Positions 1 to 64,000 of a stretch of DNA of 64,000 nt are shown here, in pieces (the stretch's first letter is position 1; every line of letters begins with the position of its first letter). The DNA lies in contig CAOJRU010000001.1 of the NCBI GenBank assembly GCA_948442365.1, positions 45,244 to 109,243 on the forward strand. The letters are read 5' to 3'. The translations under genes were made by a program, and so were the position numbers. This stretch comes from an uncultured Clostridium sp. (GTDB lineage Bacteria; Bacillota; Clostridia; TANB77; CAG-508). A model generated the notes under the pieces. It saw only the letters and a program-made list of their open reading frames with translations, had not been told where the DNA came from and searched no databases.

Positions 1-157
1 GAATATTAAATCTTGTTTACAATTTAGTGACAGTAAAACAAGCAATAAGATTTTAAAAATGTCGAAATTTGTCTATGGATTTTTCTTGACATATTAGTTC
101 TAGCTATGTATAATAGTAACACAATCGGTTGTAATAAAAATAGAAAGGAGGAAATGT

Positions 158-586
158 ATGGATACAGAAATGAAAAATGAAATACTTGCTGCTATTGAAA
201 ATGTAAATAAAAAAGTAGATAAAATACAAGAAGAAGTAGCAAAAATTCCAGAGATGCAAGAAGATATAGCAGAATTAAAAACAGATGTATCAGAGCTAAA
301 AACAGATGTATCGGAGCTAAAAAATAAAACCTTAGAAATGGAAACTGATATATCAGAACTCAAGTATAAATCATCAAAAATGCAAATAGATATTAGAAAC
401 ATTAGTAGAAGTGTTGCTGTCATTGAACAAGAACATGGAGACAAATTAAAGGCATTATTTGATGCATTTACAACAAATACAGAAGCAATCGAAGAACAAA
501 ACAATAGAATTAGCTTTTGTAAGCAAAAAATAGAAAATCATGATATGGAAATAGACACCTTAAAAACTAAAGTTCAAGGATTATAA
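158..586 (+). CDS. hypothetical coiled-coil protein with a tandem heptad repeat (ELKTDVS x2)
   Basis: ORF with SD aaaggagg upstream of the ATG. A 21-bp direct repeat lies at about 275-316. No family recognised. Confidence 0.5.
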   Translation: MDTEMKNEILAAIENVNKKVDKIQEEVAKIPEMQEDIAELKTDVSELKTDVSELKNKTLEMETDISELKYKSSKMQIDIRNISRSVAVIEQEHGDKLKALFDAFTTNTEAIEEQNNRISFCKQKIENHDMEIDTLKTKVQGL

Positions 587-587
587 A

Positions 588-630
588 AGCCTATTAGAAC
601 TTAGAAAAATATAATAAGTCCTAATAGGCT
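588..630. terminator. hairpin between convergent genes, likely the leuS terminator
   Basis: Perfect 10-bp stem, agcctattag (588-597) with ctaataggct (621-630). A T-run follows on the minus-strand side. Confidence 0.45.
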
Positions 631-635
631 AAAAA

Positions 636-3026
636 TTATTTCACAACAATATTGTAAATCTTATTTTTTACATAAATTTCTTTTACAATCATTTTATTTT
701 CTAATTTAGAATCAATTACTTGATGAACTTTTTGTTTTACAACAGATTCTTCTTCATCAGGAATAATTTGAATCGTTGCTTTTAATTTACCATTAAATTG
801 AATAGGTAAAGTTATTTCATTTGCTATTGTTTTTTCTTCATCATATTCAGGCCATTTTTGATAAGAAATGGTATCAGTATGCCCTAAAATATTCCAAAGT
901 TCTTCTGTAATATGAGGAGCTACTGGATTTAGCAATTTTAAAAAGTTTTCAGCATAAACCATAGGGAAGACATCTTCTTTATTTACTTGATTTATAAAAA
1001 TCATCATTTGTGAAATTGCTGTATTGAAGTTCATAGTTTCGTAATCATGAGTAACCTTTTTTATGGTATAATGATAAACTCTCTCAAGATTTGGATTGTT
1101 TTCTTCTTTAATTTTATTAGATTCTGTATATAATCGCCAAACCCTATCTAAGAATTTTTTAGAACCATCAATTCCGTTTGGATCCCATGGTTTAGCACTT
1201 TCAATAGGCCCCATAAACATTTCGTAAACTCTTAAGCTATCTGCTCCATATTGTTTTACCATATCATCAGGATTAATAACATTACCTTTTGACTTACTCA
1301 TTTTTTCACCATTGGTACCTAAAATCATACCCTGATGGCGAAGTTTAGCAAATGGCTCTTTGACAGGAACGACTCCTTTTTGGTATAAATATTGATTCCA
1401 AAATCTTGAATACAATAAATGTCCAACAGCATGTTCTGGACCACCAACATATAAATCAACAGGCAACCAGTATTCTAATAATTTTTTGTTTGCTAATTCA
1501 TCTTGATTTTTAGGGTCAATATATCTTAAGAAATACCAACTAGAACCAGCAGCACCTGGCATGGTACTGGTTTCACGTTTAGCAGGTTTGCTATTCCATT
1601 CCGTATTCACCCAATTAGATGCTTTATCTAAAGGAGAAGCACCTGCTTTAGATGGAGCATAATCTTCTAATTCTGGTAAAACTAGAGGTAAATCGGAATC
1701 GGCTAAGGATTTCATTTCATCATCTACATATACGATTGGAATAGGCTCTCCCCAATAACGTTGTCTTGCAAAAATCCACTCACGAAGTTTGTAGTTTACC
1801 TTTTTAGTACCAATTTTATTTTCTTCTAGCCAAGTAATCATTTTAGAAATAGCATCTTCTTTATTCAAACCATTTAAAAAGTCAGAATTAATATGTAATC
1901 CATCCTCTGTGAAAGCTTCTTTTGTAATATCTCCACCTTCTAGCACAGGAATAATAGTAAGACCAAATTTAGTAGCAAATTCATAATCTCTTTGGTCATG
2001 AGCAGGTACAGCCATAATACATCCTGTTCCATAAGTTGCTAAAACGTAATCAGAGATCCAAATAGGAATTTCTTTTCCGTTTACTGGATTGATTGCATAA
2101 CTACCTGTAAATACACCAGTTTTATCTTTGTTCAATTCCGTTCTTTCTAAATCAGATTTACTAGCAGCTAATTTTTTATATTCGTCAATAGCTTGTTTTT
2201 GTTCTGGGGTAGTAATTTGATTTACTAATTCTAATTCTGGTGCTAAAACACAATAGGTAGCACCAAATAGTGTGTCTGGTCTAGTAGTAAATACGGTAAA
2301 TGATAGCTTATCGTTATTGGCAACTTTAAAAGTTACTTCTGCACCTTCTGATTTACCAATCCAATTTCTTTGAATTTCTTTGGTAGATTCAGGCCAATCA
2401 ATTTCATCTAAACCGTCTAATAAAATATCAGCATATTGAGGAATATCTAATACCCATTGTTTCATATTCTTACGAACAACAGGGAAACCACCTCTTTCAC
2501 TTTTGCCGTTAATAACTTCGTCATTGGATAGAACGCAACCTAATTCTTCACACCAGTTAACAGGCATTTCGATTAATTTTGCAAGACCATCTTCATACAA
2601 TTGTTTAAAAATCCATTGTGTCCATTTATAATAGTCTGGATCACAAGTGGAAATTTCTTTATCCCAATCAAAGGAAAGTCCAAGCATTTTTAATTGCTTT
2701 TTAAAAGTGACAATATTGTTAGCAGTAAAACCAGCTGGATGATTCCCTGTTTTGATAGCATATTGTTCTGCTGGAAGACCAAAAGCATCCCATCCCATAG
2801 GATGTAAAACATTGTAGCCTTGCATTCTTTTCATTCTAGATAGGATATCAGTTGCGGTATAACCTTCTGGATGTCCTACATGAAGCCCTTGACCAGATGG
2901 GTAGGGAAACATATCTAAGGCATAGAATTTGGGCTTTGAAAAGTCCCATACATCGGTATAAAAGGTTTTATTTTTTTCCCAATAATCTTGCCATTTTTTT
3001 TCTATTTCATTAAATTTGTATTCCAT
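636..3026 (-). CDS. leuS: leucyl-tRNA synthetase
   Basis: 796 aa. Class I HIGH-type motif (HVGHPEGY) and KMSKSKGN. Collinear with bacterial LeuS throughout. Confidence 0.97.
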
Positions 3027-3109
3027 AAAATGAAGCTCCTTTCATCTTTATTGTTTAGGAAAAATGGACGAAAAAGAGAATTTTTCCATTCTTGCTTATA
3101 ACTTTTCCT

Positions 3110-3138
3110 ATTATATAATAAAAATGCTAGTGTTTCAA
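3110..3138 (-). promoter_or_regulatory. sigma-A type promoter for leuS
   Basis: On the minus strand: TTGAAA, 17 nt, TATAAT. It sits about 80 nt upstream of the leuS ATG. Confidence 0.5.
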
Positions 3139-3155
3139 GGTTTTTCATTTAACTT

Positions 3156-3402
3156 CCGTTTTTTTCTAAAGGTTAGCCCCCACCTGTTGGCATAAAATAT
3201 GGTTATTTTTCATAAATTCTTCGGCTTCCTTCATAATTCAAGGAATTCTAATATAATTTTACGGGTCCTTTCCAAGACAAGCTTGAACACTTACCGTAAA
3301 ATGATTAAGAATTCCTAATCTTATTCCGGTCACATTCAGCCTTTATTCAAAATAACCATATTTTATGCCAACAGGTGGGGGCTAACCTTTAGAAAAAAAC
3401 GG
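3156..3402. repeat. 247-bp nested palindromic intergenic element (family E)
   Basis: Perfect 54-bp inverted arms, 3156-3209 and 3349-3402. An inner imperfect inverted repeat surrounds an asymmetric core at 3263-3295. The right half recurs at 47942-48045. Confidence 0.85.
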
Positions 3403-3466
3403 CTTAAATTTTGTATGCTTGAATTTAAAAAATAAAGATGATACAATGTGGAGGGTGAAAATAGAC

Positions 3467-4231
3467 ATGATAGATATACAAAAAGCAAAACAAGAGATAA
3501 AAAAATATGTCAGTAAATATGACATAGAAAATGAAAGAATTAGAGTAAAGATAGGTCATATTGAAAGAACAGCAAGCATAGCCAAACAAATAGCAAAAAG
3601 CATGAAGCTAGAGAAAGAAGACATTGAACTAGCAGAGTTAATTGGGTTATTACATGATATAGGAAGATTTGAACAAGTAAAACAATACAATACTTTTATA
3701 GACAAAGACAGTATAAATCATGGAGAATTAGGAGTACACATCTTATTTGAAGAAGGATTCATTTCTAATTTTATAGAAGATAGACAATATGATGAAACAA
3801 TAAGAAGAGCTATTTTAAATCATAATAGAAATAGAAAAGACGTAGAAACTACCAATAATAAAGAGTTACTACATTCTAAAATCATTAGAGATGCGGATAA
3901 AACAGATATCATATACATGTTAACATTTGAAGATAAAGAAACCGCATGGGGAAATGCTAATATGGAGCAACAAAAAATGACAGATGAGATTTATCGTGAA
4001 TTTATCGAAGAAAAATCAATTAATTACCATAAAAGAAAAACAGCAGTCGATATATTAGTAAGCCATTTTGCTTATGTATTTGATTTTAATGATAAACATG
4101 CTTTACAAATCATAAAAGAAAAAGGATATTATGATAAGATTTATAACAGATTTCATTTTGAGGACAAACAGACAGAAGAAAGAATGGAACAGATTTATCA
4201 AATTGTAAAAAAGTATTTAGAGAGGCAATAA
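3467..4231 (+). CDS. HD-domain phosphohydrolase
   Basis: HD motif LLHDIGRFEQ, plus further His/Asp-containing segments downstream (HNRNR, RDADKTD). ATG at 3467 is preferred because of the upstream ggaggg SD; the track ORF starts at 3419. Confidence 0.7.
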   Translation: MIDIQKAKQEIKKYVSKYDIENERIRVKIGHIERTASIAKQIAKSMKLEKEDIELAELIGLLHDIGRFEQVKQYNTFIDKDSINHGELGVHILFEEGFISNFIEDRQYDETIRRAILNHNRNRKDVETTNNKELLHSKIIRDADKTDIIYMLTFEDKETAWGNANMEQQKMTDEIYREFIEEKSINYHKRKTAVDILVSHFAYVFDFNDKHALQIIKEKGYYDKIYNRFHFEDKQTEERMEQIYQIVKKYLERQ

Positions 4232-4266
4232 TAAAATAGGAAACGAAGAAAGGAAACGAAGAAAGA

Positions 4267-6240
4267 TTGAGCAAAAAATTATTAATAACAGAAAAGCCAT
4301 CTGTTGCTATGGAATTTGCGAAAGCACTAAAAATAACAACCAATCGAAAAAATGGATATTTGGAATCAGAAAATTGGATTATTACCTGGTGTGTAGGTCA
4401 TTTAGTAACCATGAGTTATCCAGAAAAGTATGATGAAAAATTAAAATTATGGCGATTAGAAACGCTTCCCTTTATTCCAGAAGAATGGAAATATGAAATT
4501 ATTCCAGCCGTACAAAATCAATTTAACATTGTAAAAGAATTAATGCAAAGAGAAGACATTGAAGAGATTTATAATGCAGGAGACTCTGGGCGTGAAGGAG
4601 AATACATACAAAGATTAGTATTTATGATGGCAAAACCCAATCCAAAAGCTAAAATGAAAAGGGTTTGGATTGATTCCCAAACAGAAGAAGAAATAACAAG
4701 AGGGATTCGAGAAGCAAAAGATTTATCAGAATATGACAGCTTATCCGACAGTGCCTATTTAAGAGCCAAAGAAGATTATCTAATTGGTATCAATTTTTCT
4801 AGGTTATTGTCTATTATTTATGGAAGAAAACTAGCACAAAGTATTCATGAAGATAGAGCTTCTATATCAGTAGGTAGAGTGATGACCTGTGTATTAGGGA
4901 TGATTGTTCAAAGAGAAAGAGAGATTAGAAATTTTGTAAAAACAAAATACTATAAAATAGTAGGAGAATTCGGACAGGAAAATGCTTCTTTTAAGGCAGA
5001 ATGGAAGGTAAATGAGAAATCTAAGATGTATGAATCTAGCAAACTATATAATGAGACAGGCTTTAAAAAGGAAGAAGATGCCAAAGGGTTTATCACCAGT
5101 TTAACAGGAAAGCAAGCAACTATAACCGAATTAAAGAAATCAAAGCAAAAAGAAAATGCGCCACTTTTATTCAACTTGGCAGAAATTCAAAATGAATGTA
5201 CCAAAAGATTTAAAATTAAGCCAGATGAAACACTAGAAATTATACAAAATCTATATGAAAAAAAATTAGTAACTTATCCTAGAACCGATGCTAGGGTACT
5301 TTCAACAGCAGTAGCCAAAGAAATATCCAAAAATTTAAACGGTATAGCAAGAGGCTTTAAAGATGAGGAAATACAAACATACATTAAAAAAATGGTAGAT
5401 GAAAAATATGCTACGAATTTAATAAAAACAAAATATGTTAATGATAGTAAGATTACTGACCACTATGCTATTACACCGACAGGTCAAGGGTATGAAAATT
5501 ACAATCAATTACCAAACCTACAAAAGGAAATTTACAAAGTAATTGTAAAAAGATTTTTAGCCATTTTTTATCCACCAGCTGAATACAACAAAATACAAGT
5601 AACTGTAAACATCGAAGATGAGACTTTTTATTGTAGTGGGAAAGTATGTATTAAACAAGGATTCTTAGAAATATTGAAACCAAAATCCACAGAAAAAGAA
5701 AAAAGTGTGGAAACAGAAAATTCCGAGAATGATAAAAATAAAAAGGAAGAAAACAAGAAACAAGAAGATAATAATTTAGAGATTTTGAAAACCTTAAAAA
5801 AAGGACAAAAAATAGAAGTTAAAAACTTTGAGATAAAAGATGCGGAAACTTCTCCACCAACTAGATATAATTCAGGTTCTATCATTTTAGCGATGGAAAA
5901 TGCAGGAAAACTAATTGAAGAAGAGGAATTAAGAGAACAAATCAAAGGAGCCGGTATTGGTACCAGTGCAACGAGAGCAGAGATTATGAAAAAGCTAGAA
6001 AAGATTCAATATATTGAAATTAATGGGAAGACGCAAATTATTACACCAACAGATAAAGGAGAAAGAATTTATGATATTGTGTTTCGTTCTATGCCAGATA
6101 TGCTAAATCCTAAATTGACAGCTAGCTGGGAGAAAGGATTAGATATGGTGGCTAAAAAGGAAATTAAACCAGAGGAATTTATGGTAAAATTAAAAAATTA
6201 TATTCATACTAAATTTGATAAATTAGTGGTAAAAATGTAA
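4267..6240 (+). CDS. topB: DNA topoisomerase III (type IA)
   Basis: N-terminal Toprim LLITEKPSVA...WCVGHL. The N-terminus is collinear with the Bacillus TopB N-terminus as recalled from memory. 657 aa. Confidence 0.85.
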   Translation: MSKKLLITEKPSVAMEFAKALKITTNRKNGYLESENWIITWCVGHLVTMSYPEKYDEKLKLWRLETLPFIPEEWKYEIIPAVQNQFNIVKELMQREDIEEIYNAGDSGREGEYIQRLVFMMAKPNPKAKMKRVWIDSQTEEEITRGIREAKDLSEYDSLSDSAYLRAKEDYLIGINFSRLLSIIYGRKLAQSIHEDRASISVGRVMTCVLGMIVQREREIRNFVKTKYYKIVGEFGQENASFKAEWKVNEKSKMYESSKLYNETGFKKEEDAKGFITSLTGKQATITELKKSKQKENAPLLFNLAEIQNECTKRFKIKPDETLEIIQNLYEKKLVTYPRTDARVLSTAVAKEISKNLNGIARGFKDEEIQTYIKKMVDEKYATNLIKTKYVNDSKITDHYAITPTGQGYENYNQLPNLQKEIYKVIVKRFLAIFYPPAEYNKIQVTVNIEDETFYCSGKVCIKQGFLEILKPKSTEKEKSVETENSENDKNKKEENKKQEDNNLEILKTLKKGQKIEVKNFEIKDAETSPPTRYNSGSIILAMENAGKLIEEEELREQIKGAGIGTSATRAEIMKKLEKIQYIEINGKTQIITPTDKGERIYDIVFRSMPDMLNPKLTASWEKGLDMVAKKEIKPEEFMVKLKNYIHTKFDKLVVKM

Positions 6241-6397
6241 ATAATTTTCCGCACAAAATGTAAAAAATCACATAGGATAACCGCCACTTGCAAAAGTCAA
6301 AACTTGAAGAAAACAAGCATTGATTTTGTAATAAAAATAGTTTAAAATAATAAAGGTAACAACGTACTAGAAATGTTTAGGAGGTTGGGTTGGTTAT

Positions 6398-6748
6398 ATG
6401 GAAAGTAAAATCATTTATCAAAAGATACGGGAGAAAGGAGAGGCAATTAGGGAAATAGACGACATGTTTGTCAAAAAGATTGAAGAAGCTATAAAATTAA
6501 AAAAAGAGAGAGATGAGGAGACACAGTTTAGACAAGAACTAATTGTTGAGTTTGACATTGATGCTGGAAATGAATCAATAGAGCTAATAAAAGAAAGAAT
6601 AAAAATTTTAAAAGGCTTGAGAGAAATATCTGATAATAAATGTATAGAAGAACGAAGATATTTTTGTTATACAGATATTGAACTTAAAAGCAACCGAGTA
6701 ACCGTTAAACTTATTAAAGATTGGAGACAGGTATACCCTGCACATTAA
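6398..6748 (+). CDS. hypothetical protein
   Basis: 116-aa ORF with aggagg upstream. No family recognised. Contains one in-frame CGG (6428-6430). Confidence 0.4.
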   Translation: MESKIIYQKIREKGEAIREIDDMFVKKIEEAIKLKKERDEETQFRQELIVEFDIDAGNESIELIKERIKILKGLREISDNKCIEERRYFCYTDIELKSNRVTVKLIKDWRQVYPAH

Positions 6749-6759
6749 TCTTTGATACA

Positions 6760-6807
6760 AAAAGCAGAAGTTGGCTCTTGTTTTTTTAAGAGCCCACTTT
6801 TGCTTTT
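6760..6807. terminator. bidirectional rho-independent terminator
   Basis: Stem of about 20 bp, aaaagcagaagttggctctt with aagagcccacttttgctttt. T-rich loop and tail. Lies between convergent genes. Confidence 0.7.
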
Positions 6808-6874
6808 TGTAAGTGTGTGAGCTAGGAGATAATAGCGATGCAGAAAATATATAGGCCATCTCATTTGATAGTTT

Positions 6875-7786
6875 TTAAACAATGGTACCACCATTCACAT
6901 GAATGATTTGGCCAGTAACATATCTGGAATCATCACTAGCCAAATACAAATAAGCGGGAGCGACTTCAAAAGGTTGCCCAGCACGTTTTAGAGGAGTATC
7001 AGTACCAAAAACTTCAACTTCATTTTCTGAAAAAGAAGCAGGAATAAGAGGCGTCCAAATAGGTCCAGGAGCTACGGCATTAACTCTTATTTTTTGATCG
7101 GCTAAAGATAGGGCAAGTGATTTTGTAAATACAGAAATAGCACCTTTGGTACTAGAATAGTCAATTAAATTCTTTTTTCCTTCATAGGCAGTGACCGAAG
7201 TGGTATTAATAATACTACTATTTACTTTTAAATAAGGTAAAACAGCTTTTGTTAGATAAAAAAAGGAAAAAATATTAGTTTCAAAAGTAGTACGTAGTTG
7301 TTCAGCACTAATATCTAAAATACTATTTTGAGGAAATTGAACCCCACAATTATTGATAAGAATATCTATTTTCCCAAAAGTTTGTAATGCATTTTGAACA
7401 ATATAATCAGAAAGTCGTTCATCTCTTAAATCACCAGGAATTAAAAGACAACGGCGGCCATAACTTTCTACTAATTGTTTGGTATCATCAGCATCTTCTT
7501 GTTCATTTAAATAACTAATAACAATATTTGCGCCTTCTTTGGCAAATAAAACAGAAATAGCTCTACCAATTCCACTATCACCACCAGAAATGATAGCTAC
7601 TTTATCTTGTAATTTACCACTAGGAATGTAATTAGGATTATCAAAAATAGGAAGAGGGTTCATGACGTATTCTAAGCCAGGTTGAACATTTTGATGCTGT
7701 TTAGGAAAAGTAAGTGGTGTTTTTAAGTTTTGGTCTTTAAAGCCAATATATGGATATTCAGGATAATTAGAATAAATAAAAATCAT
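6875..7786 (-). CDS. SDR-family oxidoreductase (YdaD/YhxC general-stress-protein-39-like)
   Basis: Rossmann motif KVAIISGGDSGIGRA, catalytic YSSTKGA, C-terminal IHVNGG. Collinear with B. subtilis YdaD. The start codon is uncertain because the SD abuts the annotated ATG. Confidence 0.85.
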   Translation of the reverse strand: MIFIYSNYPEYPYIGFKDQNLKTPLTFPKQHQNVQPGLEYVMNPLPIFDNPNYIPSGKLQDKVAIISGGDSGIGRAISVLFAKEGANIVISYLNEQEDADDTKQLVESYGRRCLLIPGDLRDERLSDYIVQNALQTFGKIDILINNCGVQFPQNSILDISAEQLRTTFETNIFSFFYLTKAVLPYLKVNSSIINTTSVTAYEGKKNLIDYSSTKGAISVFTKSLALSLADQKIRVNAVAPGPIWTPLIPASFSENEVEVFGTDTPLKRAGQPFEVAPAYLYLASDDSRYVTGQIIHVNGGTIV

Positions 7787-7970
7787 CTCCTTAAAAATAA
7801 ATCTTTTCTATAGTATATAAAAATAGGATGAAATTTATGCGAAGAGATGGTTAAGGTTCTACTATATTACTATATAATTATAGGAACACGAACTAAAAAA
7901 ATAAAACTTATATCCTATAAGTACTTTTTTTTTAGCATAAAATATAGTATAATAATGAAAAATTATTAAA

Positions 7971-8097
7971 AGTTGCAAAAGGTTGCCAATGGTTCTGGGT
8001 TTAAATGGCAACTTTAATCACGGTTATTATTTAGTAAAATAAAATTAGCCTAAAAGTTGCCATTTAAACCCAGAATCATTGGTAACCTTTTACAACT
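7971..8097. repeat. 127-bp palindromic intergenic element (family B)
   Basis: 45-bp arms at 7971-8015 and 8053-8097 with 3 mismatches. Shares the core ccaatggttcYgggtttaaatg with 61813-61936. Confidence 0.85.
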
Positions 8098-8108
8098 AGG
8101 AGAAAGAG

Positions 8109-11100
8109 ATGAATACAATATTAGGAGAACTTGGTAAATCATCAAAATTTATAGATTTACTAAAGCAAATCGAAGATAAAACAAGTCCGATAGCAATATC
8201 GGGCTTAACTGACATGGGAATGATACAAATGGTAACAGCCATTCATGAATTTGGTAAAAAACCAATATGCCTTGTTACCTATAACGAGATTCAAGCAAAA
8301 AGACTATATGAAGATTTAAAATATTTTACAGATAATGTGGTATTATTTCCTAAAAAAGAAATTGTAACGTATGATTATATCGCAGAAAGTAAAGAGATTT
8401 CTTATCAAAGAATTGAAGCATTAAATCAAATTAAAACCAAAAAAAATTTAATGATTGTTACAACAACAGAAGCAATCATGCAGAAGTTACCTAGTAAAAA
8501 GTCACTATATCATAATGAACTAAATTTCAAAATAGGAGAAATTTATTCATTAGAAGAAATTAAGAAAAAGTTAATACAATTAGGCTATGTAAGGTATGAT
8601 TTAATCGAGGGAAGAGGACAATTTAGCATTAGAGGTGGAATTGTAGATATTGCAACCAATGAGAACACAGGTATTAGAATTGAGTTTTGGGGCGATGAAG
8701 TAGATTCGATTCGAAGTTTTAATATCACAAGTCAAAGATCAATCCATACTTTAGACAAAGCCACGATTTATCCAGCTCATGAATATATTTTAGAAGATAG
8801 CATAGAAAACATTTGTAAAAAAATAAAGCAACTACAGACAGATAGCAAGCAAAAAGAAATTATAATAGAAGAAGATATTGAGCAAATTAAAGCAGGAAAC
8901 TATATCAGTAAAATAGATAAATATTTTGATTGTTTTTATGAAAAACAAGAAACGATACTGGAATATTTATCAAGTAATTATAGTATATTTTTAGACGAAA
9001 TTGGAAAGATAAAACAAAGAGCTACTAACATTTCAATTGATAATCAAAATTTAATAAAAGCATTAGTGGAAAAAGAAAAAATGATACCAGAAGCAATTAC
9101 TAATTTGTTAAGGTATGAGGAAATAGAAGAAAAATTCGAAAACAATCCAATTATTTATATGGAAAAACAAGATGTAGAAAATAAACAAGCTAATCAAAAA
9201 TATAAATTTGCATACAGAGAAGTCAATTACTATAAAAGTGAAATTGAAAACTTAATGGAAGATTTGCAAAAAGGCATTCAGGAAAAGAAAAAAATCTATA
9301 TGTTGGTATCTACCAAAGAAAAAGCAAAAAAATTACAAAGCCTATTAAATGAAAAAGAAATTTTTAATAAAATAGAAGAAAAACTAAATCAAACAATTAT
9401 CGTAAAATCAAATGAATCTATTGTAACCATTACCATTGGAAAACTATCATCAGGATGGGAAGCTTATGATTTAAACCAATTAGTGATTGTTGCCGATGAT
9501 TTAATGGATGGAGAAAAAAGAAGAAAGCGCATCATAAATAATGATTTTAGGGAAGGCGAGAGAGTTGTATTTGCCGATTTAAAAATAGGTGATTATGTTG
9601 TTCACAAAAGATATGGAATAGGAATTTATATAGGAGTTAATACTATAAAAGCAGATGGAACGATTAAAGACTATATCAAAATAAAATATAAAAATGATGA
9701 TATACTTTATATTCCAACCAATGATTTAGATTCTATTCGAAAATACATTGGTGGTGATGCCATTCAGCCTAAAATCAATCGTTTAGGAAGTAAAGAATGG
9801 GAAAATACGAAAACAAAAGTAAAAAATAATTTACGAGAAGTAGCCAAAGAATTAATTGAATTATATGCCAAAAGAGAAAAAATGCAAGGTTTTAGTTATA
9901 GTAAAGACACCCTATGGCAAAACGAATTTGAAGCCAAATTTCCATTTCAAGAAACAGAAGATCAATTACGTTGTATTGAAGAAGTAAAAAAAGACATGGA
10001 AATGACAAAACCAATGGATAGATTACTATGTGGAGATGTAGGGTATGGAAAAACAGAAGTAGCACTAAGAGCAGCCTTTAAAGCGGTAATGGATCAAAAA
10101 CAAGTAGCCTATTTAGCACCAACAACAGTATTAGCAGAGCAGCAGTATCAAGAATTCAAAGAAAGAGTAAAAGATTTCCCAATTCAAGTAGAAATATTAA
10201 ACCGATTTAAGAGCAAAAAATACCAAGAAGAAGTAATAAGAAAACTTAAATTAGGAGAAGTGGATATAGTAATTGGAACCCATAGAGTTTTAAGCAAAGA
10301 CGTAGAATTTAAAGATTTGGGATTATTAATCATAGATGAAGAACATAGATTTGGCGTAAAAGATAAAGAAAAGATCAAACAGCTAAAAACAAATGTAGAT
10401 GTCTTAACAATGACAGCAACCCCAATACCAAGAACCATGCATATGTCAATTGTAGGAATTCGAGACATGTCAGTTATTTATGAACCGCCACATAATCGAA
10501 GACCAGTTCAAACTTATGTATTAGAATATGACGAAGAAGTAATCAAAGAAGCAATTACGAAAGAATTAGAAAGAAATGGTCAAATATTTTATTTATTCAA
10601 TAACGTAGAAGGAATTCAAAAGAAAGCAGATGACATAGCAAGATTAGTACCAGAAGCCAATGTAGTTTATGCACATGGAAAAATGACAGGAACTAAAATA
10701 GAAGAAATTATGAGAGAATTTATAGAAGGAAAAACCAATGTATTGGTATGTACCACTATATTAGAATCTGGAATAGACATTCCCAATGCCAATACAATAA
10801 TTGTAGAAAATGCTGATAGAATGGGACTAGCACAATTGTACCAAATACGAGGAAGAGTAGGAAGGGCTGATCGACAGGCCTATGCCTACATCACCTACAA
10901 AAAAGATAAACTATTATCAGAAGTAGCAGACAAAAGATTAAAAGCCATCAAGGAATTTACGGAATTTGGATCTGGATTTAAAATTGCCATGAGAGATTTA
11001 GAAATTAGAGGGGCAGGAAGTTTACTTCGGAGAAATACAATCAGGTCACTTAGAGCAAGTAGGATATGATACCTATTGTAATCTATTAGACGAAGTAGTA

Positions 11101-11598
11101 AAAGAAATGAAAGGAATCAAGATAGAACCAGAACTAGACCTTCAAATTGACTTAAACGTAACCAGTTATATACCAGATGAATACATACCAGATGCTAACC
11201 AAAAAATAGAAATATACCAAAACATTGCACTATGTCATAATGAGCAACACATCCAAAACGTAATAGACGAAATCATAGATCGTTTTGGAAACATGCCAGA
11301 AGAACTAGAAAATCTAATTGCCATAGCCAGAATAAAATACCTAGCCAAAGCTCTAAATATTAGTAAAATAGCAAGCAAAAAAACAGCAGTGGTATTCACT
11401 TTTGAGCCAAACAAATTTGAACTAGACTTAAATAAATTAGTCAAAAAATATGGCAATAAAATAAAATTCTCAGCTGGCATAAAATCTGCTGTAACACTAC
11501 AAATAGGAAGCAATAACGAAAGGCAAATTTTAAATGACGTAACAGAATTTTTGGTAGTGTGTTCTGGGATGGTGTGTTCTGGGACAGGCACAGTTTAA
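8109..11598 (+). CDS. mfd: transcription-repair coupling factor Mfd, needing a +1 shift at the CGG at 11028
   Basis: Track ORFs 8109-11069 and 11107-11598 join seamlessly as EIRGAGSLL|GEIQSGHLEQVGYDTYCNLL when C11028 is skipped. Helicase motifs GDVGYGKTE and DEEHRFG are present. The total of about 1162 aa is a typical Mfd length. Confidence 0.9.
11028..11031 (+). other. frame-break site CGGA in mfd: in-frame CGG, with +1 GGA encoding the conserved Gly
   Basis: Context tta ctt C gga gaa. (11028-8109) is divisible by 3, and (11107-11029) is divisible by 3. Confidence 0.85.
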
Positions 11599-21991: not shown

Positions 21992-22043
21992 AAAAATGAA
22001 ACGGGACCAATAGCCTTGAGGCCATAGGTCTCGTTTCATTTTT
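21992..22043. terminator. bidirectional rho-independent terminator
   Basis: 17-bp stem aaaaatgaaacgggacc with ggtctcgtttcattttt. An A-run and a T-run flank it. Lies between convergent genes. Confidence 0.8.
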
Positions 22044-22061
22044 AACTTAGATAAATGCTAC

Positions 22062-22367
22062 CTAAATGGCGATAGACAATTTATCTCTCCAAACAGTAAC
22101 TTCCACTGTTGGAGTTGCATCTGGACCCACAAATTTCAAGTTGATCGTACTCTCATGAGGAAAGCGATCTTTTGGGCGCTCATCGAAGATAAACTTTACA
22201 GATTTCTCTGTAGTAGCTTGTATCCAGTCAGAGTTACTGTGCAATTGCTTTTCCAATGATTTTCTGAGTACAGGATTTTCGTGTAGCTCCTTAAGAAAAG
22301 AATTTTTGTTATACGTGACATCATAAGGTTCTATTGCGTTAAGAAGCTTTTCCAATTTTAGTTTCAT
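22062..22367 (-). CDS. hypothetical protein, compositionally atypical
   Basis: 101-aa ORF with a strong SD (aggagg). Visibly more G+C and more G/C-ending codons (CTG, GGC, CGC) than its neighbours. Confidence 0.5.
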   Translation of the reverse strand: MKLKLEKLLNAIEPYDVTYNKNSFLKELHENPVLRKSLEKQLHSNSDWIQATTEKSVKFIFDERPKDRFPHESTINLKFVGPDATPTVEVTVWRDKLSIAI

Positions 22368-22577
22368 TGTTTGATCCTCCTATGCACATTATTTCTATAA
22401 TTATAACATATTTAACATAAAAAATCAAATTCAACTCTGGAAGAAACTATTGATTAAGATGTCATAAAGAAAGTACAAGCCACATATAATTTAAAGAACA
22501 GAGAAAGTTGTTAAGAAGGATTAAGGAACGTACCTCAATCCCTTTTAACAAACTAAAATACAAAGGAGAGAAAAGAT

Positions 22578-25205
22578 ATGTGGGAAACATTAAGAAAAGA
22601 AGAAGTTTTACAAAAGTTAGAAACAGACTTTAGGCATGGGCTGAAGGAAGAGGAAGTGTACAAAAGACAACAAAAATATGGAAAAAACAAATTAAAAGAC
22701 AAGCCCAAAGAAAGTATAATTGTGAGATTTATCAAACAATTTAACGACTTCATGATTATCATTTTAATTATAGCATCTATTATTTCAGCTGTTGTATCAA
22801 ACTTACAAGGAGAAAATGACTACATAGATTCCATTATTATTATAGCCATTGTAGTTTTAAATGCTATCATGGGAGTTGTACAAGAAGCGAAGGCGGAAAA
22901 ATCCATAGAAGCATTGCAACAGATGACACCTCCAAAGGCAAAAGTAATGAGAAATGGAATAACCAATGAAATTAATGCCGATGAATTAGTGCCAGGAGAT
23001 ATTGTAATTTTAGAAGCAGGAAACTATGTGCCAGCAGATAGCAGAATTATAGAAAGTTTTAATTTAAAAATAGAAGAATCTAGTCTAACAGGGGAAACAG
23101 AACCTGTGTTAAAAGAGGCAGATAAGATTTGCAAACCTAATATTGCTTTAGGAGATAGGAATAATATGGCATTTATGGCAAGCATTGTTGTAAATGGACA
23201 CGGGAAAGCAATTGTAACAGAGATCGGAATGGATACCAAAGTTGGAAAAATAGCCAACATGATGATAGAAGATGAATCACCAGAAACGCCAATTCAAAAG
23301 AAATTAGGACAAGTTGGAAAAATATTAGGAATGGTTTGCTTAGTCATTTGTTTTATTATTTTTGTAATAGGATTAATTAAAAATATAGATCCAATTGAAA
23401 TGTTTATGACTTCGGTTGGATTAGCAGTAGCAGCTATACCAGAAGGATTGCCAGCTATTGTAACAATTATGTTGTCAATTGGTGTTACTAAAATGGCAAA
23501 GAAAAATAGTATTATTAGAAAATTACCAGCAGTAGAAACACTAGGAAGTTCATCTGTGATTTGTTCAGATAAAACAGGAACCTTAACGCAAAATAAAATG
23601 AAAGTAGTAGAAATCAACAGTAAAGATGTAAATTTGGTAACAGAATTAGCTTGCATGTGTACAGATTGTGATATTTTATATCAAGAATCAAAAATACAAG
23701 TAAATGGAGAGCCAACTGAAGTAGCATTGGTTAATCAAGGGCTAGCTAGCAACAAAGATAAAAATGAATTATATAGAGTTATGCCAAGAGTCAATGAAAT
23801 TCCATTTGATTCGAATCGAAAAATGATGACAACGATTCACAAAATAGGAAATAAATACAGAGTTATTACCAAAGGTGCACCAGATGTATTACTAGAAAAA
23901 TGTCAAAAACAAATAAGTGGGGTAGTAGGGCAAACAGCTATAATAGAGAAAGCAACCATTCAAAAAGAGAACGAAAAAATGGCGCAAAAAGCATTAAGAG
24001 TAATAGCAGTAGCCTATAAAGATTTAGATTTTTTACCACAAAAAATAGATAGCAATACGATCGAAAGTAATCTTATTTTTGTCGGACTAATGGGAATGAT
24101 GGATCCACCAAGAGAAGGAGTAAAAGAAGCAGTTGAAACATGTAAAAAAGCAGGAATTAAAACCGTTATGATAACAGGAGATCATATTGTAACAGCAAAA
24201 GCAATAGCCAAAGAATTAAAAATATTAGGGACAAGAGATAAAGCGATTACAGGACAAGAATTAGATAAGATACCACAAAAAGAATTAGAAAAGACAATCC
24301 GAGAATATTCAGTATTTGCAAGAGTCACGCCAGAGCATAAAGTAAGAATTGTTAAGGCATGGCAAAGAACGGGAGCTGTTGTTGCTATGACAGGAGATGG
24401 CGTGAATGATAGCCCAGCTTTAAAAAATGCGGATATTGGAATTGCAATGGGTAAAAACGGAACCGATGTAGCAAAAAATGCAGCCGATATGATTTTAGCA
24501 GATGATAATTTCGTAACGATTGTAGAAGCGGTAAAACAAGGGCGAAATATCTATGATAATATAAAAAAGGCAATTCACTTTTTGATTGCTACTAACATAG
24601 GCGAAATTGTAACAATATTTATGGGATTAGTCTTAGGACTAAAATCACCATTACTTGCAATACAATTATTATGGATTAACTTAGTGACCGATTCTTTACC
24701 AGCTATTGCGATTGGATTAGAACCACCAGAAAAAGAAATTATGAGTCGAAAGCCAGCAGATAGTAAAAAAGGAATTTTCGCAGATGGATTATGGAATAAG
24801 ATCGTGGTAGAGGGTATTATGATTGGTATGTTAACACTGGTTGCCTTTAGTTTAGGAAATAAATTCTTTGGACTAGAGGTAGGACGAACGATGGCATTTG
24901 TTTCTATGGGACTATTAGAACTTGTCCACAGTTTTAATATAAAAAGTGAACAGTCTATATTTAAAGTTGGAATTTTAGAAAATAAATTTTTAATAGGAAG
25001 TTTTGTATTGGGAACCATCATACAAATTTCAGTTGTTTTATTGCCAACATTAGCAGAAATATTTAGCTTAGTTCCATTAAATCAGACACAATGGATGATT
25101 ACCATTATGATTTCTTTGTTACCAATTCCAATTATGGAGTTACAAAAGAAATTAGATGAGGTTAAGTATGGAAAAAGAATTTATCCAGAAAAAGCAAAAG
25201 TTTAG
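22578..25205 (+). CDS. P-type Ca2+-transporting ATPase (P2A/YloB-like)
   Basis: CSDKTGTLT phosphorylation site, TGES-type LTGETEP, MITGDH and TGDGVNDSPALK. 875 aa. Confidence 0.85.
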   Translation: MWETLRKEEVLQKLETDFRHGLKEEEVYKRQQKYGKNKLKDKPKESIIVRFIKQFNDFMIIILIIASIISAVVSNLQGENDYIDSIIIIAIVVLNAIMGVVQEAKAEKSIEALQQMTPPKAKVMRNGITNEINADELVPGDIVILEAGNYVPADSRIIESFNLKIEESSLTGETEPVLKEADKICKPNIALGDRNNMAFMASIVVNGHGKAIVTEIGMDTKVGKIANMMIEDESPETPIQKKLGQVGKILGMVCLVICFIIFVIGLIKNIDPIEMFMTSVGLAVAAIPEGLPAIVTIMLSIGVTKMAKKNSIIRKLPAVETLGSSSVICSDKTGTLTQNKMKVVEINSKDVNLVTELACMCTDCDILYQESKIQVNGEPTEVALVNQGLASNKDKNELYRVMPRVNEIPFDSNRKMMTTIHKIGNKYRVITKGAPDVLLEKCQKQISGVVGQTAIIEKATIQKENEKMAQKALRVIAVAYKDLDFLPQKIDSNTIESNLIFVGLMGMMDPPREGVKEAVETCKKAGIKTVMITGDHIVTAKAIAKELKILGTRDKAITGQELDKIPQKELEKTIREYSVFARVTPEHKVRIVKAWQRTGAVVAMTGDGVNDSPALKNADIGIAMGKNGTDVAKNAADMILADDNFVTIVEAVKQGRNIYDNIKKAIHFLIATNIGEIVTIFMGLVLGLKSPLLAIQLLWINLVTDSLPAIAIGLEPPEKEIMSRKPADSKKGIFADGLWNKIVVEGIMIGMLTLVAFSLGNKFFGLEVGRTMAFVSMGLLELVHSFNIKSEQSIFKVGILENKFLIGSFVLGTIIQISVVLLPTLAEIFSLVPLNQTQWMITIMISLLPIPIMELQKKLDEVKYGKRIYPEKAKV

Positions 25206-25211
25206 AAATAA

Positions 25212-25248
25212 AAAGGACACTTTCAATAAAAAGTGCCCTTTCTATTTT
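25212..25248 (+). terminator. rho-independent terminator
   Basis: Stem aaaggacacttt with aaagtgcccttt, followed by a T-rich tail. Confidence 0.6.
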
Positions 25249-25405
25249 AATATTATAGTATACGATAGGTTAAAAACAACATTTTGTTGTCATCTAGTTG
25301 ACTTAATATTTGAAAAAAGATATAATCACTTCAGAAATACGACAAAAATGTCATATATATTCTATAAAATAAGAGAGAATAAACAAAAGAAAGGAAAGAA
25401 GAAAA

Positions 25406-26587
25406 ATGAGAAAATTAAAAGAAACAAAAGGTATCACATTGATAGCCCTAGTAATTACGATTATTGTATTATTAATTTTAGCAGCGGTAAGTATTGCCAC
25501 ATTAACAGGAGAAAATGGAATTTTAACAAAGGCCAAAACAGCAAAAGAGGAAACAAATGAAGCAACAGCAAGAGAAAAAATACAAGTAGCAGTAATGGGA
25601 AGCTTTGATAAAAATGGAAAATTAGATATAAATGAATTGAAAGATAATTTAAAAAAAGAAGGAATAACGAATTTTGAAGATGTTAATGAATTTCCATTGA
25701 AAGTAAAAGTTGATGATTATGAGATAAGTATCATAGAGAATGGAAAAATTACAGTGGAAGAAAATAAAAATCCATCAGAAACCGAAAAAAATATAGTTTC
25801 AGCCAGTGATATTGCAAATAGTAATGATAAAAAAACATATTACGGAGCAACTGTAACAGGTTATACTTGTGATAATGGAGAGGGAGTAAATGCATGGAAG
25901 ATATTTTATGCAGATAACAATAATATATACCTAATAGCAGACGATTATATACATTATGATTATTGCCCAAGTTCAGTAAATCAAAATATTTCTATAAAGA
26001 ATAATAATAACTATTACTTATCAATGGAAAATGTAATGAAAGACTATAATGGATCAGAAGATATAACAAATATAAGAATACAAAATTTAAATAGTAGATA
26101 TTTTAATTATCTAAGAACAAATTCACAAACAAGTACAAATGAAAATATGAAAAAAGTAGCATATATGACAGATACAAGTGTATGGAAAGTATTTGCAGGA
26201 CAAAAGGCCGAATATGCAATAGGAGGACCAACTATAGAAATGTTATTTAGTTCTTATAATCAAAAATATGGCACAACATATGAAACACAAGTAACAAATA
26301 ATAATGGATATTCTATAAGAAAAACAAGTGATGATAATTGGAGTGAAAAGTTAGATAATATGTTTAATACAGATGATAACTTATATGTTTCTAGTAAGGA
26401 AGCATATGCCATGTGGATAGCAAGTCCTTCTAATTTTAATAATCAGTATGTAATGCAGGCATCAATGAATGGTACAGTTGACTATATGTTCTATCATAGT
26501 GACTTCTATGGTTTCCGCCCATTAGTATGTTTAAAGTCTGGTATTCAGCTTCAAGAAAATGAAGATGGAACATATAGTATACAATAG
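25406..26587 (+). CDS. secreted protein with a prepilin-like (class III signal) N-terminus and an unknown C-terminal domain
   Basis: N-terminus MRKLKETKGITLIALVITIIVLLILAAVSIATL resembles the G|FTLIE methylation motif, but the +5 Glu is replaced by Ala. Confidence 0.55.
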   Translation: MRKLKETKGITLIALVITIIVLLILAAVSIATLTGENGILTKAKTAKEETNEATAREKIQVAVMGSFDKNGKLDINELKDNLKKEGITNFEDVNEFPLKVKVDDYEISIIENGKITVEENKNPSETEKNIVSASDIANSNDKKTYYGATVTGYTCDNGEGVNAWKIFYADNNNIYLIADDYIHYDYCPSSVNQNISIKNNNNYYLSMENVMKDYNGSEDITNIRIQNLNSRYFNYLRTNSQTSTNENMKKVAYMTDTSVWKVFAGQKAEYAIGGPTIEMLFSSYNQKYGTTYETQVTNNNGYSIRKTSDDNWSEKLDNMFNTDDNLYVSSKEAYAMWIASPSNFNNQYVMQASMNGTVDYMFYHSDFYGFRPLVCLKSGIQLQENEDGTYSIQ

Positions 26588-26705
26588 ATTTTAACAAAAA
26601 TACCTATTTTGATATTTAATCAAGAAGGTATTTTTTGTTATTTTTCTTTGCCCAATATAATTTTATACTGACATAACAAATAAGAAAAACTTAAGAAAGA
26701 ATCAA

Positions 26706-26734
26706 TTGACATAGGTGGTATAAAAGCATATAAT
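26706..26734 (+). promoter_or_regulatory. sigma-A type promoter
   Basis: TTGACA, 17 nt, TATAAT, about 70 nt upstream of the 26806 ATG. Confidence 0.5.
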
Positions 26735-26805
26735 TAGCAATAAGAAAAAATAAAAAATGATAAATTTTGGGCAAGATTTATGCCTTAGGAGGAAAGTAAT
26801 TATTA

Positions 26806-29139
26806 ATGGAAATAAAAGGACTAACCAATAAAGAAGTAAAAGAAAGACAAGAAAAAAAACAAGTCAACTATGACACAAAAGTTCCAACCAAAAGTATAAA
26901 AAAAATATTAAAAGACAATTTCTTAACACTATTTAATATCATAAACTTAATCTTAGGCATTATCATCTTTTCAGTAGGTTCGTATAAAAACATGTTATTT
27001 TTAGGAATTATTATTATCAATACGGCCATTAGTACCATACAAGAAATTCATTCCAAAAGAATGGTAGATAAACTTTCCATTATGGCAAGTAGTAGAGTAA
27101 AAGTCATTCGAGACGGAAAAAAGCAAGAGATATCCATTTACGAATTAGTATTAGATGATGTTATGGAGCTACATACAGGGAGTCAAATTGCAACCGATAG
27201 TATTATTTTAGAAGGAGATGTTCAAGTAAACGAATCCTTTATTACAGGGGAGCCAGATAGTATCTATAAAAAGCAAGGAGACAAAATTCTCTCAGGAAGT
27301 TATATCGTTAGCGGAAAATGTAAAGCAAAAGTGGAACATATAGGAGAAGATAATTATACTGCTCAAATTTCGAGTGGAGCAAAATATGTCAAAAAAGTAA
27401 ATTCAGAAATCATGAATTCACTGGGGAGAATCATTAGATTTCTAACATTTGCCATCATACCAATAGGACTCGGATTGTTTTATACTCAACTACAAGTAGA
27501 GGATACCACTTTTCAAGAAGCCGTTGTAAAAAGTGTAGCAGGCATTATTGGTATGATACCAGAAGGGTTAGTTCTTTTAACCAGTACCGTTTTAGCAGTA
27601 AGCGTTATTAGGCTTTCGAAAACCAAAGTTTTAGTACAAGAATTATATTGTATTGAAACGTTAGCAAGAGTAGATACACTTTGTTTAGACAAAACAGGAA
27701 CGCTAACAGAAGGTATCATGGAAGTAAAAGATTTTGAGCCTGTTAACTGCACAAAAAAGGAGATGAGTAATCTATTAGCTAATATAGCCAAAGCCTCTGA
27801 AGATGAAAATGCAACCATAGAAGCCATTAGAAATTATTTTACTCACTTAGAAAAACAATGGAAACCGACACAGAAAATTGCATTTTCTTCTCAAACTAAG
27901 TGGTCTAGTATTTCTTTTGAAAAAGAAGGAACTTATCTTTTAGGTGCTCCAGAATATGTATTGAAAAAAAATTTTAGCCAATACAAAGATACCATAGAAA
28001 AACGAGCAAAAGACTATAGAGTTCTAGCGGTAGGATATAGTAAACAGGAAATTCAAAGCCATGAAATACCAGAAGATATAGAATTAGTTGGTTATGTATT
28101 TATCTTAGACAAAATCAGAAAAGAAGCAAAACAAACATTAAAATATTTTAAAGAACAAGGCGTTGCCATCAAGATTATTTCAGGAGACAACCCAGTTACC
28201 GTTTCCAAAATTGCAAAACAAGTGGGTGTAAAAAACTATGACAAATATATCGATATGACAACACTAGAAAAAGAGGAAGACATAGAAAGAGTTGCATTAA
28301 CCTATACTATTTTTGGAAGAGTTTTGCCAACCCAAAAAAAGTCATTAGTAGAAGCTTTGCAAAAAGCAGGAAAGACAGTAGCGATGACAGGGGATGGGGT
28401 AAATGATGTACTAGCTTTAAAAACAGCAGATTGTAGTATTGCTATGGCAAATGGAAGTGATGCTACTAAGTCAGTATCCCAATTAATTTTATTAGATTCC
28501 AATTTTGCCTCTATGCCTAAAGTAGTAGCAGAAGGAAGAAGAACCATCAATAATATTGAGCGTTCAGCCACTTTGTTTTTAGTAAAAACGATATATTCTG
28601 GATTACTTGCCATTATGTTTTTATTAATAGGGGAAGCTTATCCATTTGTGCCAATACAGATGAGCTTAATTGGAACGATTACCATAGGATTACCATCTTT
28701 TATATTAGCATTAGAGCCAAACAAAGAGAGAATACAAGGACAGTTTTTAAAAAATGTTATGGTAAGAGCGTTACCAGTAGGATTAACAGTTGTTCTTAAC
28801 ATATTTACATTAGCTATGTTAAGTAAAAATGAAATAATCTTGGAAGAACAATATTCAAGTTTATGTGTAATTGGCACAGGGATTTGTGGTATCATCTTAT
28901 TATTTACGTTAGCAAGAACAAGAAAAAGTGAAAATAGCAAATTACCAGTATCTATCTTTAGACTGGCATTGGCACTCATAGTAACAGGTCTATTTATATT
29001 AGGATTAACAGCTTTTAGTTGGTGGTTTAATATTGCACCACTTATGCCAATCTGGAAAGTAATTATAAAATTAATCATTCTTTCTATCATTAATTTTAGT
29101 GTTCTAACAATTGTATTTAAGAAAATTTTGTTTAATTAG
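26806..29139 (+). CDS. cation-translocating P-type ATPase (HAD-IC family), substrate unclear
   Basis: DKTGTLTEG, ITGEPD, SGDNPVT and TGDGVNDVLALK. 777 aa. Confidence 0.8.
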   Translation: MEIKGLTNKEVKERQEKKQVNYDTKVPTKSIKKILKDNFLTLFNIINLILGIIIFSVGSYKNMLFLGIIIINTAISTIQEIHSKRMVDKLSIMASSRVKVIRDGKKQEISIYELVLDDVMELHTGSQIATDSIILEGDVQVNESFITGEPDSIYKKQGDKILSGSYIVSGKCKAKVEHIGEDNYTAQISSGAKYVKKVNSEIMNSLGRIIRFLTFAIIPIGLGLFYTQLQVEDTTFQEAVVKSVAGIIGMIPEGLVLLTSTVLAVSVIRLSKTKVLVQELYCIETLARVDTLCLDKTGTLTEGIMEVKDFEPVNCTKKEMSNLLANIAKASEDENATIEAIRNYFTHLEKQWKPTQKIAFSSQTKWSSISFEKEGTYLLGAPEYVLKKNFSQYKDTIEKRAKDYRVLAVGYSKQEIQSHEIPEDIELVGYVFILDKIRKEAKQTLKYFKEQGVAIKIISGDNPVTVSKIAKQVGVKNYDKYIDMTTLEKEEDIERVALTYTIFGRVLPTQKKSLVEALQKAGKTVAMTGDGVNDVLALKTADCSIAMANGSDATKSVSQLILLDSNFASMPKVVAEGRRTINNIERSATLFLVKTIYSGLLAIMFLLIGEAYPFVPIQMSLIGTITIGLPSFILALEPNKERIQGQFLKNVMVRALPVGLTVVLNIFTLAMLSKNEIILEEQYSSLCVIGTGICGIILLFTLARTRKSENSKLPVSIFRLALALIVTGLFILGLTAFSWWFNIAPLMPIWKVIIKLIILSIINFSVLTIVFKKILFN

Positions 29140-29140
29140 G

Positions 29141-29168
29141 AAAAACGTCACAAAAATGTGACGTTTTT
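29141..29168 (+). terminator. rho-independent terminator
   Basis: Perfect stem aaaaacgtcac with gtgacgttttt. Confidence 0.85.
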
Positions 29169-29233
29169 ATAGGTATCATTTCTTGAAATAAAAATAAAAT
29201 CATGATAAAATAACCAATAATAGGAGGAAGATT

Positions 29234-29698
29234 ATGAAAGTAGCCATTGGTCAAGACAGTCATAGAATTGACAGAAATAACAAAGAAAAAAAATTAATAT
29301 TAGGAGGAGTCCAATTCCAAGAAGACTATTCTTTAGCAGCTAATAGTGATGGAGACGTTATTTTACATGCTATTACTAATGCTATTTCAGGAATAACCTG
29401 TCGAAATATATTAGGAAAAATCGCAGATGATATGTGCAAAAAAGGAATTACTAATAGTGAAGAATATTTGAAAGAGGCCTTAAAGTATTTAGAAGAAAAA
29501 ATTGTACATTTATCTATATCTATTGAATGTTTAACACCTAAAATAAGTCCCAAAATAGGAGAAATGAGAAAAAATATAGCACGAATTCTACACATAGAAG
29601 AAAATTGTATAGGAATTACAGCTACCACAGGAGAAGGCTTAACAGAAGCTGGAAAAGGAAATGGAATTAGTGTATTTGTATGTTTGACAGTAGAGTAA
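29234..29698 (+). CDS. ispF: 2-C-methyl-D-erythritol 2,4-cyclodiphosphate synthase
   Basis: 154 aa. IGQDSHR and NSDGDVILHAITNAISG match the IspF metal- and substrate-binding motifs. Confidence 0.8.
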   Translation: MKVAIGQDSHRIDRNNKEKKLILGGVQFQEDYSLAANSDGDVILHAITNAISGITCRNILGKIADDMCKKGITNSEEYLKEALKYLEEKIVHLSISIECLTPKISPKIGEMRKNIARILHIEENCIGITATTGEGLTEAGKGNGISVFVCLTVE

Positions 29699-29769
29699 TT
29701 AAAAAATGACAGTATAAGAAAGTGATTCTTTTCAAAATTTGAATGAGAAAATTCGAAAGGAATAAAAAA

Positions 29770-30640
29770 ATGGAACAAGTATATATAAAAGCAAGAGCAA
29801 AAATAAATCTAAATTTAGAAGTAGTGGGAAAAAGAGAGGACAATTATCACAATATTAGTTCTGTTTTTCAGAAAATTAATCTATATGACGAGTTATATAT
29901 CAGAAAAACAGAAACAGGAAATTTAGAAATCAAAACGAATATAGAAGAATTAAATAACAAAGAAAATATCATTTATAAAGCCTATGTAGTATTAAAAGAA
30001 AAATATAAAAATATTACAGGTGTTGAGGTAACATTAAATAAAAAAATACCAATGCAAGCAGGATTAGCAGGAGGAAGTACAGATTGTGCTAGTTTTATTG
30101 TTGGAATGAATCGTTTATTTAATTTAAAATTATCACAAATAGAAATGGAACACATAGGAAAAAATTTAGGAGCTGATGTAGTCCCATGCTTTTATAAGGG
30201 AGCTGTAAAAGCAGAAGGAATTGGAGAAATCATAACACCGATTGATACCAATATAAAATATTATCTAATTATTATTAAACCTCAGATATCTTGTAATACA
30301 GGGAGATTATTTAAAAAAATAGAAGAAGGAAGAGAAATTAAACAACCAGGAAATACTAAAAAAATGATGCAAGCATTAGAGAAAAATAATTTAGAGACAG
30401 TAACCAATTATTTATACAATGTATTTGAAGAAGTAATAGAGGAGAAAGAATTAATACAAAAATTAAAAAAGGAACTAATCGAGCAAGGAGCCATTCGGAA
30501 GTTTGATGACAGGAACTGGTTCTTGTGTTTATGGGATATTTGTAGATAAACAAACAGCTAAATTGGCGTATAACAAACTAAATGGGAAATATCAAACTTA
30601 TTTATGCTGTTCATATAATTTTACCAAGAAAGGGAAATAG
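29770..30640 (+). CDS. ispE: 4-diphosphocytidyl-2-C-methyl-D-erythritol kinase, needing a +1 shift at the CGG at 30496
   Basis: KINLNLEV and GHMP motif PMQAGLAGGSTD. The C-terminus is restored as EQGAI|GSLMTGTGSCVYGIF when C30496 is skipped, and the frame ends at TAG 30638-30640. About 289 aa. Confidence 0.85.
30496..30499 (+). other. frame-break site CGGA in ispE
   Basis: Context gcc att C gga agt. The CGG is in frame with 29743/29770, and the GGA is in frame with the stop at 30638. Confidence 0.85.
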
Positions 30641-30642
30641 AT

Positions 30643-31326
30643 ATGATAGAAGGAAAAACAGTTACAGCTGTAATATTAGTAGCAGGAAATAGTACGAGAT
30701 ATGGACAAAACAGAAATAAAAATTTTGAAAAAATCAAGGGAAAAACAGTAGTGTCATACAGTGTAAAAGCTTTTCATGAAAATGCTTATATCGACAACAT
30801 CATCATAGGAGCCAAAGAAGAGGAGATACCAATCATTGAGAAAATTATAAAAGAAGAGAGATTAAGCAAACCAGTAAATATAGTGATAGGTGGTAGTTCC
30901 AGACAAGAAACCGTTTATCATTGTATTCAAAACACAGATTCAGACATTGTAATTATCCATGATGGAGCAAGACCAGCCATTCAACAAAAATATATTAAGG
31001 AATGTATCGAAAGTATGAAAGAATTTAAAGGAGCAACAGTAGGCGTGCCTTCAAAAGATACCATAAAAATAACAGACGATAATGGTATTGTGGTACAAAG
31101 TACACAAAGAAACAATACATGGATTGTACAAACCCCACAATGCTTTGAAAGAAAAATTTTGTTAGAAATGCATGAGAAATATAAAAATGAAGAGGTAACA
31201 GATGATTGCATGTTATTAGAAAAGAACAGCCAACAAGTGAAAATTTTACAAGGAGATTATACCAATATAAAGATTACAACTTATGAAGACCTACATATAG
31301 TCAAAGAATTTATTTCCATGAATTAG
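30643..31326 (+). CDS. ispD: 2-C-methyl-D-erythritol 4-phosphate cytidylyltransferase
   Basis: AVILVAGNSTRYG P-loop-like motif, HDGARP. 227 aa. Confidence 0.85.
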   Translation: MIEGKTVTAVILVAGNSTRYGQNRNKNFEKIKGKTVVSYSVKAFHENAYIDNIIIGAKEEEIPIIEKIIKEERLSKPVNIVIGGSSRQETVYHCIQNTDSDIVIIHDGARPAIQQKYIKECIESMKEFKGATVGVPSKDTIKITDDNGIVVQSTQRNNTWIVQTPQCFERKILLEMHEKYKNEEVTDDCMLLEKNSQQVKILQGDYTNIKITTYEDLHIVKEFISMN

Positions 31327-31373
31327 TTTTGGTGAACGTGTAGCAAAATCATGGTATAAAATTAACAAAATGC

Positions 31374-31402
31374 TTGCCAAATAGAAAAAAATATGATAAA
31401 AT
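31374..31402 (+). promoter_or_regulatory. sigma-A type promoter (extended -10) for rpsF-ssb-rpsR
   Basis: TTGCCA, 17 nt, (TGa)TAAAAT. An 85-90 nt structured leader follows. Confidence 0.45.
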
Positions 31403-31491
31403 GGCTGTGTTTCAAAAGTAGCATAGCCATGTTGCTTTTGATCTCTACTTACAGAAAATGTAGGTTAAAAATCCAAAGGGAGGTGAAAATA

Positions 31492-31776
31492 ATGAACCAA
31501 TACGAAAGTATTATCATTGTTAATCCTAATTTAGATGAAGCAGGTTTAAAAGCTTTAGAAGAAAAATTCACAGGATTAATCAATGAAAACGGAAAAGTTG
31601 AATCCGTAGAAAACATGGGTAAAAAGAGATTAGCTTATGAAATCAAAAAGTGCAAAGAAGGTACTTACCTATTATTCAACTTTGAAGCAAAACCAGATTC
31701 TATTACAGAACTTGAAAGAGTTTATAGAATCACAGACGATATCATGAAATTTATCGTAGTAAAAAAAGAAGCTTAA
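31492..31776 (+). CDS. rpsF: 30S ribosomal protein S6
   Basis: MNQYESIIIVNPNLDE... follows SD aaagggaggtg. The track ORF starting at 31393 over-extends the N-terminus. Confidence 0.9.
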   Translation: MNQYESIIIVNPNLDEAGLKALEEKFTGLINENGKVESVENMGKKRLAYEIKKCKEGTYLLFNFEAKPDSITELERVYRITDDIMKFIVVKKEA

Positions 31777-31848
31777 ATAGATAAGCAAAAAAGAAAAAAT
31801 TAAATAAAGAGAGGGGCCTTTATTTAAAGTAAAGAAAGGTGATATAAA

Positions 31849-32277
31849 ATGAACAAAGTAATATTAATGGGAAGACTAACAAGAGACCCAGAAGTAAGAT
31901 ACACACAAACAAATAATACGCTAGTGGCTTCTTTCAGTTTAGCAGTCAATAGAAGATTTGTAAGACAAGGAGAAGAAAGACAAGCAGACTTCATCAATAT
32001 TGTGGCATGGAGTAAACTAGGGGAATTTTGTAGCAAATACTTTAAGAAAGGTCAACAAGTAGGTGTTATAGGAAGAATACAAACCAGAACATGGGATGAC
32101 GAACAAGGAAATAAGCACTACGTAACAGAAGTAGTAGCAGAAGAAGCCTATTTTGCAGACAGTAAAAGAGAAGGAGAAGCAGGAACCAGTACATTTGAAA
32201 ATACATTTGGAGATACAGCACCTGGAAATATGGGAAATGACTTTGAAGTATCTTCTAGTGATGACCTACCATTCTAA
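31849..32277 (+). CDS. ssb: single-stranded DNA-binding protein
   Basis: OB-fold N-terminus MNKVILMGRLTRDPEVRYT and an acidic tail ending DDLPF. Confidence 0.92.
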   Translation: MNKVILMGRLTRDPEVRYTQTNNTLVASFSLAVNRRFVRQGEERQADFINIVAWSKLGEFCSKYFKKGQQVGVIGRIQTRTWDDEQGNKHYVTEVVAEEAYFADSKREGEAGTSTFENTFGDTAPGNMGNDFEVSSSDDLPF

Positions 32278-32304
32278 GAAACAAAAAGAGAGGGGGAATA
32301 GAGA

Positions 32305-32586
32305 GTGGCAGACAAAAAACAAAATAAAAGAAATAACAATAAAAATTATGATGAGGACTACAATCCAAGATTCAGAAAACAAAGAAAAAAAGTATGTGTA
32401 TTATGTAGTGATAAAAACTTTGTATTAGATTACAAAAATCCAGAACAATTAAGAAAATTTATCAATGATAAAGGAAAAATCTTACCAAGAAGAACAACTG
32501 GAGCATGTGCGAAACACCAAAGAGATATTACAACAGCAGTAAAGAGAGCAAGACACATTGCTTTATTACCATATGCACAAAACTAA
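32305..32586 (+). CDS. rpsR: 30S ribosomal protein S18
   Basis: GTG start after gaggggg. Conserved [28 protein letters not shown] and [20 protein letters not shown]. Confidence 0.9.
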
Positions 32587-32604
32587 TAAAAGGAATAAAG
32601 AAAA

Positions 32605-32650
32605 AAGCCGTTGATGTTTTTGATATCAACGGCTTATTATTTATTTTTTT
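32605..32650 (+). terminator. rho-independent terminator of the rpsF operon
   Basis: Stem aagccgttgat with atcaacggctt, followed by a T-rich run. Confidence 0.85.
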
Positions 32651-32723
32651 CATTCCAAAAATATTTACAATAAATAGTCGATATGTTATAATCAAAATAG
32701 TGAAATTTAGAGAGGTGAAAATA

Positions 32724-33680
32724 TTGAATCAGATATTAAGTATAGAAAATAATGGCAGAGAAAAAGTAAAAAAAAGTAAAACCAAAACCAAAAACAAAAA
32801 TAATGGGCCAATAGAAATACATACCATATTAAAATTTTTCTCAATTGCTATATTGATATTTGGAATATGTATAATAGGAACTGGGTCTTACTCTATGTAT
32901 AAAGAATCTACCAAAGAAGTAGCGAAGACGAAACCGGTTATCTATGTAGAACAAGCATCAGAAACGGAAATCTTACTAAGAGTAACCCATGATAAGGAAT
33001 TAGCTACCATAACCTATGATTGGAATGAAGAAGGTGCAACACAAGTAGAAGCCAATGGTAAAAAAGAAGTAGAAACCACCATAGAAATACCAACAGGAAC
33101 CAATACATTAAAAGTTCATGCAAGTGATATAAATGGTCAAGAAATTAAATACGAAAAAGTATATACAGTAGAATCCGATATTAATATTAATATTGAACCA
33201 GAAGGAAACAACTTAAAAGTAACAGCCAATGGAATCAATCAACTTCAATATATGACATACAGATGGGATGATGGAGAGGAAACAAGAGTAGATATTGAAG
33301 GTAACGAAGTAGAAGAAATCATAGAGACACCAAGAGGATTACACACATTAACCATTATTGTAGTAGATATGAATAACAAAACAGAAACAAAAGAGCAGGA
33401 AGTAAATGGGGTAACCAAACCAAAACTAGAAGTAACAGCAGATGATAACTCAGAAAATTTCATCATTAAAGCTTCTGACGAGCAAGGCATAAAAAAAGTA
33501 GAATTCATCATAAATGGAACAGAGAAATTTAGATTAGACTTAGCATCACAACTATCATTAGAAGAAAGAAAAGAATTTGAATATTCTTATCCATTACACG
33601 ACGGAGAAAATAAATTAGAAGTAACTGTCTATAATGAAAGTGATGTAACAGAAACATTTAAAGCATTATTTAACAAATAA
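32724..33680 (+). CDS. membrane-anchored protein with repeated beta-rich (Ig-like) modules
   Basis: TTG start after agaggtg. One TM segment (FFSIAILIFGICIIGTGSY). The internally repetitive segments differ (...TTIEIPTGTNTLKVHASD and ...EIIETPRGLHTLTIIVVD). Confidence 0.5.
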   Translation: MNQILSIENNGREKVKKSKTKTKNKNNGPIEIHTILKFFSIAILIFGICIIGTGSYSMYKESTKEVAKTKPVIYVEQASETEILLRVTHDKELATITYDWNEEGATQVEANGKKEVETTIEIPTGTNTLKVHASDINGQEIKYEKVYTVESDININIEPEGNNLKVTANGINQLQYMTYRWDDGEETRVDIEGNEVEEIIETPRGLHTLTIIVVDMNNKTETKEQEVNGVTKPKLEVTADDNSENFIIKASDEQGIKKVEFIINGTEKFRLDLASQLSLEERKEFEYSYPLHDGENKLEVTVYNESDVTETFKALFNK

Positions 33681-33689
33681 GGGGAAACT

Positions 33690-34490
33690 ATGAATATAAA
33701 TCTAATAGAATTGACAACGTATTTCATGATATACTCATTTTTAGGATGGGTTATGGAATCGATTGTTAGATCGGTTTGTGAGAAAAAATTAATCAATACG
33801 GGCTTTTTAAGAGGCCCGTTTTGCCCAATATATGGGATAGGAGCAACGATTATGTTTCTATTCTTAGAAGGATTTGAAAATAAGCCAATCCTTTTATTCT
33901 TTATAGCAATTATAGTGCTAACCACTTGGGAATATTTAGTTGGTGTATTTTTAGAAAAAGCATTTCAAACAAAATATTGGGACTATTCCGACCATAAACT
34001 TAATTTTCAAGGACGTATCTGTTTAACCAATTCTATTTGTTGGGGAATATTGGGTGTACTATTTGTAAAATATATTCATCCATTTGTCCAAGAAATGATG
34101 GCAAAAGTTGATACAAGCTTATTAAATTATATTATGGCTGTTTTATTTGTAATCTTTATAGTAGATACCATTACTTCTGTTATTCATGTAAAAAGTATCA
34201 AAGCAACATTAGAAAATATAGAAAAAATCAACAAAGAAATAAAAGAAAAGTTAAAAGAAATAAAAGCCATAAGAAAAGAAAAAGAAGAAAAAGGATTGTC
34301 AACGGAAAATATACAAGAGATAATAGAAAAACTAAAAAAGAAAAGAAACAAAATGATTTTGCAACTATATAAAAATGCACATCGTTTAAAAAAGGCTTTC
34401 CCAGCTATCAACACAAAAGAGATTACAGAAATTTTAAACCAGAAAATAGAATTAACGAAAAAAAGAGTAAAAAACAGGAAAAAGACTTGA
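33690..34490 (+). CDS. multi-pass membrane protein (putative ABC-transporter type IV / CmpB-like family) with a charged coiled C-terminal tail
   Basis: N-terminus IYSFLGWVMESIVRSV...GFLRGPFCPIYGIGA is typical of that family. Confidence 0.55.
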   Translation: MNINLIELTTYFMIYSFLGWVMESIVRSVCEKKLINTGFLRGPFCPIYGIGATIMFLFLEGFENKPILLFFIAIIVLTTWEYLVGVFLEKAFQTKYWDYSDHKLNFQGRICLTNSICWGILGVLFVKYIHPFVQEMMAKVDTSLLNYIMAVLFVIFIVDTITSVIHVKSIKATLENIEKINKEIKEKLKEIKAIRKEKEEKGLSTENIQEIIEKLKKKRNKMILQLYKNAHRLKKAFPAINTKEITEILNQKIELTKKRVKNRKKT

Positions 34491-34544
34491 AAAGAACAAG
34501 TCTTTTTGTATATAATGAAGAAAAACAAGAGAGGAAGAAATTAG

Positions 34545-35469
34545 ATGATACAAGATGTATATATAATTGATGATGATGATGCATCAATTGTAATATTTAG
34601 AGAACTATTTAAAAATGATCCCGAATATAAATTTACCAGTGTAAAAACAGAACAAATAGACATTGCCTTAAAAAACATACCATCTTTGATTGTCATAAAC
34701 GAAGATGCAATAGACCGAAATGTGGTCGATTTATGTAGAAAAATTAGAAAAGATGAAGATAATACCATAACACCAGTTATTGTGGTATCTTCTAGGGGAG
34801 AAAAAGAACATAGATTAAGTATATTACAAGAATCGATTGAATATTTCATCAAAAAACCAGTAGATGAACAATACTTGTATCATACGGTAAAGAACTTAAA
34901 TAGACTTCTTTCTACGAATAGAAGAATCAGTCCTTTAACAGGTTTACCAGGAAATGTACAAATACATGCAGAATTGAAGAAAAGAATTTTAAAAAAAGAA
35001 GCCTTTTGTGTACTGTACTTAGATTTAGATAATTTTAAAGCCTATAATGACGTATATGGATTTTTAAAAGGAGATGAAATCATAGAATTCACAGCACAAA
35101 CCATTATAGATTGTATTCATGAAAGTGGACTAAAAGATACTTTTATCGGACATATTGGGCGGAGATGACTTTGTAGCATTAATAGCAGGAAATGTTTGTG
35201 AAAAGTTATGTCAAAGTATATTAGCTCATTTTGATCATAACGTAAAAAAATATTTTACAGACAATGATTTAGAAAAAGGATATATAGAAGTAGCCAATCG
35301 AAAGGGAATTATTGAGCAATTCCCATTAACTTCTTTATCAATAGGAGTAGTAGTAGCAGATGAGGGAAGATTCAATAACATCCTAGAAATTGGAGAAGTA
35401 GGAGCACAAGTAAAACATGCTGCCAAATCCGTTATGGGAAGTAGCTATGCCGTTGACAGAAGAAAATAG
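34545..35469 (+). CDS. receiver-like domain plus GGDEF-domain diguanylate cyclase (motif variant GGDDF), needing a +1 shift at the CGG at 35160
   Basis: ISPLTGLPGN, YLDLDNFKAYND, and GHIG|GDDFVALI once C35160 is skipped. Track ORFs 34545-35168 and 35155-35469. Confidence 0.8.
35160..35163 (+). other. frame-break site CGGA inside the GGDEF motif
   Basis: Context att ggg C gga gat. The CGG is in frame with 34545. The exact junction is less tightly pinned than at the other sites: the downstream frame is open from 35134. Confidence 0.7.
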
Positions 35470-35482
35470 AGTTTCTGGTATG

Positions 35483-35811
35483 GTTCTTTTGGGACATTGC
35501 CTCAGGTTGCCACTGTGCCACTGGGGACGGACCTTTTTGGCAAATTCTTTATACTAATAATAAAATAGAAAAAAATAAAAAAGTTTTTTGTTCAAGCTAA
35601 TTATCATAGAAGTTCTAAATTCATAATATGGCACCCTTCCATGCACGACGCATGAACGCTTTCCATATTATGAATAAAGAACTTCTAATTCAATTACTTT
35701 CAAGCAAAACTTTTTTATTTTTTTCTATTTTTATTCTATTAATTTCAGGATTGCCAAAAAGGTCCGTCCCCAGTGGCACAGTGGCAACCTGAGGCAATGT
35801 CCCAAAAGAAC
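35483..35811. repeat. 329-bp nested palindrome: family C outer arms enclosing a family D element
   Basis: Perfect 61-bp inverted arms at 35483-35543 and 35751-35811. The inner palindrome (about 35569-35725) is homologous to 17650-17805. Asymmetric core at 35630-35664. Confidence 0.9.
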
Positions 35812-35884
35812 TGTCTCCAATCGGAATAAAATGCAGAAGCTCTTAATATAAATAGTAATAAATATTTATATTAGGAGTTTTTAT

Positions 35885-36642
35885 ATGATAGTGATTAACA
35901 AAAAAAGAATTTCAGTTATATTATCTTGTGTATTAGTAGCTGTTTTTGTATTTTATTTTCAAATTGCTAATAACAAAAATGAATTTAGATCCCAAAACAA
36001 TCTGGATCAAGAGCAAAATACAGTAGCGACAACCGCAACACCAGTATCAGGAAAAACCATTGTAGTAGATGCGGGACATGGTGTGCCAGATGAACGGTGC
36101 ACAAAGTAGTAATCGGTACAACAGAAGCAGAAACTAATTTGAAAATTGCATTAAAATTACAGAATTTATTAGAAACAAGTGGATGTAACGTTATTTTGAC
36201 ACGTTCCGATGAAAATGCCATTTATGATTTGGATAGTAAAACATTAAAACAGAAAAAAATTTCGGATATTCGTAATCGAGTAAAAATAGGAAATGAATCA
36301 AGTGCAGATATATTTGTTAGTATTCATCTCAATAAAATTCCTGAGCAGCAATATTGGGGATGGCAATGTTTTTATAAAAATGGAGATGAAAAAAGTACGA
36401 ATCTAGCAAAACAGATTCAGTCAAATTTGAATGATTCGATTCAAAAAGAAAATAAAAGGGTCGCAATGAAGTTAGATACTGTCTATATTATGAAACATGT
36501 AGAAATTCCAATTTCAATTGTAGAATGTGGTTTTTTATCTAATCCAGAAGAGGAGAAGCAATTGCTAGAAGAAGAGTATCAAAATCGATTGGCTTGGGGC
36601 ATTTATAATGGAATTACAGATTATTTTTATGATAAAAATTAG
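35885..36642 (+). CDS. cwlD: germination-specific N-acetylmuramoyl-L-alanine amidase CwlD-like, needing two +1 shifts (CGG at 36095 and 36114)
   Basis: VVDAGHGVPDE|GAQSSN|GTTEAETNLKIA is collinear with B. subtilis CwlD DPGHGGPDGGAVG..EKDVTLEVA. Also ISIHLN and VECGFLSNPEE. Confidence 0.8.
36095..36098 (+). other. frame-break site CGGT in cwlD (first)
   Basis: Context gat gaa C ggt gca. The CGG is in frame with 35885. Confidence 0.8.
36114..36117 (+). other. frame-break site CGGT in cwlD (second)
   Basis: Context agt aat C ggt aca, six codons after the first site. The downstream GGT is in frame with track ORF 36097-36642. Confidence 0.8.
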
Positions 36643-36756
36643 TTTGCCATTTTTTAAGCTAATTTTGCATTTATAAACATAATATGGTATAATAACAATA
36701 AGTAACTGTAAACATAGCATCGACCAAATAATTTGGTCAGAGAAAGGGAACAGAAG

Positions 36757-36963
36757 ATGAAAAAAATTGCAACCTTGTTAATCTTAGTAGGATTGATTTT
36801 ATGCTTTCTGGGGACAGCATATGAGATGATTTCATACGCATTTCGGTATGCCAGCATATTAGGGATATTTTTCCTTATATTTGGAGCCAGCATATGGGGG
36901 TATATTAAAGAGAAAGCAAAGGAGAGAAAATATGAGGAAGAACATATTATACGGCGCCTGTAG
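36757..36963 (+). CDS. small two-TM membrane protein (hypothetical)
   Basis: ATG follows aaaggga. Two hydrophobic helices and a basic tail. Contains two in-frame CGG codons (36844, 36952). Confidence 0.35.
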   Translation: MKKIATLLILVGLILCFLGTAYEMISYAFRYASILGIFFLIFGASIWGYIKEKAKERKYEEEHIIRRL

Positions 36964-36991
36964 TAAGGCGTCTCTTCCATTTTATAAAAAA

Positions 36992-37020
36992 TTGCATTTA
37001 ATAATGTAAAGTGTTATAAT
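36992..37020 (+). promoter_or_regulatory. sigma-A type promoter (extended -10)
   Basis: TTGCAT, 17 nt ending TGT, TATAAT. About 60 nt upstream of ATG 37080. Confidence 0.5.
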
Positions 37021-37079
37021 AAAAAAGAAAGAGATTTCTTTCAAAATAATTTATACTTAAGAAGGGATGGATTGTAAGT

Positions 37080-37898
37080 ATGAAAATAGTAGAAAAAATA
37101 AAAGAAATGTTTAGAAACATAAAAAATATAGGAAAAAAAACACCAAAAGTATTAGCAGCTGGAGCAGCTGTAGCAACGATTGGATTAGCTACAGGATCAG
37201 GAGGAAACAAAGATGTAGAGGTTGATAAAAATGTAAAAGTTGAACAAGAAAACGATTATAAAAATAGCTTAAAAGTTTTACCAGGAAATCTAGGAAAAGA
37301 AATTAATGAAAAAATAGAACAAAATGTGATCGAAGCAGAAGTAAATAAAGTAAACGATGAGGATACTTTACTAAGACTTTTTAAAAATGAGTTTATAGAA
37401 GACTATGAGAAAAAGACAGGAGATACTAGTTTATCAACAGAAAATATAGAACTATGGGAGAGAACACAAAGTAGAGTATATGTTGATGAGAATACAGGAA
37501 CCGTGATTACACATGGAGGTGAACCAACAGTGACAGAACAAAAATTAGAAGAACATGGTGTTAATTATTATACGATAGAAGATGTAGAAATTTATGAAAT
37601 CAATAAAAAAGATGGCGAAGTGATAGACTGTGGAGCATTAGTTGATGGAAAATTAAAAGAGGCAATGCTAAGTAGAGATTTATTTACAGACAAACAATAT
37701 TTAGGAATTCTTACAACAGAGAAATTTGAAAAAATGATACCAATTGTATTTGAATGGCGAAAGTTTATAGAACAGGAAAGTGAATTAGGAATAACAAGAT
37801 CAAAAAATGAAATGATAAAAATATTAAAAGAATATGGATTTAAAAGTGAAAATCAACAATTAGCAAGCGAAAGTGACGATGGATTGGAACACGAATAA
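37080..37898 (+). CDS. hypothetical secreted/anchored protein
   Basis: N-terminal hydrophobic segment KVLAAGAAVATIGLATG. No family recognised. Confidence 0.5.
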   Translation: MKIVEKIKEMFRNIKNIGKKTPKVLAAGAAVATIGLATGSGGNKDVEVDKNVKVEQENDYKNSLKVLPGNLGKEINEKIEQNVIEAEVNKVNDEDTLLRLFKNEFIEDYEKKTGDTSLSTENIELWERTQSRVYVDENTGTVITHGGEPTVTEQKLEEHGVNYYTIEDVEIYEINKKDGEVIDCGALVDGKLKEAMLSRDLFTDKQYLGILTTEKFEKMIPIVFEWRKFIEQESELGITRSKNEMIKILKEYGFKSENQQLASESDDGLEHE

Positions 37899-37918
37899 AA
37901 CAAAAAGTAAAAATGCAT

Positions 37919-37980
37919 AAAATTTCCACTCTTTGCAAACAATATGTTTAAAACATATGGAAGCAAGGAGTGGAAATTTT
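37919..37980 (+). promoter_or_regulatory. leader hairpin overlapping the SD of the giant glucan-synthase-like gene
   Basis: Perfect 13-bp stem aaaatttccactc (37919-37931) with gagtggaaatttt (37968-37980). The 3' arm includes part of SD aaggag (37965-37970). There is an inner hairpin atatgttt/aaacatat. The TTG start follows at 37981. Confidence 0.4.
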
Positions 37981-40900
37981 TTGAAGATCAATAAAGTATT
38001 AAAAATAAATGGTACCTTACTAGACAAAAACCAGCTAGAAAGCCATTTACAAAAAATAGCCTCTAATCATAATTTAACCAACCAATCACAAAAAGAAACC
38101 TATCCAGTACCACAAATGTTAGAAAATTTCAAAGTCATAGAACAAGTATATCAACTATTAAACGAACATCTAAAATTAGGAATTAGTATTCATCCAGCCG
38201 GAGAATGGTTACTAGATAACTTGTATATCATAGAAGAAACCGTAAAACAAATTGAAAAAGAGCTAACCCTAAAAAAATATACCAATTTTGTAGGAGTCAG
38301 TAATGGAGCTTACAAAGGATTTGCGAGAATTTATGTATTAGCTTCTGAAATAGTAGCTTACACAGATAATAAAATAGAAAGAAAAGACTTGGAAGACTAT
38401 TTGGTAAGTTATCAAACTAAAAAAACATTAAGTATGGAAGAAATATGGAATATTGGTATATTTCTTCAAATTGCTATGATTGAAAATATAAGAGAAATAA
38501 GCGAAAAAATATATAGTTGTCAAATACAAAAATATAAAGCAGAAAATATTGTAGAAAGATTAGTGGAAAATAAGGGAAAGGCAGAGCAGAATTTTAAAAC
38601 GAATTCCATCAAAAAACTAGAAAAAGATGTATTTAAGGATATGAAATATCCTTTTATTGAATATATGTCTTATATCTTAAAACGCTATGGGAAAAAGGGA
38701 TATAGCTATTTAAAAGCCTTAGAAGAAGCAGTAGAAATGAGTGGTACAACAGTATCTGAAGTTATCAAAAAAGAACATTTTGACATTGCTGTAAGAAAAG
38801 TATCTATGGGCAATAGTATAACCAGTATCAAAAAAATTCAAAGAATTAACTTTCTAGAAATATTCGAAAAAATTAATGGAGTAGAAGAGATTTTAAGACA
38901 AGATCCAAGTCAAGTTTATGAAAAAATGGACGATAAAACCAAAGAATATTATCGAACACGAATCAAGGAAATTTCGAAAAAAACAAAAATATCAGAAATG
39001 TATATTGCTAGAAAAGCACTAGAATTAGCACAAAATGAAGAACTATCAACAAAGCAATCTCATATTGGTTATTACTTAATCGATCAAGGTATCAATACCT
39101 TATATGATGTATTACAATATAAAACCAGTAGACAAATGAGTACAAAAGACAAAACAAGGGCTTATTTGTTAGGGGTAGGAATGCTTAGTATTTTATTATC
39201 AGTAGGTATGAGTAGTCTTATCAAATTAAATGTAGTGACATTTCTTTTATTCTTAATACCAGCGTCAGAAGTAGCAGTACAAATTATTCAATATGTATTA
39301 AGTAAAGTAGTAAAACCAAAGCCAATACCAAAATTAGATTATACCAATGCAATTGATGAACAACATAAAACAATGGTAGTTATTCCAACTATTTTAAAAT
39401 CCAAAGAAAAAGTACAAGAATTAATGAGAAAATTAGAAGTGTTTTACTTAGCGAATCAATCTCAAAATATCTATTTTACGTTATTAGGAGATTGTTCTGA
39501 AAGTAGTAAAGAAGAGGAAGAATTTGACCAAGAAGTAATGCACGAGGGGAAATTTTTAGTAGATAAATTAAATGAAAAATATAAGCAAGAAGAAGGGCAA
39601 ATGCCAATTTTTAGTTTTATTTATCGAAAACGTCAATGGAATGAGAAAGAAGAATCCTTCTTAGGTTGGGAACGAAAAAGAGGAATGTTGACCCAATTTA
39701 ACCAATATCTATTAGGAAAAATAAAAAATCCATTCCGTGTTAATACTTTAGAAAATCAAGAAAAAGAAAAGATTAAATATATTATTACTTTAGATGCTGA
39801 TACCGATTTAGTTCTAAATACAGCTTTTGAATTAGTAGGCGAGATGGCTCATATTCTAAATCAGCCAATCATAGACAGTCAAAAAAATATCGTAGTAGAT
39901 GGGTATGGAATATTACAACCACGAGTAGGAATTAATTTAGACATTAGTTATCAAACATTATTTACCAAGATATTTGCAGGAGCAGGCGGAACGGACTCCT
40001 ATAGTAATGCCATATCAGATACCTATCAAGACAATTTTCAAGAAGGAATTTTTACAGGAAAAGGAATTTATGACTTAGAAGTATATGATAAGGTAGTAGA
40101 AAATCAAATTCCAGAAAATACGGTATTAAGTCATGATCTTTTGGAAGGTTGCTATTTACGTTGTGGGTTGGCGTCTGACATTTTATTAATGGATGGTTAC
40201 CCAACCAAATATAATAGTTTTATGAATCGACTTTCAAGATGGATTCGAGGAGATTGGCAGATTACCAAATGGATTGGTAGCAAAAGCCCTTTAAATTTAT
40301 TATCAAAATACAAAATAGGAGATAATTTAAGAAGAAGCTTAATAGAAATAACCATTATGGTAGCAATTGTGTATTGTAATGTAATTGGTATAATCGACAG
40401 AAAAACATTTTCAATAACAGTTGCCACATTAATAGGAATATCCATATTTCCTTATTTACTAGAATTATTAAATGCGTGTATTTTTAGAAAAGAGGGGGAA
40501 GAAAAGCAAAAAACATTTGCTCCTAAAATATCAGGGATAAGAGGAACCTTTTATAGGCTCATTATTACCATTGGATGTTTACCATATAAAGCTTATGTTT
40601 CAGCAAAAGCAATTCTAAAAACATTATATCGAGTGTGTATTACCAAAAAACATTTATTAGAATGGACTACTTCAGAAGAAGCGGAAAAACAGGCGAAGTC
40701 TAATTTAGCTTCTTATTACAACCAGATGGCATTTAATGTATTAGTTGGCGTCATCAGTATTGGTTTAGGGCTATTTCGATTGAATTTATTAGCGGTTGTA
40801 TTGGGGATATGGTGGGCTATTACGCCTATAATTATGTGGTATGTTAGTAGAGAAATAGAAAAAGTACAACCAGTAGAACAATTAAACGAAGAAGAAAAGA

Positions 40901-43900
40901 AATATGTTTTAGAAATTGGAAAAAGAACTTGGGACTTTTTTGAAACCTATCTAACAAAGGAAAATAACTATCTAATTCCTGATAATTACCAAGAAGAAAG
41001 AAAAGAAAAAGTAGTTCCTCGAACATCTTCAACAAATATAGGGTTATCTTTATTAGCGGTTATCTCTGCCTATGATTTGAAATATATTGACTTAGAAAAA
41101 ACAATGGATTTATTAAGTAAGACAATTGATACCATCGAAAGTTTGGCTAAATGGAATGGACATCTCTATAACTGGTATAACATCAAAACCAAAGAACCAT
41201 TAAATCCTAAGTATGTATCAACTGTCGATAGTGGAAATTTAGCTGGGTATTTATATGTAACCAAAGCCTTTTTAGAAGAGATTGCCAACAGTTTTGAATT
41301 TGTTTGGCAACCAAAGAAGAAGCAGGAGAAGAAACAAGATAATTTAATTCATTTAAAGGCAGAGGAAAGTGGCCAAACAAACCTGAAATCGTTGGCAACT
41401 TCCTTGAAAGTTAAAATCCAGCAAATGATTGAAGATATGGACTTTAGTGTGTTGTATAATCACGAACAACAAATTTTTTCAATTGGATTTAATATCGAAG
41501 AAAATAAGTTAACCGATTCTTATTATGATTTACTGGCCTCTGAAGCAAGACAAGCCAGTCTAGTAGCTATTGCTAAAAAAGACGTGTCTAGTAGACATTG
41601 GAATTATTTAAGTAGAACTTTAACAACGTTAGGAAAATACAAAGGCTTGATTTCGTGGTCTGGAACAGCATTTGAATATTTAATGCCAAATATCAATATC
41701 CCAAAATATGAAGGAAGTTTACTAGATGAATCTTGCAAATTTTTAGTAAAGACACAAATGGAATATAGCAAAAATTTGAATATACCTTGGGGAATTTCAG
41801 AAGCAGCTTTTAATTTGAGAGATTTGCAATCCAATTATCAATATAAAGCTTTTGGTATACCATGGCTGGGACTAAAAAGAGGTTTGGCAGATGAAATGGT
41901 GGTTTCTAGTTATGCAGGGATATTAGCCATAAGTGAAGTACCAAAAGAAGAGGTAAAGAACTTAAAATGGCTTGAAAAAGAAGGCATGTATGATAAATAC
42001 GGATTTTATGAATCGATTGACTATACACCAGAAAGAGTGGAAAAAGGGAAAAATTCAGCTGTTGTAAAAACCTATATGGCACATCATCAAGGGTTAATTT
42101 TATTGAGTATTAATAACTTATTTCATAATGATATTTTACAAAAAAGGTTTATGAAAAATCCGGAAATTGATGCCGTTAGCATCTTATTACAAGAGACTAT
42201 GCCAGAGAAGGCCATCATAACGAAGGAAAAAAAGGAGAAGGTTGAAAAGTTGAAATATAAAGATTATGAAAATTATGTGCAAACAACGTATAAGAAAATT
42301 GACGAAAGATTAATAACTGGTAACTTTATTTCAAATGAAGATTATGTAGTGGCTATGAATCAAAAAGGACAAGGGGTTAGTAAGTATAAAGACGTTTATA
42401 TCAATCGATTCAAAGTAACTAGCGATTATCCACAAGGAATTTTCTTTGCTTTTAAGAATATCAAAAATAAAAATATTTGGAGTTCAAATTATGCTTATAA
42501 TGAAAATAAGGAAAGTCAATATCAAATTAGTTTTATGCCAGATAAGCATGAACAAGAAATAGTGAATGGAAATATTAAAACAAAAATAGAAACAACCGTA
42601 AGTTCAAACCAACCAGTAGAATTGAGAAGAGTTACACTAGAAAATCAAGGAAATGAAGAAGAAATTTTGGAAGTAACTTGCTATTTTGAACCAGTATTAT
42701 CAAGAAAAGAGCAAGATTATTCTCACCCAGCTTTTAATAACTTATTTTTAATTCCTAAGTTAGAAGAAGAAACCAATAGTATTATCGTACAAAGAAAAAA
42801 TAGAGAAGCCAATACACCTAAGTTTTATTTAGGAGCCAACTTATCCACAAATAGTGAAACCATAGGGGATTTTGAATATGAAATCGATCAAGAAAAATTT
42901 ATAGGAAGAGGAAATTTGGGGATTCCTAATCGAATCAAAAATTCTATTCCATTGTCAAAGAAAATGGGATTAGTAACAGAGCCAATTGTAGCATTGAAAA
43001 GAACCATTAAGGTAAAACCACAAGAAGAAGCACTTATAGATTTTATTTTAGCCGTCAATGAAAACGAGGAAGTAGTAATTGAAAATATTAAAAAATATCA
43101 ATCAACAGGAAATGTAACCAAAGAATTTGAGTTGTCCAAAGCAAGAGTAGAAGCAGAAAGTAGGTATTTGAGCAGAAAAGGTAGTGATATGGCTGTTTAT
43201 CAAAAAATGCTATCTTATATTATTTTTGATAATCCAATTAAATCACAATTAGTAGAAAAGAAAAAGAAACATTCAAATTACCATCAAAGTGAATTGTGGA
43301 AATATGGAATATCAGGAGATTTACCAATTATTTTACTAAAAATAAAGAATGTGAATGATGGCTATATCGTAAAAGAAGCTTTAAAAGCTCATGAATTCTT
43401 CCGCATGAAAAAAGTAGAAACGGAAATGGTCATATTAGATGAAGAAAAACATAGCTATGAAAACTATGTAAAAGAAGAAATTGAAGGCAGTATTTTAAAT
43501 CATCATATGGCATATTTAAAAAATCAAAGAGGTGGAATTTTCACATTAAGCAAAGGGGAAATTGACAAAAAAGATATAGAATTATTAGAGTTTTTAGCAA
43601 GTATTATCATAGATAGTGACAAAGGTGGATTAAAGAATAATATTAAAGAGTTAGAAGAAAATTATTTGGAAAAGCAAGAAGTAATTGGAGAAGAAGTACA
43701 AAAGCCAGTATTTGAGGAAGAAGAGAAAGAAGATATCGACTTACTAAGCAATCATGAAGAGTTAAAATATTATAATGAATATGGTGGATTTTCAGCAGAT
43801 GGAAAAGAATATTTAATGCGAATCAATCAAGAAAATAGATTGCCAACCGTATGGAGCCATATTATGGCTAATGAAAAGTTTGGAACGATTGTGACAGAAA

Positions 43901-51218: not shown

Positions 51219-54200
51219 TTAATATTTTATCAATGCAATATTGATGATGTCTTCTATTAGATGATCTAGTTCATCAATATCAATTGAAATGTTTTTATTG
51301 GTGGCATAGATAAATATGGTATCATCAATAGTTTGTGCAATTTGATTATGAATATCCGTATTATAGTGCCAATCTCTTTTTACTTTTGCTTCTATTTCTT
51401 TTTGAATCGTAAGGGCAATGCTTCCTATTTCTTCTATATTGGTATTTTCTTTCATTTTGGAAGCTAATTTATCATAGATTACACCATAAAAAGCTCTACT
51501 ATTTTCATTGGTTATATTAGATGGATACGAAATACCAGAGTTTCCTTTTATAAAGTCTTCTTTTATATTTTGCATTTTCTCTAAATATTCACGATCCGTA
51601 ATTCTTTTATTTCTATATGCTTCTAAGGTTTCTTCAATTCTTTCAGAGAACTTTTTGTAATAGGAAGGATCACTTTTTCCTTTTTTGGTAATTGTTCTTA
51701 TTAGTCCTGTTCGAATCATGTCAGCTTTTCCACTATGAGAAGTCATTTTTTCTAGCTCTTTGTCGAAATTTTCTGTATCAGTAATATCAATTGGTTCTGT
51801 TATTCTCATCATTTCTTTAGAGACAACATAGAGATCTAATAATTTTTGCATTTTTGCTTCATATTCTTTATGGTCTATTGTTTCAGAGTATCTTCTTTTT
51901 ACGGTTGCTCTTAAATGTTGATAAAATTCTAATGCTTTTCTTAATTCTGCTATTTTTTCTTTTCCAATTTTATAATAAGCTCTATCACTTGGAAGGATTA
52001 GACCTAATAAACTACAAAAGCTACACAATTTATCATAAAATTCTTTCCTAATTTCTTCATCTCCAAGATATACTTCGTATTCTTCAAAATCATCTTTATT
52101 TTTTATGGTTTTAAAAATATTTTTTATATCCTCATAGGTGTTAAGCAGATGTTCTATTTCTGTATCAATATAATATACAGATGATTTAACGTCACTTTCT
52201 TCAAATTCTTCAAGACCAGCAGTTTCATACATGGTTACTGCTTTGTCTAATTCCCCAAGTAATCCTCTATAATCAACAATATAACCATAATCTTTACCAT
52301 CACATAGTCGATTTACTCTAGCGATTGCTTGTAATAAATTATGTTCTTTTATATGCTTATCTAAATACAATGTGGAAGCTCTAGGAGCATCAAATCCTGT
52401 TAACAATTTGTCTACAACAATAAGAATATCAAGGTCACCATTTATGAATTTTGCTCTGGTAATTTCTTCGTATTCTTCATGATTTTTATAGTTTGAAATG
52501 GCTTCCAAATAGTATTTTTTTACCATGTCATTGGTATCGTTATTAATATCATCTTCACCCTCTCTCATATCGGGAGGAGAGATAACAAATGCTATTTCTA
52601 ATTCTGGAAAATCTTCTTTTAGAATTTTATAATATTTGATGGCTTCAATTTTTTTGTTACAAGCAAGCATGCTATTGAATCCAGTCCCTTTTAACGTATC
52701 TTTGTAATTTTTAGCAATGTCCCATGCAATTAGTTCAAGTCTTTGTTCTGATGAGGCAACTTTTTCAAATTTACTCCATTTACGCATTACCTCTCGTTTT
52801 TGTTGCTCTTTTAAATCTCTAGTTAGCATATCTAGTCTCATATCAATTGCCTCTCTTGAAACTTCTTGATCGACCATTTTTCCTTCATATAGAATGGGAA
52901 CGATGGCTTTATCTTTTAAGGCATCATCTAAAGAATATTTATGGATCAAACCACCAAATTTGTTGAAGATATTTCTATCCTTTTTCATGATAGGGGTTCC
53001 TGTAAAAGAGATGTAAACAGAACTTTTGAAAACCTCTTGCATTCTTCTATTAATTTCTCCATATTGTGTTCGGTGTCCTTCATCTACAAGAATATAAGTA
53101 TTTGGACTATTAATAACTAAGTTTTCTTTATTGGCTACTGTTTCAAATTTATTAACAACGGTTGTGATAACCCTGATTTTTTCGTCTTGTATTAAATGTA
53201 CTAAATTTTCTCCTGTACTTGCTCTTGCAGCTTCTAGTCCAATTTTATTAAAAGTTTTATGTATTTGTTTATCCAAATCAATTCGATCGGTAACAACTAC
53301 TATTTGGGGATTTTTTATATTTTTGTCTGCCATTATTTTTTTTGTAATAAAGACCATTGTTATAGATTTTCCTGAGCCTTGTGTATGCCAAACTACACCA
53401 CCTTTATTTTCGTTCCTTATGTTTCTCATGGTTGCTTTTACGGCAAAATATTGCTGATATCTAGCTATTTTTTTAGTGATCCCTTCAAAAATAATGAAAT
53501 CGCTTATTAATTCTAATAATCTATTGGGTTCGAATAGCGAAATAATGTCTCTATCTTGCTTGGTTACTTGTCTATCATGGATTGCTTTTTTTAAGATTTT
53601 TTCTTGCCATTCAGAATCTTCTTCATTCCATTTAGACCAAAATTTTTCTGGCGTGCCACAGGTGGCATATTTTGTCTCGTTTTTATTAGCTGCCATAACA
53701 ATTTGAATAAATTTAAATAGTTGTGGGATATAATCTGGTTTTTGATTTCTAATGTTTTGTGATATGGCTTGCAATATGGGTACAGATGCATCCTTACATT
53801 CTATGACAGCTATGGGAATACCATTAATAAAAAGGACAATATCAGGTCTGGCAAAGTTTTTACCATTCATTCTTAATACAGAAAATTCTTCTGTAACATA
53901 GAAGTCGTTGTTTTCTGGATGTTCAAAATCAATAAATTTTATGTTAAAGGAACGCTTGCTTCCATCTACCATGTTTTCTTGATAAGATTTACCTAAAGTT
54001 AGCATATCATAAATTTTTTCGTTTGTGCTTATTAAACCAGATACTAAATCTTCATTTAAATCTGTAATGGCTTGTCCGATATTTCCAGCAGAAAATTTGT
54101 ATTCTTTTCCTTGATATTCATAACTATTTAATTCTTTTAACTTTTTTTCTAAGATGTCTTTGAAAATAACATCACTTAAAATGTTATTTCTTAATGTTTT

Positions 54201-54305
54201 GTTTTCTTCTTCCGAAATGTATTTATATCCTAATTTTTTTAATACTTCTATGGCAGGTCTTTGACTTGTCGTTTCTTCATTTGCTATTGGTATTTTTTTC
54301 TCCAT
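51219..54305 (-). CDS. hsdR: type I restriction endonuclease subunit R
   Basis: Nuclease motif RPDIVLFINGIPIAVIECK, helicase motifs HTQGSGKS and VDEGHRTQ. 1028 aa. Confidence 0.92.
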   Translation of the reverse strand: MEKKIPIANEETTSQRPAIEVLKKLGYKYISEEENKTLRNNILSDVIFKDILEKKLKELNSYEYQGKEYKFSAGNIGQAITDLNEDLVSGLISTNEKIYDMLTLGKSYQENMVDGSKRSFNIKFIDFEHPENNDFYVTEEFSVLRMNGKNFARPDIVLFINGIPIAVIECKDASVPILQAISQNIRNQKPDYIPQLFKFIQIVMAANKNETKYATCGTPEKFWSKWNEEDSEWQEKILKKAIHDRQVTKQDRDIISLFEPNRLLELISDFIIFEGITKKIARYQQYFAVKATMRNIRNENKGGVVWHTQGSGKSITMVFITKKIMADKNIKNPQIVVVTDRIDLDKQIHKTFNKIGLEAARASTGENLVHLIQDEKIRVITTVVNKFETVANKENLVINSPNTYILVDEGHRTQYGEINRRMQEVFKSSVYISFTGTPIMKKDRNIFNKFGGLIHKYSLDDALKDKAIVPILYEGKMVDQEVSREAIDMRLDMLTRDLKEQQKREVMRKWSKFEKVASSEQRLELIAWDIAKNYKDTLKGTGFNSMLACNKKIEAIKYYKILKEDFPELEIAFVISPPDMREGEDDINNDTNDMVKKYYLEAISNYKNHEEYEEITRAKFINGDLDILIVVDKLLTGFDAPRASTLYLDKHIKEHNLLQAIARVNRLCDGKDYGYIVDYRGLLGELDKAVTMYETAGLEEFEESDVKSSVYYIDTEIEHLLNTYEDIKNIFKTIKNKDDFEEYEVYLGDEEIRKEFYDKLCSFCSLLGLILPSDRAYYKIGKEKIAELRKALEFYQHLRATVKRRYSETIDHKEYEAKMQKLLDLYVVSKEMMRITEPIDITDTENFDKELEKMTSHSGKADMIRTGLIRTITKKGKSDPSYYKKFSERIEETLEAYRNKRITDREYLEKMQNIKEDFIKGNSGISYPSNITNENSRAFYGVIYDKLASKMKENTNIEEIGSIALTIQKEIEAKVKRDWHYNTDIHNQIAQTIDDTIFIYATNKNISIDIDELDHLIEDIINIALIKY

Positions 54306-54352
54306 TTATTTACCTCCATAATTTAATTTTTTATAGCTACGAAAGTTTTATT

Positions 54353-55444
54353 TTACTTTTCTGTTAATAGCTGCTGCATTAATGCTTTTTTTAATCTTTT
54401 GTAATTTTCAACTTGTTTTTCTAGCAAAGATTTTTGTTCTTCAATTTGTTTATTTATTTTTACAAATTTTTGGATCAACTCATAATCTGGTATAGGGATA
54501 ACCATTGAATTCAATTTTGCTTGATTTAATTTTGGTTGTGCTGTACCAGTTAAATATTTATTTATATTTATCATTGAAAAATAAAATTCAACATACTTTT
54601 GAATGATAAAATCTTCAAATCTTAACACATGGGCATGATTATTAACCCAATTTTTCCCTTCAATTGAAAAAGCTATAGGAGTTACTCTTGAAGTTAAATT
54701 CGCCCCATCCTCTGATATTAATAAAAGATTTTCATCAAAAATATAACTATCTACATAATCAACTATTCCTGAAGCACCATAATATGGATATATTCCATGT
54801 GCTCGTACTGATGCACTAATCGGTTTTCTCCTATTATCCATATTTTGGCACAAATTAAAGAAATTTTTTTCTTCCCACTTTTTTTCATTTATTTGAATAT
54901 CTCCAAACATCTCAACAAATTGTGATTTAATAAATTGATTTTTTTCTTTTAGTAATTTATCATATTTATCAATAATACTATCGACCTTTTTTAGTATTTC
55001 AACAATTTTTGTTTGTTGATCTAGTGGCGGAATATATATTTCATATTTCAGTAATCCTTCTTTATCTACACTTTTTCCTTGTCTTGCACTTATAACCATG
55101 AAAAGATCACTTAATTTTGGATTTAAAAATTGTAAGTAATATTCTAAAAATTGCGAATTGCAATTTTTTATTTTATATGTGGTATAGGCTGGTGATACAC
55201 AAAACTTTTTATCTTCTGTCAAAATTCCTATGTCTATTTGATTGCTTCCCATTCCAATAGTAAGTGTATTTTTCATAATTATTTTGTTTTTTGAGATGTC
55301 TTTGCTTAGTTCTTTAGAATAAATATCTTCTCTTTTTCTTATTCCATATTTGCCAACAGCAACAACTTTATATTCTTGATTTACATTTCTTTCACAATAT
55401 TCTTCTAGTAAATCTCCTAATTTTACTTTTTTCCATTTTTCCAT
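54353..55444 (-). CDS. hsdS: type I restriction-modification specificity subunit S (two target-recognition domains)
   Basis: Central and C-terminal conserved helices (IYIPPLDQQTKIVEIL, VIPIPDYELIQKFV...LKKALMQQLL). Confidence 0.85.
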   Translation of the reverse strand: MEKWKKVKLGDLLEEYCERNVNQEYKVVAVGKYGIRKREDIYSKELSKDISKNKIIMKNTLTIGMGSNQIDIGILTEDKKFCVSPAYTTYKIKNCNSQFLEYYLQFLNPKLSDLFMVISARQGKSVDKEGLLKYEIYIPPLDQQTKIVEILKKVDSIIDKYDKLLKEKNQFIKSQFVEMFGDIQINEKKWEEKNFFNLCQNMDNRRKPISASVRAHGIYPYYGASGIVDYVDSYIFDENLLLISEDGANLTSRVTPIAFSIEGKNWVNNHAHVLRFEDFIIQKYVEFYFSMININKYLTGTAQPKLNQAKLNSMVIPIPDYELIQKFVKINKQIEEQKSLLEKQVENYKRLKKALMQQLLTEK

Positions 55445-55490
55445 TTTAATTTTCCTTATTTTTATTATTTATAACCAGTGTAACTACTTT

Positions 55491-57041
55491 TTATAGGCCT
55501 AATTCCTTCAATGATTTTTCTAACTCTTTTTCTAAAACTTGTAATTCTTTGTTTATCTTTACAATATTTTTCTTAGTTTCTTCTATGTCAATTTCTTCCT
55601 CTTCTTCAAAAGTATCAACATATCTTTTTATGTTTAGGTTGTATTCATTTTCCTTAATTTCATCCATTGTAGCAATATGAGAATATTTTTGAATTTCTTC
55701 ATAATTCCTATAAGTATCTAATATTTTATTAATATTAGCATCTGTCAAATTATTTTGATTCTTTCCTTTTTCGTATTCTCGACTAGCTTCTATAAACAAT
55801 ATATCTTTTCTTTTCCTATTTTTCTTAAATACAACGATAGTTGCTGGGATACTTACTCCATAAAATAAATTTTCAGGTAAGCCAATAATCGCATCAATTA
55901 GATTATTTTCCAGTATTCTTTGTCGAATCATTCCTTCCGATGCTCCTCTAAATAAAGTACCATGTGGCAAAACCACAGCCATTCTTCCATTTTGTTCTAA
56001 ACTTTTTAACATATGTTGAATAAAAGCATAATCACCAATACTCTTTGGAGGTACTCCATATTCAAATCTATTATAAGGATCTAAACTAGCTTCCATTTTA
56101 AAAGTACTTTTTTTCTTTCCATCTTGTAAAATTGTAGTATTTTGAGGTTCAAAACCTTTTGCCCATTTATCCAATGAGAAGGGAGGATTGGAAACAATTA
56201 CATCAAATTTCATTAAGTCATCTGTTTCTAAATGCAATGGATTGGAAAGCGTATCTCCCCATTTTATATGAGCATCATTAATGTCATGTAAAAACATATT
56301 CATTCTACATAAATTGTAAGTTGAACTATTACTTTCTTGCCCATATACACTAACTTTTTTGTCTTTTACTTCTTTTGAGGCTTTTAGTAATAAAGAACCT
56401 GAACCACAGGCAGGATCATAAATTCTATCATTTTCTTTTGGCTCCACTAATTTAGCAAGTAAAGTAGAAACTTCTGCTGGCGTATAAAATTCTCCTCCTT
56501 TTTTTCCAGAATCTCCAGCAAATCTTGCAATCAAATATTCATAAGCATTTCCAATAACATCTAAATTTCCTATTTTAGAGGGTCTTAAGTCTATATCTTT
56601 ATTGTGAAAATCTTGTAATAGATTTCTTAAAATAGCATTTTTTTCTTTCATTTGCCCAAATACGATTTCACTATTAAAATCAGCTCCAGCAAATAAATTT
56701 AAAAGCTTTACACCATTTAAGCTAGTAATCTTTTCTAATGCTTTATTTATAATGTTTCCTATATCATTATCATTTCTATTTTCATATAAATAATCAAAGG
56801 TACAATCATCACTTAATCTAAATTTTCCTCTTGAAAGATATCTTTCTATCATAACAGGATCATTTTCATATTTTTTGGAAGCAATTTCTTTTTCTTCTTT
56901 ATACATATCACTTAAATATTTAACAAATAACATCACTAAGGCATAATCCTTATAATTTGATCCTGGTATACTACTTCTTAAAGTATCACAAGCACTCCAG
57001 ATGGTTCCATTTATTTTTTCTTGTAATTGTTTTTCATTCAT
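55491..57041 (-). CDS. hsdM: type I restriction-modification DNA methyltransferase subunit M (N6-adenine)
   Basis: FYTPAEV, AdoMet motif YDPACGSGSLL and catalytic NPPFS. ATG at 57041 is preferred; the track start is 57068. Confidence 0.92.
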   Translation of the reverse strand: MNEKQLQEKINGTIWSACDTLRSSIPGSNYKDYALVMLFVKYLSDMYKEEKEIASKKYENDPVMIERYLSRGKFRLSDDCTFDYLYENRNDNDIGNIINKALEKITSLNGVKLLNLFAGADFNSEIVFGQMKEKNAILRNLLQDFHNKDIDLRPSKIGNLDVIGNAYEYLIARFAGDSGKKGGEFYTPAEVSTLLAKLVEPKENDRIYDPACGSGSLLLKASKEVKDKKVSVYGQESNSSTYNLCRMNMFLHDINDAHIKWGDTLSNPLHLETDDLMKFDVIVSNPPFSLDKWAKGFEPQNTTILQDGKKKSTFKMEASLDPYNRFEYGVPPKSIGDYAFIQHMLKSLEQNGRMAVVLPHGTLFRGASEGMIRQRILENNLIDAIIGLPENLFYGVSIPATIVVFKKNRKRKDILFIEASREYEKGKNQNNLTDANINKILDTYRNYEEIQKYSHIATMDEIKENEYNLNIKRYVDTFEEEEEIDIEETKKNIVKINKELQVLEKELEKSLKELGL

Positions 57042-57187
57042 TTTTACGATTCCTTTCTTTAGGCACAAATTTGGTTGGAAAAGAATTGGATATTTAGCTA
57101 GGCAAATGGGATTTTAATTTATGAGACGTACAGGGTAAGTTCACTAAATTAAAACAAAATTTAACGACACTAAATGCCAATTATTTC

Positions 57188-57760
57188 TTAACCTTCTCCT
57201 TTTATTATTTTATTTATTATTATGTTATAATAATTTTCTTTTTCCTTAATGAGTTGCTTATATAAGTATTTTTGCTTGTTCCAATTATTGATTATATAAG
57301 ATAACTGTTGTTGCTGTTCGGGATCGATATTTGGTATGGGCAATTTTCTCAATTTAACAACAGGAATGGTTTTTACAGAGGTACCAATTAGGTATTTTTC
57401 TAATTGATGTTTTGTCGTATTACTTTCTAAAATCCATTTTATAAAATCAATAGGGTAAGTCATATTTTTAAATTTATGTATTCGTATAATGCAATATTGA
57501 TTATTGATTAGTAACCCTGCTATTTCGTCATCTACCTCAATAATTTTTAGCGGAAAGGCTAATCTAAATAATAAATCTCCCTTTTTAGCAGTATAATTAT
57601 CCAAATTTTCTTCGCTATAAAAATTTTCATAATCGATTTTTTCTTCATAACTCTTTAAATTAAATATTTTATAGCTAAAAGTTTTTTTACTTTGATAGAC
57701 TGCTTTTTTTCTTTTTAATACAATACCAATATTAATTTGAGTTAGATCTTCTAAAGTCAT
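57188..57760 (-). CDS. orphan half-size HsdS-like protein (single target-recognition domain)
   Basis: 190 aa. The C-terminus VVKLRKLPIPNIDPEQQQQLSYII... resembles the conserved HsdS helix. Strong SD aaggagg. Confidence 0.5.
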   Translation of the reverse strand: MTLEDLTQINIGIVLKRKKAVYQSKKTFSYKIFNLKSYEEKIDYENFYSEENLDNYTAKKGDLLFRLAFPLKIIEVDDEIAGLLINNQYCIIRIHKFKNMTYPIDFIKWILESNTTKHQLEKYLIGTSVKTIPVVKLRKLPIPNIDPEQQQQLSYIINNWNKQKYLYKQLIKEKENYYNIIINKIIKGEG

Positions 57761-58057
57761 CTAGGCCTCCTTTGTATATGTTATCAGTGTTTTGTATTAT
57801 AAATAAGTTTATAACAAACCAATCAGTTTTTTTGTTCTGAACAAAATTTAACACAGATAAAATAAAAAGTCAAGGATTTTAGAATAAAAAAATGTTATGA
57901 ACGTTTTTTAACGAGTCATATATTATTTTTTAGCGGAAATTTATATTTTTTACTATTAGGTACCAAATCAAATTGTATATTAAAACACAATTACAATACA
58001 TAAATTATGTTATAATATTCTTAATTAGCAAACAGAAAACAAAAATTCGTAAAACTA

Positions 58058-58086
58058 TTGACATTTTTTTGAAAGATTTATATAAT
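58058..58086 (+). promoter_or_regulatory. consensus sigma-A promoter
   Basis: TTGACA, 17 nt, TATAAT, about 27 nt upstream of ATG 58113. Confidence 0.55.
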
Positions 58087-58112
58087 GGAAAAAATAAAAA
58101 AAGGAGAAAAAG

Positions 58113-58667
58113 ATGAAAGAACAATTTATACAACTATTAAAAACTGTAAAAAGAGAAGGAATCGAAGAACTAATCCATTTTTTAGAAAAATCAGACTTTT
58201 TTATTGCACCAGCAAGTACCAGATTTCATGGAGATCATGAAGGAGGGTTAGTAGAGCATAGTTTAAAAGTATACGAAATATTAAAACACAAAGCGCAAAA
58301 CTGTATCATGCCAATTGACATACCAGAAGAATCCATTATTATCATTAGCTTATTGCATGACATTTGTAAGACTAACTTTTATAAAGTAGACTATAGAAAT
58401 GCTAAGAATGCATTAGGAGTATGGGAAAAAGTTCCTTACTATACAGTAGATGACACCATACCATATGGACATGGAGAAAAATCAGTCATGATGATAACAG
58501 AGTATATAAAATTAACACCAGAAGAAAAATACTCGATTCGTTGGCATATGGGATATACCGAGCCAAAAGAAAATTATAATGCCATTGGAAGTAGTTATAC
58601 CAAATATCCAATTGCATTATTAACACACGAAGCAGACTTAGAAGCTACATATCTTTATGATACATAG
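58113..58667 (+). CDS. HD-domain hydrolase
   Basis: RFHGDHEGGLVEHSL and LLHDICK motifs. Confidence 0.7.
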   Translation: MKEQFIQLLKTVKREGIEELIHFLEKSDFFIAPASTRFHGDHEGGLVEHSLKVYEILKHKAQNCIMPIDIPEESIIIISLLHDICKTNFYKVDYRNAKNALGVWEKVPYYTVDDTIPYGHGEKSVMMITEYIKLTPEEKYSIRWHMGYTEPKENYNAIGSSYTKYPIALLTHEADLEATYLYDT

Positions 58668-58690
58668 AATTTGAAAGGAAAAGGAATAAA

Positions 58691-59338
58691 ATGTTAGCAT
58701 ATATAAAAGGGACCTTAGAAATGAAAATGACAGGCTATATCGTAATTGATATAGGAGGGCTAGGATATAAAGTATTCATGTCAGAAGTAGGAATTGAAAA
58801 AATAGGAAACATAGGAGAAACCGTAAAAGTACATACCTATTATAAAGTAAGAGAAGATGATGTCAGTATTTATGGATTCAATACCTTAGAAGAATTAAAA
58901 ATGTTCGAACTATTAATCAGCGTAAGTGGAGTAGGAGCTAAAACGGCGCTAACCATGCTAGCTGTATGCGAACCATCTGAATTTGCTTTAGCAGTTATTT
59001 CAGAAGATGTAAAGGCACTAACTGCCATACCAGGAATTGGAGCAAAATCCGCACAAAGAATAATTTTAGAATTAAAAGATAAAATAGCAAAAGAACAAGA
59101 AATTGAGAAAATAAATGCACAAGTAAATAGTAAATCAAAAACAAAAGAACAGGTAGAAACAGAAGATAAGTTAAAAGTTGTGATAGAAAATAATAATAAA
59201 GTAGCAGAAGCAATAGCAGCATTGCAAGTATTAGGGTACAACAAAAAAGAAATAGAAAAAGCACTTACGAAATTAGATAAAAATGAGTTATCAACAGAAG
59301 AAATAATCAAAAAAGGATTAAATCTTTTGGGAAAATAA
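58691..59338 (+). CDS. ruvA: Holliday junction branch migration complex subunit RuvA
   Basis: MLAYIKGTL...GLGYKVFMS and HhH motifs VSGVGAKTAL and IPGIGAKSAQRI. Confidence 0.9.
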   Translation: MLAYIKGTLEMKMTGYIVIDIGGLGYKVFMSEVGIEKIGNIGETVKVHTYYKVREDDVSIYGFNTLEELKMFELLISVSGVGAKTALTMLAVCEPSEFALAVISEDVKALTAIPGIGAKSAQRIILELKDKIAKEQEIEKINAQVNSKSKTKEQVETEDKLKVVIENNNKVAEAIAALQVLGYNKKEIEKALTKLDKNELSTEEIIKKGLNLLGK

Positions 59339-59564
59339 TAGTAAGGAAAAAATAAATAAAGGAAGAAGAAACAGAAATACAGAAACGAAGTAGATATTTA
59401 TTTATAATACTGATGATAATATTAATTATATTCGAAATTGTAATGACAATTTTTACAGAAAAAGATAGTGAAATAGTAAAGTATATAGTCATAGCAATCT
59501 TTATTTTAATTGAAGTATCAGTAATAAACATAAACCTTAAAAAAAGAAAAAAGAGGAAATAAAA

Positions 59565-60794
59565 ATGAATCAAAATGAGCCATTAGCCTTTAGAATGAGG
59601 CCCAAAACACTGGAAGAATATGTAGGGCAAGAACATGTAATTGGGAAAGATAAAATTTTATATAGAACGATAAAAGCAGACAGATTATCCAGTATCATTT
59701 TATTTGGACCTCCTGGATGCGGAAAAACATCATTAGCAAGAGTTATTAGTGAAACGACCAAGTACAAATTCTATAAAATAAATGCCGTAACATCAGGCGT
59801 GGCAGACATAAAAAAAGTAGTAGAAGAAACCAAAAACTTCATGTTAAACCCTATTGGAAAAAGTATTTTATTTATTGATGAAATTCATAGATTTAACAAA
59901 TTACAACAAGATGCTTTATTGCCTTTTGTAGAAAATGGAACTGTCATTTTAATTGGAGCAACAACAGAAAACCCGTATTTTGAAGTCAACAAAGCGTTGA
60001 TTTCTAGGTCAATGGTAGTAAAACTAAATCCATTAACAGAAAACGATATTTATAACGTATTAAAAAATGCACTAGAAAGAAAAGATGGATTAGGAGAATA
60101 CAACATTAAAATAGAAGATGAAACCTTACAAAAAATAGCAGCTATTAGTAATGGAGATGTAAGAACAGCCTTAAATGGGTTAGAAGTAGCAACATTAACA
60201 ACACCAATCGAAGAAGATGGTTATATTCATTTAACAGATGAAGTAATTAAAAATAGTATTCAAAACAGAAAAGCCATTTTTGATAAAAATGGAGAAGAAC
60301 ACTATGATAATATCAGTGCTTTCATTAAATCTATGCGAGGTTCAGATCCAGATGCGACCATTTTTTATTTAGCGAGAGCCTTAAATGGAGGAGAAGACCC
60401 CTTATTCCTAGCAAGAAGAATTGTAATATGTGCTTCAGAAGATGTAGGGATGGCAAACCCAAATGCTTTAGTAGTAGCCAATAGTGCTATGCAAGCAATT
60501 CATATGATAGGTATGCCAGAAGCAAGAATTTTATTATCAGAAGCAGCTGTATATGTAGCAACATCTAAAAAATCAAATGCAACTTATCTAGGTATTAACC
60601 AAGCATTAGAAGATGTACAGACCAAAGATACGGGAGAAATTCCAATGCACATACGAAATGCACCAATTGAGAAAATGAAAGAATTAGGCTATAGTAAAGG
60701 ATATTTATACCCACACGATTTTCCAGGACATTATGTAGAACAACAATACTTACCAGATAAAATGTTAGGAACTAAATACTATACAATTGAATAA
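59565..60794 (+). CDS. rarA: replication-associated recombination protein A (AAA+ ATPase)
   Basis: LAFRMRPKTLEEYVGQEH, Walker A GPPGCGKTS, FIDEIHRFNK, and C-terminal MgsA-type YLYPHD. Confidence 0.9.
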   Translation: MNQNEPLAFRMRPKTLEEYVGQEHVIGKDKILYRTIKADRLSSIILFGPPGCGKTSLARVISETTKYKFYKINAVTSGVADIKKVVEETKNFMLNPIGKSILFIDEIHRFNKLQQDALLPFVENGTVILIGATTENPYFEVNKALISRSMVVKLNPLTENDIYNVLKNALERKDGLGEYNIKIEDETLQKIAAISNGDVRTALNGLEVATLTTPIEEDGYIHLTDEVIKNSIQNRKAIFDKNGEEHYDNISAFIKSMRGSDPDATIFYLARALNGGEDPLFLARRIVICASEDVGMANPNALVVANSAMQAIHMIGMPEARILLSEAAVYVATSKKSNATYLGINQALEDVQTKDTGEIPMHIRNAPIEKMKELGYSKGYLYPHDFPGHYVEQQYLPDKMLGTKYYTIE

Positions 60795-60809
60795 AAAAAC
60801 AAGAATTGG

Positions 60810-60838
60810 AAAACCTACTAAAAAGTAGGTTTTTATAT
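60810..60838 (+). terminator. rho-independent terminator
   Basis: Stem aaaacctact with agtaggtttt, followed by T's. Confidence 0.85.
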
Positions 60839-60864
60839 TCTAGTTTTTTAGTGAGGCTTTATTT

Positions 60865-61212
60865 ATGGTAAAAAAAATAATAATTGGATTATTAGCTGGA
60901 GTCGTCAGTGGTCTATTTTCAACAGGAGGAGGCATGATATTAGTACCAGCATTTATTCATCTATTAAATATAGATGACACAAAAGCAAGAGGTACTTCTG
61001 TTTTTTGTATTTTGCCTATGGTAATAACCAGTAGTTTTTTCTATTATCAAGGAAATTTTATCAATTGGAAAATTGCATTTTTGTGTGCCATAGGAGGAGC
61101 CATAGGAGGATATATAGGAGCAAAACTGTTGAAAAAATTACCAGAAGGAGTAATGAAAATCGCATTCACCATATTCTTAACCTATGTATCTTATAAAATG
61201 ATTTTTAATTAA
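60865..61212 (+). CDS. TSUP (TauE/SafE) family half-transporter, N-terminal-type repeat
   Basis: 115 aa. GLFSTGGGMILVPAF motif. About 4 TM segments. Confidence 0.7.
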   Translation: MVKKIIIGLLAGVVSGLFSTGGGMILVPAFIHLLNIDDTKARGTSVFCILPMVITSSFFYYQGNFINWKIAFLCAIGGAIGGYIGAKLLKKLPEGVMKIAFTIFLTYVSYKMIFN

Positions 61213-61248
61213 TAGGAAATAAAACATTTTTTAGTCTTAGGAGGAAAC

Positions 61249-61641
61249 ATGACAGAAGTCTTAATTGGAATTGTATCAGGAATTGTAAGTGGAACAGGAA
61301 TGGGAGGAGGAACCATACTAATTTTCCTTCTATCATTTATGCTAGGAGTTGAACAACATGTAGCACAGGCAACCAATTTGATTTTCTTTATTCCAACTGC
61401 CATCATGGCTATAATTGTTAATTTAAAAAATAAAAATATTGATATGAAATTAGCTATTTTGATATCCGTGTTTGGTATCTTTGGTGCCATAATAGGAGCC
61501 AATATATCCATTCATATTGATGTCAAAATTTTGAAAAAATGTTTTGGTATTTTTTTAGCTATTGTAACGTTAAATGAAATATATTCCATTTTTAAATTAT
61601 ATCTAAAAAAGTATAAAAATAACAAAAAAGAGAGACAATAA
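61249..61641 (+). CDS. TSUP (TauE/SafE) family half-transporter, second repeat
   Basis: 130 aa. SGTGMGGGTILIFLL motif. Has its own SD (aggagg), and there are stop codons between the two halves. Confidence 0.7.
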   Translation: MTEVLIGIVSGIVSGTGMGGGTILIFLLSFMLGVEQHVAQATNLIFFIPTAIMAIIVNLKNKNIDMKLAILISVFGIFGAIIGANISIHIDVKILKKCFGIFLAIVTLNEIYSIFKLYLKKYKNNKKERQ

Positions 61642-61657
61642 AAATGAGGTGAATAAA

Positions 61658-64000: not shown

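What the first reader, a model, noticed from the sequence alone, without database searches (positions are those of the whole stretch)
35483..35811. 329-bp nested palindrome with perfect 61-bp outer arms downstream of the GGDEF gene
The outer arms gttcttttgggacattgcctcaggttgccactgtgccactggggacggacctttttggcaa (35483-35543) and their exact reverse complement (35751-35811) enclose a second palindrome of about 155 bp. That inner palindrome is itself a near-copy of 17650-17805. The outer-arm modules recur singly at 49086-49125 and 63434-63464. The architecture suggests either one palindromic element inserted into the centre of another, or a long modular RNA stem. Perfect 61-bp arms imply recent formation or strong selection.
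Basis: seen in the sequence. Interest (0 to 1): 0.65.

Follow-up and report, generated by a model that had tools for sequence, protein, structure and literature searches.

The report
REP-flanked structured hairpin mobile element
The 329-bp nested palindrome is one copy of a widespread, apparently undescribed repeat of gut Clostridia, in which two inverted REP-like hairpin modules (the kind that flank a domesticated tyrosine transposase in related genomes) enclose a long hairpin with a conserved asymmetric core.

Summary
Arms 35483-35543 and 35751-35811 are 61/61 complementary and enclose an imperfect palindrome at 35559-35735.

The arms are built from a 29-nt REP-like module, TTGCCA-NN-GGGACGG(A/T)CC-TTTTTGGCAA. 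This module is abundant in about 20 uncultured gut Clostridia genomes as singles, 33-nt tandems and head-to-head doublets.

In relatives the same modules, inverted, flank a single-copy Y1/HUH RAYT-like transposase fixed between dnaB and tilS. The window has no RAYT.

The centre is not filler. It belongs to a hairpin family with an asymmetric core, GGCACCCTTCCA-[small hairpin]-GAAC-N-CTTTCC. Covariation is strong: 18 of 24 pairs show compensatory changes in 44 diverse copies. The core was found at 114 metagenome loci and has no Rfam match.

About half of the copies carry lineage-specific GGGAC-type inverted arms, against 0.06% of random sites. The composite is therefore a conserved architecture, not a one-off nested insertion.

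My best reading is a REPIN-like non-autonomous element moved in trans by a RAYT. Mobilisation is inferred, not shown.

Other assemblies of this locus carry the centre flipped. This could be real inversion between the perfect arms or an assembler choice.

I rate it a new variant of a known kind, of moderate to high interest.

The parts
35483..35543 (+). Left arm. The outer 24 nt (35483-35506) look like a degenerate module remnant. The canonical REP-like module is 35507-35543, TTGCCACTG-TGCCACTGGGGACGGACCTTTTTGGCAA, G-rich strand on top.
   Evidence: Perfect inverted repeat. nhmmer module hit at 35516-35543, 38 bits. Folds as a small hairpin, -6.8 kcal/mol as DNA. Depth in metagenome contigs is 20-50 times the flanks.
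35751..35811 (-). Right arm, the exact reverse complement of the left arm. The canonical REP-like module is 35751-35787. The pair is head-to-head (> <), like the common 4-nt-spaced doublets in relatives.
   Evidence: 49 head-to-head pairs in related loci, against 9 tail-to-tail.
35544..35558 (.). Left spacer between the arm and the inner hairpin. It is homologous to the spacers of the composites in L077 and L042.
   Evidence: Alignment A1.
35559..35735 (+). Inner imperfect palindrome, a member of a conserved structured-hairpin family. The covariance-model match is 35582-35711.
   Evidence: inverted repeats I1, I6. CM R1 scores 127 bits on the plus strand against 54 on the minus strand. Covariation. 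Other copies have different flanks at about 35559 and about 35736.
35630..35664 (+). Asymmetric conserved core: GGCACCCTTCCA, then a small covarying hairpin (CATGC-ACGAC-GCATG), then GAAC-G-CTTTCC.
   Evidence: Regex and nhmmer hits. 114 metagenome loci carry the same core.
35736..35750 (.). Right spacer between the inner hairpin and the right arm.
17641..17801 (+). Copy of the inner hairpin without REP arms. Its left end overlaps the stop codon of ORF 16639-17649.
   Evidence: 89.6% identity. CM match 17663-17791, 99 bits. ORF list.
3156..3402 (+). Diverged ('type B') member of the inner-hairpin family, with 61-nt arms (97% complementary) of a different, possibly REP-derived type. It lies between divergent genes.
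   Evidence: I4. CM match 3215-3342, 105 bits. Alignment A2. ORFs.
49086..49122 (-). Single REP-like module (GGGACGGTCC variant) just upstream of the ribosome-binding site of the next gene.
63436..63464 (+). Single REP-like module, TTGCCAAGAGGGACGGACCTTTTTGGCAA, just after a stop codon.
   Evidence: -6.9 kcal/mol hairpin.
61803..61946 (.). REPIN-like doublet of the sister module variant, TTACCAATGGTTCCGGGTTTAAATGACAA. Arms are 67 nt and 91% complementary, with a 10-nt centre.
   Evidence: The same variant flanks the RAYT gene in L112.
7971..8097 (.). REPIN-like doublet of the GGTTC variant. Arms are 45 nt and 93% complementary, with a 37-nt spacer.
34545..35469 (+). Upstream gene: a response-regulator/GGDEF protein, frameshifted inside the GGDEF motif. 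It ends 13 nt before the element (stop at 35469, arm starts at 35483).
35885..36642 (+). Downstream gene: a CwlD-like Amidase_3 protein, also frameshifted. It starts 73 nt after the element.

Best explanation
The 329-bp structure is a REPIN-like, non-autonomous repeat with three layers.

(1) The arms. Each arm ends in a 29-37-nt REP-like module. This is a weak hairpin (stem TTGCCAA/TTGGCAA) that displays GGGACGG(A/T)CC. The two modules are head-to-head.

(2) The centre. Between the arms lies a 177-nt hairpin belonging to a widespread family with a conserved asymmetric internal loop.

(3) The whole. The complete element can fold into one hairpin of about -127 kcal/mol as ssDNA.

In related genomes the same modules, in inverted orientation, bracket a single-copy Y1/HUH transposase of the RAYT type. 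That gene sits at a fixed chromosomal position, gdpP-rplI-dnaB-RAYT-tilS-ftsH.

Inferred mechanism: the RAYT recognises the GGGACRG-loop hairpins on single-stranded DNA. It then cuts and rejoins at the outer feet of the two modules. Whatever lies between two inverted modules, here the structured hairpin, is copied to new intergenic sites without target duplication.

At rest the element sits at the 3' end of a gene. It may be transcribed and may act as a stable terminator or insulator hairpin.

The perfect arms are explained by recent copying, by recombination or gene conversion between the arms, or by both. Recombination would also flip the centre, as the disagreement between assemblies suggests.

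Shown: the repeat family, its arrangements, the RAYT association and synteny in relatives, the hairpin covariation, and the linkage between core and arms.

Inferred: catalysis by the RAYT, the ssDNA intermediate, current activity in this genome, any RNA function, and real inversion.
For: Almost all come from about 20 uncultured gut Clostridia genomes.

A profile search gives 254 module hits. 246 do not lie deep inside a long ORF. There are 49 head-to-head pairs (4-nt gap commonest), 55 direct pairs (period 33) and 9 tail-to-tail pairs.

400 of 537 GGGAC[AG]G sites lie in the loop of a hairpin of at least 5 bp. The stems are many different, complementary sequences. Only 9.6% of random positions do the same.

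RAYT: the 246-aa ORF in L076 matches Pfam Y1_Tnp above its cutoff. Its best NCBIfam match is REP_Tyr_transpos, at 65 bits against a cutoff of 80. Its only PDB relative is E. coli TnpA-REP, 4ER8, with the HUH motif, Tyr115 and Asn119 aligned.

Inverted modules flank the RAYT gene in L076, L073, L030, L112, L114 and L116. Their variants differ from locus to locus.

The synteny dnaB-RAYT-tilS is conserved across orthologues that are 47-68% identical to the L076 RAYT.

The composite behaves as a unit. The window, L077 and L042 composites are homologous through the arms, spacers and centre, yet lie at different loci. In other lineages the ends of the composite coincide with the outer foot of the REP module, and no target-site duplication is seen.

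Core-arm linkage: 45 of 88 cores have symmetric GGGAC arms, against 1 of 1665 random sites.

Hairpin: 96.4% of cells are paired, against at most 53% when the partners are slid. 18 of 24 pairs show compensatory changes.

Copy number: arm depth is 20-50 times the flank depth and the centre about 3 times.

Folding: -127.4 kcal/mol, z-score -23.
Against: No RAYT gene lies in the 64-kb window. I could not establish whether the window's own genome has one.

One relative, L001, has dnaB next to tilS with no RAYT, yet still carries modules.

In L112, the RAYT-bearing locus whose modules most resemble the window's second REP type, the RAYT is flanked by the GGTTCC variant, not the GGGACGG variant.

No empty-site allele or insertion polymorphism was seen in 8 DNA runs, so there is no evidence of recent movement at this locus.

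The proteobacterial REP hallmark, a 5' GTAG, is absent.

The NCBIfam RAYT score is below its curated cutoff.

Half of the inner-hairpin copies lack recognisable REP arms. The hairpin may therefore have its own means of spread or its own function.

Orientation relative to the majority gene strand shows no significant bias: 27 against 16, p = 0.13. A strong lagging-strand bias would have supported ssDNA transposition.
Confidence: 0.68

Rival explanations
1. Nested insertion. An independent hairpin MITE happened to land in the spacer of an ordinary REP doublet, and the two parts have no functional link.
For: Each part occurs alone: a hairpin without arms at 17641-17801 and in L066, and 4-nt-spaced doublets without a hairpin. 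Copies of the hairpin have their own boundaries near 35559 and 35736, with varied flanks.
Against: Symmetric GGGAC arms flank 51% of cores, against 0.06% of random sites. The arms belong to different lineage-specific variants, so the pairing recurs or is retained far beyond chance. The spacers are homologous among three composites at different loci, so the composite spreads as one unit.
Confidence: 0.15
2. The centre is a structured non-coding RNA gene or RNA element, for example a hairpin with two CU-rich loops or an extra-long bidirectional terminator. On this view the REP modules are incidental neighbours or act as its terminators.
For: The core is conserved and asymmetric, and the stems covary strongly. 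The CM scores far higher on one strand. A 212-nt contig from mouse-gut metatranscriptome X27 covers 35558-35769 with one mismatch, while the flanking genes have zero coverage. A/T runs flank the hairpin, and a TTGGCA-18-TAAAAT promoter-like site lies at the junction of arm and centre. Copies sit at gene 3' ends and between convergent genes, and none of 67 is inside an ORF.
Against: G-U pairs are almost absent (5 of 1051 cells) and no more frequent than A-C. That fits DNA-level complementarity better than RNA-level selection. There is no Rfam family. Orientation relative to co-directional neighbours is random, 8 against 7. The element is multi-copy with varied flanks, which is typical of mobile DNA. 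The RNA evidence is a single low-depth contig with no strand information, and the copy at 17.6 kb is not covered.
Confidence: 0.25
3. Invertible switch. The centre flips between the perfect inverted arms and changes the expression of the neighbouring amidase or GGDEF genes (phase variation).
For: The window and two independent assemblies (L233/L241 and L242) carry the centre in opposite orientations. Both orientations are seen at 6 of 11 loci that were sampled more than once in metagenomes. The core is asymmetric, so orientation could matter.
Against: Short-read assemblers can pick an orientation arbitrarily when perfect inverted repeats reach the k-mer length, and most contigs break in the arms. 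No raw reads were available to test this. No outward-facing promoter was found, and no invertase gene lies nearby. Both neighbouring genes are frameshifted, so there is little to regulate.
Confidence: 0.1
4. A local duplication-inversion unique to this locus, or an assembly artefact.
For: The arms are perfect, and palindromes are a known assembly hazard.
Against: The element and its flanks are reproduced in independent assemblies and in Logan contigs from several studies. Both the arm family and the centre family are dispersed within and across genomes.
Confidence: 0.02

Closest known systems
REP / BIME / REPIN elements with RAYT (TnpA-REP) transposases of Proteobacteria (E. coli, Pseudomonas; Nunvar 2010, Bertels & Rainey 2011 PMC3116915, Ton-Hoang 2012, Bertels 2017 PMC5581495)
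   Same: Both have short imperfect-palindrome units at high copy number, mostly extragenic. Units occur singly, in tandem clusters and as inverted doublets that fold into one hairpin. A single-copy, vertically inherited Y1/HUH transposase is bracketed by inverted units. No target-site duplication is seen.
   Different: The host is Clostridia, where RAYT group 1 is reported with only a weak repeat association (PMC5581495). The conserved determinant is GGGAC(G/A)G in the hairpin loop, not a 5' GTAG at the foot. The RAYT sits between dnaB and tilS, and its downstream REP is embedded in frame in tilS. Many doublets carry a 130-370-nt structured hairpin with a conserved asymmetric core instead of a short spacer.
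Rickettsia palindromic elements (RPE; known from the literature, not tested here)
   Same: A palindromic repeat is occasionally found in frame inside protein-coding genes. Here the cases are tilS in five relatives and the giant GH94 protein in L031, where the module reads as NCQKGPS(L/P)(V/L)A.
   Different: In-frame copies are rare here, about 3 of 254. The unit is 29-33 nt rather than about 100-150 nt, and an associated transposase is identifiable.
Structured bacterial MITE-like repeats (ERIC/IRU, Correia/CREE, RUP, BOX; from general knowledge)
   Same: For the inner hairpin: 130-300 bp, imperfectly palindromic, intergenic, often at gene 3' ends, multi-copy, and forming stable hairpins when transcribed.
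   Different: No sequence similarity and no TA or other target duplication were seen. The centre is a conserved non-palindromic internal loop, and the element is frequently bracketed by REP modules.
IS200/IS605-derived PATEs and invertons found by PhaseFinder-type screens (from general knowledge)
   Same: PATEs: non-autonomous elements bounded by the hairpins that a Y1 transposase recognises. Invertons: a segment between inverted repeats seen in both orientations.
   Different: In PATEs the terminal hairpins lie in direct orientation on one strand, whereas here the modules are inverted. For the inverton comparison, no site-specific invertase, no promoter cargo and no read-level proof of flipping were found.

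Membership tests
REP/REPIN-RAYT system | Short (20-40 nt) imperfect palindromic unit that can form a hairpin | tested here: met
   The unit is 29 nt with the stem TTGCCAA/TTGGCAA and folds at -6.9 kcal/mol as DNA. 74% of GGGAC[AG]G sites lie in hairpin loops, against 9.6% of random positions. Stems covary across lineages.
REP/REPIN-RAYT system | High copy number, predominantly extragenic | tested here: met
246 of 254 hits do not lie deep inside a long ORF. Arm depth is 20-50 times the flanks. The window itself holds only 4 GGGACGG-type and 5 GGTTC-type modules in 64 kb.
REP/REPIN-RAYT system | Inverted doublets (REPINs) and clusters (BIME-like) | tested here: met
   49 head-to-head, 55 tandem and 9 tail-to-tail neighbouring pairs. 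Window doublets lie at 35483-35811, 7971-8097 and 61803-61946.
REP/REPIN-RAYT system | RAYT gene (Y1 HUH transposase) bracketed by inverted REPs; single copy; vertically inherited | tested here: met
   Met in relatives: six loci from different species, with conserved dnaB-RAYT-tilS synteny.
REP/REPIN-RAYT system | RAYT catalytic signature (HUH, catalytic Tyr, Asn/Gln helper) and membership of the RAYT clade rather than IS200 | tested here: inconclusive
   The HUH motif, the Tyr115 equivalent and the Asn119 equivalent align to 4ER8, the only PDB hit, at E = 0.01. Pfam Y1_Tnp scores above its cutoff. NCBIfam REP_Tyr_transpos is the best hit but scores 65 bits against a cutoff of 80. No phylogeny was made.
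REP/REPIN-RAYT system | Conserved 5' GTAG tetranucleotide at the hairpin foot (enterobacterial and pseudomonad REPs) | tested here: not met
   The modules have no GTAG. The invariant motif is GGGAC(G/A)G inside the loop. GTAG is specific to particular RAYT groups, so this argues for a different subtype rather than against the mechanism.
REP/REPIN-RAYT system | RAYT binds and cleaves the REP hairpin; REPINs are mobile | not testable with these tools
   Only indirect evidence: homologous composites at different loci in two species. No polymorphic insertion was seen in 8 runs.
Classical TIR/DDE MITE | Terminal inverted repeats matching an autonomous DDE IS, plus target-site duplication | tested here: not met
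   No target-site duplication at the window, L077, L042 or the metagenome composites. The arms are the family that flanks a Y1 transposase, not a DDE transposase. No match in phage, plasmid or viral collections.
Curated RNA family (Rfam 15) | Match to a covariance model at the gathering score | tested here: not met
   No hit in the whole window. Only sub-threshold matches to generic long-hairpin miRNA models in 35400-35900.
Inverton (phase-variable invertible segment) | Both orientations present within one population, supported by reads spanning the inverted repeats | tested here: inconclusive
   Opposite orientations appear in different assemblies. Only k=31 contigs were available, no raw reads.

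The most novel reading that the evidence does not exclude
The conserved-core hairpin is a new functional nucleic-acid element of gut Clostridia: a structured RNA, or an ssDNA signal that works together with the RAYT system. It is carried as cargo between GGGACRG-loop REP modules, and the perfect arms let the asymmetric core flip in vivo. On this reading these composites are a previously unrecognised class of REPIN-borne invertible elements. It would also be the first well-populated REP/REPIN-RAYT system described in Firmicutes, including a REP maintained in frame inside the essential gene tilS.
Probability: 0.25. Interest if true: 0.85.

Novelty: new variant of a known kind. Interest (0 to 1): 0.62.

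Why it matters
REP/REPIN-RAYT systems have been studied almost entirely in Proteobacteria. In Clostridia, group-1 RAYTs were reported with only a weak repeat association (PMC5581495).

This locus leads to a populous clostridial system with several unusual features:
- The recognition motif, GGGACRG, sits in a hairpin loop.
- The RAYT is locked between dnaB and tilS.
- A REP is tolerated in frame inside tilS.
- Many REPIN-like doublets carry a 130-370-nt hairpin whose asymmetric core is conserved across many gut lineages and is absent from Rfam.

This gives three things. It offers a tractable test of what RAYTs recognise outside Proteobacteria. It supplies a candidate new structured element. It also has a practical consequence: these palindromes break short-read assemblies of gut MAGs, and the orientation of their centre is not reliable in such assemblies.

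Tried and rejected
- **Rfam.** The gathering-score scan of the whole window and the E-value scan of the locus gave nothing meaningful.
- **Viral contigs, phages, plasmids.** No copies of the module, the centre or the whole element. The one viral hit to the core pattern, L232, looks like chance: it is GC-rich with no hairpin.
- **First metagenome pattern.** A 32-base stretch of the inner arm found nothing. The core pattern then found 114 loci.
- **Empty-site search.** L031 is syntenic only downstream of the element. Logan contigs from 8 DNA runs show no joint that skips the element with long sides. The 207-nt 'skips' have only 20-30-nt sides and are other doublets.
- **Target-site duplications.** None seen at any composite.
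- **Small ORFs in the centre.** The 54-aa ORF on the plus strand and the tiny ORFs on the minus strand are not conserved between copies.
- **Replication-strand bias of the core.** 27 against 16, not significant.
- **Read-level test of inversion.** No raw-read runs were offered.
- **Literature.** Searches for the motifs, for RAYT with Firmicutes or tilS, and for clostridial MITEs returned nothing relevant.
Full report

Yes. Positions 35483-35543 and 35751-35811 are 61 nt long and 100% complementary, with 207 nt between them. A 42-nt core of the arm occurs only at these two places in the window, and never in 100 dinucleotide shuffles.

The arms enclose an imperfect palindrome at 35559-35735. Its arms are 86 nt and 72% complementary, with a perfect 26-nt sub-pair at 35562-35587 and 35706-35731.

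Positions 35560-35723 are 89.6% identical to 17641-17801. Parts of the arm recur at 49085-49122 and 63436-63464.

The whole 329 nt folds as single-stranded DNA at -127.4 kcal/mol, with a z-score of -23.

The window is 29.9% G+C, so the G+C-rich arms stand out. The element lies 13 nt after the stop of a response-regulator/GGDEF gene and 73 nt before a CwlD-like amidase gene.

**2. What are the arms?**

The inner half of each arm is a 29-37-nt module, TTGCCA-NN-GGGACGG(A/T)CC-TTTTTGGCAA.

I scanned one genome per species for GGGACGGNCCTTTTTGGCAA. Almost all come from about 20 uncultured 'Clostridium sp.' or 'Clostridia bacterium' gut MAGs from mouse, human, rabbit and other hosts. Viral contigs gave none.

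The genome closest to the window is CANPNZ01, at about 90-93% identity (L060). The runs that hold the window are mouse-gut metagenomes.

A profile of the module finds 254 copies in those blocks:
- 246 do not lie deep inside a long ORF.
- Neighbouring copies are head-to-head (49 pairs, 4-nt gap commonest), direct (55 pairs, period 33) or tail-to-tail (9 pairs).

This is the single, cluster and inverted-doublet organisation of REP, BIME and REPIN sequences.

The conserved part is the loop, not the stem. Of 537 GGGAC[AG]G sites, 400 lie inside a hairpin of at least 5 bp, against 9.6% of random positions. The stems differ between lineages but stay complementary: TTGCCA/TGGCAA, AGACA/TGTCT, AGGACA/TGTCCT, GGGTGTTTTT/AAAAACACCC, ATGTCCA/TGGACAT and others.

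In metagenome contigs the arms are 20-50 times deeper than the flanks.

**3. Is a transposase associated with the arms?**

Yes, in relatives. In L076 a 246-aa ORF lies between modules in inverted orientation.
- It matches Pfam Y1_Tnp above its cutoff.
- Its best NCBIfam model is 'REP-associated tyrosine transposase', at 65 bits, below the 80-bit cutoff.
- Its only relative in the PDB is E. coli TnpA-REP (4ER8). The HUH motif, the catalytic Tyr115 and Asn119 all align.

Homologues number 611 at E below 1e-10. Many sit on contigs of about 1.0-1.2 kb, as expected if assemblies break at flanking repeats.

Three further orthologues, 47-68% identical to the L076 protein, were fetched with their context. 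All sit in the same place: gdpP-rplI-dnaB-RAYT-tilS-ftsH.

In each case one or more modules lie between dnaB and the RAYT. The inverted partner lies inside the tilS coding sequence, in frame, between the SGGPDS and VAHVNH motifs.

The module variant differs between orthologous loci:
- GGGACGGACC in L076 and L116.
- GGGACGGAGG in L114.
- TGGTTCCGGGTTAAAATGACAA in L112.
- A TGGACA-stem variant in L030.

So the RAYT and its REP appear to change together.

One relative, L001, has dnaB directly next to tilS with no RAYT, but keeps the in-frame module.

The window contains no RAYT. I could not determine whether the rest of its genome does.

The window does contain the GGTTCC-type modules as well, at 7971-8097 and 61803-61946. 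These are near-identical to those flanking the RAYT in L112.

**4. What is the centre?**

It is not a simple spacer. Comparison of the copies shows a conserved, non-palindromic core, GGCACCCTTCCA-[4-5-bp hairpin]-GAAC-N-CTTTCC. It sits on top of stems that differ between copies but stay complementary.

The copies compared were window 35.6 kb, 17.6 kb and 3.2 kb, plus L077, L042, L109, L060, L079, L066 and L018.

On nine copies, 12 of 25 predicted pairs show compensatory double changes.

A metagenome scan with the core pattern found 114 loci from human gut, rumen and other sources, with several per long contig.

On 44 diverse copies:
- 18 of 24 pairs show compensatory changes.
- 96.4% of cells are paired, against at most 53% when the partners are slid.
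- The covariation score is 0.382 against 0.087 in shuffles (0 of 500 shuffles reach it).

G-U pairs are nearly absent, 5 of 1051 cells. This fits DNA-level complementarity, or hairpin-templated correction, better than RNA-level selection.

A covariance model finds three copies in the window, all on the plus strand:
- 35582-35711, 127 bits.
- 3215-3342, 105 bits.
- 17663-17791, 99 bits.

The minus-strand scores are much lower, at 54, 21 and 40 bits, so the asymmetry is real.

Rfam has no such family. Literature searches for the motifs found nothing.

None of 67 copies with enough flank lies inside an ORF. Most lie between convergent genes or after a gene end.

**5. Are the arms and the centre linked?**

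Yes. Of 88 cores with at least 330 nt of flank on both sides, 45 have symmetric GGGAC arms within 330 nt, G-rich on the left and C-rich on the right. Only 1 of 1665 random positions in the same loci does.

The arms are the REP variant of the lineage concerned. Examples are TTAGACATTGGGACGGAGTTTTTGTCT in an abundant human-gut organism, AGGACATTTGGGGACGGGTCAC...TGTCCT in another, and GGGACGTTCC plus GGGGACAGTCC in L109.

The ends of the composites coincide with the outer foot of the REP hairpin, with no target duplication.

Within the window's lineage, the composites in the window, L077 and L042 are homologous through arms, spacers and centre, yet lie at unrelated loci.

The composite is therefore a unit that spreads, and a recurrent architecture, not a single accidental nesting. 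Equally, about half of the cores lack recognisable arms, including 17641-17801. The hairpin can therefore persist, and perhaps move, without them.

**6. Mechanism**

The best-supported reading is a REPIN-like non-autonomous element. A RAYT-type Y1 transposase recognises the GGGACRG-loop hairpins on single-stranded DNA and mobilises whatever lies between two inverted modules.

Shown: the repeat family and its arrangements, the bracketing of the RAYT by the same modules, the RAYT's conserved position, the structure of the hairpin, and the linkage of core and arms.

Inferred from the known biochemistry of TnpA-REP and IS200/IS605 TnpA: recognition, cleavage and an ssDNA intermediate.

No recent movement is visible at this locus. 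In 8 DNA runs from several studies the flanking contigs run into the arms, and none skips the element.

There is no significant bias of the core's orientation relative to the dominant gene strand: 27 against 16, p = 0.13.

**7. The perfect arms and the orientation of the centre**

Independent assemblies reproduce the locus, including the frameshifts in both neighbouring genes.

However, a 35-kb contig (L233/L241) and a contig from another sample (L242) carry the 207-bp centre in the opposite orientation to the window. Most other contigs end inside an arm.

In the metagenome set, 6 of 11 loci sampled more than once show both orientations.

This could be real inversion by recombination between the perfect arms, which would also keep them identical. 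It could equally be an arbitrary choice by short-read assemblers. Only k=31 contigs were available, so I could not decide.

One strain (run X7) has a G>A change at 35509 in the left arm with no matching change in the right arm. Perfection is therefore not enforced everywhere.

**8. Transcription**

One mouse-gut metatranscriptome (X27) has a 212-nt contig covering 35558-35769 with one mismatch, at depth 3.9. The neighbouring genes have no coverage. The copy at 17.6 kb is not covered.

This is suggestive only. The depth is low, there is no strand information, and DNA carry-over is possible.

A promoter-like TTGGCA-18-TAAAAT site spans the junction of arm and centre. The simple scan found no canonical terminator.

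**9. Comparison with known systems and novelty**

The arms and the RAYT fit the REP/REPIN-RAYT kind on every structural criterion I could test. Two exceptions remain: the proteobacterial GTAG motif is absent, and the NCBIfam score is sub-threshold.

Group-1 RAYTs are known in Clostridia but were reported with only a weak repeat association (PMC5581495; PMC6006769).

The following were not found in the literature I could search:
- The loop-displayed GGGACRG motif.
- The dnaB-RAYT-tilS position with an in-frame REP in tilS.
- The structured, conserved-core cargo.
- The possible flipping.

I rate the finding a new variant of a known kind.

Noticed in passing
window 11560-11700 and 12600-12710: Two tandem arrays (4 and 3 units) of a 35-nt repeat, TTTTGGGACAGGCACA..CC(C/A)TTTTGGTATG. 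They lie in the same direction on both sides of a SpoU/TrmH-type methyltransferase gene (11798-12610). This looks like a third GGGAC-containing repeat type. The first array overlaps the end of ORF 11107-11598.
   Followed up: partly
window 3156-3402; half copy at 47941-48055: A 247-bp palindrome with 61-nt arms (97% complementary). Its centre is a diverged member of the same conserved-core hairpin family (CCTTTCCA...CTTACC). Its arms, ...TGCCAACAGGTGGGGGCTAACCTTTAG..., are in the opposite (< >) arrangement. Homologous copies occur in L060, L080, L005 and L018.
   Followed up: partly
window 61803-61946 and 7971-8097: Two further REPIN-like doublets built from the sister module TT(G/A)CCAATGGTTC(C/T)GGGTTTAAATG(A/G)CAA. 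This is the variant that flanks the RAYT gene in the mouse MAG locus L112.
   Followed up: yes
window 41282-41310 (inside ORF 37933-46161); L031 686-715: The giant GH94/glycoamylase-like ORF contains TTGCCAACAGTTTTGAATTTGTTTGGCAA, which has the module's stems around a different loop. At the same position the orthologue in L031 carries a full module in frame, read as NCQKGPSLLAI, in place of a linker that is about 35 residues longer in the window.
   Followed up: partly
L076 3843-3908; L114 about 3901; L116 about 3070-3160; L112 about 3960-3990; L001 2338-2357: In every relative examined, the essential gene tilS carries one to three REP modules in frame between its SGGPDS and VAHVNH motifs. These serve as the downstream inverted partner of the RAYT. 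The module is kept even where the RAYT is missing (L001).
   Followed up: partly
window about 35158 and about 36097: Both genes next to the element are frameshifted. The GGDEF gene has an extra C inside its GG(D/E)EF motif (...ATT GGG C GGA GAT GAC...). The CwlD-like amidase is frameshifted after GHGVPDE. Both frameshifts appear in independent assemblies (L233, L241-L250), so they are not errors of one assembly.
   Followed up: partly
L233 1404-1732, L241, L242, compared with window 35483-35811; metagenome loci L118-L231: The centre between the perfect arms is in the opposite orientation in other assemblies of the same locus. Both orientations are also seen at 6 of 11 other loci that were sampled more than once.
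   Followed up: partly
window 46189-46259 and 21990-22045: Two short palindromes just after long ORFs: GTTTGTCCTTTAAATGGAAAGTTGCTAA / TTGGCAACTTTCCATTTAATCCCCAAAC, and a GGGAC-containing hairpin, TTAAAAATGAAACGGGACCAATAGCCT / AGGCCATAGGTCTCGTTTCATTTTTAA. They may be terminators or further module relatives.
   Followed up: no
one search hit list: Many RAYT homologues sit on contigs of about 1.0-1.2 kb, roughly the gene plus its flanks. This suggests that the flanking repeats routinely break short-read assemblies of these gut genomes.
   Followed up: no
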